The notes beneath the pieces are model-generated. The model saw only the letters and a list, made by a program, of their open reading frames with translations, was not told the DNA's origin and made no database searches. Position numbers and translations under genes: made by a program. DNA of 64,000 bases from Candidatus Bathyarchaeia archaeon (GTDB lineage Archaea > Thermoproteota > CALKCG01 > B24), in contig JAVZJD010000001.1 of the NCBI GenBank assembly GCA_038870975.1, positions 768,001 through 832,000 of the forward strand, given 5' to 3'. Every line of letters begins with the position of its first letter. The first letter of the stretch is position 1. Below are positions 1-64,000 of the stretch, in pieces.

Positions 1-180
1 GATGCATAGGAGCGAGTTGTAAATCGGAATCAGTCGTCTAGATCACCCAGATTTTAAAATAAATCGTTGCTATTTAACTTTTTTGGCTTTTAAACTCTAA
101 AAACGTCGAAATTAATACACTTGACTTTCTTGGGAAAGTAAAATATTTTAAGAGGCTTTAACTTATATTCTGCCCATTGC

Positions 181-396
181 ATGGGCAAAATTAGACACGC
201 CAGTATAAAGAGAACTGCGAAAATTCTATTGGAAAAGTACGGTGGAAAATTTACCTCCGACTACGAGACAAATAAGAAGCTAGTGGAGGAACTTGTAAAC
301 GTCTCTTCGAAAAAACTTAGAAATCTATTGGCAGGATACATTACAAGCCTTATTAAAATGAAGTCTGAAGTCTCTAGTGTTGAGAGTAGTCAGTAA
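181..396 (+). CDS. rps17e: 30S ribosomal protein S17e
   Basis: MGKIRHASIKRTAKILLEKY...F..D.E.NK..V......SKKLRNLLAGYIT matches the S17e signature; 71 aa. Confidence 0.95.
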   Translation: MGKIRHASIKRTAKILLEKYGGKFTSDYETNKKLVEELVNVSSKKLRNLLAGYITSLIKMKSEVSSVESSQ

Positions 397-2617
397 GCAT
401 CTTCTGAGAGCCTGCTTCTTCGGTAGCTCTCAAAGACTTTTCCGATATTAAACCTCCAACCTGTTCTTTAATCTTCTTAGAGATTTTCCCACCTATGGTT
501 GGAATGTGTTTAAGCTCCTCTATTGAAGCCCTCTTAAGGTCTTCAATTGTTTTATAGCCTGCGTTATAGAGGGCTCTAGCTCTAACTCTACCAATGCCCT
601 CAAGAGATATCAATGGTAGTAGCTCCTCTTTAACACCGAATTTAACTCTCTCCCTCAAGACACGTATTCTTGAAGATAATTTTTCAAGCTTCATGAGTTT
701 TGAAAGCTCTTGCGCCGCGTAGAGAAGCCATTCTGCACTTGAAACAATCCTGTAAAGATCACCCGGCTCGACATCATACTTTTCAAGTATAGTATTTTCA
801 GGTTGTTCATTTATCCAGTCGTATAAAACAATAGCCATTTTGACTTCCCCTAGCAATGCTTCAAATTCAATAGCATCTGAATACATATCTGCTACATCTA
901 TCAGAAGCTCATCCCTATGGAGTTCTAATGCCGCTGTAAGTCTCTCCATCTCTCCCCGTCTCGGGTAAAGTCTCGGCGTAGCGTCGGGGGTATGAACCAC
1001 GAGCTGTAAAAGGGCGAAATCCGTTATTTCATCTGACTTTCTGCTTTCAAAGCCGTCTACCATTATCGCAGCCGAAATAGGGTCTATGTAGAGTTCTGAC
1101 ACTCTCTTACCCAAAGAAGTGGCTTCGATTCTATCCCTTATAGTTCTTATAAATCCGTTCTCTTCGAGGATATTTAACACTTCGCTTATAGGCTTCACCA
1201 TCGGCTCTATACCCATTTGATGTGCATACAGGGTCTTGGAGAAAAATTCCAAGATCCTTCTCTTGTTGCATGCTGCATCAGTAGCAATAACGGATAAAAC
1301 ATGAGACCTAAGATATGGCTCGGCTCCTAAATTTGACCATATGCGTTCTGGTCTAGCATATATGTAGTGTTCCATTATGAAATCTGCCTCATCCCTATTT
1401 CTAGCTATCAGTATCGACTCTCCTATTGGGTCATAGTTGGGTCTACCAGCTCTTCCAACCATTTGCTTATACTCCATAACGCTTATTGGACTTCTCCCGT
1501 ATCCAGGTTCATATCTTTCATAGCTAGTTAAAGTAACCCGTCTAGCTGGTAAGTTGACGCCAGCTGCGAGTGTAGGTGTAGCTGTTAGAGCTTTAATGTA
1601 TCCTTTTCTAAAGGCGTCTTCAATTACCGTTCTTCGGTCGTGTTTTAAACCAGCATGATGAAATGCAACACCGTTTTCGATAGATAAAGCTAAAGACTCA
1701 TCAAGATTTGTCACAGCCTCACTACTCAGTATACTATTTGCTATCCTTTTCAGACTTCTCTCGGTTTGTTTGTTTAAAAACAGTTTAACGGTTTTAGTAA
1801 GTCTCTTAGCGAGTGTCACCGCATTTCTTCTAGTATCTGTGAATATCAAAATTTGTCCGCCATTTTTAATAGTATCGTAGGTTATACTTTCAATCGGACT
1901 GCCATGCTCCTCTATCTCTAGAACCGTTCCGTCATTAAATTCAACTCTACCATCAACGTACACCCCCTCCCTCAGCTTTACTGGCCTCCAATCTGTAGTA
2001 ATGTACTCCGCATTAAGCCATTCAGCGATCTCTTCAACGTTTCTAACCGTTGCACTTAAAGCCAATATTTGACCCTTATGGTTAAGCTTTCTAAACCTTG
2101 TTAAAACCACCTCCAACGTTGGCCCCCTATCACCCTGCCCAATGTAATGGATTTCGTCGACGATAAGGAGACTTAGTTCTTTAACCCACTGTGCTCCATG
2201 CCGTAGAAGGCTGTCAAATTTTTCATATGTTGTAACTATGAAGTCGTATTTGCCGAGCCAAGGGTCACTACTGTCATAGTCTCCCGTAGAAACGGCGACT
2301 CGAACATGTTCTCCATTAAATTTCGATAGTTTCTCATATTGTTTGAATCTTTCATACTTCTCTGACGCTAAAGCCTTTAAAGGTGTTGTATACAGAACCT
2401 TTCCATTTAGTTCGAGAATATGTTTAAGAGCACATAATTCTGCTACGAGGGTTTTACCGCTAGCCGTAGGGCTAGCTAATAAAAGATTTCCACCGTTTAA
2501 AACCTTGGTTTTCCTAAAAGCCTCCTCCTGCGGAGGATATAGTTCACAGATACCGTCCTCGAGAAGAATCTTCTTAACAGATTCATGTATTGGTAGTTCG
2601 TCTATCCTCATGGGCAT
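374..2617 (-). CDS. hel308: Hel308/Hjm Ski2-like SF2 DNA helicase
   Basis: LYPPQ Q-motif, PTASGKT, DEIH, LSAT, FHHAGL, TPTLAAGVNLPA, QMVGRAGRP, C-terminal HhH (GIGRVRAR). Confidence 0.95.
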   Translation of the reverse strand: MPMRIDELPIHESVKKILLEDGICELYPPQEEAFRKTKVLNGGNLLLASPTASGKTLVAELCALKHILELNGKVLYTTPLKALASEKYERFKQYEKLSKFNGEHVRVAVSTGDYDSSDPWLGKYDFIVTTYEKFDSLLRHGAQWVKELSLLIVDEIHYIGQGDRGPTLEVVLTRFRKLNHKGQILALSATVRNVEEIAEWLNAEYITTDWRPVKLREGVYVDGRVEFNDGTVLEIEEHGSPIESITYDTIKNGGQILIFTDTRRNAVTLAKRLTKTVKLFLNKQTERSLKRIANSILSSEAVTNLDESLALSIENGVAFHHAGLKHDRRTVIEDAFRKGYIKALTATPTLAAGVNLPARRVTLTSYERYEPGYGRSPISVMEYKQMVGRAGRPNYDPIGESILIARNRDEADFIMEHYIYARPERIWSNLGAEPYLRSHVLSVIATDAACNKRRILEFFSKTLYAHQMGIEPMVKPISEVLNILEENGFIRTIRDRIEATSLGKRVSELYIDPISAAIMVDGFESRKSDEITDFALLQLVVHTPDATPRLYPRRGEMERLTAALELHRDELLIDVADMYSDAIEFEALLGEVKMAIVLYDWINEQPENTILEKYDVEPGDLYRIVSSAEWLLYAAQELSKLMKLEKLSSRIRVLRERVKFGVKEELLPLISLEGIGRVRARALYNAGYKTIEDLKRASIEELKHIPTIGGKISKKIKEQVGGLISEKSLRATEEAGSQKMLTDYSQH

Positions 2618-2630
2618 CCCTAGATTAGAA

Positions 2631-4658
2631 TTATGTCTTCTTTAGAAAACCATCCTTAGGTGCATATATGGTTCCGTCTTTTCTGAGTTGCTGTATGAGG
2701 TTCGCCGTCTCGCTTCGACTTATACCGTATTCTTCCTCTAAAATCTTATACACAGCCTCCTCTTCAGCCATGCCTGTCTGCTTAGATAGGTTTGTGACGA
2801 CACTTATAACTGCTTGAAGTTTGTCTCGAAGGCTCTTGGGCTTACCCGTCATAATTATATCTATGTCTATTTTACCAGTCGATATATCCATGCCTACCTG
2901 CTCGAGACTCTTACTCATAAGAGCTATAGCTCTCTTAGCATCATCTACCGTAACATCTTCTCTTAGAGCTACTCTAGCTCTAGCCTCAGCAAGTCTAACT
3001 ATCGATTCAAGTTGTCTAGCTGTTATAGCTATTGGAGATTCAGTGAGTTCACTAGCACTACGCATCTTAAGGTAGAAGTCCTTTATGGCCTCCATAGCTT
3101 CTTGAGTAATCCTAGGTTTAATACGCTTACTATAGCTTATGTACTTCCTTAGAAAGTTTGGATCTATCAATGCTCTATCGACATCTCTCAACCCACTATG
3201 AAGTTTAAGTATATGCTCTGTCAGTTTACTATCGTGCTCTCTACTGGGTTGATCCTTCAAAATGAATATAAGGTCGAATCTTGAGAGAAGGGTAATCGGC
3301 AGGTTTATGTTTTCAGCTACAGTTCTATTCGGATCGTAGCGTCCAAGTGCTGGGTTTGCGGCGGCCAGTATTGAGGTTCTAGCGTTTAAAGTGGCCACTA
3401 TACCCCCCTTTGCTACAGATATCGACTGTTGCTCCATAGCTTCATGCATAGCCACGCGATCTTCGTTCCTCATCTTATCTATTTCATCAATAGCGCAGAC
3501 TCCTCTGTCTGCTAAAACGAGTGCGCCCGCCTCTAAAACCATGCCTCCACTCCTCTCTCTAACAACGGCAGCCGTTAAACCCGCTGCTGTTGTTCCCCTA
3601 CCGTGTGTATAAAGCCCTCTAGGAGCTATTCTTTGCACATAACGTAGAAGCTGACTTTTACCAGTACCTGGGTCTCCTACTAACAGGAGGTTTATATCGC
3701 CTCTAATTCTAGTCCCATCCTGTAAAACCTTAGTAACACCTCCGAATAGAAGATACATTATAGCTTCTTTAATTTCATCATATCCGTAGATAGATGGAGC
3801 TATAGACTGTTTGATCTTCTCATGTACATCCTTCTGTTTAGCAAGCTCGAGAATAAGCTTCTCCTCTTCAGGAGAGATCTCAACAGTTTCAGGGTCTTTA
3901 CCGTAAATTTCAAGGTTATTAACTTCGAGCGTTATATTGAAAACTCTCATCCTTCCAGATGTTGGAAGAACTTCTTGAATCGCTCTAACAACTCCCGTTA
4001 TAATGACGGCATCGCCGGGTCTAGCTGTATCTACAAGCTCTTCGTACACCCGTATATCTATCCATCTCGGCAATTGACCGGGTGGTAAATCTTCAGGTTT
4101 TTCTTGAACTCTAAGCTCCTGATAGTCTATGAATGAAGACTCTGATTGTAGAAATTCAAACGGTCCTTTTCTCTTACATGCTTCACAAATGGTGGGTGTT
4201 TTCATGGTCATGCCCGTTTGAAGAATGTATTGAACATGTTCGCAGCTTTTACATTTAAAGGCGGCCTTTACAACCAACGGTTTTACAGGGCTAGCCCTGA
4301 CAATTATGCCTTCAACTCTGACGAGCTTGTTGATATGTTTAGCTCCAAGCTTTCTAAGTGAAACTGTAAGGTCTTCAGGTAGCTTTTGAAGTCTAACCCT
4401 AACCCCCTCTCCTTCTAATTCTTCCGCGTAATGAGGGTCTTCTATTTTCAGTTGTGCTAAAGCCGCCCTTTCTAAAGCTGGTAGATAATCATCAGGGTTT
4501 GTAACAAGCTTTTTCGCAAGTTCAGAATCATACGTTATGACATCCGTAAAATCTACAGTCAAAGACTTACCGCCAGATATAGACATTTGGTTGAGTCTAG
4601 CCCTATATTTTTCACTTGAAAGTACTTCTTGAAACCTCTCTTCAACGCTAACTTCCAG
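2631..4658 (-). CDS. mcm: MCM replicative helicase (no intein); probable CTG start at 4658, upstream of the ATG at 4586
   Basis: Zn finger CKSC/CEAC, GDPGTGKSQ Walker A, IDEIDKM Walker B, LLSRFD Arg finger; the frame is open to a CTG 7 nt after GGAGG and adds the MCM-like N-terminus EERFQEVLSSEKYRARLNQM. Confidence 0.95.
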   Translation of the reverse strand: MEVSVEERFQEVLSSEKYRARLNQMSISGGKSLTVDFTDVITYDSELAKKLVTNPDDYLPALERAALAQLKIEDPHYAEELEGEGVRVRLQKLPEDLTVSLRKLGAKHINKLVRVEGIIVRASPVKPLVVKAAFKCKSCEHVQYILQTGMTMKTPTICEACKRKGPFEFLQSESSFIDYQELRVQEKPEDLPPGQLPRWIDIRVYEELVDTARPGDAVIITGVVRAIQEVLPTSGRMRVFNITLEVNNLEIYGKDPETVEISPEEEKLILELAKQKDVHEKIKQSIAPSIYGYDEIKEAIMYLLFGGVTKVLQDGTRIRGDINLLLVGDPGTGKSQLLRYVQRIAPRGLYTHGRGTTAAGLTAAVVRERSGGMVLEAGALVLADRGVCAIDEIDKMRNEDRVAMHEAMEQQSISVAKGGIVATLNARTSILAAANPALGRYDPNRTVAENINLPITLLSRFDLIFILKDQPSREHDSKLTEHILKLHSGLRDVDRALIDPNFLRKYISYSKRIKPRITQEAMEAIKDFYLKMRSASELTESPIAITARQLESIVRLAEARARVALREDVTVDDAKRAIALMSKSLEQVGMDISTGKIDIDIIMTGKPKSLRDKLQAVISVVTNLSKQTGMAEEEAVYKILEEEYGISRSETANLIQQLRKDGTIYAPKDGFLKKT

Positions 4659-4670
4659 TATTATCCCTCC

Positions 4671-5216
4671 TCAAGAGTCTAAAATGTAGCTACGCCAAAA
4701 TTCTATGATCTGCTTAATCTCCTCATACAGTGCTTTTTCCTCGACTGTTAGAAGTTGAAGAAGCTCTTGTGGGACATTTAAACTAGCCGCCATGTTAACT
4801 ATTTTCCTAGTTCGGCTATCTACAATATCTCTTGCTAGTCTTTTATACTTCTCTAAGAGTTGACTGTTACCGCGGAATTCAGCTTCATGTTTAACTTTTC
4901 TAAGGTATAATCTAAGCTTCTGGTAGAAATCCCCTGGGATTTCGCTTAGACGCGTGCTCGGCTGAAGCCCCTCCCTCCAATGGATATTTGTGAGCTCTTC
5001 GCTCGTTAATTCTTCACCCTGTTTAAACGTAGCAACCCCCTTTTCAACAAGTTTAAGAGCTATCCAACGTTTCAGTTTAACTTCAGAGTCTGGCTCATAT
5101 GGCTTTATGCCTCCTCCTAAAACCGTAGCACCCTCTAGGCTTTTTAAAATCTTAATTTTTACATCTCTATTAAGAAATTCAACTTCTAGCTCTTCTAAAG
5201 TGTTCTTTAGACTCAT
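4671..5216 (-). CDS. gins23: GINS complex subunit (Gins23/Psf2-like)
   Basis: Directly upstream of mcm; B-domain (..EVKLKRWIALKLVEKG) followed by a helical A-domain (EIPGDFY...R.RKIV...LT.EEK.LY); ATG at 5216 follows GGAGG. Confidence 0.8.
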   Translation of the reverse strand: MSLKNTLEELEVEFLNRDVKIKILKSLEGATVLGGGIKPYEPDSEVKLKRWIALKLVEKGVATFKQGEELTSEELTNIHWREGLQPSTRLSEIPGDFYQKLRLYLRKVKHEAEFRGNSQLLEKYKRLARDIVDSRTRKIVNMAASLNVPQELLQLLTVEEKALYEEIKQIIEFWRSYILDS

Positions 5217-5401
5217 TCTTTCCTCCACTATGTTAAGTAGATTCAATAGAGAAATAAAGATGTCTATCTTAAAGCTGAAAAACCAGCCCCCCTCTACTCC
5301 TTCTATGCAAACGCAATGTTAAAAATATCTTCAAGGTTCTACCGATTTTAAGGTTAAAACTTAAAGTTCACCGTTTACCTTCATTTCCTGAGGGAAATCT
5401 A

Positions 5402-6733
5402 TTGCCTCATGGTTTAGAGGGATATAAAGGTTTAGCATTAAAGGCTTTAATGGAGGTAGGTGCTGAAATCGGAGACATTATAAGGATTAAGAAGAGTAAT
5501 GGTGTAGTTTACGATGGAATATTGGTTCCAAGATTTGAATATGGAGACCCAGAATGCATAGTTCTAAAACTTAAAAACGGATACAACATCGGGTTGAAGA
5601 TAAGCAATACCGATGTCGTGGAGAAATTAGGAGAGGGAAGCAAACCTACATATAAGGCTCAGCCTATACCTAGGACCATTTCAAGTCTTCCAAGAGTATC
5701 AATAATAGGGACAGGTGGAACAATAGCTAGTAGGGTTGACTATCGTACTGGAGCTGTTACGCCAGTATTCACTGTCAGTGATCTTTACAGTATGGTTCCA
5801 GAGCTCGGGGAAATCGCCAACATAGAGACTAAAGTCCTATTCAACGTATTCAGCGAGGATATGACTCCAAAACATTGGACTAGAATAGCTGAGGAAATAG
5901 CCTTTCAGTTCGACAATGGTATTCAGGGGATTGTAGTAGCCCACGGTACAGATACAATGGGTTATACGGCTGCGGCTTTGAGTTTTGCATTACAAGATCT
6001 TCCAGCTCCCATAATATTGGTGGGAGCTCAAAGGTCTTCAGATAGACCGAGTAGCGACGCGGCTTTAAACTTGATTAGTGCTGTGATCGCAACGCTACAT
6101 GCGCCATTTGGAGAAGTCGCCGTGGCTATGCATAAAGACCTCTCAGACGATGAAGTTTTAATCCATAGAGGTACACGCGTTAGAAAGTGTCACACAAGCC
6201 GTAGAGACGCGTTTAAATCGGTTAATACAAATCCATTAGGCGTAGTTAAAGATAGAACCTACTACCAAATTTCAAGCCACTTTAAACCTAAAAGTCCATC
6301 TAAAAGTCTTAAGGTTAAACCAGTATTTGAAGAGAAAGTCGTGCTCTTAAAATACCATCCTGGTTTCAACCCAGAGATCATAGAAAAGCTTCTAGACATG
6401 GGCTATCGCGGGATCATATTAGAAGGTACTGGTTTAGGCCATGTGGGCTCTATGTGTATTAAGGCGATTGAGCGTGCACGGGATATGGGCGTTTTCGTAG
6501 GGATGACTTCGCAGTGCATATGGGGACGTGTAAATATGAACGTCTATTATACCGGTAGAGACCTGCAGAGGGCTGGCGTTACACCGCTTGAAGATATGTT
6601 GGCTGAAACAGCTGTAGTAAAATTGATGTGGGTTTTAGCTCAAACGGATAACCTTGAAGAGGTTAAAAGACTTATGCTTACAAACATAGCAGGTGAATTT
6701 TCCTACAGGACATCCTACAGGTGGTCGGCTTGA
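5402..6733 (+). CDS. gatD: Glu-tRNA(Gln) amidotransferase subunit D
   Basis: KLKNGYNIG N-domain, GTGGTIASRVDY, HGTDTMGY, GAQRSSDRPSSD, RKCHTSRRDAF. Confidence 0.97.
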   Translation: MPHGLEGYKGLALKALMEVGAEIGDIIRIKKSNGVVYDGILVPRFEYGDPECIVLKLKNGYNIGLKISNTDVVEKLGEGSKPTYKAQPIPRTISSLPRVSIIGTGGTIASRVDYRTGAVTPVFTVSDLYSMVPELGEIANIETKVLFNVFSEDMTPKHWTRIAEEIAFQFDNGIQGIVVAHGTDTMGYTAAALSFALQDLPAPIILVGAQRSSDRPSSDAALNLISAVIATLHAPFGEVAVAMHKDLSDDEVLIHRGTRVRKCHTSRRDAFKSVNTNPLGVVKDRTYYQISSHFKPKSPSKSLKVKPVFEEKVVLLKYHPGFNPEIIEKLLDMGYRGIILEGTGLGHVGSMCIKAIERARDMGVFVGMTSQCIWGRVNMNVYYTGRDLQRAGVTPLEDMLAETAVVKLMWVLAQTDNLEEVKRLMLTNIAGEFSYRTSYRWSA

Positions 6734-8625
6734 AAGTGAAAGTTGGCTTAGAACTTCATCAACAATTGGCTACAAACTACAAGCTTTTCTGCGGCTGTCA
6801 AGCATCTCTAGGTGTTACAGAAACCGAGTACAAGTTCATACGTAGGCTTAGGCCAACTCAGAGTGAGCTTGGCGAAGTAGATCCGGCTGCTCTTTTCGAG
6901 TTTAAAAAGGGAAGATATATCGTATACGAGGTTGACGATGCATCTTCGTGCCTCGTAGAGATGGACGAAGAACCCCCGCATCCTCTCAATGAGGAGGCCG
7001 TTGAAATAGCTTTAACAGTTGCCCTAATGCTTAATGCTTCACCAGTAGACGAAATCCATGTTATGCGTAAAATAGTAATAGATGGTTCAAATACTGCTGG
7101 TTTTCAGAGAACAGCCTTAATAGCATCTGGAGGCTACGTAGATGTTGAGAATAAACGAGTTCCAATACAAACAATATGTATTGAAGAAGATGCTGCTAGG
7201 CTTATTAAACAAGAAGGTGAAGCCATTTACTATCGACTTGACAGGCTTGGGATTCCTCTGATAGAAATTGCAACAGCCCCAGTCATAGAGTCTCCTAAGG
7301 AAGCATTGACAGTTGCCTACTCTATAGGTCGTATACTCAGGGCTACTGGTCGTGTCAGAAGAGGCTTGGGCTCCATAAGACAAGATGTAAACATATCTGT
7401 AGAGGGAGGCGGTTTGATAGAGGTTAAAGGTGTTCAAAAACTCGACCTTATTGAGAAGGTTGTTGAGTATGAAGTTATGCGTCAGAAAAACCTATTAGCG
7501 ATTCGAGATGAGCTTCAAGCCAGAGGCTGTAAGCCCATCGACATTATGAATAGTCCTATTGTAGACCTGACAGAAGTCTTCAGTAGCACGTCAAGCCGTA
7601 TCATACGTAATGCTATTAAGTCTGGAGGTAGGGTTTTAGGGATTGTTCTCAAAGGATTTGGGGGTCTCCTAGCCCGTGAACTTCAACCAGGCTTAAGATT
7701 CGGAGGAGAGTTCGCGACAAGAGCCAGCTTCTGGGGCGGTGTAGGTGGAATCTTCCATACAGATGAACTTCCAGCTTACGGTATAACTGCTGAAGAAGTT
7801 GCTAAAGTTAAAAGCCTATCTGGGGCGGACGACCTAGATGCTGTCGTATTCGTAGCCGATAAATACTCTAAAGCTGAAATGGCTTTAAAGGCGATCCAAG
7901 AGAGAGCTTTAGAGGCTTTAAAGGGTGTTCCAGATGAAACAAGAGGTCCGAATCCAGATGGTACGACTAGATACATGAGGCCTAGACCTGGAGCGGCTAG
8001 AATGTACCCTGAAACCGACATCCCGCCTTTAAGAATAACTGAAGATCTACTTTTGAAAGTTAAACGAAGTCTTCCAGAGCATCCGAGTATAGTGTTAAAC
8101 AATCTTGTAGAGGTATATGGGTTGAATAGAAAGCTGGCTGAGCAGCTTATTGATTCAGAGTATTTGAACGTCTTTAAATCTATAATGTCCGTGGTAAAGA
8201 TTCCAGCTAAGTTTGTAGCGGCAACCCTTACAGAAACTCTTAAGAGTCTCGAAAGAGAAGGCTTTGATGTAAGTGTTCTACCGGACTTAACGTTAATGGA
8301 TGTTTTCAAATGTGTTGATAGGGGGTTTATGGTTAAAGAAAACGTACCCGATGTTTTAAAATGGCTCTGCTTGAATGTAAATATGGGTGTTGAAGACGCA
8401 TTAAAAGCTCTAAACATACGTCTACTAACAAGAGAAGAGTTGGAAGAAGTAGTCGACGATGCCATAGAAGCAAAATCCGACCTTGTTGAAAAGATGGGCG
8501 TTAAAGCTTTAGATTCTATTATGGGCTTTCTAATGGGTAAGTTAAGAGGTAGAGTAGACCCACAACTTCTAATGGAAGTTATCCGTAGAAAGATTGAAGA
8601 GAAAACTGGAGGTGGTCAAAGTTAG
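6721..8625 (+). CDS. gatE: Glu-tRNA(Gln) amidotransferase subunit E
   Basis: GLELHQQL, RRLRPTQSELGEVD, RKIVIDGSN, LDRLGIPLIEI, RPRPGAARMYPETD; adjacent to gatD. Confidence 0.97.
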   Translation: MVGLKVKVGLELHQQLATNYKLFCGCQASLGVTETEYKFIRRLRPTQSELGEVDPAALFEFKKGRYIVYEVDDASSCLVEMDEEPPHPLNEEAVEIALTVALMLNASPVDEIHVMRKIVIDGSNTAGFQRTALIASGGYVDVENKRVPIQTICIEEDAARLIKQEGEAIYYRLDRLGIPLIEIATAPVIESPKEALTVAYSIGRILRATGRVRRGLGSIRQDVNISVEGGGLIEVKGVQKLDLIEKVVEYEVMRQKNLLAIRDELQARGCKPIDIMNSPIVDLTEVFSSTSSRIIRNAIKSGGRVLGIVLKGFGGLLARELQPGLRFGGEFATRASFWGGVGGIFHTDELPAYGITAEEVAKVKSLSGADDLDAVVFVADKYSKAEMALKAIQERALEALKGVPDETRGPNPDGTTRYMRPRPGAARMYPETDIPPLRITEDLLLKVKRSLPEHPSIVLNNLVEVYGLNRKLAEQLIDSEYLNVFKSIMSVVKIPAKFVAATLTETLKSLEREGFDVSVLPDLTLMDVFKCVDRGFMVKENVPDVLKWLCLNVNMGVEDALKALNIRLLTREELEEVVDDAIEAKSDLVEKMGVKALDSIMGFLMGKLRGRVDPQLLMEVIRRKIEEKTGGGQS

Positions 8626-8639
8626 CTTATCTTAAGAGG

Positions 8640-10040
8640 ATGGAACTTGTATGTGTAAAATGTGGCTCTCTACATTTTCCAAACAAGCCTTGGACTGGTT
8701 GTCTGAAATGTGGAGGTACGCTTGAATTTACCTTATTCGATGATTTAAACGTCGGAGAAATCAGCTTCAAGAACATCAATTCAATGTGGAGATATAGGTC
8801 TATTCTTCCAATACCTGACGATTGGGACCCAATATCATTAATGGAGGGACATACACCTTTAATCAAAGCGGAAAACCTTGGAAACAACTTTAAATTGAGA
8901 AAACTATATCTCAAAGATGAATCGAGAAATCCAACTGGCTCTTTTAGAGATAGGGCGGCTTCTCTAATGGTTACATGGGCGTATAAGACTGATTTTAAAA
9001 CACTCATAGCGGCTTCAGATGGCAATATGGGTGTTAGTCTGGCTGCATACGCCGCTAAAACCCGTTTAAACTGTAAAGTCATCATTCCTAAAAACGTTGA
9101 TGAGGGTAAAATTCTTCAGCTTCTAATCTATGGGTCTGAGCTTAGTGAATACGGCAAGTACTTAGATGAAGCAATAGATAGAACTATTAAGCTCGCTGAA
9201 GAACAGAACGCCTATCAGGCAACTCCAGAATTAAACCCGTTGAGTATAGAGGCTCAGAAGACAATCAGCTATGAGATTTGGGAACAATTGGGTGAAACGC
9301 CGGATGTTGTAGTTGTTCCAGTTGGAAGTGGTGGCCTTCTCTTCTCAATCTGGAAGGGTTTTATGGAGCTTAAGAAGTTGGGCTTTACAAATAAAGTTCC
9401 CAGGTTTTTAGCCGTTCAATCTGAGGGCTGTGCTCCCATTGTTGAAGCTTTTAGAAAGAATTCTGAAATCATAGAGCCGCTCAATCCTAAAACCAGAGCC
9501 AGCGCAATATTGGTTAGAAGACCAACTTATGGCGCTAAAGTCCTTGAGATTCTAAGGCAGAGTGGTATGGCGATCTCTGTCAGAGACGATGAAATATTTA
9601 AAGCAGAGAGAATGCTGGCTAGACTTGAGGGGTTATTTGTTGAACCGTCAAGCTCCTCGACCGTCGCGGCTTTAATGAGGCTTTCGAAAGAGGGGATTTT
9701 AAACCCAGATGAGATAACCGTGTGTATTCTAACAGGGAGTGGCTTAAAAGTACCTAGCATATTTGAATCCATGGGCTATAGAAAGCGAATGTTTGAGGTT
9801 GGCTTTGAAACAAGTATGAAATTCCGCATCCTTTCCTCTCTCTCTAAAGGCGAGAGGCATGGATATTCTATTTGGAAATCTCTAGGTGGTATAATCAGTC
9901 CACAAGCCGTTTATCAACATCTTCAAGATTTAGAGAAAAGAGGTTATGTTGAAAGTTTTAACATAAATGGTAAACGTCTTTACAAGCTGACAGAGGATGG
10001 GAAGCAGCTTTTAAAGGTCCTCAGAATCGTAGGATTTTAG
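8640..10040 (+). CDS. Threonine synthase-like fold-type II PLP protein (Schiff-base Lys replaced by Arg) fused to a C-terminal PadR-type winged helix
   Basis: N-terminal CxxC..CxxC, EGHTPL, NPTGSFRDR, VPVGSGG, VEPSS, LTGSGLK; C-terminal ILSSLSKGERHGYSIW...VYQHLQDLEKRGYV...RLYKLTEDGK. Confidence 0.85.
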   Translation: MELVCVKCGSLHFPNKPWTGCLKCGGTLEFTLFDDLNVGEISFKNINSMWRYRSILPIPDDWDPISLMEGHTPLIKAENLGNNFKLRKLYLKDESRNPTGSFRDRAASLMVTWAYKTDFKTLIAASDGNMGVSLAAYAAKTRLNCKVIIPKNVDEGKILQLLIYGSELSEYGKYLDEAIDRTIKLAEEQNAYQATPELNPLSIEAQKTISYEIWEQLGETPDVVVVPVGSGGLLFSIWKGFMELKKLGFTNKVPRFLAVQSEGCAPIVEAFRKNSEIIEPLNPKTRASAILVRRPTYGAKVLEILRQSGMAISVRDDEIFKAERMLARLEGLFVEPSSSSTVAALMRLSKEGILNPDEITVCILTGSGLKVPSIFESMGYRKRMFEVGFETSMKFRILSSLSKGERHGYSIWKSLGGIISPQAVYQHLQDLEKRGYVESFNINGKRLYKLTEDGKQLLKVLRIVGF

Positions 10041-10914
10041 CTTCAATGAAGCAAATAATTTCGGTGGCAATTTTAGCCGCTTGAATAGCTGTTATTCCAT
10101 TATCATAGGGAGGTGTAAATTCAACTATGTCAACAGCAACCACTTTGGTGCTACAGCTTTTCCATAGAATGTCAAGCAGTTGGGTCACAGTTAATCCCTC
10201 CGGTTCTGGGTTTGCAACTCCAGGTGCTTGAGATGGATCTAGAACATCTAAATCTATGGATATGTAGAGTCTTCTAGCGTTTCGAGTCCATTTTTCAATT
10301 TCTTCTAAAACGTCGTTTAATCTTCTATGCACATCCAAACTTGTTAAAAATACGAGTCCCGATTGTTTAGCATAATTCAATTCTTCTTCTGAAAATGCTC
10401 TAACTCCTATCTCCATAACTCTATCTACTCCCAATCTCTCGGAAATCCTCCGCATGACTGTTGCATGATTTACTTTCGAGCCTAAATATTCATCTCTAAA
10501 ATCCATATGTGCGTCAAAGCATAATACAGCTAAGTCTCCACTTCTACTTGCTGCTTCCACTGCTCCTAGAGTCAACGTATGTTCTCCTCCAAATATTATG
10601 GTTTTTAAGTCTTTAGACAACTGTTCTTCTACTACGAGGCTTAGCCTTCTAAGAGTTTCAGATAAGTCTTGAGCTATGTTGAGATTTCCCATGTCTTTAA
10701 TCGCGAGTTTTGAAGCATCTAGTTCAGCCCTCAAACTATAAGTCTCAATATTCACCGATGCTTCTCTAATGGCATTGGGTGCAAATCTTGACCCAGGTCT
10801 GAAGGTAGAGGTGCCATCGTATGGTGCTCCCAAAATAGCATACTTTGGCCTGCATACATTTTCAACTTCTAGAAACTTCAATGTCTTAGAAGTGTAGAGT
10901 TCTTCATAGCTCAT
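10021..10914 (-). CDS. speB: Agmatinase (ureohydrolase family)
   Basis: GAPYDGTSTFRPGSRFAP, GGEH, DAHMD, SIDLDVLDP, PGV..PEPEG; ATG at 10914 follows GGAGG. Confidence 0.9.
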   Translation of the reverse strand: MSYEELYTSKTLKFLEVENVCRPKYAILGAPYDGTSTFRPGSRFAPNAIREASVNIETYSLRAELDASKLAIKDMGNLNIAQDLSETLRRLSLVVEEQLSKDLKTIIFGGEHTLTLGAVEAASRSGDLAVLCFDAHMDFRDEYLGSKVNHATVMRRISERLGVDRVMEIGVRAFSEEELNYAKQSGLVFLTSLDVHRRLNDVLEEIEKWTRNARRLYISIDLDVLDPSQAPGVANPEPEGLTVTQLLDILWKSCSTKVVAVDIVEFTPPYDNGITAIQAAKIATEIICFIEAKILRF

Positions 10915-11054
10915 AGACTCGGTCCTCCGTACATCTAACAATATCACTTGTTCATAGAGTGTAGATTTGCAATAAAAACTTACATTCTCTGCCCATTGAG
11001 CTTAGAAAGCTATTTCTTTGGTTAGAATATAAATTCTACTTATTAGGTGGTAGC

Positions 11055-11936
11055 ATGAAATATGGAATTTGGACAGACTTATACGGAGACTTAGATGTAG
11101 AAACAGCATTGTCGAAATTAAGTGAACATGGTTTTAAATACGTAGAATACAGTTTCGAACACATTTTAGCAATTGAGAGAGATTACTATGAAGGATCTAT
11201 TTTTAAAAAACTCAAGGAAGTTGCTAATAGCCTAGGTATCAAAGCTCTTCAAATGCACGGTCCGAGTTTAGATTGGACTGAAACATACAGCATAGTTTGT
11301 AAAGATGAGACTATTAGAAAAATATGCGTTGAGAGAACCTGTAAATGGATAGAGTACTGCTATAAGCTAGATGTACCAGTTCTTGTTGAGCATCCAGGTT
11401 CAATGCAGGTGAAAACATTTGATGAGTTAAAAACTCTGGAGAAACTTAATATTGAAAGCTTCAGATCCATTGCTAAATTTGCGGAAGATAGGTGTATAAA
11501 AATAGCTGTTGAAAACATTTTTGACTCTAAACCTGAAAAACTCAAAGACATCCGTTTCCTAAAGTATCCAGTTAACTACGGCTCTACGATTGATGAAATC
11601 AGAACTCTATGTGAAGCCACGGATCCAGATGTGGTGGGCATCTGCCTTGATACTGGTCATGCTAATTATCAAGGGTTGAATGTAGCTGATGCTGTAAGGA
11701 AGTGTGGGGTCCTCCTATACGCTACACATATAAATGACAACGATGGATCTGGAGATCAGCATCTAGCCCCTTTGAGAGGTAGCATAGATTGGAAAAGCGT
11801 AATTGATAGCTTTAGAGGCATCGGCTACGATGGGTTGCTAAGCTTAGAAGTTCCTGGAGAAAAACACCCTAGCATTAATGTTAGAGACAACAGACTAAAA
11901 ATGTTATTAGTCATAATGGAGAATCTCCTACGATAG
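11055..11936 (+). CDS. Sugar phosphate isomerase/epimerase (xylose isomerase-like TIM barrel)
   Basis: VEHPG, AVEN, CLDTGH, HINDNDG..DQHLAP..G.IDW, SLE metal-binding motifs. Confidence 0.85.
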   Translation: MKYGIWTDLYGDLDVETALSKLSEHGFKYVEYSFEHILAIERDYYEGSIFKKLKEVANSLGIKALQMHGPSLDWTETYSIVCKDETIRKICVERTCKWIEYCYKLDVPVLVEHPGSMQVKTFDELKTLEKLNIESFRSIAKFAEDRCIKIAVENIFDSKPEKLKDIRFLKYPVNYGSTIDEIRTLCEATDPDVVGICLDTGHANYQGLNVADAVRKCGVLLYATHINDNDGSGDQHLAPLRGSIDWKSVIDSFRGIGYDGLLSLEVPGEKHPSINVRDNRLKMLLVIMENLLR

Positions 11937-12064
11937 CTGTTTGCGTAAAATGGTAACGTTGTTGCACTCAAACAATTAGAGGAGGCATGCAATGAATGAT
12001 CCTGCTTGGATAATTCAACTAAGATAAGCTTTATATGCTCTACGCGACTAGAGCATAGCCTGTT

Positions 12065-12382
12065 ATGATTGCTATGCTCTATAAGAGGCTTCTCACTATA
12101 CCTTTATGTCTAGGTCTAATCATGGTGATTTTAGGAGCATATCCAAGTATAATCCCTCACGTACTAATATTGGGAATTGTGGGTGTTTCTTCATCGATTC
12201 TACATATGAAATTTGATAAATTCTTCAAGCCTCTAATTCTCGCGACTTCTACGCTTTACTCAGTTATCTTTCTTTGGATTTCCACAATCCCGGGAAATAT
12301 CGTGGTCACAGTTTTATCATATATAGCTCTAGTGTTAACTGTGTTATCCATTATAGCCCTGCTCTTATTCAAGGAGGGCTGA
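12065..12382 (+). CDS. Small hypothetical membrane protein (about 4 TM segments)
   Basis: Highly hydrophobic 105-aa ORF ending just before lysS. Confidence 0.6.
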   Translation: MIAMLYKRLLTIPLCLGLIMVILGAYPSIIPHVLILGIVGVSSSILHMKFDKFFKPLILATSTLYSVIFLWISTIPGNIVVTVLSYIALVLTVLSIIALLLFKEG

Positions 12383-12387
12383 AAATT

Positions 12388-14025
12388 TTGACTTCACCTA
12401 TTCATTGGATAGATAAAGTGGCAGCTGACATTGAGAGGTACTGGGAGTCTAGCAGAGAAATCATATGTAATGGTGGTTTATCTGTTTCAGGACTGCAACA
12501 CGTAGGCCGTTTAAGAGGAGAGATAGTCCTCATAGATGCTGTTAGAAGAATACTTGAAGAAAATGGTAGAATAGTCCGTCACCTCCTAGTCTTATACACG
12601 CAAGATAATTGGAAAGGTAAAGATGCTCAACTTAAAGCATTTAAAAACGCAGAAGAAGCGTCAAAGTATAAAGGTTGGCGTTTAATAGACGTTCCAGACC
12701 CGAAGGACTGCCATAGAAATTGGGTTGAGCACTATTGGGAAAGCTTCGGAGATCATCTTCACGAATTCGCTAAATCCGTGGAAGTTTACACAACGACTCA
12801 ACTTTATAAGATGGACTCTATGAAGGAAGTCGTACGTGAAATCCTCTTAAAGAAGGAGGATGTTAGGGCTATCATAAACAAATACAGGGGTAGGAAACCA
12901 TACCCTGAAAATTGGATACCCTATGACCCACTTTGTGGAAACTGCCGTAGGATAGACTCAGCTGAACCGTTAGAAGTAGACTTAGAATCGTACAAAGTTA
13001 AGTATGTCTGTAGAAATTGTGGCTACGGCGACTGGTGTAGTATGGAAGATGGTAAGCTTAATTGGAGGCTTGAATGGACTGCGATTTGGAAAGCCTTAAA
13101 AGTTATGTTTGAACCATACGGTAAAGATCACGCTACACCTGGCGGGTCCAGGGATAGTTGTGTGGACCTTGCAATTAACGCGTTGAATTTTAAGCCGCCT
13201 ATTGGTGTAGCATATGAATGGGTTGGATATGTAGTTGGTGGAAAAGACCTTGGTGACATGGGGAGTAGTGATTTTATAGGTTTTACTCCTGAAGATTGGG
13301 TTAAAGTAGCTGAGCCTGAGGTTCTCAGATACTACTACATTATTAGCGATAATATGAAGAGGCTGACTTTGAGTTTAGACCAAGTATACCACTATGTTGA
13401 ATTATACGACTTTGCTGAGCGCGTATACTATGGTATTGAAAAACCTGATAAAGAGGCTTGGGAAGCGGCTCTTATGAAGAGGAGTTTTGAGCTTTCTCAG
13501 TTGAAACCCATCCCTAGGGAAATGCCTTTTCAATTGAAGTACCTTCACGCAGTTATACTTGTGCAGACTCTTCCAGAAGAAGGTTTACTTGAAAACGCTA
13601 TAAGACGGTTAAAGTCTACGGGGGTTCTACTGAAAGACCCAGATCCACTGTCTGTTTCAAGAATAGACTCTAGGTTAAAGAAGGCGTTTAATTGGCTTAA
13701 ACTCTATGCTCCCGATGAATTTCATGTTAGACTTCTGGAAAGTCTGCCCCCTCAACTTAAATCTTCTCTAAGTAGTAGAGACAAGGATTTACTTAAAAAC
13801 CTCATGGAGCTTTTTAAGCCGATTGAATGGAATGAAGAATCCATTAAAAAGACTATGATGCGTTTTACCTCTACTGTTTCAAAAAGTGAATCTCAAATGC
13901 TATTTAAAGCTCTCTATACGGTATTCTTCGGTAGGACTAGTGGCCCTAGAATTGCTCCGTATCTTGCAATGTTGGATAAGAATTGGGTTCTCAATAGACT
14001 TAAAGAAGTCACTTCTGAAGGTTAA
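12388..14025 (+). CDS. lysS: Lysyl-tRNA synthetase, class I
   Basis: HWID, SGLQHVGRLRGE (HIGH-like), CxxC pairs, GKLNWRLEW, EPYGKDH, DMGSS (KMSKS-like), SGPRI; probable TTG start at 12388 after GGAGG. Confidence 0.95.
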   Translation: MTSPIHWIDKVAADIERYWESSREIICNGGLSVSGLQHVGRLRGEIVLIDAVRRILEENGRIVRHLLVLYTQDNWKGKDAQLKAFKNAEEASKYKGWRLIDVPDPKDCHRNWVEHYWESFGDHLHEFAKSVEVYTTTQLYKMDSMKEVVREILLKKEDVRAIINKYRGRKPYPENWIPYDPLCGNCRRIDSAEPLEVDLESYKVKYVCRNCGYGDWCSMEDGKLNWRLEWTAIWKALKVMFEPYGKDHATPGGSRDSCVDLAINALNFKPPIGVAYEWVGYVVGGKDLGDMGSSDFIGFTPEDWVKVAEPEVLRYYYIISDNMKRLTLSLDQVYHYVELYDFAERVYYGIEKPDKEAWEAALMKRSFELSQLKPIPREMPFQLKYLHAVILVQTLPEEGLLENAIRRLKSTGVLLKDPDPLSVSRIDSRLKKAFNWLKLYAPDEFHVRLLESLPPQLKSSLSSRDKDLLKNLMELFKPIEWNEESIKKTMMRFTSTVSKSESQMLFKALYTVFFGRTSGPRIAPYLAMLDKNWVLNRLKEVTSEG

Positions 14026-14116
14026 AAACGCTTCTTTTTCAACGGATTTGTAAAAGAATATTAATAAATGCATATATACAAAGAACAACTGTATACATCT
14101 GTACTCAGGTGGTATT

Positions 14117-14689
14117 TTGCCTAGGAAACTTCTGGCCGCTAGGGCTGATTTGGTTGATGAATTATCTAGGATGGCCAAAGCCAGAAATCAGACTGTCTAC
14201 GGGTTTTTAAACAACATTCTTGAACAGGCTTTGAGACTCCACAAAATGGACATTAAGATTGAAGACGTTGCGAACTCCTACATGGTTATAAAGAACCTTA
14301 AAAACTTGGGTTTCATCCCCCTTCCTGAAGACTTCGCCTATAGGGCTCTAGATGGTATTATTAAAAGTAAGAGTATAGCTGACTCATTTTTTAAACTCGG
14401 TGAGTGGTATGGTAGAGTTTTAGCCGCGCAACTTCCAGATTTTAAACCGATGGAGCTCTTGAGGACTGTTATCAGTGAAATTGCTTGGACAGCTTCGGAA
14501 GTCTCGATTGTTGAAAACGGTGGTGAAATCACTGTTAGATGTATAGGTCCGAGGTTTTCAGAGTCTTATACGTTGGTTTTAGCCAGTATGATTGAGGGCT
14601 TCGCGTTCTCAATAGGCTTTAAAACGACTAAACGCTATGTGACTAGAGGTGTGATCTTTCTAAACCTTAAGAGTGAGATTAATCAATAG
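14117..14689 (+). CDS. Hypothetical protein with RHH-like N-terminus and V4R-like C-terminus (paralog 1)
   Basis: KLLAARADLVDELSRMAK..NQTV..FLN.ILE followed by F.KLGEWYG...EITVRC...IEG...GF; similar to the next ORF. Confidence 0.55.
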   Translation: MPRKLLAARADLVDELSRMAKARNQTVYGFLNNILEQALRLHKMDIKIEDVANSYMVIKNLKNLGFIPLPEDFAYRALDGIIKSKSIADSFFKLGEWYGRVLAAQLPDFKPMELLRTVISEIAWTASEVSIVENGGEITVRCIGPRFSESYTLVLASMIEGFAFSIGFKTTKRYVTRGVIFLNLKSEINQ

Positions 14690-14713
14690 TTTAGTGGGGA
14701 AAAGTGAGATATA

Positions 14714-15307
14714 ATGGTTTTACCTAAACAGTCGAAGGATAAAAAGCTTGTTTGGGTTAGAGCAGATATACTCTCCCATATAAGCCGAATAGCAAATAGA
14801 GAAGGTAAAACCATAACAACATATGTTAACGAGGTTTTAGAACAGTCGATTCGAGTTTACGATATGAAGCTCACGTTAACTGAGGTTATAGATTTATACA
14901 TGCTCACTAGGATCAGCAGGGAAGGTGGAAATCTAACAATACCTAGGGATGTAGTCAAGTACTTAATATCCAAAGTCTATAATTCGAATAGAGAAGAGCT
15001 GATGCAGATATTCTACGACACTGGCGCATGGTTTGGCAAATACATACTGGCGAGAATAGGCAGTGAAAACCTGGTAGAAAGGCTTCGGCAGATTCTATAC
15101 GTGAATATATGGGATTTAAATGAAGTTTACGTTGATAAGAATGGTAATACTATTTCGATTAGGTGTGTAGCCCCACAGCTTTCCATGGAAGAGACTGAAC
15201 TCTTAGCCTCTTATGTAGATGGTATGTTGGGTTCTATTGGTTTTAAACCAGTTGAACGTGAGGTGATAAGGGGAATAATAATGGTTAAAGTTGAGGGTGG
15301 GGTGTGA
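14714..15307 (+). CDS. Hypothetical protein with RHH-like N-terminus and V4R-like C-terminus (paralog 2)
   Basis: KLVWVRADILSHISRIANREGKTI..YVN.VLE, FYDTGAWFG, ISIRC, VDGMLGSIGF; tandem paralog of 14117-14689. Confidence 0.55.
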   Translation: MVLPKQSKDKKLVWVRADILSHISRIANREGKTITTYVNEVLEQSIRVYDMKLTLTEVIDLYMLTRISREGGNLTIPRDVVKYLISKVYNSNREELMQIFYDTGAWFGKYILARIGSENLVERLRQILYVNIWDLNEVYVDKNGNTISIRCVAPQLSMEETELLASYVDGMLGSIGFKPVEREVIRGIIMVKVEGGV

Positions 15308-16372
15308 GTGGATAATCCCACTGTACGTAAAGCACTGTTGTATGAAAGTGTCAGAGGGGGTCTTGTTAGATGCCTTCTATGCGAAAGACGCTGTTTAATA
15401 TCTGAAGGGGCTACGGGCTTCTGTGGTACGAGAATCAACATGGGTGGGTTTCTCTACACAATTGTCTACGGAGATATAAACGCGATATCTGTAAACCCCA
15501 TAGAGAAAGGTTACCCAACCGTTGGGTAGCCCTCTAGAAAGCCGCTATATCACTTCTATCCAGGGACCAAAGCCCTTACTTTCTCCACTTGGAGTTGTAA
15601 TTTTACATGTCCATGGTGTCAAAACTGGGTACTCTCAAAGTCTAAACCAGACCCATCTAAGGCGAATTACATAAGTCCTAGAGAGATGATCGATTTAGCC
15701 ATTAAAAGTGGATGTCAGGGTCTTTCAGTATCTTTTACAGAGCCTACTCTACTATTCGAGTATTCGCTTGACGTCTTTCCTCTGGCGCTAAACGCAGGAC
15801 TGTACACGAATTTTGTGAGTAATGGCTATATGACAGTTGAAGCTTTAAAAATGCTCCGCGACTCGGGTCTCCAGTCAATAAAAATAGATGTTAAAGGGGG
15901 TTTAGAAACGGTTAAAAGATTTTGCGGGGCCGACGTCTCCATAGTGTGGAGGAACGCCGAACTCGCGAAAAAGATGGGTGTACATGTTGAAATAGTTAAC
16001 CTAATAATTCCAGGTGTTAATGACGATGAAGCTACGTTGCGAGAGATTATTGAAAATCACGTTAAACGCTTAGGCGTAGAAGTTCCAATACATTTCACAG
16101 CGTATTATCCGGCGTATGAGTTTAAAGCACCACCCACGCCTGTTGAAAAGCTTGAAGAAGCCTATAGAGTTGCCAAAAGCTTCGGCGTTAAATACCCATA
16201 TATAGGTAATGTCCCAGGACATAAGTATGAGAATACTTACTGTCCGAATTGCAACCGTATCTTGATAAGGAGGTTTGGCCTGTTCAGAGTTGAAGTTAAA
16301 CTTAGGGCTGATGGTAGATGTCCAGGCTGCGGTGAACTAATCCCCATAAAACTTTGGAAAAGCAGTACTTAG
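15308..16372 (+). CDS. amrS: AmmeMemoRadiSam-system radical SAM enzyme; exons 15308-15507 and 15508+30=15538-16372, 344 aa after splicing
   Basis: N-terminal CLLCERRC...G.CG.R, NPIEK|KPLYHFYPG across the junction, CNFTCPWCQN (CX3CX2C), SFTEP, VSNGY, IHFTAYYP, YIGNVPG, ENTYCPNC, CPGCG; both halves are in the same frame, separated by a 30-nt insert with TAG. Confidence 0.9.
15508..15537 (+). other. Predicted bulge-helix-bulge mRNA intron (30 nt)
   Basis: AGAG(15502-05) pairs with CTCT(15532-35); 3-nt bulges AAA(15506-08) and AGA(15536-38); 10-bp intron stem GGTTACCCAA/TTGGGTAGCC; cutting after the second bulge nucleotides gives ATA GAG AAA AAG CCG = IEKKP. Confidence 0.85.
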
Positions 16373-17370
16373 ACTCCTGCTATACGCTGGTAGACTTCAG
16401 GCGGGTTGAAAGCGGATGCTATAGCTCCATAGAGGACTATTTCATCTTTAAGTATTGTGAGTTTCATCTCTGGAATGCGGTTTATCGAATACTCCCCCAC
16501 ATGTTGTAAGATGAAGGGTAGAATTAACTCACTATTATGTAACATAACGGAGCCTCCGACTGTTATAAGCTCTGGGTCGTAAACGTTGATTACTGAAGCA
16601 AAACCTATGGCATTTAAAACACCTATTCTCCTAACAACTTCTAAGCTGAATCGGTCGGCTTGTTTAGCAGATTCATAGATCATTCTGGCCGAGATTCTAG
16701 AGAGTTCTCCTCTAGTAAGCTTATATAGAAGGCTTTTTTCAAATCCAAATATCAAATTGTTCTCAACTAGATATTTAACATAGTTTGGTATGTTTCTACC
16801 GGAGCAATAGGCCTCCCAGTGTCCACGTCTACCACATCCACAGACAAGCCTTCCATCAAAGTCTATGACTATGTGTCCGATTTCGTGGGCATTCCCATCT
16901 TTACCTAGAAGCAGATTACCGTTAACGTAAACTCCAGCGCCTATACCCGTGCTTATCGTTATGTAGACAAGGTTTTCTACGCTTCCCCCATCCCCGTAAA
17001 ACTTTTCACCCATCACCGCGGCTACACAGTCGTTAAGTAGAACAACAGGTAATTTGAATTCTTCCTTAAGAGGCTCAACTATTGGTACGAAACCGACTCC
17101 GGGAATATTGGCGGGTTGTTCAATGCCGCCACGTTTAAGGTTGAGAGGACCTATGGATCCTATGCCTATGCCCACTACTTCTTCAAAGTTTAAATTTAGG
17201 CTCTTGCATAGGCTCTTAATCATACGAGCTATCTGACGGCTTATAGCAGTAGGATCTTGACTTCTATCCGTTTCCTCTATCAGCTTTGATAATATTCTCC
17301 CCGTTTCATCTCCAATAGCAACCCTTAGGTTTGTAGCTCCAATATCTACGCCTAAACCGTACTTCTTCAT
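16369..17370 (-). CDS. ROK family sugar kinase (glucokinase-like)
   Basis: GVDIGAT, LNDC.AA, ISTGIGAG, EIGH, CGCG..GHWEAYCSG; no N-terminal HTH. Confidence 0.9.
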   Translation of the reverse strand: MKKYGLGVDIGATNLRVAIGDETGRILSKLIEETDRSQDPTAISRQIARMIKSLCKSLNLNFEEVVGIGIGSIGPLNLKRGGIEQPANIPGVGFVPIVEPLKEEFKLPVVLLNDCVAAVMGEKFYGDGGSVENLVYITISTGIGAGVYVNGNLLLGKDGNAHEIGHIVIDFDGRLVCGCGRRGHWEAYCSGRNIPNYVKYLVENNLIFGFEKSLLYKLTRGELSRISARMIYESAKQADRFSLEVVRRIGVLNAIGFASVINVYDPELITVGGSVMLHNSELILPFILQHVGEYSINRIPEMKLTILKDEIVLYGAIASAFNPPEVYQRIAGV

Positions 17371-17528
17371 ATGGACACCAATAGTAGAAGTATTTCTTCC
17401 TAGTATTTTTCAATTGCGTCTTTTAAATATCTCCCATTGTAAGTTCAATGAAACCTCAGTAACGGCTTTAATTCATTTACTTATTATAGTTAAACTTATA
17501 TTCTATATATTATCTCAGTATTAACTGG

Positions 17529-18224
17529 ATGAGCCTAAAAGTATTTTCAACAGGGCTTCCAGCCATACCTCTCAGAGGAGCCATTAGCATTTACGAGAAA
17601 AGACATGGAGTCAGTTTTGAAGTAGTTGCAGGACCAGTCGAGCAGTGGCTTCCTGATGTTTTAGCTGGAGAAGGCGATATTGTTTCCGTGGGTGCTGAAT
17701 ATATGATGGATGATCTGCAGGAGGAACATGGCTTGATAATACCCGATACTAGAACATCAGTCGGTTATAGACGATCTGTAATAATTGTAAGGAAGGGCAA
17801 TCCTAAAAACATAAAGAAAATTGAAGATTTAGCCGAAAGAGAAGACGTTAAGATTCTAGTTTGCCGTGGGGCCTGTCAACGAGGTCTTTGGGATGATGTA
17901 TCCAGTAAAGCTATGTTGGCGGATGAAATTCGTAGGAAGATAGTTGAGTACGGAACAGGCTGTCTGGATACGTACCAAAGGTGGCGTAGAAGTGAGGGAC
18001 GTATAGATGCGGCTATAGTATGGAACGTATATGGAGTTATTTGGCCGAACGATTGTGACGTCATAGAGCTTCCTAGAGATCTTCAAGTCTATAGAAGTAC
18101 AAATGTTGCTATATTGAAATCGACCAAGGATGAAAAGTTGGCACGTATGTTCATAGATTTTCTGAGAACTAAGGACGCTAGAAGCACTTATGAGAAATGG
18201 GGCTGGGTCATACCGAAGCGCTAA
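17529..18224 (+). CDS. ModA/AcfC-like oxyanion-binding protein lacking a signal peptide
   Basis: IIVRKGNPKNIKKIEDL, GACQRGLWDDV, DAAIVW, A..FIDFL...A...YEKWGW; no hydrophobic N-terminus. Confidence 0.75.
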   Translation: MSLKVFSTGLPAIPLRGAISIYEKRHGVSFEVVAGPVEQWLPDVLAGEGDIVSVGAEYMMDDLQEEHGLIIPDTRTSVGYRRSVIIVRKGNPKNIKKIEDLAEREDVKILVCRGACQRGLWDDVSSKAMLADEIRRKIVEYGTGCLDTYQRWRRSEGRIDAAIVWNVYGVIWPNDCDVIELPRDLQVYRSTNVAILKSTKDEKLARMFIDFLRTKDARSTYEKWGWVIPKR

Positions 18225-18555
18225 GTGGGCATCCGCAGAAGGGTCTTCTCAAGCATACTACTACATTTGGTTTAAAGCTTATATAGATAGTCTTACCTAC
18301 ATTAACCTCTCTTTCAGAGGCTACATCTCTCGGTATATCTACTATGAAATAGTATTCTCCCACGGAGACTTTTGCACGGATAAAACTTCCAGTTAAAAAT
18401 AGGTCTTCAATTAGACCTTTAAACACGTTGACTCCCTCAAGTTTTTCAAAGTGAACTGTTATGTCATCAGGTCTTAAGAAGACACATACATGCTCATCTA
18501 CTTTAAAATGATCTTCAAGTGGTACAACCACTTCTAAACTTGATATAACGATACC
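18208..18555 (-). pseudogene. C-terminal TOBE/OB fragment of an ABC ATPase (5'-truncated)
   Basis: VFLRPDDI...NVFKGLIEDL...IRAKV...IYISF resembles the C-terminus of the ATPase at 25108-26181; no ATPase domain upstream; 5' boundary approximate. Confidence 0.65.
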
Positions 18556-18556
18556 T

Positions 18557-19264
18557 GAGCAAGAGATTGTGGAGCTTTTTCAGAGGAAATATCCCCACAT
18601 AACCGTAATAGCCACCTTTGGAGGCTCTGGCTCTCTTCTTTCATCGATAGAAATAGCCAAAGCTGGAGACTTGTATGTTCCAGGTTCACAGGATTACATG
18701 GAAAAAGCAATAAGAAAAGGAATTATTAAAAAAGATACGATCACGATAATAACTTATATGATCCCGGCAATTATAGTTCCAAAAGGAAACCCTAAAAATA
18801 TAACGTGTTTAGAGGATTTGGCAAAACCTGGAGTACGTATTGGGCTTGCAGATCCTGAAACAGTATGTGTCGGAGAGTACGCTGTAGATTTACTGAAATA
18901 CAATGGTTTGTGGGAGAAGGTTAAACCTAATGTAATTGTCTATGTTGAAAGCTGCTCAGCATGTGCTAACTTGCCTGTTACAAAGTCTGTAGATGCCGTA
19001 ATAGGTTGGCACGTCTTCCACTACTGGAATCCTAACGCAACAGATATAATCTGGATCAAGCCAGAGAAAGTACCTAAAATAGCCTTTATTGCTGCGGCTT
19101 TAACCGTATACGTTGAAGATGAGTATGCGGCAAGGAAGTTTTTAGAGTTTCTGGCGTCAGAAGAATCTAAAGAAATATTCCGAATGTATCATTATTTTGC
19201 AACGGTTGAAGAGGCTAAAAACTACGCCCCTAATGCTACAGTGCCACCTATAAAAGATCCATAG
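18557..19264 (+). CDS. modA: Molybdate/tungstate ABC substrate-binding protein, N-terminally truncated (signal peptide missing)
   Basis: FGGSGSLL, GDLYVPGS, IVPKGNPKNI..LEDL, DPETVCVG, DAVIGW; begins mid-domain; 5' boundary approximate. Confidence 0.75.
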   Translation, partial: EQEIVELFQRKYPHITVIATFGGSGSLLSSIEIAKAGDLYVPGSQDYMEKAIRKGIIKKDTITIITYMIPAIIVPKGNPKNITCLEDLAKPGVRIGLADPETVCVGEYAVDLLKYNGLWEKVKPNVIVYVESCSACANLPVTKSVDAVIGWHVFHYWNPNATDIIWIKPEKVPKIAFIAAALTVYVEDEYAARKFLEFLASEESKEIFRMYHYFATVEEAKNYAPNATVPPIKDP

Positions 19265-19272
19265 GTGATAAC

Positions 19273-20082
19273 ATGAGTATGCTGAAGCCTAAGTTTATAG
19301 ATAGAAGCTTCACATTACTAGCAGTAGGCTCGCTAGCAGTGCTTACGCTCTTCCTCCTTACAACCTTAGTGTCTATGAGCTGGTACACGAAGCCGGAGAC
19401 TTTTCTGAAAACCCTTTTATCGGAAGAAATCTCATTCTCGGTAAGACTCAGTATTGTGACAGCGACGGTATCCACAGGCTTTGCACTTGCTGTAGCAATT
19501 CCATCGGCGTACATGCTATCACGTACAGACTTTCCAGGCAAATCCCTAATAGATGCATTATTAGATATACCGATGATAATGCCTCCTATATCCCTAGGTG
19601 CCGCACTCTTAATATTCTTCTCAACTCCTCTTGGAAGAATTATACAAACCCACTTCGTTAGATTCGTTTTTGAACCTGCTGGCTTAATATTAGCACAATT
19701 CACAGTTGTAGTTGCTGTGTGTATAAGGATGTTGAAAGCTGCTTTTGATAGTGTAAACCCTAGGTATGAATTAGTTGCTAGAACATTAGGTTGCACGAAG
19801 GCTGAAGCCTTCCTAAAAGTCACACTTCCACTTGCTAAGAAAAACATATTAGCTGCGACGGTCATATCCTGGGCTAGAGCTGTAGGCGAATTTGGAGCTT
19901 CCGTTACCCTTGCTGGTGCTACAAGAATGAGAACTGAAACAATGCCTATTGCAATATTCCTAAGCTTGGCTTCTGCGGATGTGGAGAGAACCGTAGCCAT
20001 AATATTCATCCTACTCGGGATAGCTATAAGCGTTTTAGTCTTTCTTAGAAAGATTATAGGGGTTACACCCGTCTGGAGGTGA
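19273..20082 (+). CDS. modB: Molybdate/tungstate ABC permease
   Basis: FPGKSLIDALLDIPMIMPP, YELVARTLG (EAA loop), WARAVGEFGASV, TMPIAIF. Confidence 0.9.
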   Translation: MSMLKPKFIDRSFTLLAVGSLAVLTLFLLTTLVSMSWYTKPETFLKTLLSEEISFSVRLSIVTATVSTGFALAVAIPSAYMLSRTDFPGKSLIDALLDIPMIMPPISLGAALLIFFSTPLGRIIQTHFVRFVFEPAGLILAQFTVVVAVCIRMLKAAFDSVNPRYELVARTLGCTKAEAFLKVTLPLAKKNILAATVISWARAVGEFGASVTLAGATRMRTETMPIAIFLSLASADVERTVAIIFILLGIAISVLVFLRKIIGVTPVWR

Positions 20083-20435
20083 TACCCTTCATAAGCGAAG
20101 ACGATCGTGAGAGACAAGCTTTACCAACTAGTGCACCTCAGAAGGGGATAACGATTAACGTGGAATTTAGAGGGGAGGCTAAGAGACGGCTTGGAATAGG
20201 TAAACTTGTAGTTACCCTTCCAGAGGATGCTGGCCTACTGGAGCTTCTTGAAGAACTTGAAAAGAAGTTTGGTTGGCCGTTTAAAAGAGAGTTCGTAGAT
20301 GAATCTACGGGGGACTTAAGTCCTAGGGTTGTAGTCTTAGTGAATAAGGTCCCCTTACGTAGAAACTTTAGGTTTTTAAAGTTTAAGGGCGGAGAATCTG
20401 TTGTGCTTTTTCCACACACAGTTTGTGGAGGATAA
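20079..20435 (+). CDS. MoaD/ThiS-family ubiquitin-like protein (SAMP-like)
   Basis: Beta-grasp pattern (VEFRG...VVVLVN...V.LFP) with C-terminal GG; immediately upstream of the AOR. Confidence 0.8.
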   Translation: MIPFISEDDRERQALPTSAPQKGITINVEFRGEAKRRLGIGKLVVTLPEDAGLLELLEELEKKFGWPFKREFVDESTGDLSPRVVVLVNKVPLRRNFRFLKFKGGESVVLFPHTVCGG

Positions 20436-20441
20436 TTTCAC

Positions 20442-22253
20442 ATGTTAGGTTACGCTGGTAAGATCTTACGAGTAGATCTTAGTAGTGGTTCTTTTAAAAT
20501 TGAGCCTTTATCCGATCAAATGGTCAAGTCTTACATAGGTGGAAATGGATTCGGTGTAAGAATACTCTATGATGAAGTTCCTCCAAAAATAGACCCGTTA
20601 GGCATTGAGAATAAACTTATATTCGCTACAGGCCCCCTCTGTGGAACACCAATACCAATAGCCGTTAAATTTGGAGTATTTGCTAAATCACCTTTGACTG
20701 GGATTCTAGGTGAATCCTACTCTAGCGGCTTCTTTAGCGAGTATCTTAAAAAAGCCGGATACGACGTCTTAATAATCGAAGGAAAATCTGAAAAACCGGT
20801 TTTTCTCAAAATATTTGATGATGACATTAAACTTTGTGATGCAAGTAGCATTTGGGGAGCTACGTGCTGGGATGCTGAAAACATTCTGCGAAGCGATTTA
20901 GGTGAGAAGAGACTAGGCATTCTAAGCATAGGACCTGCTGGAGAAAACCTTGTTAAATTCGCCTGCATAACGAGTGACCGTTATAGACAGGCTGGTAGAT
21001 GTGGACTTGGAGCTGTTATGGGTGCGAAGAAGCTGAAAGCCATAGCTGTTCACGGTTCAAGCAGAATTGAAGTTGCTAACCCAGACGGTGTCTTAGAAGT
21101 CGCTAAAGGGATCGTTGAAAAATCTAAAAGTGCTAGAATTGAACACCATAGAGTTTACGGCACATTGGGAACCCTTGAAATAGCTAATGCGCAGGAAGCA
21201 CTTCCAACTAGGAACTGGACATATGGCTTCTTCGAAAAAGCTGAAGACGTAGATGCTGAGTACATGCTTAGAAATACGTTCGTCAGAGATGTTGGTTGCT
21301 TAAACAGATGTCCTATAAAATGTGGAAAATACAACGTTGTTAGAGATGGACCGTTCAAAGGAACAGCCATAGTGGGGCCCGAATACCAGAGTACCTATGC
21401 CTTAGGCCCCAACTGCTTTATAGATGATTTAAAGGCCGTGATTAAGGCTAACGAACTCTGCGATAAGTTGGGCATAGATACAATTACTGGAGGTTGTACA
21501 GTGGCTTTTGCTATGGAATGTTTCGAAAGAGGGATACTATCGGAGGAAGATTTAGGGTTTAAACTTAGATTTGGAGACCCAGAGGCTCTCATGAGGCTTT
21601 TAGAGCTTATAGCCTATAGGAAGGGTATAGGTAACCTTTTAGCTGAAGGTTCTAAAAGGGCCTCTGAAAAGCTAGGAGCTGAAGCTTTAGCCGTTCATGT
21701 TAAGGGATTAGAGTGCCCAGGATATGATGCTCGTGTACTTAAAGGAACAGCCCTTCAGTACGCTGTTTCAAGTAGAGGAGCCTGCCACTTGAGAGCTAGA
21801 GCGCAAGTGCCAGAGCTCACAGGGGCTATTGACCGTTTAGAAATTGAGGGGAAGGGTAAGCTTGTCAAAGAGAGAGAAGACCTATTCACGCTTTTCGACT
21901 CGCTCATAGTTTGTAAGTTTGCTCTACCGATATTCGAACTACTCGATATAGCCAAAGCCTATAACTGTGTTACTGGCATCGCTCTGACTGAGAAAGAACT
22001 ATTGACGATAGGTGAGCGTATAACGAACCTTGAAAGACTTTTCAATATACGTGAAGGTGTAACCCGCAAATGGGACACATTACCTGAGAAAATACTTTCA
22101 CATCCAAATCAAGGCATGGTAACATCTAGAGGAGAACTCAACACTATGCTCGACGAATACTATCGGCTCAGAGGATGGGATTTAGAAACAGGTAAGCCCA
22201 CAGTTGAAAAGCTTGAAGAGCTCAACCTGTTCCAACGGAAACCTATAGCATAG
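20442..22253 (+). CDS. Tungsten-containing aldehyde:ferredoxin oxidoreductase family protein
   Basis: GYAGKILRVDL, KSPLTG, IGPAGE, GR.GLGAVMG.K.LKA, CLNRCPIKC, GPEY, D.LGIDTI, RGACH, DSLIVC. Confidence 0.93.
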   Translation: MLGYAGKILRVDLSSGSFKIEPLSDQMVKSYIGGNGFGVRILYDEVPPKIDPLGIENKLIFATGPLCGTPIPIAVKFGVFAKSPLTGILGESYSSGFFSEYLKKAGYDVLIIEGKSEKPVFLKIFDDDIKLCDASSIWGATCWDAENILRSDLGEKRLGILSIGPAGENLVKFACITSDRYRQAGRCGLGAVMGAKKLKAIAVHGSSRIEVANPDGVLEVAKGIVEKSKSARIEHHRVYGTLGTLEIANAQEALPTRNWTYGFFEKAEDVDAEYMLRNTFVRDVGCLNRCPIKCGKYNVVRDGPFKGTAIVGPEYQSTYALGPNCFIDDLKAVIKANELCDKLGIDTITGGCTVAFAMECFERGILSEEDLGFKLRFGDPEALMRLLELIAYRKGIGNLLAEGSKRASEKLGAEALAVHVKGLECPGYDARVLKGTALQYAVSSRGACHLRARAQVPELTGAIDRLEIEGKGKLVKEREDLFTLFDSLIVCKFALPIFELLDIAKAYNCVTGIALTEKELLTIGERITNLERLFNIREGVTRKWDTLPEKILSHPNQGMVTSRGELNTMLDEYYRLRGWDLETGKPTVEKLEELNLFQRKPIA

Positions 22254-22874
22254 TTTAAACTCATAAGATAAACAGTTGCACGCTTAACAGGCTTAACCAT
22301 AAATAAAAGACGTGGTGTAATAGGCCATTTATGAGGCGTGGGTAAGTGTATGATGAATTGTACTAAAAGTTTTCTAGGATCGTAAGAGTTAACAGTCTTC
22401 TAATTGTAAGGGGGTAAAATGCATAGTTTTAACACCAATCGAATGAAGTTCTGGCAACATTTCCTTCACCACCTTGCAAATTTCCTCAGATAAACTCATG
22501 TATCTTTCAACATCATCTTTTAAGACGTTAAAAACCATATCCAAAGCTTTCTTTCTTCTCGCATACCTTTATCCAAGTTTTGAGTCGATCAACCACATCG
22601 ATGCATGTACTGACAACCTCAACTATATCCATCTTAAATATATCCATCATCGATGAGATTATTTAACTGCTACAATCTTTTAAGAGTCTATACTATGAAT
22701 ACCTACACAGTCTTCATCAACGATGACCATTTTTCGTTAATATGAATAGGGCTTTTTTAAAGGAAATGATAGGAGCGATTAATGGAAAAGCCTCCTCTTT
22801 TAGGAGATTGCAGAATAACAGATTATAAAAATGAAGTTACTCGACTTTTATGGAAAATATCCTCTCCATAGCTT

Positions 22875-23108
22875 CTATTTAATGAGTTTTTCAAACGCCC
22901 TACGTATCTCGCTTATCTGTCTCTTTATCTCGTTCAACTCACTTCTGAGGGCTTTAACTACTTCCTCTAGATCTGCTTCGCTTTCTACCGTTACTTTGAA
23001 GCATGGAGTACCGTACCAGTCTTGAACACCTTGAGATAGTTTTATGAGAGGATGCTTTTTGATTAGTCCAGCTCCACCATCATATGGAAGCATTATTACG
23101 ATGCGCAT
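22875..23108 (-). CDS. Small hypothetical protein with a C-terminal coiled coil
   Basis: 77-aa ORF with coding-like composition; no recognised family. Confidence 0.4.
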   Translation of the reverse strand: MRIVIMLPYDGGAGLIKKHPLIKLSQGVQDWYGTPCFKVTVESEADLEEVVKALRSELNEIKRQISEIRRAFEKLIK

Positions 23109-23361
23109 TCGTGATGTATGTTCATCATTTTAGCAAGTTAGAAAATCTACATAATCCTTAGTTCTAGCGAGTCTTGTAACTCCAACATATCAATAATGCA
23201 GGTGCTCTGCTATTCTAGAGATACTTCATGTGTATACCAATAAGCCGAGTAGTTTACAAGGTTTTATCACGCGTCCTATGCCTCTCACCATTTTTAAGAT
23301 TGTTTGGAGATTACGCAGTAAAATTTAAATCTTTTTCATGTTTATCTCTTAAGAGATAAAC

Positions 23362-24366
23362 ATGAAAAAGTTAATAATTGCAATGGTATTAATTTCGCTG
23401 GTCATCTGTTTTACCTTTTCTTGGTTTTATTTAATACCTCGGCTACGGCGTAGGCAGTTATTTAATATAGGTGTGGCAGTCGAATTTAACAACCATGCTA
23501 CCTGTGCATGGATTGCGCACCACTATGGTTGGTTTGAAGATGAAGGGCTTAACCTCACATGCTTTGAAGCCTACGTAACTGGTACGGCATTAGCATCTGC
23601 TGTAGCGAGAGGAGATATTCAAGCGGCTTATATGTGTCTCGGACCTGCTCTATTGTTGTACTCACGTGGTGTCCCTATAAAGATCGTTGCTGGTTTGCAT
23701 CTCTACGGTTTCGCTATTGTGGCAAAACCCGAGATAGTAAGTATAACAGACTTAGATGGTAAAGTAGTAGGTGTTGTCGCTGAAGGCTCGCAGGCAGATT
23801 TACTCCTGCGTTTTACAGTTGACAAGTATAATCTTAAAAACGTAGATATACGGCGTATGAATCCTCCAATGGCTTTAACTGCTTTAATCGCTGGAAAAAT
23901 TGACGCCGCTTGTATTCCTGAATTTTTCGCTACATTAGCTGAGGTTCAAGGCTTCCATATGGTTGCACGCAGTCAAGACCTATGGCCAAACATGCAAGGT
24001 AGTGTTTTAGTGGTTAAAGAGGATTTAATAAAGGAGCACCCAGAAGTTGTGAAAAAGCTTGTGTCGCTTGTAGTAAGGGGGACAAACTTTATACACGATC
24101 AGCCGGATTTAGCAGCATCAGTCCTCACAGATGAGTTGAAAGGGGCAAAAGTCTTAGGCGTATCGCAGGAGGTCCTCGATATTCTAGGTAGTCAAATGGA
24201 ACTTGTGACAGCTGACCTCTTAAAGAGGTCTATGAACAACCTTGAGTATAGCTATGAAATAGATATCAATGTTGTTCAAAATTGTATAGATTTTATGGCT
24301 AAGTTGGAATATGTAGAACAATTTAACGCCAGTGATATTTTAGACCTAAGCTTCCTCTGGGGATGA
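23362..24366 (+). CDS. NitT/TauT (SsuA/NMT1-like) ABC substrate-binding protein
   Basis: N-terminal TM anchor, G.FEDEGL, DLDGK.VGV...GS, GKIDAA..PE. Confidence 0.85.
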   Translation: MKKLIIAMVLISLVICFTFSWFYLIPRLRRRQLFNIGVAVEFNNHATCAWIAHHYGWFEDEGLNLTCFEAYVTGTALASAVARGDIQAAYMCLGPALLLYSRGVPIKIVAGLHLYGFAIVAKPEIVSITDLDGKVVGVVAEGSQADLLLRFTVDKYNLKNVDIRRMNPPMALTALIAGKIDAACIPEFFATLAEVQGFHMVARSQDLWPNMQGSVLVVKEDLIKEHPEVVKKLVSLVVRGTNFIHDQPDLAASVLTDELKGAKVLGVSQEVLDILGSQMELVTADLLKRSMNNLEYSYEIDINVVQNCIDFMAKLEYVEQFNASDILDLSFLWG

Positions 24367-24370
24367 GGTC

Positions 24371-25117
24371 ATGAAGAAACTTGAAAAATTGTTCTGGCTT
24401 ACACCCATATTGATACTCTTAGCAATCTGGGAGGTGGTGGCAAGATCCGGAATCATGCCTCAATACCTTTTTCCATCCTTTTCACAAGTAGTCGTCAGAA
24501 CCTATCTCTTAATAATCAGAGGCACTCTTACGACTCACTTTTTCAGTAGCTTGATTAGGGTTTTAGTAGGTTTTCTCTTAGGATCTTTAGCAGGTCTTGG
24601 AGTAGGTATTCTCATGGGCTGTTCTGACGTTTTAAACAGGACTTTGCAGCCAGTTCTTAGCCTTTTAATGCCCATTCCAGCCCTAGGTTGGCTTCCACTT
24701 CTCATATTATGGATTGGCATAGGCGAAGCCTTGCCAATAACCGTAATATTCTTATGCTCTTTTTTCCCTGTAACATACAATACTGCAACAGGTATCCGAG
24801 GAGTACCTAGAGAATACGTTAGAGTCGCGAGGACTTTAGGAGCATCTAGAATAGAGGTTTTGAAGACAATACTGATTCCTCTTGCTCTGCCAAGTATCTT
24901 CACAGGGTTGAGATTAGAAGCTGGGATGGCTTGGAGAGTGATAATAGCCGCAGAGATGATAGCAATTCCCAGTGGAATAGGTGCTCTAATGATCGCCTCT
25001 GAAAACCTCCTGATGGTTGACGTCATTATGGTGTGTTTAATGGTTTTAGCTATAATGTGTCTCTTATTTGAAAGAATTTTCCTCTTCTTAGAGCAAAGAT
25101 TTACCAAGTGGAGGTGA
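24371..25117 (+). CDS. NitT/TauT ABC permease
   Basis: PIPALGWLPL, ARTLGAS EAA loop, AWRVIIAAEM, SGIG. Confidence 0.9.
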   Translation: MKKLEKLFWLTPILILLAIWEVVARSGIMPQYLFPSFSQVVVRTYLLIIRGTLTTHFFSSLIRVLVGFLLGSLAGLGVGILMGCSDVLNRTLQPVLSLLMPIPALGWLPLLILWIGIGEALPITVIFLCSFFPVTYNTATGIRGVPREYVRVARTLGASRIEVLKTILIPLALPSIFTGLRLEAGMAWRVIIAAEMIAIPSGIGALMIASENLLMVDVIMVCLMVLAIMCLLFERIFLFLEQRFTKWR

Positions 25118-26181
25118 CCATTATACCGAATATTAAACTTAAGAATGTGTCAAACTTCATTCTGCGGAATATAAACTTGGAGATAATGGAAGGTGAATTG
25201 TTCACACTCTTAGGGCCATCAGGTTCTGGAAAAACAACTTTGTTAAATGTAATAGCCGGGCTTGTTGAATATGAAGGAAGCGTCTTCTTTGATGATAAAC
25301 CTATAGATATGGTTCCTCCAGAAGATAGAGGAATAGGATATGTACCGCAAGACCAACTTTTATTCCCCCATCTAAAAGTAGCAGATAATGTCGGTTATAG
25401 TTTAAAAGTATTGAAAAAACCTAAAACATTTATTGAGAAAAGAGTAGATGAGCTTTTAAGAATGATGGGTATAACGCATTTAAAGTATCGTTATATCAAG
25501 GACTTAAGTGGAGGAGAAAAGCAACGTGTAGCACTTGCTCGTGCGCTTGCAAACGAACCTAAGGTTTTACTACTAGATGAACCGTTCAATAACCTAGATC
25601 CAAATACTGCAAGTTACCTTAGACTTGAGATTAAACGTCTTCAAAGAAGGCTAGGTATAACGACAATCTTCGTCACACATGATATAAATGAAGCTGAAGA
25701 AATGAGCGATAGAGTTGGAATACTGTATCAAGGTGAGCTTCAACAAGTTTCAACATTCGATGAAATCATTTTCTCGCCAAGAAATGTAAAGGTATCAGAC
25801 TTTATTGGAGATTTAAACATTTTAACTTGCGAATGTAGAGGTAATTCAGGTGGTCTAGCCATATGCTATTGCCAAGGCATTCCAATCTTTGTGCTCACCG
25901 ATAGTAACTCAATAAGAAAGATAGCAATAGACCCTAAAGATGTATTTGTTACAACTGAACTAACCGATATTTTAGGCTCTCGTATTAACGTTTTCAAAGG
26001 TATTGTTATAGACATGTTAGAGATGCCAAGCCAGATGGTGAAAGTTAGGGTAAAACTTGAAAACGGTGTAGTGATCTCTTCGGTTATGCCTAAAGAAGCT
26101 TCCCACGAACTAACGAATGGAAAAGAAGTCTTTATAAAACTACCGCTTAAAGCTATGAGAATGATAGACCACAGCACTTAA
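25108..26181 (+). CDS. ABC ATPase with C-terminal TOBE domain (true start possibly ATA at 25123)
   Basis: GPSGSGKT, LSGGEKQR, LLLDEP, VTHD. Confidence 0.9.
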   Translation: MEVTIIPNIKLKNVSNFILRNINLEIMEGELFTLLGPSGSGKTTLLNVIAGLVEYEGSVFFDDKPIDMVPPEDRGIGYVPQDQLLFPHLKVADNVGYSLKVLKKPKTFIEKRVDELLRMMGITHLKYRYIKDLSGGEKQRVALARALANEPKVLLLDEPFNNLDPNTASYLRLEIKRLQRRLGITTIFVTHDINEAEEMSDRVGILYQGELQQVSTFDEIIFSPRNVKVSDFIGDLNILTCECRGNSGGLAICYCQGIPIFVLTDSNSIRKIAIDPKDVFVTTELTDILGSRINVFKGIVIDMLEMPSQMVKVRVKLENGVVISSVMPKEASHELTNGKEVFIKLPLKAMRMIDHST

Positions 26182-26197
26182 GAGGTGTAAAAACAAC

Positions 26198-26965
26198 ATG
26201 TACGAGGAGTTATACGAGAAGTTTTCCAAAATTGTGGAAGTTAACAATCTTCTATCGGCTAGGGTAAAGTGTGTGATTTTAGGAGGTGATGCTTTAAGAC
26301 TTCCTTCAGGAGAATACCTTGCTGCGCGTGGTAAAGAGGTTGTAGTACACTGTGAAGTTGAAGGAGGCTTTGGACAGGCCTTCACAAGCTTCCCCAGAGA
26401 GTTTGATGGAACTGTCAGAGACGTGCTAGAGTTTATTCATGGAGATGATTGGAAGAGGGCGGTCTTTTTCGCTACGCTCAATGCTGTCCTCCATAAGTTA
26501 GGCATGGTTAAGGGAACGATTCACTGTAGAGAGTCTGAACCTGAAATCTGTGGTAGAGAATTGGTTTCCTACATCCTGTCGAAATTCGGTCGAGTTAAAA
26601 TAGCTCATATCGGCTACCAGCCTGGGCATGTCAAAGCCTTAGCCAGGCTCCTAGGCTCCGAAGGAGTCTACGTTACAGATTTAGATCCAGCGAACATAGG
26701 TCAGGTTAAATTTGGGATTGAAATATTGGATGGAAGATTAAACCAGGATATACTGCGTAAAGTAGATGTAGCATATATTACGGGTAGTGCAGCAGTCAAT
26801 GGGACCCTCCCAGAGCTACTCGACTTATGCAAAGTCTACGGTGTTAAACCAGTAGTCTATGGAGTTACAGGGAAAGGCTTAGCGAATCTGTTGAAACTGG
26901 AGGTCTTCTGCCCCTACGGTCACGATTCGCTAAATTCTCCATTGAGATTAAATGTAAAACTATAG
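26198..26965 (+). CDS. DUF364-like Rossmann-fold protein (putative metal/cofactor-binding)
   Basis: GQAFT, RA.F.ATLNAV, HC...P..C, IG.QP, D.A.ITGS..VNGT, YGVT. Confidence 0.7.
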   Translation: MYEELYEKFSKIVEVNNLLSARVKCVILGGDALRLPSGEYLAARGKEVVVHCEVEGGFGQAFTSFPREFDGTVRDVLEFIHGDDWKRAVFFATLNAVLHKLGMVKGTIHCRESEPEICGRELVSYILSKFGRVKIAHIGYQPGHVKALARLLGSEGVYVTDLDPANIGQVKFGIEILDGRLNQDILRKVDVAYITGSAAVNGTLPELLDLCKVYGVKPVVYGVTGKGLANLLKLEVFCPYGHDSLNSPLRLNVKL

Positions 26966-27022
26966 TTTTCCCCTAGTTGAGAAAGGCTAATATTTGAGGA
27001 GTACAAACTATCTAGACGATGT

Positions 27023-27138
27023 GGGCCCGTGGCGCAGAACTCCGCCTATAGTAAGTGAGACATAAGCGGGGTGTGCAAGCAGGACAGCGCATCGGCCCTC
27101 TAAGCCGGGGGTCGTGGGTTCAAATCCCACCGGGCCCG
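27023..27138 (+). tRNA. tRNA-Arg(TCT) with a 41-nt non-canonical D-loop intron (27038-27078); CCA not encoded
   Basis: Acceptor stem GGGCCCG/CGGGCCC, D-stem GCGC/GCGC, anticodon arm TCGGC-CCTCTAA-GCCGG, T-arm GTGGG-TTCAAAT-CCCAC. Confidence 0.93.
27038..27078 (+). other. BHB tRNA intron at position 15/16
   Basis: Central helix GCGC(27032-35)/GTGC(27073-76); bulges AGA(27036-38) and AAG(27077-79); intron stem ACTCCGC/GCGGGGT; outer pairs T-A and G-C. Confidence 0.85.
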
Positions 27139-27370
27139 CTTCTAAGACCTTGTCGGAAGAATTAAACCCGTAATTTTGAATCCATGCCTACTCCATCTTC
27201 TCTATCTGATACAGAATAGTAGACGTTAGTCTCTTATTCCTGCGATAAACTTCAAAGGATATTAAACAGCGTCTTACACATATAAAGACCCATTTTCCAA
27301 ATGTTGGGGAATAGGAAGGTTCATATCGGCAGTCATGTAAAGATGCGTGGGTGATCAACTTTTAATAGAA

Positions 27371-27390
27371 GCTTAGACCCAAGTCTAAGC
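27371..27390. promoter_or_regulatory. Perfect 8-bp inverted repeat between a TATA-like box and an ATG; putative operator
   Basis: GCTTAGAC-ccaa-GTCTAAGC; TTTAATA immediately upstream; ATG at 27397. Confidence 0.45.
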
Positions 27391-27396
27391 GATAAA

Positions 27397-28167
27397 ATGG
27401 GTGAGTTCTTCCTACAGTTTTCTCTTGAAGATGCTCGTAGGTCTGTATTTTCTCCATACTTTGGAAGGCTTATCATAACGAGGGAGGATATGCGTAGAGT
27501 TCTTGACTTGGAATATTACGATAGAAGGCTTTTCGAAGTATGGCACGCCGTCTACGGGATAGCGGAGTTTAAGGATTTCCAAATGAAGATAAACCTAGTT
27601 AAGAGAAGAGAGGAAGCTAAAAGGCTGTATGAGGAATTTCTACAGCGTTTAAAGACTGAGGATAGAAGGCTTATGCTGGAGGCTTCTGAAGCGCAGGATA
27701 GGCTAGAGCAGGAAGTGGTTAACACAGTTAAGCCTTGGGATTTATGGCTTATAGGCCCTGAACTCTCGCTTAGAGTTTCTTGGCAGAATAGGCTATTCAT
27801 ATGTAGATGTATGAAGGAGGAGGTTACAGAGGAAAAGTCTACTTGGAGCCCTGAGAAATGGCGGGTCACCTATAGAGTAGGAAGGAAAGAGTATAGGAAG
27901 GATTCAGATAAATACGGCTTCCTCACAATCTGGTATAAGTGGATAGAAGCACCCATTGAAATAGTAGAATTTCAGGTGTTTGGATTAAGCGCCCCTAAGT
28001 CTCAAACAGCTCTATCTAAGGAAGCGGTTTTCAAAAACGAACTATCCAACCTAGGATACACCATAATATACAATGGTAACGTACACTACGGCAACTGCAA
28101 CTACCATGTCGAAGTAGTAGGAAGATGCGGGGAACAGACAGAAAGTAGAAACTACTGGGGACCATAA
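27397..28167 (+). CDS. Hypothetical protein (orphan, downstream of the tRNA)
   Basis: 256-aa ORF with coding-like composition; no recognised motif. Confidence 0.6.
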   Translation: MGEFFLQFSLEDARRSVFSPYFGRLIITREDMRRVLDLEYYDRRLFEVWHAVYGIAEFKDFQMKINLVKRREEAKRLYEEFLQRLKTEDRRLMLEASEAQDRLEQEVVNTVKPWDLWLIGPELSLRVSWQNRLFICRCMKEEVTEEKSTWSPEKWRVTYRVGRKEYRKDSDKYGFLTIWYKWIEAPIEIVEFQVFGLSAPKSQTALSKEAVFKNELSNLGYTIIYNGNVHYGNCNYHVEVVGRCGEQTESRNYWGP

Positions 28168-28221
28168 AATGCGTGTTAAAGATGCGGTAAATTCATTCTA
28201 CTTCTAGAAAAAAATATGCCT

Positions 28222-28252
28222 CCTTTGATAAAAGGCAAATTTTTATCAAAGG
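28222..28252. repeat. Perfect 12-bp inverted repeat between convergent genes (possible terminator or processing hairpin)
   Basis: CCTTTGATAAAA-ggcaaat-TTTTATCAAAGG. Confidence 0.5.
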
Positions 28253-28341
28253 CTGTTCAATAGCCGGCTCAACAATTTCCGCAGTATTCTCATAAAATAA
28301 GGCGTCACAGTACCTCATATCGTATGCCATCTACGTAGAAG

Positions 28342-29130
28342 TCACCAATAGTATATCTCTTTAGCGTTTTTAATAATCTTACGTACGGTTCTCGCATCTA
28401 AGCGTTCTACCCCTGGCCTCATAGCGTACTCATCAGCGTAATCGCTTCTACAAAGCTCCAATCTAACTTCAATCGGCGGTTCGAGAATAAAGGGTTTAAA
28501 CACCTCAGTTTTAATACGTTGAACAGCCCTCATAGCAACGTCATGTATCATCTTATTGGCGAGCTTGGGGGAAATACACTTAGCTCTATTTCTGCCAAGT
28601 CCCTCTTTAACAGCAACTAATTCGATATTTCCGAAGAAGCTACAGGCCTCTTCACATGCGGCTTTATCTCCTGTAACCATGATGACTGGTACGCCGAAAG
28701 CACCAGCATAAGCTCCCGCTTGACCAATTTCACCGAATTTCCTCCCGTTAATGTAGAGGTTTAACCATGAAGTCGACGATTGAGTGCGGTCTAGAAATCC
28801 ATTTAGAGTTCCAGCCATTGCATGACATCCAACTTGCATCAACCCATCGAAGGTTTCATCGAGGCTTGGCATAACTTCCAATGGATTTTTCACAGTTTCA
28901 TACATTGCTCGTTCATCCAACATCTCAAGTATGAAATTATCACCACCACCATGTCCATCTAATACAACAACATCTGTAGCTCCACCATCGAAGGCTCCTG
29001 CAATAGCTGAGTTAACGTCTTCGCAAAGTAACCTGCGGGCTTTCTCATATTCTGAATGCCCCTTCTGAACCTGCTCAGGACGCCAAATACCGCTAACCCC
29101 CTCCATATCCGTTATAATGTAAATCTTCAT
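28342..29130 (-). CDS. M55-family D-aminopeptidase (DppA-like)
   Basis: DMEG.SG, V.DGH, G.HA.AG, GE, PV.MVTGD, VAVKEG. Confidence 0.88.
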   Translation of the reverse strand: MKIYIITDMEGVSGIWRPEQVQKGHSEYEKARRLLCEDVNSAIAGAFDGGATDVVVLDGHGGGDNFILEMLDERAMYETVKNPLEVMPSLDETFDGLMQVGCHAMAGTLNGFLDRTQSSTSWLNLYINGRKFGEIGQAGAYAGAFGVPVIMVTGDKAACEEACSFFGNIELVAVKEGLGRNRAKCISPKLANKMIHDVAMRAVQRIKTEVFKPFILEPPIEVRLELCRSDYADEYAMRPGVERLDARTVRKIIKNAKEIYYW

Positions 29131-29274
29131 CAGTTACCACGATACTTCTATTAAGAGATTGTTTGTCTTCAGATTTATGGTCTAATTTAAATAAACTTAG
29201 ATATTCGTCGCTGATTTAGTTCTCTAAACTCTTACCCTCCCTAGGCATCTTCAGGGCTATCGTCGTTTAGAGGT

Positions 29275-30213
29275 ATGGTTCTCCTGGGGATTAAACTATT
29301 TAACTCTAATCTTCTTCCAGTATATATTTGGAAGATATTGCTTCGGTCTTTCAAAAGATTTAACTACTATTTTAAGAATGTTCCAGTTTTAACACCTTGG
29401 ATAGTCAAAGAAATCTTAGACTCCACCCCAGCAGGGGAAATCAATACATCCCTAGATATGGGGCTTTCCAAAGAGAAGGTTTACGTAGGCAAAGACTACG
29501 TTACAATACGCAACTCGAAAATCACCATTGAAGAGTTTAGAAGAGCGTTGGAGGATGAAGCTGTCTACGCCGTTTTGAATAATTCCCTCGTTAAAGTTGC
29601 TAAAACTTGTGGAGTACACTACTATAAGCTTAAGCCAGTGGCTCCAAATACGGCTCCTACGATAGAAATAGACGGTATTCATATGCATCGTATTTTAAGT
29701 ACCACTCCTTGGGAAGACTCAAAGGTCAAAGTTAAACTACTATCTGTTAGAAGAGGTTGCAGGGTCTTAGATACTTGCACCGGATTGGGCTATACTGCTA
29801 TATGGGCTTTAAAAATGGGGGCTGGTGAAGTATTAACTGTAGAGAAGGACGTTAATGTACTTGAGATTGCCTGCTTCAACCCGTGGAGTAGATGGCTCGA
29901 AGACCATAGAATCACCATAATAGTTGAAGATGCTTTAAAAGTTGTTGAAAATCTAGAGGATGAATACTTTGATAGGATTATGCATGATCCACCTAGACTG
30001 TCGTTGGCTGGAGACCTATATGGGTTGGATTTCTACCGTGAGCTCTACAGAGTTCTTAAAACTAAAGGCATACTTGTACACTATACCGGGCAGCCAGGTC
30101 ACAGGAGAGGGAAGGATATAATGGCTGGTGTTAAAAGTAGACTTGGGAAAGTCGGCTTTATCGTTAAAAAGGCTCCAGAGGCATCAGCTGTAATAGCCTA
30201 CAAGACTGGTTAA
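29275..30213 (+). CDS. Class I SAM-dependent methyltransferase (start uncertain)
   Basis: PTIEIDGIHMHR, VLDTCTGLGYTA, VEKD, NPWS, HDPPR. Confidence 0.85.
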   Translation: MVLLGIKLFNSNLLPVYIWKILLRSFKRFNYYFKNVPVLTPWIVKEILDSTPAGEINTSLDMGLSKEKVYVGKDYVTIRNSKITIEEFRRALEDEAVYAVLNNSLVKVAKTCGVHYYKLKPVAPNTAPTIEIDGIHMHRILSTTPWEDSKVKVKLLSVRRGCRVLDTCTGLGYTAIWALKMGAGEVLTVEKDVNVLEIACFNPWSRWLEDHRITIIVEDALKVVENLEDEYFDRIMHDPPRLSLAGDLYGLDFYRELYRVLKTKGILVHYTGQPGHRRGKDIMAGVKSRLGKVGFIVKKAPEASAVIAYKTG

Positions 30214-30259
30214 ACTTAAACATTATCAGAGGATTATTCTCGATCGGGAGGTCGGGTTT

Positions 30260-31195
30260 TTGAAGCTATCTCTACATAGTGTAAGTCTATCCGGATTCTT
30301 CTACAGAGGAAATCCAATTCCTCTTGAAGAACTTGTAACGAAGGTTAAACAATATGGTTTCGATGGGGTTGAATTAATGGGTAAGAGACCACATGCAAAC
30401 CCCTGCGATCTATCTGCAGAGTCTAGGAGAAACTTTAAAGAATTAGCCTCATCAAACGGGCTTGAAATAGCCGCTATAGCTGGCTATAATGACTTCTCAG
30501 GTCCTGATGCATTTAAAAGGGAGCTTAACATCCTATACGTGAAGGAGTTGGTGAAACTAGCGAGAGACCTTGAGACAGATATTGTACGTGTTTTTGCAGC
30601 TGGTATGGAGGATGTAAACCCTTCCATACCGTACCATGAACACTGGCGTCTATGTGTTGAAGCCTTTAAAGAAGTCTCAAAATTTGCTGAAGATTATGGT
30701 GTAATTTTGGCTTTACAAAACCACCCGCCGATAATGGAGAGCTATGAAGACGTACTGGATATGATTGAGGAAGTGGGTTCAGACGCGTTGAAGGCGTGTA
30801 TAGACCCTGAGCTTCTAATATGGGTTAGGGATGTAAACCCCTACGATGAAAATTTTTCAGAGAAGCTTAAAACAATCTACGGGAGGGTTGGACGGTTGCT
30901 TGTCCATGTACACGTTGGTGACTCCGTAGAAAGGACTGGTAAATTCATAGTAGTCCCAGCTGGAGGGGGCTCTGTGTTAAGAGCGTCGAGGATTGAGAGA
31001 GTCGCAATGGGGACTGGTGTGTTTAAAAACATAGTTAAGCCGTTCGTAGAGGCTTTGAAAAGTATAGGATACAATAGGTATGTTTCATATGAAGTTTGTT
31101 CGCCAAGGTATGTAAAGCATAAGCTTATAGACTTCCTCACACTAGAATATGAAATAGCGAACGGTGTTCGTTTCTTGAGGGAGTTTTTATGTTGA
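30260..31195 (+). CDS. Sugar phosphate isomerase/epimerase (TIM barrel)
   Basis: GFDGVEL, LALQNH, CID, HVHVGD, SYEVC. Confidence 0.82.
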   Translation: MKLSLHSVSLSGFFYRGNPIPLEELVTKVKQYGFDGVELMGKRPHANPCDLSAESRRNFKELASSNGLEIAAIAGYNDFSGPDAFKRELNILYVKELVKLARDLETDIVRVFAAGMEDVNPSIPYHEHWRLCVEAFKEVSKFAEDYGVILALQNHPPIMESYEDVLDMIEEVGSDALKACIDPELLIWVRDVNPYDENFSEKLKTIYGRVGRLLVHVHVGDSVERTGKFIVVPAGGGSVLRASRIERVAMGTGVFKNIVKPFVEALKSIGYNRYVSYEVCSPRYVKHKLIDFLTLEYEIANGVRFLREFLC

Positions 31196-31210
31196 GATGG
31201 AGGTGATTCA

Positions 31211-32608
31211 TTGAGGAAGGTTAAATTAGGCTTCGTCCCGTTGCATAGAGAACCTTTTGATGAAGACTGGGCAGTAGAGCTTAGAAAGCGATTCATAAAG
31301 GCTCTTTCCGAAGTCGAGAATATAACGCTCATATATCCGTCTGAGAATTTAACTAAAAATGGACTCGTTAGAAACGATGAAGATGCAGATAAAGTCACAC
31401 GGCTTTTTAAAGCCGAAAATGTTGAAGGCCTGCTTTTAGGTACTATGACTTTTGGAGACGAAGTAGCAGGCGCTAGAATAGCTGACAGTCTGAGGGTTCC
31501 AGTGATGGTTTTTGCAACTAAGGAGCCTGCTATAAGCCCCGAAGGTTTTAGGAAATCCGACAGTTTCTGCGGCACGTTGTCTCTAACGTCGGCCCTGTAC
31601 CGTAGAGAATTGCCGTTTAATTTTCTAGGAGTGGTGTTTCCAGAGGATGAATTATTCGTTAAGGGCGTCGAAGTATTTGCAAGAACATGCGCTATTGTAA
31701 GTGGGTTTAAGTGGGCGAATATAGGACTTATCGGTCCTAGACCTGAACGGTTTGAAACCTGTACGTTCAACGAAGCTGAAATGTTGAGACACTTCAGTCA
31801 GAAGGTTGTACCGATAGACTTGTCTCAAATAGTTTTAGCCGTTAACTCTCTCGGTGACGAAGACCCCGATGTTGTGAAAACCGTGAGAGAAATCGAGAAG
31901 TATATTGCTACATCAGAAGTCCCGCCTGAAAAACTCAAAGTCATAGCTAAAGTTGAAGTAGTCTTAAGAAGACTATTCCGAGATAAGCAGCTTTCAGCGG
32001 CAGGTGTTAGATGTTGGGTTGAATTTCAACACATTTACGGTATAGCAGTCTGCCATATTCTGGGAAGACTAACAGATACTGGAATGCTATGTGCCTGTGA
32101 GTCTGATATATACGGTGCTTTAACAATGCTAATACAGTATTTGGCTTCGCTTGAAACAACTCCTCCACACTTCGTAGATTGGACTATACGGCATCCAGAG
32201 AAAGACAATCTCGTTTTGATGTGGCATTGTGGTAATGCACCTGTATCTCTCGCATGTCCAGAATGTCCCATAAACCTCAGATATCACAGTATTCTCTTCA
32301 GAGACGTAGGTATAGATAGGTCTCATGGAACTGCGGAGTTCAAGCTTAAATCCGGCGTCGTAACCATAGGTAGGCTTACAGAGCATAAAGGTGAATTTAA
32401 AATGCTTATAACACGTGGTAAAATCGTAGAAACCCCGCCGTATACTAGGGGTGCGTATAGTTGGGTTGAAGTTGAAGATTTAGATAGACTCTACAGGGTT
32501 CTCGTAGAGGAAGGATTTGTACACCATGCGAGCATGATCCATGGAGATTATACGGCTGAAATTAAAGACGCGTGTAAATTCCTAGGAATTAAACCGGTAG
32601 TCGTTTAA
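31211..32608 (+). CDS. L-fucose/L-arabinose isomerase family protein
   Basis: TFGDE, DSFCG, RCW, CESD.YGA, WHCG, GF.HH. Confidence 0.85.
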   Translation: MRKVKLGFVPLHREPFDEDWAVELRKRFIKALSEVENITLIYPSENLTKNGLVRNDEDADKVTRLFKAENVEGLLLGTMTFGDEVAGARIADSLRVPVMVFATKEPAISPEGFRKSDSFCGTLSLTSALYRRELPFNFLGVVFPEDELFVKGVEVFARTCAIVSGFKWANIGLIGPRPERFETCTFNEAEMLRHFSQKVVPIDLSQIVLAVNSLGDEDPDVVKTVREIEKYIATSEVPPEKLKVIAKVEVVLRRLFRDKQLSAAGVRCWVEFQHIYGIAVCHILGRLTDTGMLCACESDIYGALTMLIQYLASLETTPPHFVDWTIRHPEKDNLVLMWHCGNAPVSLACPECPINLRYHSILFRDVGIDRSHGTAEFKLKSGVVTIGRLTEHKGEFKMLITRGKIVETPPYTRGAYSWVEVEDLDRLYRVLVEEGFVHHASMIHGDYTAEIKDACKFLGIKPVVV

Positions 32609-32641
32609 CGGAATTAAGTCTATGTTCGACGGTGTTTAACT

Positions 32642-33643
32642 TTGAGCATAACAGACCTTAAGATAGGCTTCATAGGATGTGGAGGTATAGCCCTCCACCA
32701 TTTAAATCAGCTTGTAAGCCTAGGTGTTAAGCCAGTAGCCTTCTGCGATGTAGATAGGGCTAGGGCTTCATCGTTTGCTCAAAGAGTTGGAGCAGGCTCT
32801 GTCTACACAGATTACCATGACATGTTTGAAAAAGAGCGTTTAGACGCGGTTTGGATATGTATCCCACCCTTCGCTCATAAAGACGAAGTGACAGTAGCTG
32901 CTGAGAAAAACGTTAACGTTTTCATAGAAAAACCCATAGCGCTTGACATAGCTACAGCTAAATCTATGGTTGACTCAGTTCGTAAGTACGGCATTAAAAG
33001 CTGGGTTGGCTATCACTGGAGACAGTATGATGGCATCCAGAGGGTACGTACAGTCCTCATGAAGGAGGGCGGTAGAATAGGTCTAGTTGAGGGGTATTGG
33101 TGGGGTTGGATTCCATCGACAATTGGAGGGTGGTGGATTAGAAGAGATATGAGCGGCGGCCAAGTTGTAGAGCAAACCACCCACATATTCGACTTGGCTA
33201 GATTCCTATGTGGTGAAGTTGAAACCGTTTACGCTGAAATGGATACGATTCTACATACAGACATACCGAACTTCACCATAGAAGATGTTGGGGTCTTCAC
33301 GCTTCGATTTGCCAATGGTGCAGTAGGGGTAATATCGAATACGTCTGCTGCTCAACCTATAGGCGGGGCTGTAGGATTGAAGATTGTCGCTAAAAACGTT
33401 CAGTTGGAGATAAGCTCTCAATCTGCGAGAATGTATAAAGGCATGGAGCTCACAGAGATAAGGCATTCCGTAAATCCGTACCTTGAAGAAGATAGAAAGT
33501 TTCTCAAGAGTATAGTTGAAGATACAGACACAGAGGTTCCCATAGAAGAGGGTTTGAAGACTTTAGCTGTAACCCTAGCCGCCGTAGAATCTTGGAGGAG
33601 GAAGACACCAGTTAGAGTTGGAGAGTTACTCGGCTCAGTTTAA
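32642..33643 (+). CDS. Gfo/Idh/MocA family oxidoreductase
   Basis: IGCGGIA, EKP, SGG..VEQ..H..D. Confidence 0.9.
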   Translation: MSITDLKIGFIGCGGIALHHLNQLVSLGVKPVAFCDVDRARASSFAQRVGAGSVYTDYHDMFEKERLDAVWICIPPFAHKDEVTVAAEKNVNVFIEKPIALDIATAKSMVDSVRKYGIKSWVGYHWRQYDGIQRVRTVLMKEGGRIGLVEGYWWGWIPSTIGGWWIRRDMSGGQVVEQTTHIFDLARFLCGEVETVYAEMDTILHTDIPNFTIEDVGVFTLRFANGAVGVISNTSAAQPIGGAVGLKIVAKNVQLEISSQSARMYKGMELTEIRHSVNPYLEEDRKFLKSIVEDTDTEVPIEEGLKTLAVTLAAVESWRRKTPVRVGELLGSV

Positions 33644-36468
33644 TCCCAGAATGGGCGTGTTCTGATATATTCGATTTCGGCTTTCTGTATTTCTTTGAGG
33701 AGTTGCTCCTCATTTTTATACGGTTTGCTCAGTATCCTTGAAGCCGTAGTAGGTCCTATCCCCCTCCCAGCCATGACCATGACTGCAAGTTTACCTAAGC
33801 TCTGGACTAGACTAGCGCTCCTCCACAACCCCATCCATGCATTTTTCACTTCTCTACTCATTTTTCTATTTTCAAGCCAGCTTTTGATTATTTTCCTAGA
33901 GTCTTGGTCGGTTGGTCTGGTGACGGCTATAAGCGTCGATTTACACCGTGGGCATCTGATTTTCTCAGGTAGGTCTGCAACTTTAACGATCGTCTCCCAG
34001 TCGTTGTTATAGACGCATATAAGTTTCACACGTGTATTCATAAGTCTGAGTTTAAGCAGTCTCAGAGTCTCACCGTCTGAGCTTGCTGGTCTAAGGACGT
34101 CCTGCGGTAGAGCTCTTTCAAGTATAGGCATAGCCATTGGTGATGGGTTTAAACTGAAAGGTAAAACTTCTACGGTTATTTCACCTCTAGCAATACCCTC
34201 TAAAACATTCATCGCTCCTTTTAAATCCAGCTTATCCACCAGTATCTCTCTGAAGGTTTCACGGAAAACCGGGCTGGCTCTATATACTTCGATGAGTGCT
34301 TTAACTCTCGAAGAATTGTAATCTGCATCTCTGCTGACTATACCAGTTCTCTTCGCTACGTGCCAGAATCTCCACTTGAATAGGTTAGTCTCAGGAAGAA
34401 CTGCTTCAAGCAATTGGCCGAGTTCTCCCGGTTTAAGTCTTTTAATTTCTTCAGCAACGTTTTGAACCGACAAGTTGAATACGCCTAGGAGGCAAATCCT
34501 ATACGGGTCTACTTGAAAACCGACTGAATAGCCCGATCTATTACTAAGTACAGCTGTCAACGCTAAAGCCAGTGTCCTGTTTATTAAATCCCCAAAAGGT
34601 ATATGTACGACTACTGTTTCTCTAAAACCTTCAACCAATATCCTTCTAGGGTTGGGAGTGGGAAAACCTGCTTTACTCTGCTCTTTCACATATTCTACAA
34701 TCTTAGATTTTGCAGACTCCGTCAACTGGTAATCCTGTAGGTGTTTCAAAGGGTCTCCACCGCGTCTAATCTCATCATAGATCTTGCTGAAGGTTTCATA
34801 AACTTCAGATGCTACTTCTCTTGATACTGGGATAAGCTCCCCTTCCCACGAAGGTATGGCGCCGATTAATTCCCCCACAGGTTCAACGTTAACTACGTTC
34901 TTCTCGTGGTCTATACTTAAGATTCTCCAAGTCTGGCCTTTCATTATGAAGATAAGGCCAGTCTCACCAGTCCCACCTACGAACTCTTGGTCTAAGACAC
35001 CTATGGTTTTCCCATCTAAAGCGTTTCTAACGGTGTATTGTTCAACGTCTGGAATAGTTGAAAGATTTTCAAAGTAGTAACTATAGGTTTTACGTGTGGC
35101 CCGTAGCTCGCCATTGAAGAATCTAACTACTCCAATGTTGTTTAATAGGCTGACAACCTCGAGAAATTCGTCCATCGTAAGCATCCTATACGGATAGGCT
35201 CGTCTAATTATACCGTAAGCCTCCTCTGCTTTTACACGTTTAAAATCGAGAGTTAAGCCAGCTATTTGATGAGCCAAGACATCGAGCGCCAGCTCATGTA
35301 CCCTATTCCTCTCAAGAAGTCCATCAAACATTCTTCTGACTATTACTGCTGCTTCAAGGGAATCTTCAGGAGATACTGTTACGATTAATCCTCTACTCAC
35401 TCCGCCTACACAATGTCCGCTTCTACCGAGTCTATGCGTGAATCTGGTGACCTGTCTAGGAGACATATACTGGATAACCATATCAAGCCTTCCAATATCT
35501 ACGCCAAGCTCCATACTGCTAGTACATATTAAAGCGTTGAGACCTCCTTCTTTAATCCCTTCTTCAGCTTCTTGTCTAACATCTCTAGATAGAGAGCCGT
35601 GGTGGACTCCTACTTTAACGTCAGACGCTAAAACCCTCAACCTTGAAGCTAGTACTTCAGAATGTTCCCGCGTGTTCGTGAATATGAGTGAGCACTTATC
35701 TCTTGCATATTCCTTTAAAATTCTAATCCTAGCCACTGCATCTGCTGGCAGAGCGAGTTCCGTAGATTTTTCAAGGTCTTCTTTTGAATGATGAGGGTTG
35801 TCGACGACTACTTCGGCGTTTCTAGGCTCTTCAACAACGGCTAAGCTCATCGGTTTCGACCCGGCTATAAACTCTGCTGCGATATTCGGCTCAGCTAGAG
35901 TAGCTGATATTCCGATTAGTTGAAACTCCCCATTTTTAATGGCTTTAAGCCTCTCTAACGCTACGGCGAGTTGTACTCCACGTTTACTGTCAAGTAATTC
36001 ATGGACTTCATCGATAATGACCCACTTTAAGCTACTGAAATGTTCACGCATAATTCTACCTGGGAGAATAGCTTGAAGCGTTTCAGGTGTTGTTATCAAC
36101 ATTTTAGGGGGTTTTAACGCCTGTCTTCTCCTAGTCTTCTCGTCTGTATCGCCGTGTCTAACATCTACTTCTAAACCTATTTTCTCGCACAGCGTTTTGA
36201 TTCTCCTTAAAAGGTCTCTGTTTAAAGCTCTTAGAGGGGTTACATAGAGTATAACTGTACCTTTAGGTTTATCTCTAAGTCTAAGATATGCTTCAAGTAC
36301 AGGTATTAAAGCCGCTTCGGTTTTACCGTAGCCAGTAGGCGCTATAATAAGAGTATTCTTACCAGATAGAATAAGTGGTATTGCCTTCTTCTGTATCGCC
36401 GTTGGTTCTTCTAAACCCACCTCTTTGAGAGCCTCTAATAGTCTATTTGTTATCCCTTCAAACGGCAT
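33640..36468 (-). CDS. lhr: Lhr-like SF2 helicase
   Basis: APTGYGKT, RHGDT, TTPE, DEVH, SAT, HHGSLS, ELGVDIG, RLGRSGH, IPSWEGE, C-terminal CPRC; ATG at 36468. Confidence 0.9.
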   Translation of the reverse strand: MPFEGITNRLLEALKEVGLEEPTAIQKKAIPLILSGKNTLIIAPTGYGKTEAALIPVLEAYLRLRDKPKGTVILYVTPLRALNRDLLRRIKTLCEKIGLEVDVRHGDTDEKTRRRQALKPPKMLITTPETLQAILPGRIMREHFSSLKWVIIDEVHELLDSKRGVQLAVALERLKAIKNGEFQLIGISATLAEPNIAAEFIAGSKPMSLAVVEEPRNAEVVVDNPHHSKEDLEKSTELALPADAVARIRILKEYARDKCSLIFTNTREHSEVLASRLRVLASDVKVGVHHGSLSRDVRQEAEEGIKEGGLNALICTSSMELGVDIGRLDMVIQYMSPRQVTRFTHRLGRSGHCVGGVSRGLIVTVSPEDSLEAAVIVRRMFDGLLERNRVHELALDVLAHQIAGLTLDFKRVKAEEAYGIIRRAYPYRMLTMDEFLEVVSLLNNIGVVRFFNGELRATRKTYSYYFENLSTIPDVEQYTVRNALDGKTIGVLDQEFVGGTGETGLIFIMKGQTWRILSIDHEKNVVNVEPVGELIGAIPSWEGELIPVSREVASEVYETFSKIYDEIRRGGDPLKHLQDYQLTESAKSKIVEYVKEQSKAGFPTPNPRRILVEGFRETVVVHIPFGDLINRTLALALTAVLSNRSGYSVGFQVDPYRICLLGVFNLSVQNVAEEIKRLKPGELGQLLEAVLPETNLFKWRFWHVAKRTGIVSRDADYNSSRVKALIEVYRASPVFRETFREILVDKLDLKGAMNVLEGIARGEITVEVLPFSLNPSPMAMPILERALPQDVLRPASSDGETLRLLKLRLMNTRVKLICVYNNDWETIVKVADLPEKIRCPRCKSTLIAVTRPTDQDSRKIIKSWLENRKMSREVKNAWMGLWRSASLVQSLGKLAVMVMAGRGIGPTTASRILSKPYKNEEQLLKEIQKAEIEYIRTRPFWD

Positions 36469-36475
36469 TCGTCTG

Positions 36476-36583
36476 CTAATCCTCCTCTTCAAATAAAAAG
36501 AGGAACACAAGATACATTATCACAACTAGAATCACTAGTATCCACGTGATCGTAGGCGCGTTTTTCAGGAGCGTCTCCACCAT
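36476..36583 (-). CDS. Small single-pass membrane protein (35 aa), not in the ORF track
   Basis: GAGGCGG RBS-like sequence, then ATG...MVETLLKNAPTITWILVILVVIMYLVFLFLFEEED*; stop lies 7 nt before the lhr ATG. Confidence 0.6.
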   Translation of the reverse strand: MVETLLKNAPTITWILVILVVIMYLVFLFLFEEED

Positions 36584-36677
36584 TTATCTCCGCCTCTCCC
36601 AGCCTTTTTAACATTACTTTAATTAGCACACTCATAAAATTTAAAAACTACAATTGCTTATAATTCTTGACCCCGTC

Positions 36678-37283
36678 ATGAGCAAAAGTACTGTAGAGTC
36701 GAGAGAGGTTAAATTTCCACCGAGTGAAGCATTCAGGTTTAGCATCGAAAGTATAAAGAGGCGTTTTGTAAGAGCTCTAATAACCGCGGTGTCGATAATC
36801 CTAGGCATAGCCTTCTACGTAGGTCTTAGAACTATGTCAGACATAATGATCGCTATATATGGGTCTTCTGAAGCAGCTAAAAGTTATCAACTCTGGATGG
36901 CTATAATATCTTTAATCGTCTGTGCAGTTGGAATATTAAATTCTATGTTGATGGCCGTTACAGAGAGGACTAAAGAGATCGGTACTATGAAGTGTCTTGG
37001 AGCAATGGATGGCCACATACTGATGATATTCATGTTTGAAGCCATGCTGGTAGGCATTATTGGAGGCTTACTGGGAGCTATAATAGGTTGGCTTGCCGGC
37101 GTCCTCATATACATCGGAGAGCATATGAATATAGTATTCTCCTCTACGCTTCTGGTAAACTACTTCATGAGAATGGCTGAGGGGATTCTAATAGCCATGA
37201 TTTTGAGCGTTGGAGCTACGATATACCCAGCATACCATGCTGCTAGTATGGACCCAGCTGACGCTTTAAGATTCGAGCTTTAG
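36678..37283 (+). CDS. FtsX/MacB-like ABC permease (minimal, no extracytoplasmic domain)
   Basis: GILNSMLMAVTERTKEIGTMKCLGA, YPA..A..MDP..ALR.E. Confidence 0.85.
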   Translation: MSKSTVESREVKFPPSEAFRFSIESIKRRFVRALITAVSIILGIAFYVGLRTMSDIMIAIYGSSEAAKSYQLWMAIISLIVCAVGILNSMLMAVTERTKEIGTMKCLGAMDGHILMIFMFEAMLVGIIGGLLGAIIGWLAGVLIYIGEHMNIVFSSTLLVNYFMRMAEGILIAMILSVGATIYPAYHAASMDPADALRFEL

Positions 37284-37358
37284 ATTTCAAAAGAAGCCTA
37301 TTGAAAAAGGAAAACCTTTTATTAACATTTTTAGTCATAAAAATAAGGTGGCTGAAAC

Positions 37359-38081
37359 TTGCGGTATGAATATACAGTTGAAACGGAAGACCTGGCTAAG
37401 TATTACCAGCTTGGAGAGGTAGTTGTCAAAGCGTTAGACGGTATCGATTTGAGGATCAGACGTGGCGAATACTTATCTATCATGGGTCCCTCGGGGAGCG
37501 GTAAAACCACGCTTTTCAACATGATCGGTGGTCTGGATAGGCCTACGAGGGGAAGGGTCTACATAGATGAAGTCGACATATCTAAGCTTGACGCATATGA
37601 ACTCGCTTGGCTTAGATGCCGTAAGATAGGCTACATATTCCAAACCTTCAACTTAATTCCAGTTTTAACGGCGCTTGAAAACGTTACGTTGCCTATGATA
37701 TTCGCGGGTGTCCCTAGAGAAGAGAGAATGCGAAGAGCTGTGGAAATTCTAAACAGAGTTGGTTTGGGAGATAGGCTACACCATAAGCCTGCTGAGCTTT
37801 CTGGAGGGCAACAGCAGAGAGTTGCAATCGCAAGAGCCTTGGCTAACGACCCGGTCATAGTCTTGGCGGATGAGCCTACTGGAAACCTTGACCTCCACAC
37901 TGGATTGGAGATCATAAACATGCTTAGGCAGCTTAATGTTGAGAAGGGTGTGACGATTTTCACAGCTACACACGACTTAAAGATGATAGATGTATCGGAT
38001 AGAATAGTATGGATACGTGACGGTAAAATAGATAGGATTGAGAAGAGGGTCGACGTAGTAGTAGGTATGGAGGAGGTTTAA
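37359..38081 (+). CDS. LolD/MacB-type ABC ATPase
   Basis: GPSGSGKT, IGYIFQ.FNL, LSGGQQQR, ADEPTGNLD. Confidence 0.92.
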   Translation: MRYEYTVETEDLAKYYQLGEVVVKALDGIDLRIRRGEYLSIMGPSGSGKTTLFNMIGGLDRPTRGRVYIDEVDISKLDAYELAWLRCRKIGYIFQTFNLIPVLTALENVTLPMIFAGVPREERMRRAVEILNRVGLGDRLHHKPAELSGGQQQRVAIARALANDPVIVLADEPTGNLDLHTGLEIINMLRQLNVEKGVTIFTATHDLKMIDVSDRIVWIRDGKIDRIEKRVDVVVGMEEV

Positions 38082-38339
38082 TAGATTATACCCTATCTAT
38101 TTCACTCCAACTATCCATAGCCTTAATGTTTTCAATTCTGCATGGTATTTTAGTCGATGCTACTCCTTCATAGGACTAATTGTGGTCTATTGATGAGCTT
38201 GTATTTGCGAAGTTGATTTACGTTAAATGTTAATTATGCGGCGATGGTAAATTCTATATGTAGGTCATGACGTTAGTAAATGTAATATTTAAGTTGAGAA
38301 CATGATATGTAGCTACGTCGCTAAAGGAGGAGTGCAAAT

Positions 38340-40268
38340 TTGAAGATGCTTCTAGTACATGCTGACAGCTTTGAGTATAAAGTCACTAGTAAGGCAATAG
38401 ATATGGCTGAACCGCTATCAGAGCATATGAAGGAGGGGATGTTCAAAGAGCTTCTAGTAGTCTTCACGACGATTGAAAAAGGAGACGATAATCTTCAAAT
38501 TCTAAAGTCGGCTGTTTCAAACGTGAAGGATGTAGCTGATAAAATCGGCGTTAAATCCGTCCTGATATATCCCTATGCACATTTAAGTAGCAACCTAGCG
38601 GAGCCGGATGAGGCTCTAAAAGTCTTAAAATTGTTTGAAGAATCTCTGAAGGAGGAGGGCTTTACTGTTTACAGGAGTCCATTCGGGTGGTATAAGAGTT
38701 TCAAACTCAGTTGTAAAGGCCACCCCTTAGCTGAGCTTTCAAGGTCGATAACAACTACGGTAGAAACTGAAGAGTCTGAGAAGGCTGAAGGCACCCCGTC
38801 TAAACTGAGGGAATTTCACAGGTTTATAGTAATGGATGTCGACGGGTCAACGTATGAAGTTAATGTCGATGAGTGGAGAAACTGCTCCGTATTCAAGAAA
38901 GAGGGGAAAATCTACAGACTTCTAGAGACTTTCATCAGGAATGAGATCGAGGGAAACCCGCCTAAGAAGAAGCCCAAACACATAGAGTATATGCGGCGTC
39001 TAGAGCTTGTAGACTATTGCCCTGAGAGCGACGTTGGAAACATGAAGTTCTACTCCAACGGTGTTTTAATAGCCGACCTCATAAGAGACTATGCGCTTTT
39101 TAAAGTGGCTCTTCCATGGGGCGCTATGAAGATACAGAACCCCTTAATATACCGTGAGAGTGTTAAAGAGATCCGTGAGCTTATGGGAGAGTTCCATGAA
39201 AGAGACTATAGAATGAGTTATGGTGGGGAGAATTTCGTTTTAAGGTTTGCTTCGGATCCTGGAGCTTTTCCATTTATGCAGAAAACAGTCTTCAGCTATA
39301 GACATCTACCTGTTAAAATATACGAGGAGGTTCAGTGTTTCCGTCGGGAAAAGAGCGGTGAAGTCGTCGGCTTACGTAGGCTCAGAAGTTTTACGATGAC
39401 CGACCAGCATTGTTTCTGTCGTGACGAAGAACAGGCTAAAGGTGAATTTAGAAAACTATGTATAATGTTTAAAGACCTCATGAATATGATAGCTCCAGAT
39501 TCATGGGTCATGGGGTGGGAGGGCGTAGAGTGGTTCTACGAGGAGAATAAAGAGTGGCTTAGAAGTTTAACTGTTGAAATGGGTGTACCTGCATTCTTTA
39601 AGCTCAGCCGCGAGATGAGCCATTACTACGCGATTAAGAACGAGTATCAGGTTATTGGAGCTGATGAAGCTAATGTGCAAATAGCAACCGTCCAATACGA
39701 TATTAAAAACGGTGAAAGATTCCAGATAATGTACACAGGTGAAGACGGAAAGAGGCATCCATGTATAATCATACACGCCTCTTCATTCGGAAGCATAGAG
39801 CGTACTCTCTACGCCCTACTCGAAGTTGCAGCTAAAATGGAAGAAGAGGGAAGGCCTCCAATGTTACCAGTATGGCTTTCACCTGAGCAGGTTAGACTTA
39901 TACCAGTCGCTGAGAGACACTTGGCGAGCTGTAATGAGATAGCGGATATACTGGAGAAATCAAATATACGTGTTGGTATAGATGATAGAGAACTATCAGT
40001 TGCTAGGAAAGTTAGAGATGCGAAAACAAGATGGGTCCCATTTATTGTCGTTATAGGCGATAAAGAACTTAAAACGGGTAAGCTTCCAGTAGTCATAAGG
40101 GATAAGTCTACTCTGAAGGAAGACTATATTAAAGAGATGTCTCTAGAAGACCTCATCGGGGAAGTTGCATCTAGATGTGCTGGCATGCCGTTTAGAAGAA
40201 TGTACGTTCCAAGGGAGTTAAGTAAAAGGGTGATGTTCGTAACTTGGGGGCATGGCAAAAAACAATAA
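38340..40268 (+). CDS. thrS: Threonyl-tRNA synthetase, archaeal type with N-terminal editing domain
   Basis: IYPYAHLS, PFGWYK, CKGHPLAELSR, FRREKSGE, RLRSFTM.D.H, H....GSIER, LPVWLSPEQVR. Confidence 0.95.
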   Translation: MKMLLVHADSFEYKVTSKAIDMAEPLSEHMKEGMFKELLVVFTTIEKGDDNLQILKSAVSNVKDVADKIGVKSVLIYPYAHLSSNLAEPDEALKVLKLFEESLKEEGFTVYRSPFGWYKSFKLSCKGHPLAELSRSITTTVETEESEKAEGTPSKLREFHRFIVMDVDGSTYEVNVDEWRNCSVFKKEGKIYRLLETFIRNEIEGNPPKKKPKHIEYMRRLELVDYCPESDVGNMKFYSNGVLIADLIRDYALFKVALPWGAMKIQNPLIYRESVKEIRELMGEFHERDYRMSYGGENFVLRFASDPGAFPFMQKTVFSYRHLPVKIYEEVQCFRREKSGEVVGLRRLRSFTMTDQHCFCRDEEQAKGEFRKLCIMFKDLMNMIAPDSWVMGWEGVEWFYEENKEWLRSLTVEMGVPAFFKLSREMSHYYAIKNEYQVIGADEANVQIATVQYDIKNGERFQIMYTGEDGKRHPCIIIHASSFGSIERTLYALLEVAAKMEEEGRPPMLPVWLSPEQVRLIPVAERHLASCNEIADILEKSNIRVGIDDRELSVARKVRDAKTRWVPFIVVIGDKELKTGKLPVVIRDKSTLKEDYIKEMSLEDLIGEVASRCAGMPFRRMYVPRELSKRVMFVTWGHGKKQ

Positions 40269-40327
40269 TCCGACGAATAAAGGTAAAAGTTAAAATAGTT
40301 GCCTCTCTTTCTCTTTAAAGCCTGGGG

Positions 40328-40639
40328 ATGGATATAGAGATCGTGGAAGAATTTTACAACCCACTGTTAGAGCGGCGGGAGATCAAATTCCTCGTGAAGC
40401 ATCCTAGACAGCCTACTCCGGCGAGGTTTAATGTTAGACAGGCTCTTAGAGAGAAGTTTAACGTAGACTTGGATAGGGTTATAGTTATCCGATTCTTTTC
40501 TAAGACGGGGTTGAATGTTTCGGAGGGGATATGCCATATATACGACAACTTGGAAAACATTAAATACCTCGTTTCTAGACATATTCTCCTAAAAAATCTT
40601 CCACCTGAAGAGAGAGCGAAGCTTAAGGAGGAGAAGTAG
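40328..40639 (+). CDS. rps24e: 30S ribosomal protein S24e
   Basis: [16 protein letters not shown]. Confidence 0.9.
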
Positions 40640-40641
40640 AA

Positions 40642-40821
40642 ATGGGTAAGGAGGCTAAAGAACTATGGAAGCTTTACGAAGTCGACTATAAAAATATGCG
40701 TATAACTTTTAAAGGTAGGAAGTGTCCACGCTGTGGAAAGTTTATGGCCCACCATTTAAACCCTATGAGTAGATGGTCATGTGGAGGATGTGGATATACA
40801 GAGTATGAAAGAAAACAATAA
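40642..40821 (+). CDS. rps27ae: 30S ribosomal protein S27ae (59 aa), not in the ORF track
   Basis: [59 protein letters not shown]; follows rps24e. Confidence 0.92.
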
Positions 40822-40856
40822 TCATATTAGGTGTGGTTATGAGAAAAAGCGGGCGT

Positions 40857-42119
40857 CTAAAGTTCGTATATTGCAATAGGGTTTCTACATAGAAGGTCTT
40901 CAGCAATTTCTAACGCAAAGGATTTATCGTAGTACCCGTGTTCAACCATATCCGTCAGCGCATAGGCTAACTGCTCCTTCAGGAGGCGAACTTTTCCATA
41001 AATCCACTCGGCTACATATGCGTCACTAAAGAATGCATTAACTTTATTCCTTGGAAGCATTTGAATCCTCTCGAGAAGCCCCGCTCGCATGATATGGGGG
41101 TAGAAACTGTACCACCAGAAGCCTGAAAAATATACATTGGGGTAGTTTTTAGCTACAACGGCTATTTCATGTGACTGAATACTGTTAGCTAGGATTAAGT
41201 CGAATTTAACATCCTTAAATCTGCTGAATAGGACGTTACAGTAGTTTGTCAGAGCGTTTGGATTGAAAGCCACTATTGCGTAATCTGGTGGTGATGCGCC
41301 CGGCACAGGGCGTCTAACACCGAGCATTATCTGAAATACGATATCGTGTTCCTCGCATAAGCTTGCAACCCTGTAAATAATATACGATGAGAGACTTCTT
41401 AACTGCGCCCGTTTTAGAGGAAGCCCTTCAATTATTCTCCTTAGAGAATCATCAGCCTCTTCGGTGTTTACAAGTTTAAACTCATCTTCGGGCTGTAGGC
41501 TGACTGTTACAGTCTTAATATGTCTACTGAAGAATTTGAAAATCCTATTTAAACTCTCGTCTAGGTCTCTAAGTGCATTTATCTGAACACCTGTTGTTTT
41601 CACAAGTCTATCTAAGCTTTCCTTTGACAAACGGCTTATCAAAGGGTCTATTCTAAGGCCTCCTACGAATATCTTCGGGTCATAATTAGGTATAGGTGAC
41701 GCGTAGTCTAAGGTTATGAAAACCCTCCTTGCCTTAACTTTTCCATGCAATACTTTCTCAAACCATCTGGGGCTTTTAGAATTGGATTCAATAGTTCTTT
41801 TAACCTCATCCCAATCCTCTGGTTTAATCTTCTCTCCGCTCAATCCATATAGGTCGTTCAAAATCTTAAGTAGACACCAGAAGGTTGAGGTGTTCTTAAT
41901 AATCTCCATATTTCTCAATACCTTAGCCATATCTGCTTTCTCTAGAATGTCTCTTGGGACTCCTGCTGTAGCAAGCTCTGTCGCAATGTAATGGTAGAGG
42001 ATGATTCTTTCAGCACTATCTGCGCACGGTTTTTCAGGGTTTACATGTGTGTGAATATCGACCACGGCTATTTCAGCCAGCTTCTCCCTAATCTCATTGA
42101 ATAAGCCCGACATAGTCAT
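40857..42119 (-). CDS. Amidohydrolase-fold glucuronate isomerase-like protein
   Basis: DIHTH, YHY, PNVY..G.WW, FSDA. Confidence 0.7.
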   Translation of the reverse strand: MTMSGLFNEIREKLAEIAVVDIHTHVNPEKPCADSAERIILYHYIATELATAGVPRDILEKADMAKVLRNMEIIKNTSTFWCLLKILNDLYGLSGEKIKPEDWDEVKRTIESNSKSPRWFEKVLHGKVKARRVFITLDYASPIPNYDPKIFVGGLRIDPLISRLSKESLDRLVKTTGVQINALRDLDESLNRIFKFFSRHIKTVTVSLQPEDEFKLVNTEEADDSLRRIIEGLPLKRAQLRSLSSYIIYRVASLCEEHDIVFQIMLGVRRPVPGASPPDYAIVAFNPNALTNYCNVLFSRFKDVKFDLILANSIQSHEIAVVAKNYPNVYFSGFWWYSFYPHIMRAGLLERIQMLPRNKVNAFFSDAYVAEWIYGKVRLLKEQLAYALTDMVEHGYYDKSFALEIAEDLLCRNPIAIYEL

Positions 42120-42152
42120 GTGTTTTAAATGTACTATCCTCGGTTAAAGAAT

Positions 42153-43169
42153 TTAACTATTCTTCATCCAAACTATTTGAACATCTTCTATTCTCCATTT
42201 AGGCTTCACCAAGCTATCTTCCACATTTAACCTCAATCCGCTTTGGTAGGCTAGAATGCCGGTCCAAGCGATCATAACACCATTGTCAGTAGCGTACTCA
42301 GGTGGAACTACATGGAAACTAGCACCGTGGAGTTTAACCATTTCAGAGAACATATCTTTAATCCGCTGATTTCTCGCAAAACCACCTGTTAAGAGGACTT
42401 CTCTCTTACCTGTTTGAGCTAGGGCTCTTTCGACGACTTCAACTACCATAGATAATGCAGTCTCTTGAAGGCTGAAACATAGGTCTTCTAAAGATGCAGT
42501 CTTCTCTCTGAAAATCTTGAGAGCTGCAGTCAGAAGGCCTGAGAACTGTAAGTCCATACCCTTAACCGTATACGGTAGAGGTATGTAGTTTCCACCCCTT
42601 CTAGCAATTCTATCGAAAGCTGGGCCCGGCCAGGGGTTTTCAGCGTCAACTATTCCAGTTTCCCTGGCGAAAGTATCTATGCAATTTGCCAGAGTTATAT
42701 CTAAAGTTTCACCGAAAACCCTGTATCTACCAGCTTCATAGCCCAGTATTTGAGTCGTCCCTCCGCTTAGAATAACCACTAAAGGGTCTCTGGTTTTACT
42801 CATAAGCTTCCCAATTTCCACATGAGCTACTAAATGGTTTACCCCTACGAGTGGTTTATCAAGGTAAACCGATAGTGCTCTCGCTACTGTAGCAACAGTC
42901 CTTAGACATGGTCCAAGACCGGGGCCTTGAGAGAAGGCTATTAAGTCTATCTCCCTAGGTTTTACACCGCTTTTATTGAACGCTTCTCTTAAAACCTCAT
43001 CTGCAACTCTACTGTGGTGTTGCGACGCCTCCCTAGGGTGAATTCCTTTACCAGACGGTGGTATGTAAGAAGACTTAGACTCTGCAATGACTTCTCCATC
43101 TGAGGAGACTATGCCTACTCCAAACGTATGTGCGGTGCCCTCTATGCCGAGGCATAGTAAACGCTTCAT
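42153..43169 (-). CDS. kae1: tRNA t6A threonylcarbamoyltransferase Kae1 (KEOPS)
   Basis: LGIEGTAHT, GIHPRE, GPGLGPCL, VNH..AH, SGG.T, GETLD, PY.VKGMD..FSG, DNG.MIA. Confidence 0.95.
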   Translation of the reverse strand: MKRLLCLGIEGTAHTFGVGIVSSDGEVIAESKSSYIPPSGKGIHPREASQHHSRVADEVLREAFNKSGVKPREIDLIAFSQGPGLGPCLRTVATVARALSVYLDKPLVGVNHLVAHVEIGKLMSKTRDPLVVILSGGTTQILGYEAGRYRVFGETLDITLANCIDTFARETGIVDAENPWPGPAFDRIARRGGNYIPLPYTVKGMDLQFSGLLTAALKIFREKTASLEDLCFSLQETALSMVVEVVERALAQTGKREVLLTGGFARNQRIKDMFSEMVKLHGASFHVVPPEYATDNGVMIAWTGILAYQSGLRLNVEDSLVKPKWRIEDVQIVWMKNS

Positions 43170-43217
43170 TCAACCTTGAGAATTTTACGCTCCTCAAGAT
43201 TTAAACATTAGCCAAAC

Positions 43218-43838
43218 CTATTCTTCTGTAATCGCCTTCAATATTTCCTCTTCTGCGAATGGTCCATTTGGGCGTGCCCTTTGAATAAGAGGCGGTTTAA
43301 CAGTTAAGTCAACTATTGTTGAAGGTGGGTTTCTAGGCAGTTCTCCAAAATCTAAAACCAGGTCTACATCGCTAACAGCGTCTTTAATGCTGTAAGGCTC
43401 TGTCTCGCCGTGGATGTTTGCGCTCGTCGCTGTTATTGGCTTTCCAAGTGCTTCAACTATTGCTTGAGCCAATGGGTGGCTTGAGATTCTAGCTCCAATC
43501 CGAATTGGGTTTACAACGTCTGGTACCGTTGGTTTTTTCCATAGGACTATGGTTAAGGGTCCAGGTAGAAACCGCCTTATAAGCTTCATCGCCTCCTGGG
43601 TTAAATGGGCATACATACTCCACATTCTTACGTTAGCTACGAGTATTGTAAGGGGTCTATTTAATGGCCTACGTTTCACAAGGTATACTCTTCTAACGGC
43701 TTCAACTTCGTCTATCGCCGCTGCTAATCCATAGCAGGTTTCTGTCGGATAGACTACGATTCCGCCGTTTGTGAGAGTTCTTACGGCTTCTTCTACGGCT
43801 TTCTCAAATCCAACCTCTGAAACCTTTAAGATCTTCAT
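43218..43838 (-). CDS. L-threonylcarbamoyladenylate synthase, YrdC/TsaC-length (no SUA5 domain)
   Basis: YPTETCYGL, K.R, PGPLT, TSAN, PSTIVD; probable ATG at 43838 overlaps the upstream TGA. Confidence 0.9.
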   Translation of the reverse strand: MKILKVSEVGFEKAVEEAVRTLTNGGIVVYPTETCYGLAAAIDEVEAVRRVYLVKRRPLNRPLTILVANVRMWSMYAHLTQEAMKLIRRFLPGPLTIVLWKKPTVPDVVNPIRIGARISSHPLAQAIVEALGKPITATSANIHGETEPYSIKDAVSDVDLVLDFGELPRNPPSTIVDLTVKPPLIQRARPNGPFAEEEILKAITEE

Positions 43839-44947
43839 ATGGCTGTACTCCAAAGCTCTGTTCCAGGTGGTGCCAAGACGACTTTTACAGCGTCCTCCAG
43901 AGACTTCTCAGAATACTCCATGGCTACTTTAAAGTTTTCAAGTTTGAAAACATGTGTAACTATGCTTTCTGCGTCGACTTTCTTCGTTCTAATGTACTCT
44001 ATCGCCAGTGGATAACAGTATGGGCCTAGGTGAGACCCGTAAATCGTGAGTTCTTTTCCATCCCCTATATCGCTCCAGTCTACTGTGACAGGGTCTCTGA
44101 ATACGCCGAATTCGACAAACCTACCCAATTTTCTAATCATACGTAAGCCCTGAACCACCGAGCTTGGGTGGCCAGCAGCCTCTATATATACGTCGCATCC
44201 ATATCCTCCAGTTTCACGTTTAACATACTCAGTTACGTCTATTTTAGCCGGGTTTAAAGCCTCATCGGCGCCGAGCTTAAGAGCTCTCTCAATTCTACTG
44301 TCTCTTACATCTAAAGCTATCAGTCTACCTGGACCTTTAAGCTTCGCCACTTGAAGCATACATAGTCCAAGCGGTCCCATTCCAGATATGACTACGTAGT
44401 CTCCAAGCTTTATATCGGCCCTCTCAACAGCATGTATTGCACATGCAAGAGGCTCTATTAGAACTGCCCATTTATCTGAAATTTGCTCTGGGACCTTATG
44501 TATTATGGAACCACTCGGATATATCATGTACTCGGCCCAAGCACCGTCATCTAAACCACCGTGGAAACCGAAAACCATCTGTTGCTCACACATCCAATAC
44601 TCTCCTCTAAGACAAAACCTACACTTCCAACATGGTATTATCTGCTCGGCAATCGTCTTATCTCCCACTTTAAATCCATATTTCTCCGCCACTTCTGGAT
44701 CGGCATCGACCACTCTACCTATAAACTCGTGACCTGGTATTACTGGTGCTTTAACGTACGGCTTTGGAGGACCCCAATACCTTGGAGACCCTCTGTAGCA
44801 TTTAATATCGCTTGCACATATCCCTGCGGCTAGAACTCTTACTAAGACTTCACCCTTACGAGGTTTAGGCTTAGGTACTCTCTCAAGTCTATAATCTTCA
44901 GGACCATGGCATACAACGGCTAACATATAATCATTCAAAGTGAACAC
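43835..44947 (-). CDS. Zinc-dependent polyol/alcohol dehydrogenase (MDR family)
   Basis: GICASD, GHEF, C..C.FC..G....C, G.GPLG. Confidence 0.9.
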   Translation of the reverse strand: MFTLNDYMLAVVCHGPEDYRLERVPKPKPRKGEVLVRVLAAGICASDIKCYRGSPRYWGPPKPYVKAPVIPGHEFIGRVVDADPEVAEKYGFKVGDKTIAEQIIPCWKCRFCLRGEYWMCEQQMVFGFHGGLDDGAWAEYMIYPSGSIIHKVPEQISDKWAVLIEPLACAIHAVERADIKLGDYVVISGMGPLGLCMLQVAKLKGPGRLIALDVRDSRIERALKLGADEALNPAKIDVTEYVKRETGGYGCDVYIEAAGHPSSVVQGLRMIRKLGRFVEFGVFRDPVTVDWSDIGDGKELTIYGSHLGPYCYPLAIEYIRTKKVDAESIVTHVFKLENFKVAMEYSEKSLEDAVKVVLAPPGTELWSTAI

Positions 44948-45021
44948 CAGAAGTTAATCCCAGTGGGTTTAATTTAACAATTACCATTTCCGATGCTCTA
45001 AAAGGAGGGGGAATTTATTAA

Positions 45022-46011
45022 TTAAAATACTGGTATTATCCTCTCTCCTATCATTCTTATGGATTTTATGACGTCTGGGCCTATCGGTGAACCTACTACA
45101 AACTGAGTTACACCGGTCGCTAAAACCTGCTCTATTTTATCTATGCACTGTTTAGGGGTACCTGCTATTGAGAAGGCTTCAACCATTTCGCTCGTGACGT
45201 TTTTGAACGCTCTACCGAACTTACCCTGTACTAATGCGTCTTTTATGGCCTGAGCCTTCTCAAGATCTATCTCGTGTCTCTCTAGAACTATGTTTGGACT
45301 TCCACCAACTATAAAAGCGACAACAGGTATGGCTGCTTCAACGGCTTTAGCCTCCTCCTCCGCTATGGAGAAGCTCGTGTACGCGGCCACATCTAGATCT
45401 TCAATCTTTCTGTTTGCCTTTGAAACCCCTTCCCTTATTCTAGCGACGGCTTCCTTCAAGTCCTTGGGATGTGATGCGTTGATTAAAACACCGTCGCCTA
45501 TTTCACCCGCGAGTTTAAGCATCGCTGGACCTTGAGCTCCTATGTAGACGGGGATTTTAGACGGAGACTTGTAATTCAACTTGGCACCTTTAATCTTAAA
45601 CGCTTGACCATCTAGATCTACAGTCCCGCCGGATGTTAAAGTCCTAATGACTTCTACGGCTTCCCTAACGTAAGCCAATGGCTTTTCAAATTTCAAACCG
45701 ATTGTTGATAGAGTTACATAGTCTCCAGCTCCTATTCCACATACAACTCTATTTGGTGCTACTTCAGCTAAGCTGGCAATAGCCGTCGCAGTGAAAACAG
45801 GGTTGCATACATATGGGTTCGTTACACCCGTCCCAAGCTTTATACTATTGGTGTAATTGGCTATCAACGTCAATATCACATAGACATTTCTATTATTGTA
45901 GTGGTCAGTTATCCAGACGTAGTTGAATCCAGACTTTTCAGACTCTACAGTATAGTATACGGTTCTCCAGTATACTTCTCTCGGTACAAACTCTATCCCA
46001 AATTTAACCAT
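45022..46011 (-). CDS. mer: F420-dependent methylene-H4MPT reductase
   Basis: FGIEFVP, WITDHYNNR, GVTNPY, GIG.GD, GAQGP.ML, DGVLINASHP, AAYTSFS, VGSPIGP. Confidence 0.93.
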   Translation of the reverse strand: MVKFGIEFVPREVYWRTVYYTVESEKSGFNYVWITDHYNNRNVYVILTLIANYTNSIKLGTGVTNPYVCNPVFTATAIASLAEVAPNRVVCGIGAGDYVTLSTIGLKFEKPLAYVREAVEVIRTLTSGGTVDLDGQAFKIKGAKLNYKSPSKIPVYIGAQGPAMLKLAGEIGDGVLINASHPKDLKEAVARIREGVSKANRKIEDLDVAAYTSFSIAEEEAKAVEAAIPVVAFIVGGSPNIVLERHEIDLEKAQAIKDALVQGKFGRAFKNVTSEMVEAFSIAGTPKQCIDKIEQVLATGVTQFVVGSPIGPDVIKSIRMIGERIIPVF

Positions 46012-46022
46012 ACAACCACCCC

Positions 46023-46301
46023 TCAACCAGATATTGCATCGCGTAGTTTGCTAAACTCCACTCTTTCCGATAGGATACTCAACGTCTCCTCTTTCTCCAT
46101 ACTCGTGGCGATGTAGAGCATAGACTTCAAACACTCGCTACTCTTTAAAAGCCCCTCTCTAGCCAAGTAGAGAAACCTCACTACATGTGTAGGGTCGGCT
46201 TTATCTACATTCTTGGACTTAAGAAGAATCTCAAGAAGTCTTTCGAAAAGTTGACTTTTCAAGTCTTCGGGGAGGCTATTCAGAATGTTGTTAAGGCTCA
46301 T
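46023..46301 (-). CDS. Small hypothetical helical protein upstream of mer
   Basis: 92-aa ORF with AGGTG RBS; same strand as and adjacent to mer. Confidence 0.55.
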   Translation of the reverse strand: MSLNNILNSLPEDLKSQLFERLLEILLKSKNVDKADPTHVVRFLYLAREGLLKSSECLKSMLYIATSMEKEETLSILSERVEFSKLRDAISG

Positions 46302-46348
46302 ATAGACACCTACTACATATAACCTCTAATAGTTTTAAAGAATTTCCC

Positions 46349-46369
46349 TCCTGTCTCTTATAGACAGGA
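46349..46369. promoter_or_regulatory. 8-bp inverted repeat upstream of the putative BRE/TATA of the ORF92-mer unit
   Basis: TCCTGTCT-cttat-AGACAGGA next to minus-strand GGGAAATTCTTTAAAA. Confidence 0.35.
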
Positions 46370-46565
46370 TTTCTAATACACCTCCTACAGGCACTCATGT
46401 ACTATTTCAAGAATCAGTTAAACCACTTTTGCCATACTTTCGTAAACTCTGTTGTTGTAAATAAAATCTAAATCCAAGTGTATTTTAGTTATCCCTAAAG
46501 AGTTTCTAACTTCTCCTAAACAATGCTTTAGTCGAATTCCACTCTATATTCTTCTAAGTGGGAAA

Positions 46566-46949
46566 TTGAGCTCAATTGAATTAGCCGTGGAATACTTCAA
46601 AGCTATAGGCTATGATGTTAAGAGGAATGTAGAGCTTCAAGGCAGGTGGAATATGAAGTGGAGGTTCGACCTACTGCTTGAAGACAAGTTTAACCAGTTG
46701 AAGGGGGTTTGGATTAGAAATTGGAAGAGAACGGTTGGTGTAAACGTCGTAGTAATGCTCGATAGGGCATCTGAAGACGTAGGGCTTAGTAGACCGTTTC
46801 TCATAGCTAATGGCTTCAGCGCTTCAGCTTACGCATACGCCGATAGAAGGAGAATTGAACTTCTAACGTTTGAAGAAATCCTGGGCTTCATGAGGAGGTC
46901 TTTTTTAATGCCTCGCAAGTATGTTTCTGAGCGTTCGTCTAAATTTTGA
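46566..46949 (+). CDS. Mrr_cat/PD-(D/E)xK-fold protein, probably catalytically degenerate
   Basis: YF...GY.V..NV.L.G......FDLL, WKRTVG, GFS.SA..YA....IEL; ExK motif absent. Confidence 0.6.
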   Translation: MSSIELAVEYFKAIGYDVKRNVELQGRWNMKWRFDLLLEDKFNQLKGVWIRNWKRTVGVNVVVMLDRASEDVGLSRPFLIANGFSASAYAYADRRRIELLTFEEILGFMRRSFLMPRKYVSERSSKF

Positions 46950-47544
46950 GTTTCCACAGTCCTTTTTCACAGATAAACCTCTTCTTAGGGTCATTCGCTA
47001 AGAAATTAGCTAGACTTTTCGGGTTCGGCACTTCGAAGCCAGCGGCTAATACTTCACGGTGTACTTCTCTGATGCTCATAGACCTGCCCGCAAGTATGGA
47101 TTCTACAAAGTTTCTGATATCTTCCCTATACTTCACGTAGGTCCTAGGCTTTCCAAGCCTTCTAATTCTCCTGAAAATACTAATGAACTCATTATAATCG
47201 CTATCGTTTTTTTCTACGGTCAAATACTTACCCGTCGCTTCAGCTAAACCCTGTGCTATTAGATGATAGCATAACGATGTTTTTCCGTTTAAAACTCTAA
47301 AGTAGAAGTCGTCGCAACTACAGTATGGTGCTTCAGGTATGACTTCATAGACACCCTCCCTCCCTTCGACAGTCCACACAATTTTCCCGCTCGGTTTAAA
47401 CAGGTACATCCTAACCTTATCTTGTTGGACGATTTTAAGAGCCTCATCCAATCTTAAGCCTAAAGTCCTTCTAAGAGTCTTGATTTTTTCATCTATGCTA
47501 AGACCAGCTATGGAGGTGAACAGGTCTTTAAATTCTTTAGCCAA
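46939..47544 (-). CDS. SWIM zinc-finger protein with a C-terminal winged-helix-like domain
   Basis: W.V.G..G.Y.V, CSC.DF...LCYH; C-terminal MSIREVH...SL..FL..D...F...KGLWKL. Confidence 0.7.
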   Translation of the reverse strand: MAKEFKDLFTSIAGLSIDEKIKTLRRTLGLRLDEALKIVQQDKVRMYLFKPSGKIVWTVEGREGVYEVIPEAPYCSCDDFYFRVLNGKTSLCYHLIAQGLAEATGKYLTVEKNDSDYNEFISIFRRIRRLGKPRTYVKYREDIRNFVESILAGRSMSIREVHREVLAAGFEVPNPKSLANFLANDPKKRFICEKGLWKLKI

Positions 47545-47592
47545 ACCAAGAAATAATATTATTCCTTATTTAAATATTCTAACTAGCCTCTA

Positions 47593-48468
47593 TCAACATA
47601 TGACTTTAGCTACATACCCTCCCCTATCGATTTTAAGACTTTTGGCGATTGGGTTGCACTTTGCCCTTAGAAGGAGGAAATATCCTTTTTCCCTTATTCT
47701 CCGCAGGTTCTGCAAATTCTCATAGTTCGCCATACCCTTCAATACGGCGAACTCCGTATTTTTGAACATATCTAAAGCCTCTTTAGATAAAACCTCTGGA
47801 GCTAGATAGGTACAATCTCCAATAGCAATTACTTCATCAGCGTCATTTATGATACCAGATTCTTCAGCCTCCTCCATAGTTGCATCATTCTGATATGGTT
47901 CACTTCTAACAGCTACTACGACTCTAGCACCCAACCTCTTAAACTCCCTAACCAAAAGCCTATCTAAAACTATCTCTCCAGCGTTATCGCACACGTAGAG
48001 TACAGTTGATGCTCTCCTGGCAAGCTCATACGCGGTAGTAACATCGTCTACATCAAGTTTAATGTTCTGAAAGGCGTTGTTTAACCCGTTTAAGTTAAAT
48101 GTGTACCCCGAAACCCCTAGATCTATAGCATTACCGATCAGACTGAACCTCACGGCGATGTTAAATCTTTCAAAAGAATCATTGGACTTATTGACCATCT
48201 CCAAAGCTTTAGGTAGTATCTCCAAAGCCCATCTATTCGCCTCCCTCTTTTCACCTCTGTACGGATCTACGCCCAGCCTCTTACGTACAAGCCTATAGAG
48301 CTCCGTAGCTATCTTAGTCGTATGCTTAGTCTCCTTAATAAGCTCGGAAAACTTTTGAATGACCTCTAGACATATCTCGCAGGCCTCAGGACTATCATTC
48401 AATACCTTCATAACTTCGCGGCATCTAACGTCTACGAGACAGGGTATACACTCGGCTTTAACTTCCAA
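47593..48468 (-). CDS. ARMT1/DUF89 damage-control phosphatase
   Basis: CIPC, DPY..EK, GNAID, DNAGEIVLD, NDAT, KGMANYE, AKC. Confidence 0.9.
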   Translation of the reverse strand: MEVKAECIPCLVDVRCREVMKVLNDSPEACEICLEVIQKFSELIKETKHTTKIATELYRLVRKRLGVDPYRGEKREANRWALEILPKALEMVNKSNDSFERFNIAVRFSLIGNAIDLGVSGYTFNLNGLNNAFQNIKLDVDDVTTAYELARRASTVLYVCDNAGEIVLDRLLVREFKRLGARVVVAVRSEPYQNDATMEEAEESGIINDADEVIAIGDCTYLAPEVLSKEALDMFKNTEFAVLKGMANYENLQNLRRIREKGYFLLLRAKCNPIAKSLKIDRGGYVAKVIC

Positions 48469-49133
48469 CCCCTATTAAACACCTCCACGCAATCGAACTG
48501 CTTCAACCAGCTTCCTTCTTCAACTTAAGGCTCATACATAAAGTTAAATATTAGCCACTAGTGAATCCTCCTGATTCAACCCTTACGTACATTAAATTAT
48601 CGGCTTAACCGAGGGATTTTTACGGCTTCTAAACTCCCCAGTCTATTGATAAGACTTTTTAACTACGTAGCTTATGCCACTATTACACTAAGTATCGACT
48701 CTTCTGAATATAACAACCGAGGAATATTGAGTATTAACTTAAACAACAAGCGTGTGAACAATTAGGCAACCCATCTTCTAGATAAACATATCAGATGAAG
48801 TCATCTTAGAGTCGGAGGAGGCCTTCAACCCTAAAGGGAAAAATCGGAGAAACGTAAGGCTAGAAGGGGTCTACTCGAAAATACATATAAATTTCATTGA
48901 AATTCGATGGAGGAAATACGCATCTTATAGGAATATTCCCCTTTTAAGCATAACCTATACAGTGAGGAATTTATGAAAACATCAAATATTCACAGCGGAC
49001 ATTTAGAGGATAAAAGTAACTGCTCGTCATTCAAACTCGCATCGTCGGATCTGCTGTTCAATAGATGCAAGTGGAAGTAAACATTTAAAGTTAAATGCTG
49101 GCTTTCTCCATTTAGCTTGTTGGGGGAATATTC

Positions 49134-49925
49134 ATGAAGATCTGCATAGCTGGCAAGGGAGGCGTAGGTAAAACATTTGTCGCGGGTACACTCGCTAGAC
49201 TTTTCGCTAGAGGTGGTTTTGATGTTTTAGCCGTTGATGCGGACCCAAATCCAAACTTAGCATTATCACTGGGGATACCTGCTTCAGATGCGTTTAAAAT
49301 AACTCCTCTTCTGCGAGATTCAAGATTGATAGAGGAGCGGACGGGTGTAGCCCCCGGTTCTGGATGGAGTGTGATATTTAATATTGCCCCCGACGTTAGA
49401 GACATAGTTGATAGGTTTTCGATAAGAGGCCCAGACGGTGTTAAACTTCTCGTAGTCGGCTCCATCGACTACGGCGGTGCTGGATGCTTCTGTCCTGAGA
49501 CCGCTTTTCTGAAGACTCTCCTAGCCTACATAATGGCTAGGAGGCGGGAGGTTGTTCTAGTCGATCTGCAGGCTGGTCCAGAACCTTTTGGAAGAGGCGT
49601 TGCAAAACACGTAGATGCTATAGTAGTGGTTACAGACCAGTCTCTCAAATCTATGGAAACTGCTAAGCGGATTTTCCGCCTTTCCAAGGGTTTAAACGTT
49701 AGTAGAATAATGGCTGTCGTCAATAGGGTTACCAACCTCTCAGATGCCCCAATATCTACACTGGAGGAGATTGGCTTTGAAGTATTGGGTGTTATACCTT
49801 TCGATGAGTCTGTAGTCGAAGCAGATGAAAAAGGGTTGGCTCTTATAGATTATAAAGCAGACTCTAAAGCCCTTGAAGCAGTTAGAAAAATCTACAGTAG
49901 ACTTTCGTCTCTTTCCAAGGAGTAA
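49134..49925 (+). CDS. cooC: CooC/AcsF-type Ni-insertion ATPase
   Basis: GKGGVGKT, DADP..NL, GCFCP, D..AG.E.FGRG. Confidence 0.88.
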   Translation: MKICIAGKGGVGKTFVAGTLARLFARGGFDVLAVDADPNPNLALSLGIPASDAFKITPLLRDSRLIEERTGVAPGSGWSVIFNIAPDVRDIVDRFSIRGPDGVKLLVVGSIDYGGAGCFCPETAFLKTLLAYIMARRREVVLVDLQAGPEPFGRGVAKHVDAIVVVTDQSLKSMETAKRIFRLSKGLNVSRIMAVVNRVTNLSDAPISTLEEIGFEVLGVIPFDESVVEADEKGLALIDYKADSKALEAVRKIYSRLSSLSKE

Positions 49926-49931
49926 TTAGGC

Positions 49932-50465
49932 TTAGACTTTAAGCTTATTTACCAGGTCTTCTAAGAACCGCTCCCATTCATCAATATTCATGTTTCTGAG
50001 GCTCCAAGAAGCATTCGGCTGGTAGAACCTGTCTAGGCTTATAGTTTTAACGGATTGAGCGAAGTTTTTAAGCCCCGTCAATATCAGCCACGCCATGTAA
50101 TATGGGAGGCCTACAACCACTAATGTTTTATAAGCTCCCTTTCCATCTAAACCCATCCACTCCGGGTCTGAAGCTTTATTCGCTACCTCTACCGGCGAAA
50201 TCCAAGCGGTATTCAACAGTCTACTCTTAATTTTAACGTAAACCGTAGAAGAAGTGGCAATATGCGCATCTACAGCTTCAGCTACGTCTACTATATAGTC
50301 TAGAAGAGAACGTTTAGAAAGGACCGTTGAAATTCCATCGCCACATACCATTAGTATTCTCCCACCCTGTTTGAGGAGTTCTGCTGCAAGCTCAGGCTTC
50401 TCAATTATTGTTGCTCTCCTAGTGCCTGGGACTTCAGCCTTCATCCAAGGCTCGCTACGCCACAA
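49932..50465 (-). CDS. cdhB: CODH/ACS complex epsilon subunit
   Basis: PW..AEVPG, DP.W.GLDG.G.Y, G.PYY, LK.FA, YQPNA.WS; probable TTG start at 50465 right after cdhA. Confidence 0.9.
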   Translation of the reverse strand: MWRSEPWMKAEVPGTRRATIIEKPELAAELLKQGGRILMVCGDGISTVLSKRSLLDYIVDVAEAVDAHIATSSTVYVKIKSRLLNTAWISPVEVANKASDPEWMGLDGKGAYKTLVVVGLPYYMAWLILTGLKNFAQSVKTISLDRFYQPNASWSLRNMNIDEWERFLEDLVNKLKV

Positions 50466-50467
50466 AG

Positions 50468-52819
50468 CTATTCCCTCCTCCTGATGAGCCTGGGCAGTAA
50501 AGTCGGGTCTGGTATTGTCTTCTCTTTCCAACCCTTCTCCTTTAGAAGGGCTAGTATCTCATCTTTCATCGTTATGGGTATGTCGGCGGGGGTTCTAACG
50601 AAGAGGTGTACATCTTCTGGAAGTGTATTGTAGAACTTCTTGTACAAGTCTACATAGTGTGAAAGCTTTATGGCTCTACCCTTAGTAGTGTCATTCGGCC
50701 TCATACACAGCTTCGCTATCATAACAATGGCCTCCTCCTTCCTCTCAGCCATGTAGAATAGGTGTTCAGGAGCTGGTCCACAGTAGACTCTCTCTCCTGT
50801 TCTAGCGTTGTAGACAAACCAGTCCTCCTCTCTATCGGCACGTCCTAGTAGAGCCCTCCTATACTTAGAACCATGCGGTCCAACTATGACCGGGACTCCA
50901 AGCCTCCAAAAGCCTGAAGCTATTGATGCCGCCTTCTGGCTCATGGCGCCCCAAGCAACTCCAACGGCTCCAACTCTATTAAGTACGTAGTCCGCAATTT
51001 CTTCGTAATTCGCTCTCAATGGCCTTCTCGCGAATATGTTCGCTATTTTAATGGCGGCACCAGCTATGTGCGCGTTTGATATGCATGAGCCTACGTTTAC
51101 AACCCCCCCTGCGTCAAAGCCTCCTGGGAATCTCTCGTAGAGCGTCTTCCCCTCTTCGTCCTTATACATGCCTAGTGTCATAGCGGCACATCCAGATGCG
51201 AGTATTATGTAGCGTCTCTTGGCAAATTCTTCAGCCATTTCGTAGACTTCTCTCCCGCCGTATGCGTAGTTTGCGCATCCCACGAATGCTATAACGCCCG
51301 GTATTTCGCCAAAAACAATTGGTCCACCTACGGCTCTTATCTCAGTATCTTTTATAGCCCCTCTTCCGCTTCTTATCTTATAAGTCTCCCTCTCAAACAC
51401 GTCGTCAGCCCAAACTATCATACTGTGTATTGGAAGCTTCGCCCTACATACGCCCTCACACTTTACACATCCAATACATTGTTCATAGAGACTACTCAGC
51501 ATCGATAGGTCTCCTTTAGCCGCGGCAGTCATAGCATCCATTATGGGGAGGTTGTTTGGACACGTCCTCACACACTCCATACATTTGATGCATCGTTTAG
51601 CGTACTCTACTATGGCTTCTCTGGAAACGGGCTTCTCCTTATACTGCTTTCTCTTCGGAGCTAAAGCAATAGCAGCTTTAACAGCCACTTCTCCAACCTT
51701 CTCCGCGTCGAAAATTAAAACCCCATCCTCCCTTCCTTCAACCAAGTCTTTCACGATTTCATCTACAGGGTCTTCCGTACGGTCCCTCAAACCTTGACAG
51801 TTCTTCTCACTCGTAGCTATGAAGACAGCGTTCACTTTCCTAGCTTCATCTATTAAATTCGTCTTTATACACTGTTCATCGACAACGACAACATCAGGCA
51901 GTCCCGACCTTATATAGCGAACCTGCCAGGAGATTGGTCCGATTATCTTCGCTCTAGGATTGTATCTTGTAGCGTCATGTGCAGTGCAGCATAGGCCTGT
52001 AACTTCAACTTGTCCCAATAAACCACTTTCAATAAGGTAGTCGATTATACCTGCTGCAGATGGGACATTATGCCCTACGACCATTATAACTGGTTTAGAT
52101 TTATCAACGGTGCCGAATCCTAAGTCGACCAATGGGGCGTCTGGGTCTGACTTCGGGAAACCCATGACGGATATTTGCGCTATATCTGCTACTTCCATGG
52201 CTAGATGGTCCAGCATACCCGTATGGAGGACTTTAGATTCAAAATCTAGCGCATTACCCTCTTGACCAGTATGCGTAGAGGCAAGTAAGTGTATCAGCTG
52301 GTTATCCACATAGCTGAGCACGTCTTCAAGGTCTCTCAAAGTTCTAGGCCTTATACCTGTAACAAGTCTAGTTATAGGCGCTTCAACGCCGACCCCTTCG
52401 CCTAAGTCTATCGGGCTATCCCTCCCATATCTTTCGATTAAATATTCAACCAAGTGTTTGGCATGGCTCGTGTGGGTTGACGCCCCTATGCAACAGGCGA
52501 GTAGCACTATCCTAGACTGTTGGGCAGCCATATCTAAGCCACATGCCCCGCGTTTACCCATGGATAAGTCACACTTTCCAAAAGTGCATAGGCAGCATAG
52601 CTCGCAGAATGGCATGTAAAACGGTCTATAGCGTTTGAGGAGAATATGGTCCCAACTTCTGAGGTCTCTTATCGAAGGCATCGGTGTTGGACCCATGGGC
52701 TCTTCAAATTCTTCGTAGATTATACGGTCGATGGATATTTCAACATCTCGTAGCACTCCAATTGTAGTAGTAGCTTCTTTTAATCTAACGTAGAGGTCTT
52801 TTTTAACCACTAAGCTCAC
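50468..52819 (-). CDS. cdhA: CODH/ACS complex alpha subunit (CO dehydrogenase)
   Basis: CELCCLCTFGKC, GHN, CCTAHD, DEQC, two ferredoxin motifs, GCAN, SGCA, GSC.SN. Confidence 0.96.
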   Translation of the reverse strand: MSLVVKKDLYVRLKEATTTIGVLRDVEISIDRIIYEEFEEPMGPTPMPSIRDLRSWDHILLKRYRPFYMPFCELCCLCTFGKCDLSMGKRGACGLDMAAQQSRIVLLACCIGASTHTSHAKHLVEYLIERYGRDSPIDLGEGVGVEAPITRLVTGIRPRTLRDLEDVLSYVDNQLIHLLASTHTGQEGNALDFESKVLHTGMLDHLAMEVADIAQISVMGFPKSDPDAPLVDLGFGTVDKSKPVIMVVGHNVPSAAGIIDYLIESGLLGQVEVTGLCCTAHDATRYNPRAKIIGPISWQVRYIRSGLPDVVVVDEQCIKTNLIDEARKVNAVFIATSEKNCQGLRDRTEDPVDEIVKDLVEGREDGVLIFDAEKVGEVAVKAAIALAPKRKQYKEKPVSREAIVEYAKRCIKCMECVRTCPNNLPIMDAMTAAAKGDLSMLSSLYEQCIGCVKCEGVCRAKLPIHSMIVWADDVFERETYKIRSGRGAIKDTEIRAVGGPIVFGEIPGVIAFVGCANYAYGGREVYEMAEEFAKRRYIILASGCAAMTLGMYKDEEGKTLYERFPGGFDAGGVVNVGSCISNAHIAGAAIKIANIFARRPLRANYEEIADYVLNRVGAVGVAWGAMSQKAASIASGFWRLGVPVIVGPHGSKYRRALLGRADREEDWFVYNARTGERVYCGPAPEHLFYMAERKEEAIVMIAKLCMRPNDTTKGRAIKLSHYVDLYKKFYNTLPEDVHLFVRTPADIPITMKDEILALLKEKGWKEKTIPDPTLLPRLIRRRE

Positions 52820-52916
52820 CTTTTTATGAGAAACACCTCAAGTATTTTCAATCTTCAATAAAACTTTATCTTCTTCTAAAAACCATTTATCCTCACGTAG
52901 AAGGAGGTTAGAAGAA

Positions 52917-54341
52917 TTGTCTATGTTTCAAGATATACCAGTTGACGTAGGTATTGCCTACGAAGGGGAGCGGATTAGAAGGGCTGAAATGTACGTTGAA
53001 TTCGGCGGACCAGATATTAAATTTAAATTTGAACTTGCAAGGGTTAGAAGACCTGAAGAGGTTAAAGATGGCGAGATAATCATCGTCGGTCCAGATATTA
53101 AAGATATCCCGGAGGGTAGTAGTGTACCGTTTGGTATACTCGTTGAAGTTGCAGGTAGCCAGCTTGAAGAAGAGCTTGAAGGCATTATAGAGCGTCGTAT
53201 CCACGAGTTCACAAATTACGTGCATGGTTTTATGCATTTAAATCAACGTTACGACATATGGTGTAGGCTTAGTAAGGAGGCTTTTAAGAAAGGGTTTAAC
53301 AGCTTCATCTACCTAGGGAAAGTCTTAATTAGACTCTACAAGGCGGATTTCCCAATAATCGAGAAAATCCAGGTGACATTCATAACAGACCCCAAAGAAG
53401 TTGAACGAATGTATTATGAAGCTCTTAGAATATATGAGGCTAGGGATGCGAAAGCTAGAGGTCTTAAAGATGAAGACGTTGATGAGTTTTACGGGTGTAC
53501 TCTCTGTCAATCTTTCGCTCCAACACATGTATGTGTAATCACTCCGCAAAGATATTCAAACTGTGGAGCCATAAGTTGGTTTGACGGTAGAGCTGCGTCA
53601 AAAGTAGACCCTAAGGGTCCGATATTTAGAATACCTAAAGGTGAATGTTTAGATATGGTAAGAGGAGAGTATTCTGGGGTCGATAAGATTGTACAGGAGA
53701 AATCCCTTGGGGCGATTAAACGCGTTCATCTATACACCGCCTTCGGCTATCCACATACCAGTTGCGGGTGTTTTGAAGCAATAGCCTTCTACATACCGGA
53801 AGTTGATGGATTTGGAATTGTACATAGAGATTTTAAAGGTACGGCTGTAAATGGATTGAAGTTTTCAACTATGGCTGATACGACTGGTGGAGGTAGACAG
53901 GTAGACGGCTTCCACGGGATATCCATAGAATATATGCGTTCTCCTAAGTTTCTCGTGGCGGATGGTGGATGGGAGCGGGTCGTCTGGGTTCCAAAAGCAG
54001 TATATGAAAGGGTTAAAGATTTTGTGCCAGAGAAAGTCAGGGATAAAGTAGCGACAGATGAAGATGTTAAAACTATAGATGAACTTAAGGAGTTTTTAAA
54101 GGCTAAGGGGCATCCAGTAGTCAGTCGGTGGAAGCTGGTAGAGGCTGAGGTTAAACCAGCGGAAGTTAAAGTTGAAGAGACTGCTGGAGTAGCATTGCCT
54201 CAGCAGACGCAAGCTATGGTTTTAGAGGGTGTATCTATTCCTGGTGTTCCTATAACGTCTGGAGGATTTAAGATAACTTTGAAAGGTGCTAGGATAAACA
54301 TTGACAAGGTCATAATTAGACGGAGCAGTTCGACAAGCTAG
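52917..54341 (+). CDS. cdhC: CODH/ACS complex beta subunit (acetyl-CoA synthase)
   Basis: EGERIR, HLNQR, CTLCQSFAPTHVC, CGAISW, HTSCGCFE. Confidence 0.96.
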   Translation: MSMFQDIPVDVGIAYEGERIRRAEMYVEFGGPDIKFKFELARVRRPEEVKDGEIIIVGPDIKDIPEGSSVPFGILVEVAGSQLEEELEGIIERRIHEFTNYVHGFMHLNQRYDIWCRLSKEAFKKGFNSFIYLGKVLIRLYKADFPIIEKIQVTFITDPKEVERMYYEALRIYEARDAKARGLKDEDVDEFYGCTLCQSFAPTHVCVITPQRYSNCGAISWFDGRAASKVDPKGPIFRIPKGECLDMVRGEYSGVDKIVQEKSLGAIKRVHLYTAFGYPHTSCGCFEAIAFYIPEVDGFGIVHRDFKGTAVNGLKFSTMADTTGGGRQVDGFHGISIEYMRSPKFLVADGGWERVVWVPKAVYERVKDFVPEKVRDKVATDEDVKTIDELKEFLKAKGHPVVSRWKLVEAEVKPAEVKVEETAGVALPQQTQAMVLEGVSIPGVPITSGGFKITLKGARINIDKVIIRRSSSTS

Positions 54342-54352
54342 GAGGCGTAGGT

Positions 54353-55585
54353 ATGGGCTCTACTAAAGCCCCTAAGAAGACTTTCGAGGCGATGGTGTTT
54401 GAAGCGCTATCTCAGCTTTTTCAGAACCTTAAAGATGCGGAAATAGAGCTTCAGAACGTTAGCATTGAGGCGGATGAGATAGAATTAGAGCCTGTCGTTA
54501 GAACGGTTTTAGCTCAAATACCTACGGCTAAAATAGCTGAAAAACCCACTGTTAAACGTCTTCCAGAGAAGCTTTTAGAAGCCGAATTCACACCTCCCAT
54601 AAGCGAATACCCCGGCCGCGTGGTAGAGGTTAAAATAGGAGCCACTAAGAGTGAAGGCGGCTCTAGAGGCAAAAGCATCACCATCGGCGGTGAAGTAGCT
54701 CCGGCTTTATACGTATTTGACGGTTTAAACCCCCATCCTCCTGTTGTATCGATCGACATATTCGACGCTAGAATACCTCTAGCTAAAGCCGTTAAAACAG
54801 AAGTTGAAGATGTTTTAAACGACCCTGTTGAATGGGCTAAGAAGGCAGTTCATAAGTTTGAGGCGGAAATCGTCAATTTACACCTTGTAAGTATAGATCC
54901 TCTCCTCAACGATACTCCGCCGACCGAGGCCGCTAAAACTGTTGAAAATGTATTACAGGCTGTTGACGTTCCTATATGCGTCGGCGGTTGTGGCGACCCT
55001 TTGAAAGACTTGAAGGTTTTTGAGAAAGTGTGTGAAGTTGCAGAAGGTGAAAGAATACTGATAAACTCTGTGACTTTAGACATGGATTATAAAAGGCTTG
55101 CAGAAGTCGTTAAGAAGCATGGTCATGCTGTCATAGCGTTCACATCTATGGATATGGATATGGCTAGAGAGCTCAACAGGAAGCTGTATGAAGTGCTTCC
55201 TAGGGAAAGCATAGTTATTGATACTACGACTGCAGCCTTAGGCTACGGGTTAGATTATGCTTTTACAGTTATGGAGAGGACGAGGCTGGCTGCTTTAATG
55301 GGTGATGTTGAACTTCAACATCCGCTATCTTCAGGTACGACTAATGCTTGGGCTGCTAGAGAAGCTTGGATGAAGCTCGACGAGTCTAAATGGGGACCTA
55401 GAGAGCTGAGAGGACCAATCTGGGAGGTTGTAACTGCTCTTACGCTTCTGCTCGCTGGTGTAGACTACTTTATGATGATGCATCCTTTGGCTGTTAAAAC
55501 GACAAAGCGTGTGATTGAGAGGTTTACCAGTGGAGGGATGTTTGATTCGTCTAGGTATCTAAGCTGGGCGTCGTTGGACATTTAA
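54353..55585 (+). CDS. cdhD: CODH/ACS delta subunit (corrinoid Fe-S protein small subunit), copy 1
   Basis: GATKSEGGSR, IGGE, DP..WA, ALGYGLDY, NAWAAREAW, MMMHP. Confidence 0.93.
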   Translation: MGSTKAPKKTFEAMVFEALSQLFQNLKDAEIELQNVSIEADEIELEPVVRTVLAQIPTAKIAEKPTVKRLPEKLLEAEFTPPISEYPGRVVEVKIGATKSEGGSRGKSITIGGEVAPALYVFDGLNPHPPVVSIDIFDARIPLAKAVKTEVEDVLNDPVEWAKKAVHKFEAEIVNLHLVSIDPLLNDTPPTEAAKTVENVLQAVDVPICVGGCGDPLKDLKVFEKVCEVAEGERILINSVTLDMDYKRLAEVVKKHGHAVIAFTSMDMDMARELNRKLYEVLPRESIVIDTTTAALGYGLDYAFTVMERTRLAALMGDVELQHPLSSGTTNAWAAREAWMKLDESKWGPRELRGPIWEVVTALTLLLAGVDYFMMMHPLAVKTTKRVIERFTSGGMFDSSRYLSWASLDI

Positions 55586-55593
55586 TAGCGGAG

Positions 55594-57027
55594 GTGTATG
55601 AGTTGGCTAGAAGTTTAAGCCCACTAGAGGTCTACAATCTCCTACCTAAGACAAACTGTGGGAAGTGTGGTGAAGCTAACTGTCTAAGTTTTGCAACTAG
55701 GCTTGTAAACCTTGAAGTTGAGATTGAAGAATGTCCTCCCTTGGTTGAAGAGGTGAAACACCGGGAGAACTACTTTAAGCTCAAAGACCTCTTGAAGCCT
55801 CCAGTCAAGGAAGTTTTGATAACAAGAGGGGGGAAAGCCGTTAGAATAGGTGGAGAATACGTCCTCTATCGTCACGAGTTCACCTATAGACGTCCAACGG
55901 CTATAGCTATAGACATATCTGACAGTATGACGCCTGAGTCTATAATCGACCGCGTTAAACAGATAGAATCGCTATCCTACCCGTATATCGGTAAAGAGCT
56001 TAAGCTAGACTTAATAGCCGTTAGGTCTGTTACGGGTGATCCTGAGAGTTTCCGTAAAGCTGTTAGAGTGGTATTGGATAATTCAAGCCTTCCCATTGTG
56101 CTCTGCTCGTTAAACCCAGATGTTTTAAAGGCTGGTCTTTCTGAAATGCCTGGTGACAAGCCGCTCATATATGCTGCTACCGTAGACAATTGGAGTCGAA
56201 TGGCTGAACTGGCTTTGGCATACGATTGCCCACTCGTCGTCTCTGCTCCAAATAATCCCGTCGCGCTTAAAAGTCTAGTTAAAACTCTACTCGAATGTGG
56301 CTTGAAAGACTTGGTTTTAGACCCTGGATGTATGGGCGGAGAAGGCCTCTACGATACAATTGTCAACTTCACTATGCTCCGTAAGGCTGTCTTCAGGGCG
56401 AACGATTCCCTCTTGGGTTTCCCTCTTCTAGGGGCTCCAATATCAGTCTGGCTTGAAAAGGGTAGAGCTTTAGATAGGAAGTGGGAGGAGTGCTACCTGG
56501 CGGGTATGCTCATAGTTAGATTTGCAGATGTTCTCATCATGCACAGTTTAGACGGTTGGGTTCTTCTACCGCTGCTAATACTTAGAGACAACATATATAC
56601 AGACCCTAGAAAGCCCGTTTCAGTTAAACCTGGGCTTTACAAGATAGGTACTCCGGATGAGAATAGCCCCGTTATGTTCACATCGAACTTCGCATTGACA
56701 TACTATACGGTTTCTTCAGACATACAGGCGGCTAAAGTAGACGCGTATCTCATAGTTGTCGATACTGAGGGGCTTTCAGTGACCTCAGCTGTAGCTGGAA
56801 GAAAACTCACGGCTGATAAAGTTGCTGAGGCTATTAAAGAGTCTGGTATTGAAAATCAGGTTAAACACAGATACCTCATAATTCCAGGTAGAGCTTCCAA
56901 GCTTAGTGGTGAAATCGAAGAGGCTACTGGTTGGAAGGTTCTAGTAGGACCATTAGACTCTTCAGAAATCCCTAAATTCTTGAGTGAAAACTGGTATGGG
57001 AAGAGACTCTGGGAGGCTGGAAGATAG
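55594..57027 (+). CDS. cdhE: CODH/ACS gamma subunit (corrinoid Fe-S protein large subunit), copy 1
   Basis: LPKTNCGKCG..NC..FA...CP, GGE.V.YRHE, IYTDPRKP, NFALTY, GW.V.VGP.DS. Confidence 0.93.
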   Translation: MYELARSLSPLEVYNLLPKTNCGKCGEANCLSFATRLVNLEVEIEECPPLVEEVKHRENYFKLKDLLKPPVKEVLITRGGKAVRIGGEYVLYRHEFTYRRPTAIAIDISDSMTPESIIDRVKQIESLSYPYIGKELKLDLIAVRSVTGDPESFRKAVRVVLDNSSLPIVLCSLNPDVLKAGLSEMPGDKPLIYAATVDNWSRMAELALAYDCPLVVSAPNNPVALKSLVKTLLECGLKDLVLDPGCMGGEGLYDTIVNFTMLRKAVFRANDSLLGFPLLGAPISVWLEKGRALDRKWEECYLAGMLIVRFADVLIMHSLDGWVLLPLLILRDNIYTDPRKPVSVKPGLYKIGTPDENSPVMFTSNFALTYYTVSSDIQAAKVDAYLIVVDTEGLSVTSAVAGRKLTADKVAEAIKESGIENQVKHRYLIIPGRASKLSGEIEEATGWKVLVGPLDSSEIPKFLSENWYGKRLWEAGR

Positions 57028-57028
57028 A

Positions 57029-57784
57029 GTGATAATTTCAGTAGCAGGTAAAGGTGGGACAGGTAAAACCACTATAGCAGTTTTAATCTTGAAAGCTCTG
57101 ATCGAGGAGACGAGTAAGACAATCCTCTTTGTAGACGCGGATCCGTCTACGAATGCTCCGGTTGTTCTAAGTATGCCTGTTAAGAAGACGGTTGGCGAAG
57201 TAATAGAGGAGTTTAGAAAAACGGTCTTAGATACTACGGAGCTTACCGTCGACAAGAGTAGGATTGTTGAGAAATGGGTTATGGAGGTTCTGATGGAGTC
57301 TCCTAGGTTCGACCTGTTGGCCATGGGTCGGGGTGAAGGAGAGGGGTGTTACTGCTACGTAAACTCTGTTTTAACGTCGATATTAGATAAACTGGCTGGT
57401 AACTATGACGTCGTTATAATGGATATGGAGGCTGGATTGGAGCATATAAGCCGTAGGACGGACAGAGACGTAGACATTATGTTTGTCATAACAGATCCTT
57501 CTAGGATGAGCCTTGAGACGGCTAGGAGGATTAAAGAGCTAATACCGGAGGTGCATGTTGAAATAAGAAGGCTCTATGTTATCGGCAATAAGATTCCGTA
57601 TGAGGAATTTGAAAGCTACGCTAGTAAAGTCGGAGAATTCGACCTACAGCTTATTGGAGTAGTACCTCCAGACCCTGAAATATTAAACTTCAGCGTGAAG
57701 GGTTTATCTCTTCTGAATATACCTGATAATTCCCCTTCCTATGAAGCCGTTAAAAAGATATGTCGTAAAGTCGGGTTAATCTAG
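57029..57784 (+). CDS. CooC/AcsF-type Ni-insertion ATPase (second copy)
   Basis: GKGGTGKT, DADP, EGCYC, DMEAGLEHISR. Confidence 0.88.
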   Translation: MIISVAGKGGTGKTTIAVLILKALIEETSKTILFVDADPSTNAPVVLSMPVKKTVGEVIEEFRKTVLDTTELTVDKSRIVEKWVMEVLMESPRFDLLAMGRGEGEGCYCYVNSVLTSILDKLAGNYDVVIMDMEAGLEHISRRTDRDVDIMFVITDPSRMSLETARRIKELIPEVHVEIRRLYVIGNKIPYEEFESYASKVGEFDLQLIGVVPPDPEILNFSVKGLSLLNIPDNSPSYEAVKKICRKVGLI

Positions 57785-57800
57785 CAAGGAGGCTTCTACA

Positions 57801-58748
57801 CTGTCTCTTCCCCTTCCAATAGAGTCCTATAGAGGTGTTGTTGCAAGAGTGAAAATAGGAGCTACGAAATCCGAAGGAGGCTCGAGAAGTTACTCCACTA
57901 CCGTCGGTGGGGCTGGGACACTACCATTCTATACGTTTGAGGGTTTAAACCCTCCGCCTGTACTAGCGCTTGAAGTATACGACTATTTAGATAGTCCTCC
58001 AGTCGGTGTTATGGAGGCCTTCGGCGACGTAGTGATGAATCCTGTAGAGTGGATTAGGGTTATAGATAAGTTCAACCCAGACGTTATAAATTTAAATGTT
58101 AGGTCTATCTCTCCTTTATCTCTAAATAGGAGTGTTAAACATGCTATACGGTTATTGGAAGAGGCTTTACAGGCTACCAGCCGCCCATTAATGGTTACAG
58201 GTATAATGGACCCGATTCACACGGAAGATATATCTAGAAATAGTGAGTTTTTAAAACTAGCCGCTGAATCTTTCAAGGGCGAAAGGCTTCTCATAGGTCC
58301 TGTAACAGCTGAAGCATATGAGGCTGTTGCTGAAGCCGCTTTAACAAATGGTCATAATCTACTGGCCAAGTCAAATATGGATGTTAACCAAGCCATTAGG
58401 TTAAACGAGCTCCTCTCGGCTAAAGGCTTTTCAACCGACCGTATCGTCGTAGATGTTACGACTGGAGCATTAGGCTATGGAATTGAATACACCCTCTCCA
58501 CTATGGAGAGGCTTAGGCTTAGAGCTTTACAAGGGGATAGAATGGCTGGAAGCCCCATGGTATTCTTTGCCTCTGAAAACGTCTTCATAGCTGAGTTTAA
58601 AGAAACTCCTCTAAACCCTTCAGTCTACGAGGCTGTGGCCGCCGTGGCAGGTTTAATGTCTGGAGCAGACTTAGTGTCGTTATTCTACGTAGAAAGTCTA
58701 CACATGGTTAGGTCGTTTTTAACAGAATTTCCCTGGGGAGGCGGTTGA
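57801..58748 (+). CDS. cdhD: CdhD paralog (copy 2); probable CTG start at 57801
   Basis: Y.G.V..VKIGATKSEGGSR, ALGYGIEY..S.MER.R..AL.GD; shorter than copy 1 and divergent. Confidence 0.8.
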   Translation: MSLPLPIESYRGVVARVKIGATKSEGGSRSYSTTVGGAGTLPFYTFEGLNPPPVLALEVYDYLDSPPVGVMEAFGDVVMNPVEWIRVIDKFNPDVINLNVRSISPLSLNRSVKHAIRLLEEALQATSRPLMVTGIMDPIHTEDISRNSEFLKLAAESFKGERLLIGPVTAEAYEAVAEAALTNGHNLLAKSNMDVNQAIRLNELLSAKGFSTDRIVVDVTTGALGYGIEYTLSTMERLRLRALQGDRMAGSPMVFFASENVFIAEFKETPLNPSVYEAVAAVAGLMSGADLVSLFYVESLHMVRSFLTEFPWGGG

Positions 58749-58749
58749 A

Positions 58750-60105
58750 ATCTCAGAGAAAAAGCTTAGTCCAATGGATATATATAGGCTTCTGCCTAAG
58801 ACGAACTGTGGAAAATGCGGGTCGCCAACATGTATGGCTTTTGCCTTTAAACTAGCCCAAGGAGCTGTAACAGTCGATAAATGTCCATTTCTCACGGATG
58901 AAGCTAAACGTGCCCTAATGGGTTTAACAGCCCCCCCTGTAGCCGTAGTCTCTATAGGTCATGGGGGTAGAGAAGTCAAATTAGGTGGAGAGCGCGTTTC
59001 CTTCAGGCATGAAGATAAATTTTACAATGAGCCAGCTATAGCCGTAGAGTTAAACGACCTTATAGATGTAGATGCCCTTGAGACGGCTTTGAAGACGCTA
59101 AAAGAATATGAAGTTGAGAGAATGGGTCAAACTTTAAAGATAAATATGTTGGCCCTTAGAAACCTCTCAAGTGAGGATGATGCCTTCATAAGGCTGGTAG
59201 AGGCCGTTAAAGCTGTGGGGTACCCGTTGATAATCTCCACTGAAAACCCCACGTTGGCTAATAGGACTTTAGATATCCTCAAAGGCGAGCGCCCCCTCCT
59301 ACATGGTGCGTCTCTGAGAAATATCACTATCATGGCTATGCTCGCTAAAAGGTTCAACTGTCCAATTTCTATAAAAGCGTCTGACTGGAGGGAGCTTATA
59401 TCCTGCATCGATAGGCTTAAGGGGTTGGGCTTCTCGGAAATAGTCTTACAGCCTCCAGGCGATACGCTTAAACAACTCGTAGAGAATTTGACGATTATAC
59501 GTAGACTCGCTATCGACAAGAAATTCTCTAAACTTGGATATCCCACAATAGTTTTCTCTAGCGATGTTAAATCCAATGTGCCAGAACATCTAACGGTTTC
59601 AGCATTACTGGTTCGATATGCGAGTATAATCGTAGTTAAACCTGAAGTATTGCCACTTATACGTCCAGTAATGCTTCTCAGGCAGTCGATAATGATGGAT
59701 CCGAGGGCTCCGATATCCATCAAGTCAGGCCTATATAGGATAGGTAAGCCTAGTGAAAACAGTCCAGTACTATTAACGACAAACTACGCTTTAACATTCC
59801 ATATATTGAGAAACGACTTAGAAAATCAAAATGTGGACTGTCATCTCCTTGTGGTTGATACGGGAGGTCTCTCGGTAGCCTGCTCTGTAGCTGGCAATAA
59901 GCTCAAGCCGGACTCTGTTAGGCAAATGATTGAAGAAACGGATTTAGAAGCTAAGGTGGCACATAGAACGCTTGTGATCCCAGGTAGAGCAGCTAAACTG
60001 GCTGGAGAAATTGAAGATATAACTGGCTGGAGGGTTTTAATAGGCCCGTTTAATTCGAAGGATATAGGAGATTTTCTCAGAAAACATAATCTTATTGGAC
60101 GGTAG
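58750..60105 (+). CDS. cdhE: CdhE paralog (copy 2); start at ATC 58750 or ATG 58774
   Basis: LPKTNCGKCGSPTCMAFA...CP, GGE.V.FRHE, DPR, TNYALT, GW.V.IGP. Confidence 0.85.
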   Translation: MSEKKLSPMDIYRLLPKTNCGKCGSPTCMAFAFKLAQGAVTVDKCPFLTDEAKRALMGLTAPPVAVVSIGHGGREVKLGGERVSFRHEDKFYNEPAIAVELNDLIDVDALETALKTLKEYEVERMGQTLKINMLALRNLSSEDDAFIRLVEAVKAVGYPLIISTENPTLANRTLDILKGERPLLHGASLRNITIMAMLAKRFNCPISIKASDWRELISCIDRLKGLGFSEIVLQPPGDTLKQLVENLTIIRRLAIDKKFSKLGYPTIVFSSDVKSNVPEHLTVSALLVRYASIIVVKPEVLPLIRPVMLLRQSIMMDPRAPISIKSGLYRIGKPSENSPVLLTTNYALTFHILRNDLENQNVDCHLLVVDTGGLSVACSVAGNKLKPDSVRQMIEETDLEAKVAHRTLVIPGRAAKLAGEIEDITGWRVLIGPFNSKDIGDFLRKHNLIGR

Positions 60106-61837
60106 CCTCGTTAACGATTTCCTTTATCTTGGCTTCTGCAACGGTTAAAGCCTTTTTAACGTCTTCAGGGCTTATCACACCGTTTGCAGTGGCTGTTTCA
60201 AAGATTCTCTTGGGGATTTTAAGGTTTTGAAATCTAAAACCCTCTTTGAACTTAAACTTATACTTTAAACCGTAGGTTATCCTTCCGATTTTCTCAAGAC
60301 TTTCAACATCGTGGCTGAAACCTATCACGTTTAAAGCCTCCAATACTGTATGCTTATCGTATATGTCTCTTGCGAATAGACATACACCGCAGCTTTCCAA
60401 TATACATCTCCACGCCTCTTCCTTTAAGAGGATCTCCACGGCGTTGACAGGGTCTATAGTGAAACCAAGCAGTTTTTGATCTAAACTGTATCCGGCGTTG
60501 CTCAGATGGCTATGTCTCGCCCCTATAGCCGTACCTATTATGAAAGCCAGTCCAGTATGGTAGCCTGCTAAACCATTTCCTCCAATTGCAACTAAGAATT
60601 CCTCGCCAAGGTTTTTATACGGCCTCCCTTGGGCCATAGACAGGTAGAATTCGTTAGGCATAGTTATAATATGCTTAATCATTTCAATGTATTTCTCTAC
60701 GTCCCCCCACTTGGGTTCAACAATCGTCTCATCTAGGCCTATCAATCCTTTTTCATATGCTTCAGTAGCCCATGCAAGCATAGTTCCAGTCATCATAGCG
60801 TCTAACCCGTATCTATCGCAGACAGCTCTAAGCTTAAGTACATCCATGGAGTTTCCAACGCCTAGGTTTGAACCCAACGCGTATATCGGCTCGTAGTCAT
60901 ATCCTACCTCTAAAGACTCGACTTCATGCTCATCTGCGAAGAAGCTTCTCAATATGGCTACGTGTTTACACCCTATTGGACATAGGGGGCAGGTGTTCTT
61001 CCTAATTAGGAGGTTGTCGGCGAAGTATTCTCCTGAAATTTGATCAGCATATTCGAAATATCCAAGTTTAAAGTTCATCGTTGGGAGTGCTTTAATCTTA
61101 TTTAAAGTTAAAACGTTCTGAGGTGTTCCAAGGTCGTGGTATTTACGCATCTTACCGCTTTTAACAACATCATCGTAGATTTTCTCGAACATCCTCTTAT
61201 ATGCATCTAGGTTCTTAACAGATATTTCACCGCATCCTGTGATACGTATGGCTTTAAGGTTTTTGGCGCCCATTACTGCACCCAAGCCTGTTCTTCCAAA
61301 GAAATTATACCCGTCTACGAGAACGTTGGCATAGTAGACAAAGTTTTCCCCAGCGGGTCCTATGGCTGCAGTCGACCGTATACCGCATGGGCTTGGTTCA
61401 TCCAAAGCCATGATAGTGCTTAAACTACTCATCTTTTTTAAAGAAGATGCACTGTTGATTTTAACCTCTCCATTGTCTCCAATATCAAGCCACACCGGTT
61501 TTGAAGAAGCCCCTATGATGACTATGGCCTCGTATCCAGCCAGTCTTATGGCTACCCCGAGTCTTCCACCAGCATGGCTTTCACCCAGGTTTCCAGTTAA
61601 CGGCGATTTGAACATGGCGATAGTCTTCGAGCATACTGGGTAAAGACCTATGAACGGCCCCGATGCTAATACGATCGGGTTTTCAGGTGCAAAGGGGTCT
61701 ACGCCGTCTGGGCAATATTCATTCAGTAGGTTTATTGCCAGTCCGGAGCCGCCTATAAACCTCTCCACAAGCTCTCTCCTATTTTCAACCCAGCTTAAGC
61801 CATCTGTCAAGTTTATGAAGAGTATATCTCCGTTCAT
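60092..61837 (-). CDS. Tungsten-containing AOR-family oxidoreductase, large subunit
   Basis: FKSPLTGNLGESHAGGR, IGPAGE, GR.GLGAVMG.KNLKA, CPLCPIGC, DYE, D.YGLD, GVCLF. Confidence 0.9.
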   Translation of the reverse strand: MNGDILFINLTDGLSWVENRRELVERFIGGSGLAINLLNEYCPDGVDPFAPENPIVLASGPFIGLYPVCSKTIAMFKSPLTGNLGESHAGGRLGVAIRLAGYEAIVIIGASSKPVWLDIGDNGEVKINSASSLKKMSSLSTIMALDEPSPCGIRSTAAIGPAGENFVYYANVLVDGYNFFGRTGLGAVMGAKNLKAIRITGCGEISVKNLDAYKRMFEKIYDDVVKSGKMRKYHDLGTPQNVLTLNKIKALPTMNFKLGYFEYADQISGEYFADNLLIRKNTCPLCPIGCKHVAILRSFFADEHEVESLEVGYDYEPIYALGSNLGVGNSMDVLKLRAVCDRYGLDAMMTGTMLAWATEAYEKGLIGLDETIVEPKWGDVEKYIEMIKHIITMPNEFYLSMAQGRPYKNLGEEFLVAIGGNGLAGYHTGLAFIIGTAIGARHSHLSNAGYSLDQKLLGFTIDPVNAVEILLKEEAWRCILESCGVCLFARDIYDKHTVLEALNVIGFSHDVESLEKIGRITYGLKYKFKFKEGFRFQNLKIPKRIFETATANGVISPEDVKKALTVAEAKIKEIVNEATVQ

Positions 61838-62245
61838 TTAGACCTCCTCACCGTAGTATAGGACTTCGTGTGGACAGAATTTTGCGCACACTCCACACTC
61901 TATGCATATTATCGGCCTCTTACGCTCATCATCCCACTGTAGGGCTTTCAAAGAGCATGCATTTAGGCACGGTCTGTCTTCACAATTTTCACACTTTTCA
62001 GGGTTTAGGAGTTCTACTCCTCCGCCACTCCTCGGCTTTAAAACCTCATATGGGCATGCTGAAGCGCAGTCCGGCTCTTCGCATCCAGAGCATACTGTTA
62101 CTTTAAACCCTAATCCGCTTCTTGAAATCCTTATAGCTGAATACTTAACCGATAAGACACTTCTCAATTCTCTAGAACATACAAAGACACATGTAGCGCA
62201 GTTCATACATCTGTCTTGGTTCTTCACTATAAGCTTAATAGGCAT
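61838..62245 (-). CDS. Polyferredoxin (4Fe-4S) small subunit of the adjacent AOR-family enzyme
   Basis: CMNCATCVFVC, CSGCEEPDCASACP, CENC...CLNAC, CIECGVCAKFCP. Confidence 0.88.
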   Translation of the reverse strand: MPIKLIVKNQDRCMNCATCVFVCSRELRSVLSVKYSAIRISRSGLGFKVTVCSGCEEPDCASACPYEVLKPRSGGGVELLNPEKCENCEDRPCLNACSLKALQWDDERKRPIICIECGVCAKFCPHEVLYYGEEV

Positions 62246-62317
62246 ATTTTATCAAATAGTTAAGCCTTAAAGCATTATAAAAACCTCTTGAGCCTACTTA
62301 GGGCTCGACATATCTAT

Positions 62318-63226
62318 TCATTCTTCGCTCTTCCAATGCTTGACCTCAGAGCGGTCTACCGGGTTCAGCTCGTAGAGTTCTTTCCTCCTAGCCTCAAGCA
62401 TATTCAACTCTTTCCCAGCGTATTCTGCAGAGGTTAAAATTTTCACACCTCTTCTTTCAGCTTCTAAGAGGAGTTCAGATACTCTTTCTCTCCACTCTAA
62501 ATCCCTGAGCAGATGATGGTCTAGAATCATCTGCTCGACGCCTGGCTCTAAAACCCTGCGGAGATTGGCTATAGACGCTTTCAAACTGTTCACAGAGTAT
62601 CTATAGCCAAGCATGTACGTCATAGGTCCATCGATCATGACTACTTTAGGCCTCTTCTCAAGTATGAACTCAACCTGGTCGTTTAAACTCGGGCCTTCGA
62701 CATCGCTCGTGTATAGGAAGCTTTCATCGCCTTCACGTATATAGACTTCAACTACATACCCGAGTTTGGAGTTTGTGCCGTGGAATACAGGCTTGGAAAA
62801 TTCAAGTCCAGTCTCTCCAACCTTCATTTTAAACCCTTCAGCTATCTCTATCTTCTCGGGCAGTCCTTCTATCTGTTTTAGGAAAAACCGTGCTCTTTCT
62901 CTTTGGCTGTAGTTTATATTGTCTCTAGGATTCTTAATGATTACAGTCTTCCCCTCGTAAATCTCAAGGTTTTCCCAGGGGTTGTGATGGTCATAGTGGT
63001 AATGTGTAACTATGATTACGTCTACTTTAAGAGCGTAGTCGACGATGGTCTTCCAATCTTCCTCCAGCTTCCTCCACTCTAGAGGATGCGGAGGCAGACC
63101 ATACCTGTAGGGTCCTAGGGCGACACCTGGGTCTATTAAAATCTTTAAATCCCTAGTTTCCACAAAAGTAGCCATGCTTCTAGTGCCCATTGAGTCTGAG
63201 CTTAGAGGTAGAATTTTCATAGTCAC
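62318..63226 (-). CDS. MBL-fold metallo-hydrolase (UPF0282-like)
   Basis: DS.G.RSM, IDPG..L.P.R.GLPP, THYHYDHH, SD.EGP, DHHLLRD. Confidence 0.85.
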   Translation of the reverse strand: MTMKILPLSSDSMGTRSMATFVETRDLKILIDPGVALGPYRYGLPPHPLEWRKLEEDWKTIVDYALKVDVIIVTHYHYDHHNPWENLEIYEGKTVIIKNPRDNINYSQRERARFFLKQIEGLPEKIEIAEGFKMKVGETGLEFSKPVFHGTNSKLGYVVEVYIREGDESFLYTSDVEGPSLNDQVEFILEKRPKVVMIDGPMTYMLGYRYSVNSLKASIANLRRVLEPGVEQMILDHHLLRDLEWRERVSELLLEAERRGVKILTSAEYAGKELNMLEARRKELYELNPVDRSEVKHWKSEE

Positions 63227-63320
63227 TAGATTAAGTCCTTATACGACAATATAAAGTGTAGACTAGGCCGTACACGTCTGGCTATCGACGTCCGTTTAAA
63301 GCTGATTTAATTGTCTCCTA

Positions 63321-64000
63321 TTATTCTCCGCCAATTTCCTCCAACACTTGAAAGACTTCTCTATAGGTATTCTTAACGGCAGGGTACAGTTTAACGTAGA
63401 CGCTGTAGAATCTATCGTATGCCTTTTTAACGTTCAAATTCGGCTGGTAGATTTTAGACTCTCTGTAGAACTTAGATACTGCGTCGTCGACGTCTTTATA
63501 CAGCTTGGCTCCCAATCCAGCAAGCATGGCGGCTCCAGCGGATGAGGCCTCCGTTATATTTGGCACTATGACGCGCTTACCCGTTATATCTGCCTTAAGC
63601 TGAAGCCAAAACCTTGACCTTGCACCGCCTCCAACAGTCCTAATCTCCTCTATTTCAACGCCGAGCTTCTCCAGTGTTTCAATGTTTAGTCTAAGCTCAT
63701 ACGTTACTCCTTCAACGATAGCTCTTATTATCTCTGGCTTTCCATGTGCTACTGTCAAGCCTATGATCAATCCTCTGGCATACGTATCCCAGTTCGGTGT
63801 TCCAGCACCCATAAAGTACGGAGCCACTAGGAGACCCCCTGAACCTACAGGGGCTTTAGACGCATCTTCCATCATGAGGTCATAAACGCTAACCCCCTTC
63901 TTTGAAGCCTCTTCAACGTATTTTTCTCCAAACTTGTCTCTAAACCATCTTAAGAGTAATCCAGCAGTCGGGTTTGCTCCGAGTATTAGGTAGCGATTTG
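63321..64000 (-). CDS. FGGY carbohydrate kinase (xylulokinase-like), 5' part beyond the window
   Basis: Frame open to the window edge: G.LLRWFRD, PYF.G...P.W, RAIVEG, GGGARS..W.Q..AD, GAA.LAG. Confidence 0.88.
   Translation of the reverse strand, partial: NRYLILGANPTAGLLLRWFRDKFGEKYVEEASKKGVSVYDLMMEDASKAPVGSGGLLVAPYFMGAGTPNWDTYARGLIIGLTVAHGKPEIIRAIVEGVTYELRLNIETLEKLGVEIEEIRTVGGGARSRFWLQLKADITGKRVIVPNITEASSAGAAMLAGLGAKLYKDVDDAVSKFYRESKIYQPNLNVKKAYDRFYSVYVKLYPAVKNTYREVFQVLEEIGGE

Follow-up and report, generated by a model that had tools for sequence, protein, structure and literature searches.

A predicted bulge-helix-bulge intron within the coding sequence of an amrS-like radical SAM gene of Bathyarchaeia

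Introduction

Bulge-helix-bulge (BHB) introns of archaeal mRNA have been reported for cbf5 (Watanabe 2002; Yoshinari 2006; Yokobori 2009, PMC2738675), and a BHB intron was found in the 5′ UTR of the Haloferax volcanii HVO_1309 mRNA in a 2020 paper in which cbf5 was explicitly given as the only other mRNA example (PMC7714728). In the searchable literature, BHB introns inside archaeal coding sequences were found to be documented for cbf5 only, a 2025 paper citing only the cbf5 work, and no report of such introns was found for Bathyarchaeia or for radical SAM genes. The cleavage of relaxed and mis-positioned motifs by the splicing endonuclease EndA is conferred by the Crenarchaea-specific loop and its lysine (PMC3241643), and the relaxed HBh′/BHL class of motif is accepted only by the (alpha-beta)2 and epsilon2 forms of EndA (PMC5829648, PMC3241643).

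The insert described here, located in an amrS-like gene of Bathyarchaeia, resembles the cbf5 introns of Crenarchaeota, which often have a relaxed motif, in being short, of BHB type and within coding sequence, in the predicted hetero-tetrameric EndA of its host, and in an apparent lineage-specific gain followed by precise loss. Unlike them, it is found in the gene of a radical SAM enzyme and in Bathyarchaeia, contains a long co-varying inner hairpin with almost no exon-exon helix, and its splicing is predicted. The non-canonical tRNA introns of Thermoproteota (PMC3241643) share with it a 4-bp helix, 3-nt bulges and the relaxed HBh′/BHL class and, as predicted for the amrS insert, a cut after the second bulge base and a dependence on the CSL lysine, which is kept in the alpha subunit of the present host, whereas the amrS substrate would be an mRNA that contains no tRNA body and whose exon half-helix lies in Ile-Glu codons under coding constraint. 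The HVO_1309 intron is likewise an EndA substrate in an mRNA, as is predicted for amrS, but it lies in an untranslated leader where the reading frame stays intact, and the host EndA is homodimeric.

In eukaryotes, the HAC1 and XBP1 mRNAs are cleaved by IRE1 and ligated by RtcB or Trl1. The resemblance to the pathway predicted for amrS is that proteins alone, guided by RNA structure, excise a short intron from a coding mRNA, that a tRNA ligase joins the exons, and that the reading frame or product is altered, whereas HAC1/XBP1 splicing uses IRE1 and a different stem-loop motif and is regulated by stress.

Results

The amrS-like gene and its insert

The window, that is, the whole stretch of 64,000 nucleotides analysed, corresponds to G000:C1:768001-832000, where G000 is a hot-spring Bathyarchaeia genome of 1.85 Mb in two contigs (C1 and C2), whose close relatives are hot-spring MAGs labelled Candidatus Bathyarchaeia. 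The gene at 15308-16372 (+) was found to encode an AmmeMemoRadiSam-family radical SAM enzyme (amrS-like). With the TAG and 10 extra residues read through, it matched TIGR04337 (AmmeMemoRadiSam system radical SAM enzyme) at 234.4 bits, above the curated cut-off of 220 bits, and it contained the CX3CX2C motif as CNFTCPWC at 15596-15619. This motif is located downstream of the insert but ahead of the first in-frame ATG (15686) and is therefore translatable only as a continuation of exon 1. The features of the gene were found to be arranged as follows (window positions).

15308-15507 (+): amrS-like exon 1, which starts with GTG and comprises 66 codons plus two bases of the Lys codon at the junction; corresponds to the N-terminal half of the TIGR04337 match
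15502-15505 (+): 5′ strand of the central helix H (exon), AGAG, pairing with 15532-15535
15506-15508 (+): 5′ bulge AAA, unpaired in the minimum free energy (MFE) fold; predicted cut 15507/15508
15508-15537 (+): predicted 30-nt bulge-helix-bulge intron, the removal of which restores PIEKKPLYHF and a 344-aa ORF
15509-15531 (+): inner intron hairpin, 10 bp (15509-18/15522-31), loop CCG; fold -13.6 kcal/mol
15527-15529 (+): in-frame TAG inside the predicted intron; the unspliced frame ends after 73 codons
15532-15535 (+): 3′ strand of the central helix H (intron), CUCU, pairing with AGAG 15502-05
15536-15538 (+): 3′ bulge AGA, followed by an outer helix of about 1 bp; predicted cut 15537/15538
15538-16372 (+): exon 2, from the third base of the Lys codon at the junction to the stop TAG (16370-72)

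Around the break, the AGAG and AAA nucleotides were found to be followed by GGUUACCCAA-CCG-UUGGGUAGCC (15509-31), then by CUCU, AGA and the exon. Two opposite 3-nt bulges, AAA and AGA, are thus separated by the 4-bp helix AGAG/CUCU. Excision of 15508-15537 gave a stop-free product reading ...NPIEKKPLYHFYPGTK..., with NPIEKKPLYHF at a junction that is the same as in intron-less orthologues. Removal of 15509-15538 yields an identical mRNA, so that the sequence by itself fixes the cut positions only to within 1 nt. The 61-nt region folded at -18.6 kcal/mol (z = -3.67), which was equalled by 1 of 200 shuffles.

In the canonical hBHBh′ form, a helix of 2 bp or more closes the motif on either outer side; here the inner helix contained 10 bp and the outer exon-exon helix about 1 bp. 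The motif is therefore of the relaxed type (HBh′/BHL class), and its 3′ site does not lie in a closed bulge.

The sequence-only reading had joined the ORFs 15308-15529 and 15686-16372 into one gene on the ground of their shared frame and had placed exactly 30 nt with an in-frame TAG in the PIEKKPLYHF motif; the ORF list and the letters bore out both points. Its 10-bp hairpin, AAA and AGA bulges and AGAG/CTCT helix were recovered in the MFE fold, where the central helix gains a fifth pair, U15501-A15536. Translation agreed with its claim that cuts after the second bulge base would leave an enzyme with CX3CX2C, and its description of a relaxed BHB with an outer helix of about 1 bp was accurate.

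Directly upstream of amrS, two tandem paralogous ORFs of about 190 aa each were found at 14117-14689 and 14714-15307 (+), the latter ending one base before the amrS GTG start; a search for an NCBIfam match found none for either. Elsewhere in the genome, a second AmmeMemoRadiSam paralogue (G000:C2:153379-154377, +) was found to be uninterrupted, with 42% identity and a TIGR04337 score of 329 bits, and such a paralogue was found in every genome of the order. An AMMECR1 gene was found at G000:C1:485023-485556.

Inserts in orthologues and their covariation

In a six-frame search of 41 related genomes, the orthologue was found to be split at the same residue within the genus and the order, through TAG, TGA, TAA or a change of frame. 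When the site was extracted from the contigs of genomes and metagenomes, 14 different sequences with the intron were obtained, which came from 13 species genomes of one Bathyarchaeia order and from metagenome contigs. The insert lengths were as follows.

30 nt: G000
29 nt: five congeners of G000 and metagenome variants
33 nt: G006 and G007
21 nt: G010
20 nt: G015
23 nt: G013
29 nt: G014 and G011

All 14 inserts were found to split one and the same Lys codon between its second and third bases, in identical phase, and shared the layout [A/C]GAG, AAA, GG-hairpin-CC, CUC[U/G] and A-N-A; the 5′ bulge AAA was invariant and the 3′ bulge was A-N-A in every case. Most of the lengths were not multiples of 3. 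Inserts of 20, 23 and 29 nt change the reading frame, and an in-frame stop was found in each of those of 21, 30 and 33 nt.

In the alignment of these sites (A1), 92% of cells were paired, against 43-55% with the partners slid. Compensatory changes on both sides were found in 9 of 14 pairs, and the covariation score was reached by none of 500 shuffles, these figures being drawn from related sequences in which the central helix has few independent events (one or two A-U to C-G switches). Double compensatory changes were found in 8 of the 10 inner-hairpin pairs, so that the structure is conserved among orthologues with compensatory changes. The first pair of the central helix was A-U in 9 sequences and C-G in 5; the third base of the Ile codon in the exon (AUA or AUC) therefore co-varies with an intron base, and the exon is thereby tied to the intron as a BHB requires.

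Distribution, gain and loss

Beyond this clade, in other Bathyarchaeia, in Thermoprotei, in Hadarchaeota and in further groups, about 150 orthologues were found to read PIE(K/I)KP without a break, and intron-less orthologues contained the exact predicted junction. In a gene tree built with the junction masked and rooted on 40%-identical paralogues, 15 intron-bearing sequences fell in one clade of 17 (support 0.98), the two intron-less members being G008 and one metagenome contig. The order contains 17 species; the site was assembled in 14 genomes, 13 of which contained the intron. The simplest reading of this distribution would be a single gain at the base of one Bathyarchaeia order and precise loss in one or two lineages. 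A second copy of the 30-nt insert was looked for in G000 and not found, and the insert, being unique in the genome, is therefore not a dispersed repeat.

A second insertion site in the same gene

G008 (contig C5), of the same order, was found to be without the PIEK/K intron and to contain a different 30-nt insert 90 nt downstream (L008:1772-1801), which breaks the Trp codon of the radical-SAM motif CPWC. This insert contained the central helix GCCC/GGGU, the bulges AUA and AAG, a 10-bp inner stem and a 4-bp outer helix, as in a canonical hBHBh′ motif predicted from sequence. Cuts after the second bulge base restore CNFTCPWCQNW exactly, and the G008 insert is a putative independent case of the same cutting rule working within the amrS family.

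Beside their 33-nt intron, the amrS genes of G006 and G007 (L010 and L011, minus strand; ORF 1489-3231 in L010) were found to contain a 335-aa LAGLIDADG-type intein at CPW/C, ending in ...THN followed by CQNW, one codon away from the G008 intron site. A larger in-frame insertion was found at the intein site CPW/C in G022 (L022).

Selection on the exons

Six genus-level orthologues, five of which contained the frame-shifting 29-nt insert, gave a dN/dS of 0.145 for exon 1, of 0.076 for exon 2 up to the first Met (about 50 codons that contain the Fe-S motif and have no start codon of their own) and of 0.075 for the rest of exon 2. Both exons are under purifying selection, and therefore both are translated in the frames that splicing would join.

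This result bears on the possibility that the gene is broken, being either a pseudogene or a 73-aa fragment with a start-less C-terminal fragment, beside which the hairpin is incidental. Public annotation calls only C-terminal fragments (e.g. NCBI 'radical SAM protein, partial'), and the uninterrupted paralogue could cover the function; but throughout a clade of the rank of an order both exons, including the start-less Fe-S codons, have stayed open under strong purifying selection, and the selection on both therefore excludes a pseudogene or a separately expressed C-terminal fragment. The structure of the insert is kept while its sequence and length vary, and the further lesions expected in a dead gene were seen in none of the 14 copies. 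A broken gene is accordingly very improbable. The spliced-form protein (full length, more than 80% identity, PIEKKP junction) was not found among 5.8 billion proteins, where only truncated fragments of 220-289 aa were present; the absence of a full-length entry is neither for nor against splicing.

Recoding of the uncut transcript

A TAG readthrough, a frameshift, or a ribosomal hop over the hairpin as in T4 gene 60 would leave the RNA uncut, and the insert does contain a stable hairpin with a stop codon after a Lys codon, with A-rich tracts on both sides. Readthrough is ruled out by the frame-shifting insert lengths, and it would place 7-11 non-conserved residues into an otherwise invariant motif. 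The lengths of 20, 21, 23, 29, 30 and 33 nt would require a separate recoding event in each lineage. A hop from AAA (15506-08) to AAA (15538-40) ends out of frame, so matching take-off and landing codons that keep the frame, as in a bypass of the T4 gene 60 type, were not found. Recoding also leaves unexplained the conserved 4-bp exon-intron helix, the exact 3-nt bulges and the covariation, and we regard it as highly improbable.

Host splicing machinery

The host genome was found to contain two endA genes (in the regions of G000:C1:251571-251813 and C1:270239-270493) and RtcB, as expected of a suitable host. The EndA alpha subunit matched crenarchaeal catalytic alpha subunits (2CV8, 3P1Z_B) at about 1e-45, with the catalytic Tyr and His kept and with an SKPK loop aligning with EKPR of A. 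pernix (K44/R46); the second EndA copy was found to be without the catalytic His, as in structural beta subunits. From these features the host EndA is predicted to be a crenarchaeal-type two-subunit (alpha-beta)2 enzyme of broad specificity that contains the specificity loop. The RtcB gene (G000:C1:62226-65000, -) contained an in-frame interruption of about 1.4 kb within a 986-aa open frame, which is presumably an intein.

ARAGORN called introns in 13 of the 44 tRNAs of G000. In the window, a weak Rfam tRNA match (30.8 bits at 27069-27138) was found within 27023-27139 (+), which ARAGORN reported as an intron-bearing tRNA in its intron mode, default ARAGORN finding no tRNA in the window; this region may be a tRNA with a non-canonical intron.

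Removal of the insert from the RNA by another nuclease and ligase, or by self-cleavage, would agree with the near absence of an outer helix. Against it, all 14 copies, as well as the G008 insert at the second site, fit the ruler geometry of EndA exactly, and the host alpha subunit contains the loop known to permit relaxed motifs. At 20-33 nt, and 30 nt in G000, the inserts are much too small for ribozymes, for group I or II introns or for other catalogued RNA elements, and no Rfam family matched at E<=1 in 15200-15900. Such a route is scarcely probable. An intein reading of the 30-nt insert was also considered and rejected.

An artefact of assembly or sequencing, for which there speaks only a general possibility in MAG-derived sequence, is for practical purposes excluded by the same-site insert in 13 independent species genomes and several independent metagenome contigs.

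Other split genes in the genome

BHB skeletons that restore a long ORF were sought throughout G000 and ranked by helix length, and the top three were amrS, pcm and cbf5. A search by structure only (4-bp helix and inner stem) gave about 100,000 hits, of which 1,097 passed the ORF-restoration filter, mostly at gene boundaries; only the top-ranked sites among these are interpretable, and a count of mRNA introns would need homology data. Ranking by inner-hairpin energy alone was rejected, as it favours long spurious candidates.

The pcm gene (PF01135; G000:C2:34531-34559, -) was found to be split at profile position 60/61 (GQTISAP/HMV) by a BHB insert of 29 nt, the inner stem of which contains 9 bp. 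In cbf5 (G000:C2:281640-281656, -), a 17-nt BHL insert was found at the catalytic Asp codon (GGTL/D/PPATG); its helix is CUCU/GGAG, its bulges are AGA and AUA, and the exon helix contains 8 bp. A further, BHB-like insert of 19 nt (CGGG AAA ... CCCG AUG) was observed at G000:C1:609048-609066 (+), where it joins two long frames as ...NPAYG/KYHWSGH....

Discussion

The positions 15508-15537 are best explained as a tRNA-type (bulge-helix-bulge) intron inside the amrS-like coding sequence, a real mRNA intron, to which we give a probability of roughly 0.9. The sequence-only reading had proposed an mRNA intron in a gene family other than cbf5, and this proposal gains support from the orthologous inserts, the covariation, the selection on the exons and the presence of EndA and RtcB. 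Both of the computational checks that it had named came out in its favour: the orthologue alignment contained inserts at the same site with co-varying stems, and amrS headed the genome-wide BHB scan in helix length, ahead of pcm and cbf5.

From the observed geometry, covariation, product restoration, selection and enzyme genes, we infer that the amrS mRNA would be cleaved and ligated. In the proposed pathway, the exon AGAG of the pre-mRNA would pair with the intron CUCU, flanked by the bulges AAA and AGA and by the 10-bp intron hairpin; the (alpha-beta)2 splicing endonuclease of the host would cut each bulge after its second base, and RtcB would join the exons and probably circularise the intron. 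The spliced mRNA would give the 344-aa enzyme, and the unspliced mRNA only a 73-aa fragment without the Fe-S motif.

A broader reading, towards which we lean with caution, is that the amrS intron is one of a dynamic set of Bathyarchaeia mRNA introns, in which EndA-dependent mini-introns may arise, disappear and arise anew at different conserved-motif sites in protein genes, so that mRNA splicing by the tRNA machinery may be routine and systematically mis-annotated. This reading is suggested by two different sites in amrS and, within a single genome of 1.85 Mb, by cbf5, pcm and probably further genes. Gene callers give the amrS enzyme only as truncated 'partial' entries, so that such genes are missed or mis-scored when the metabolism of Bathyarchaeia is reconstructed. 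The 61-nt amrS RNA is a clean, testable substrate for the specificity of a non-crenarchaeal (alpha-beta)2 endonuclease. Extension to a second gene family would mean that the tRNA machinery splices archaeal mRNAs of more than one exceptional gene, and the case for amrS is a strong one, made by an intron that co-varies across a whole order, another insertion site within the gene and the companion introns predicted in cbf5 and pcm.
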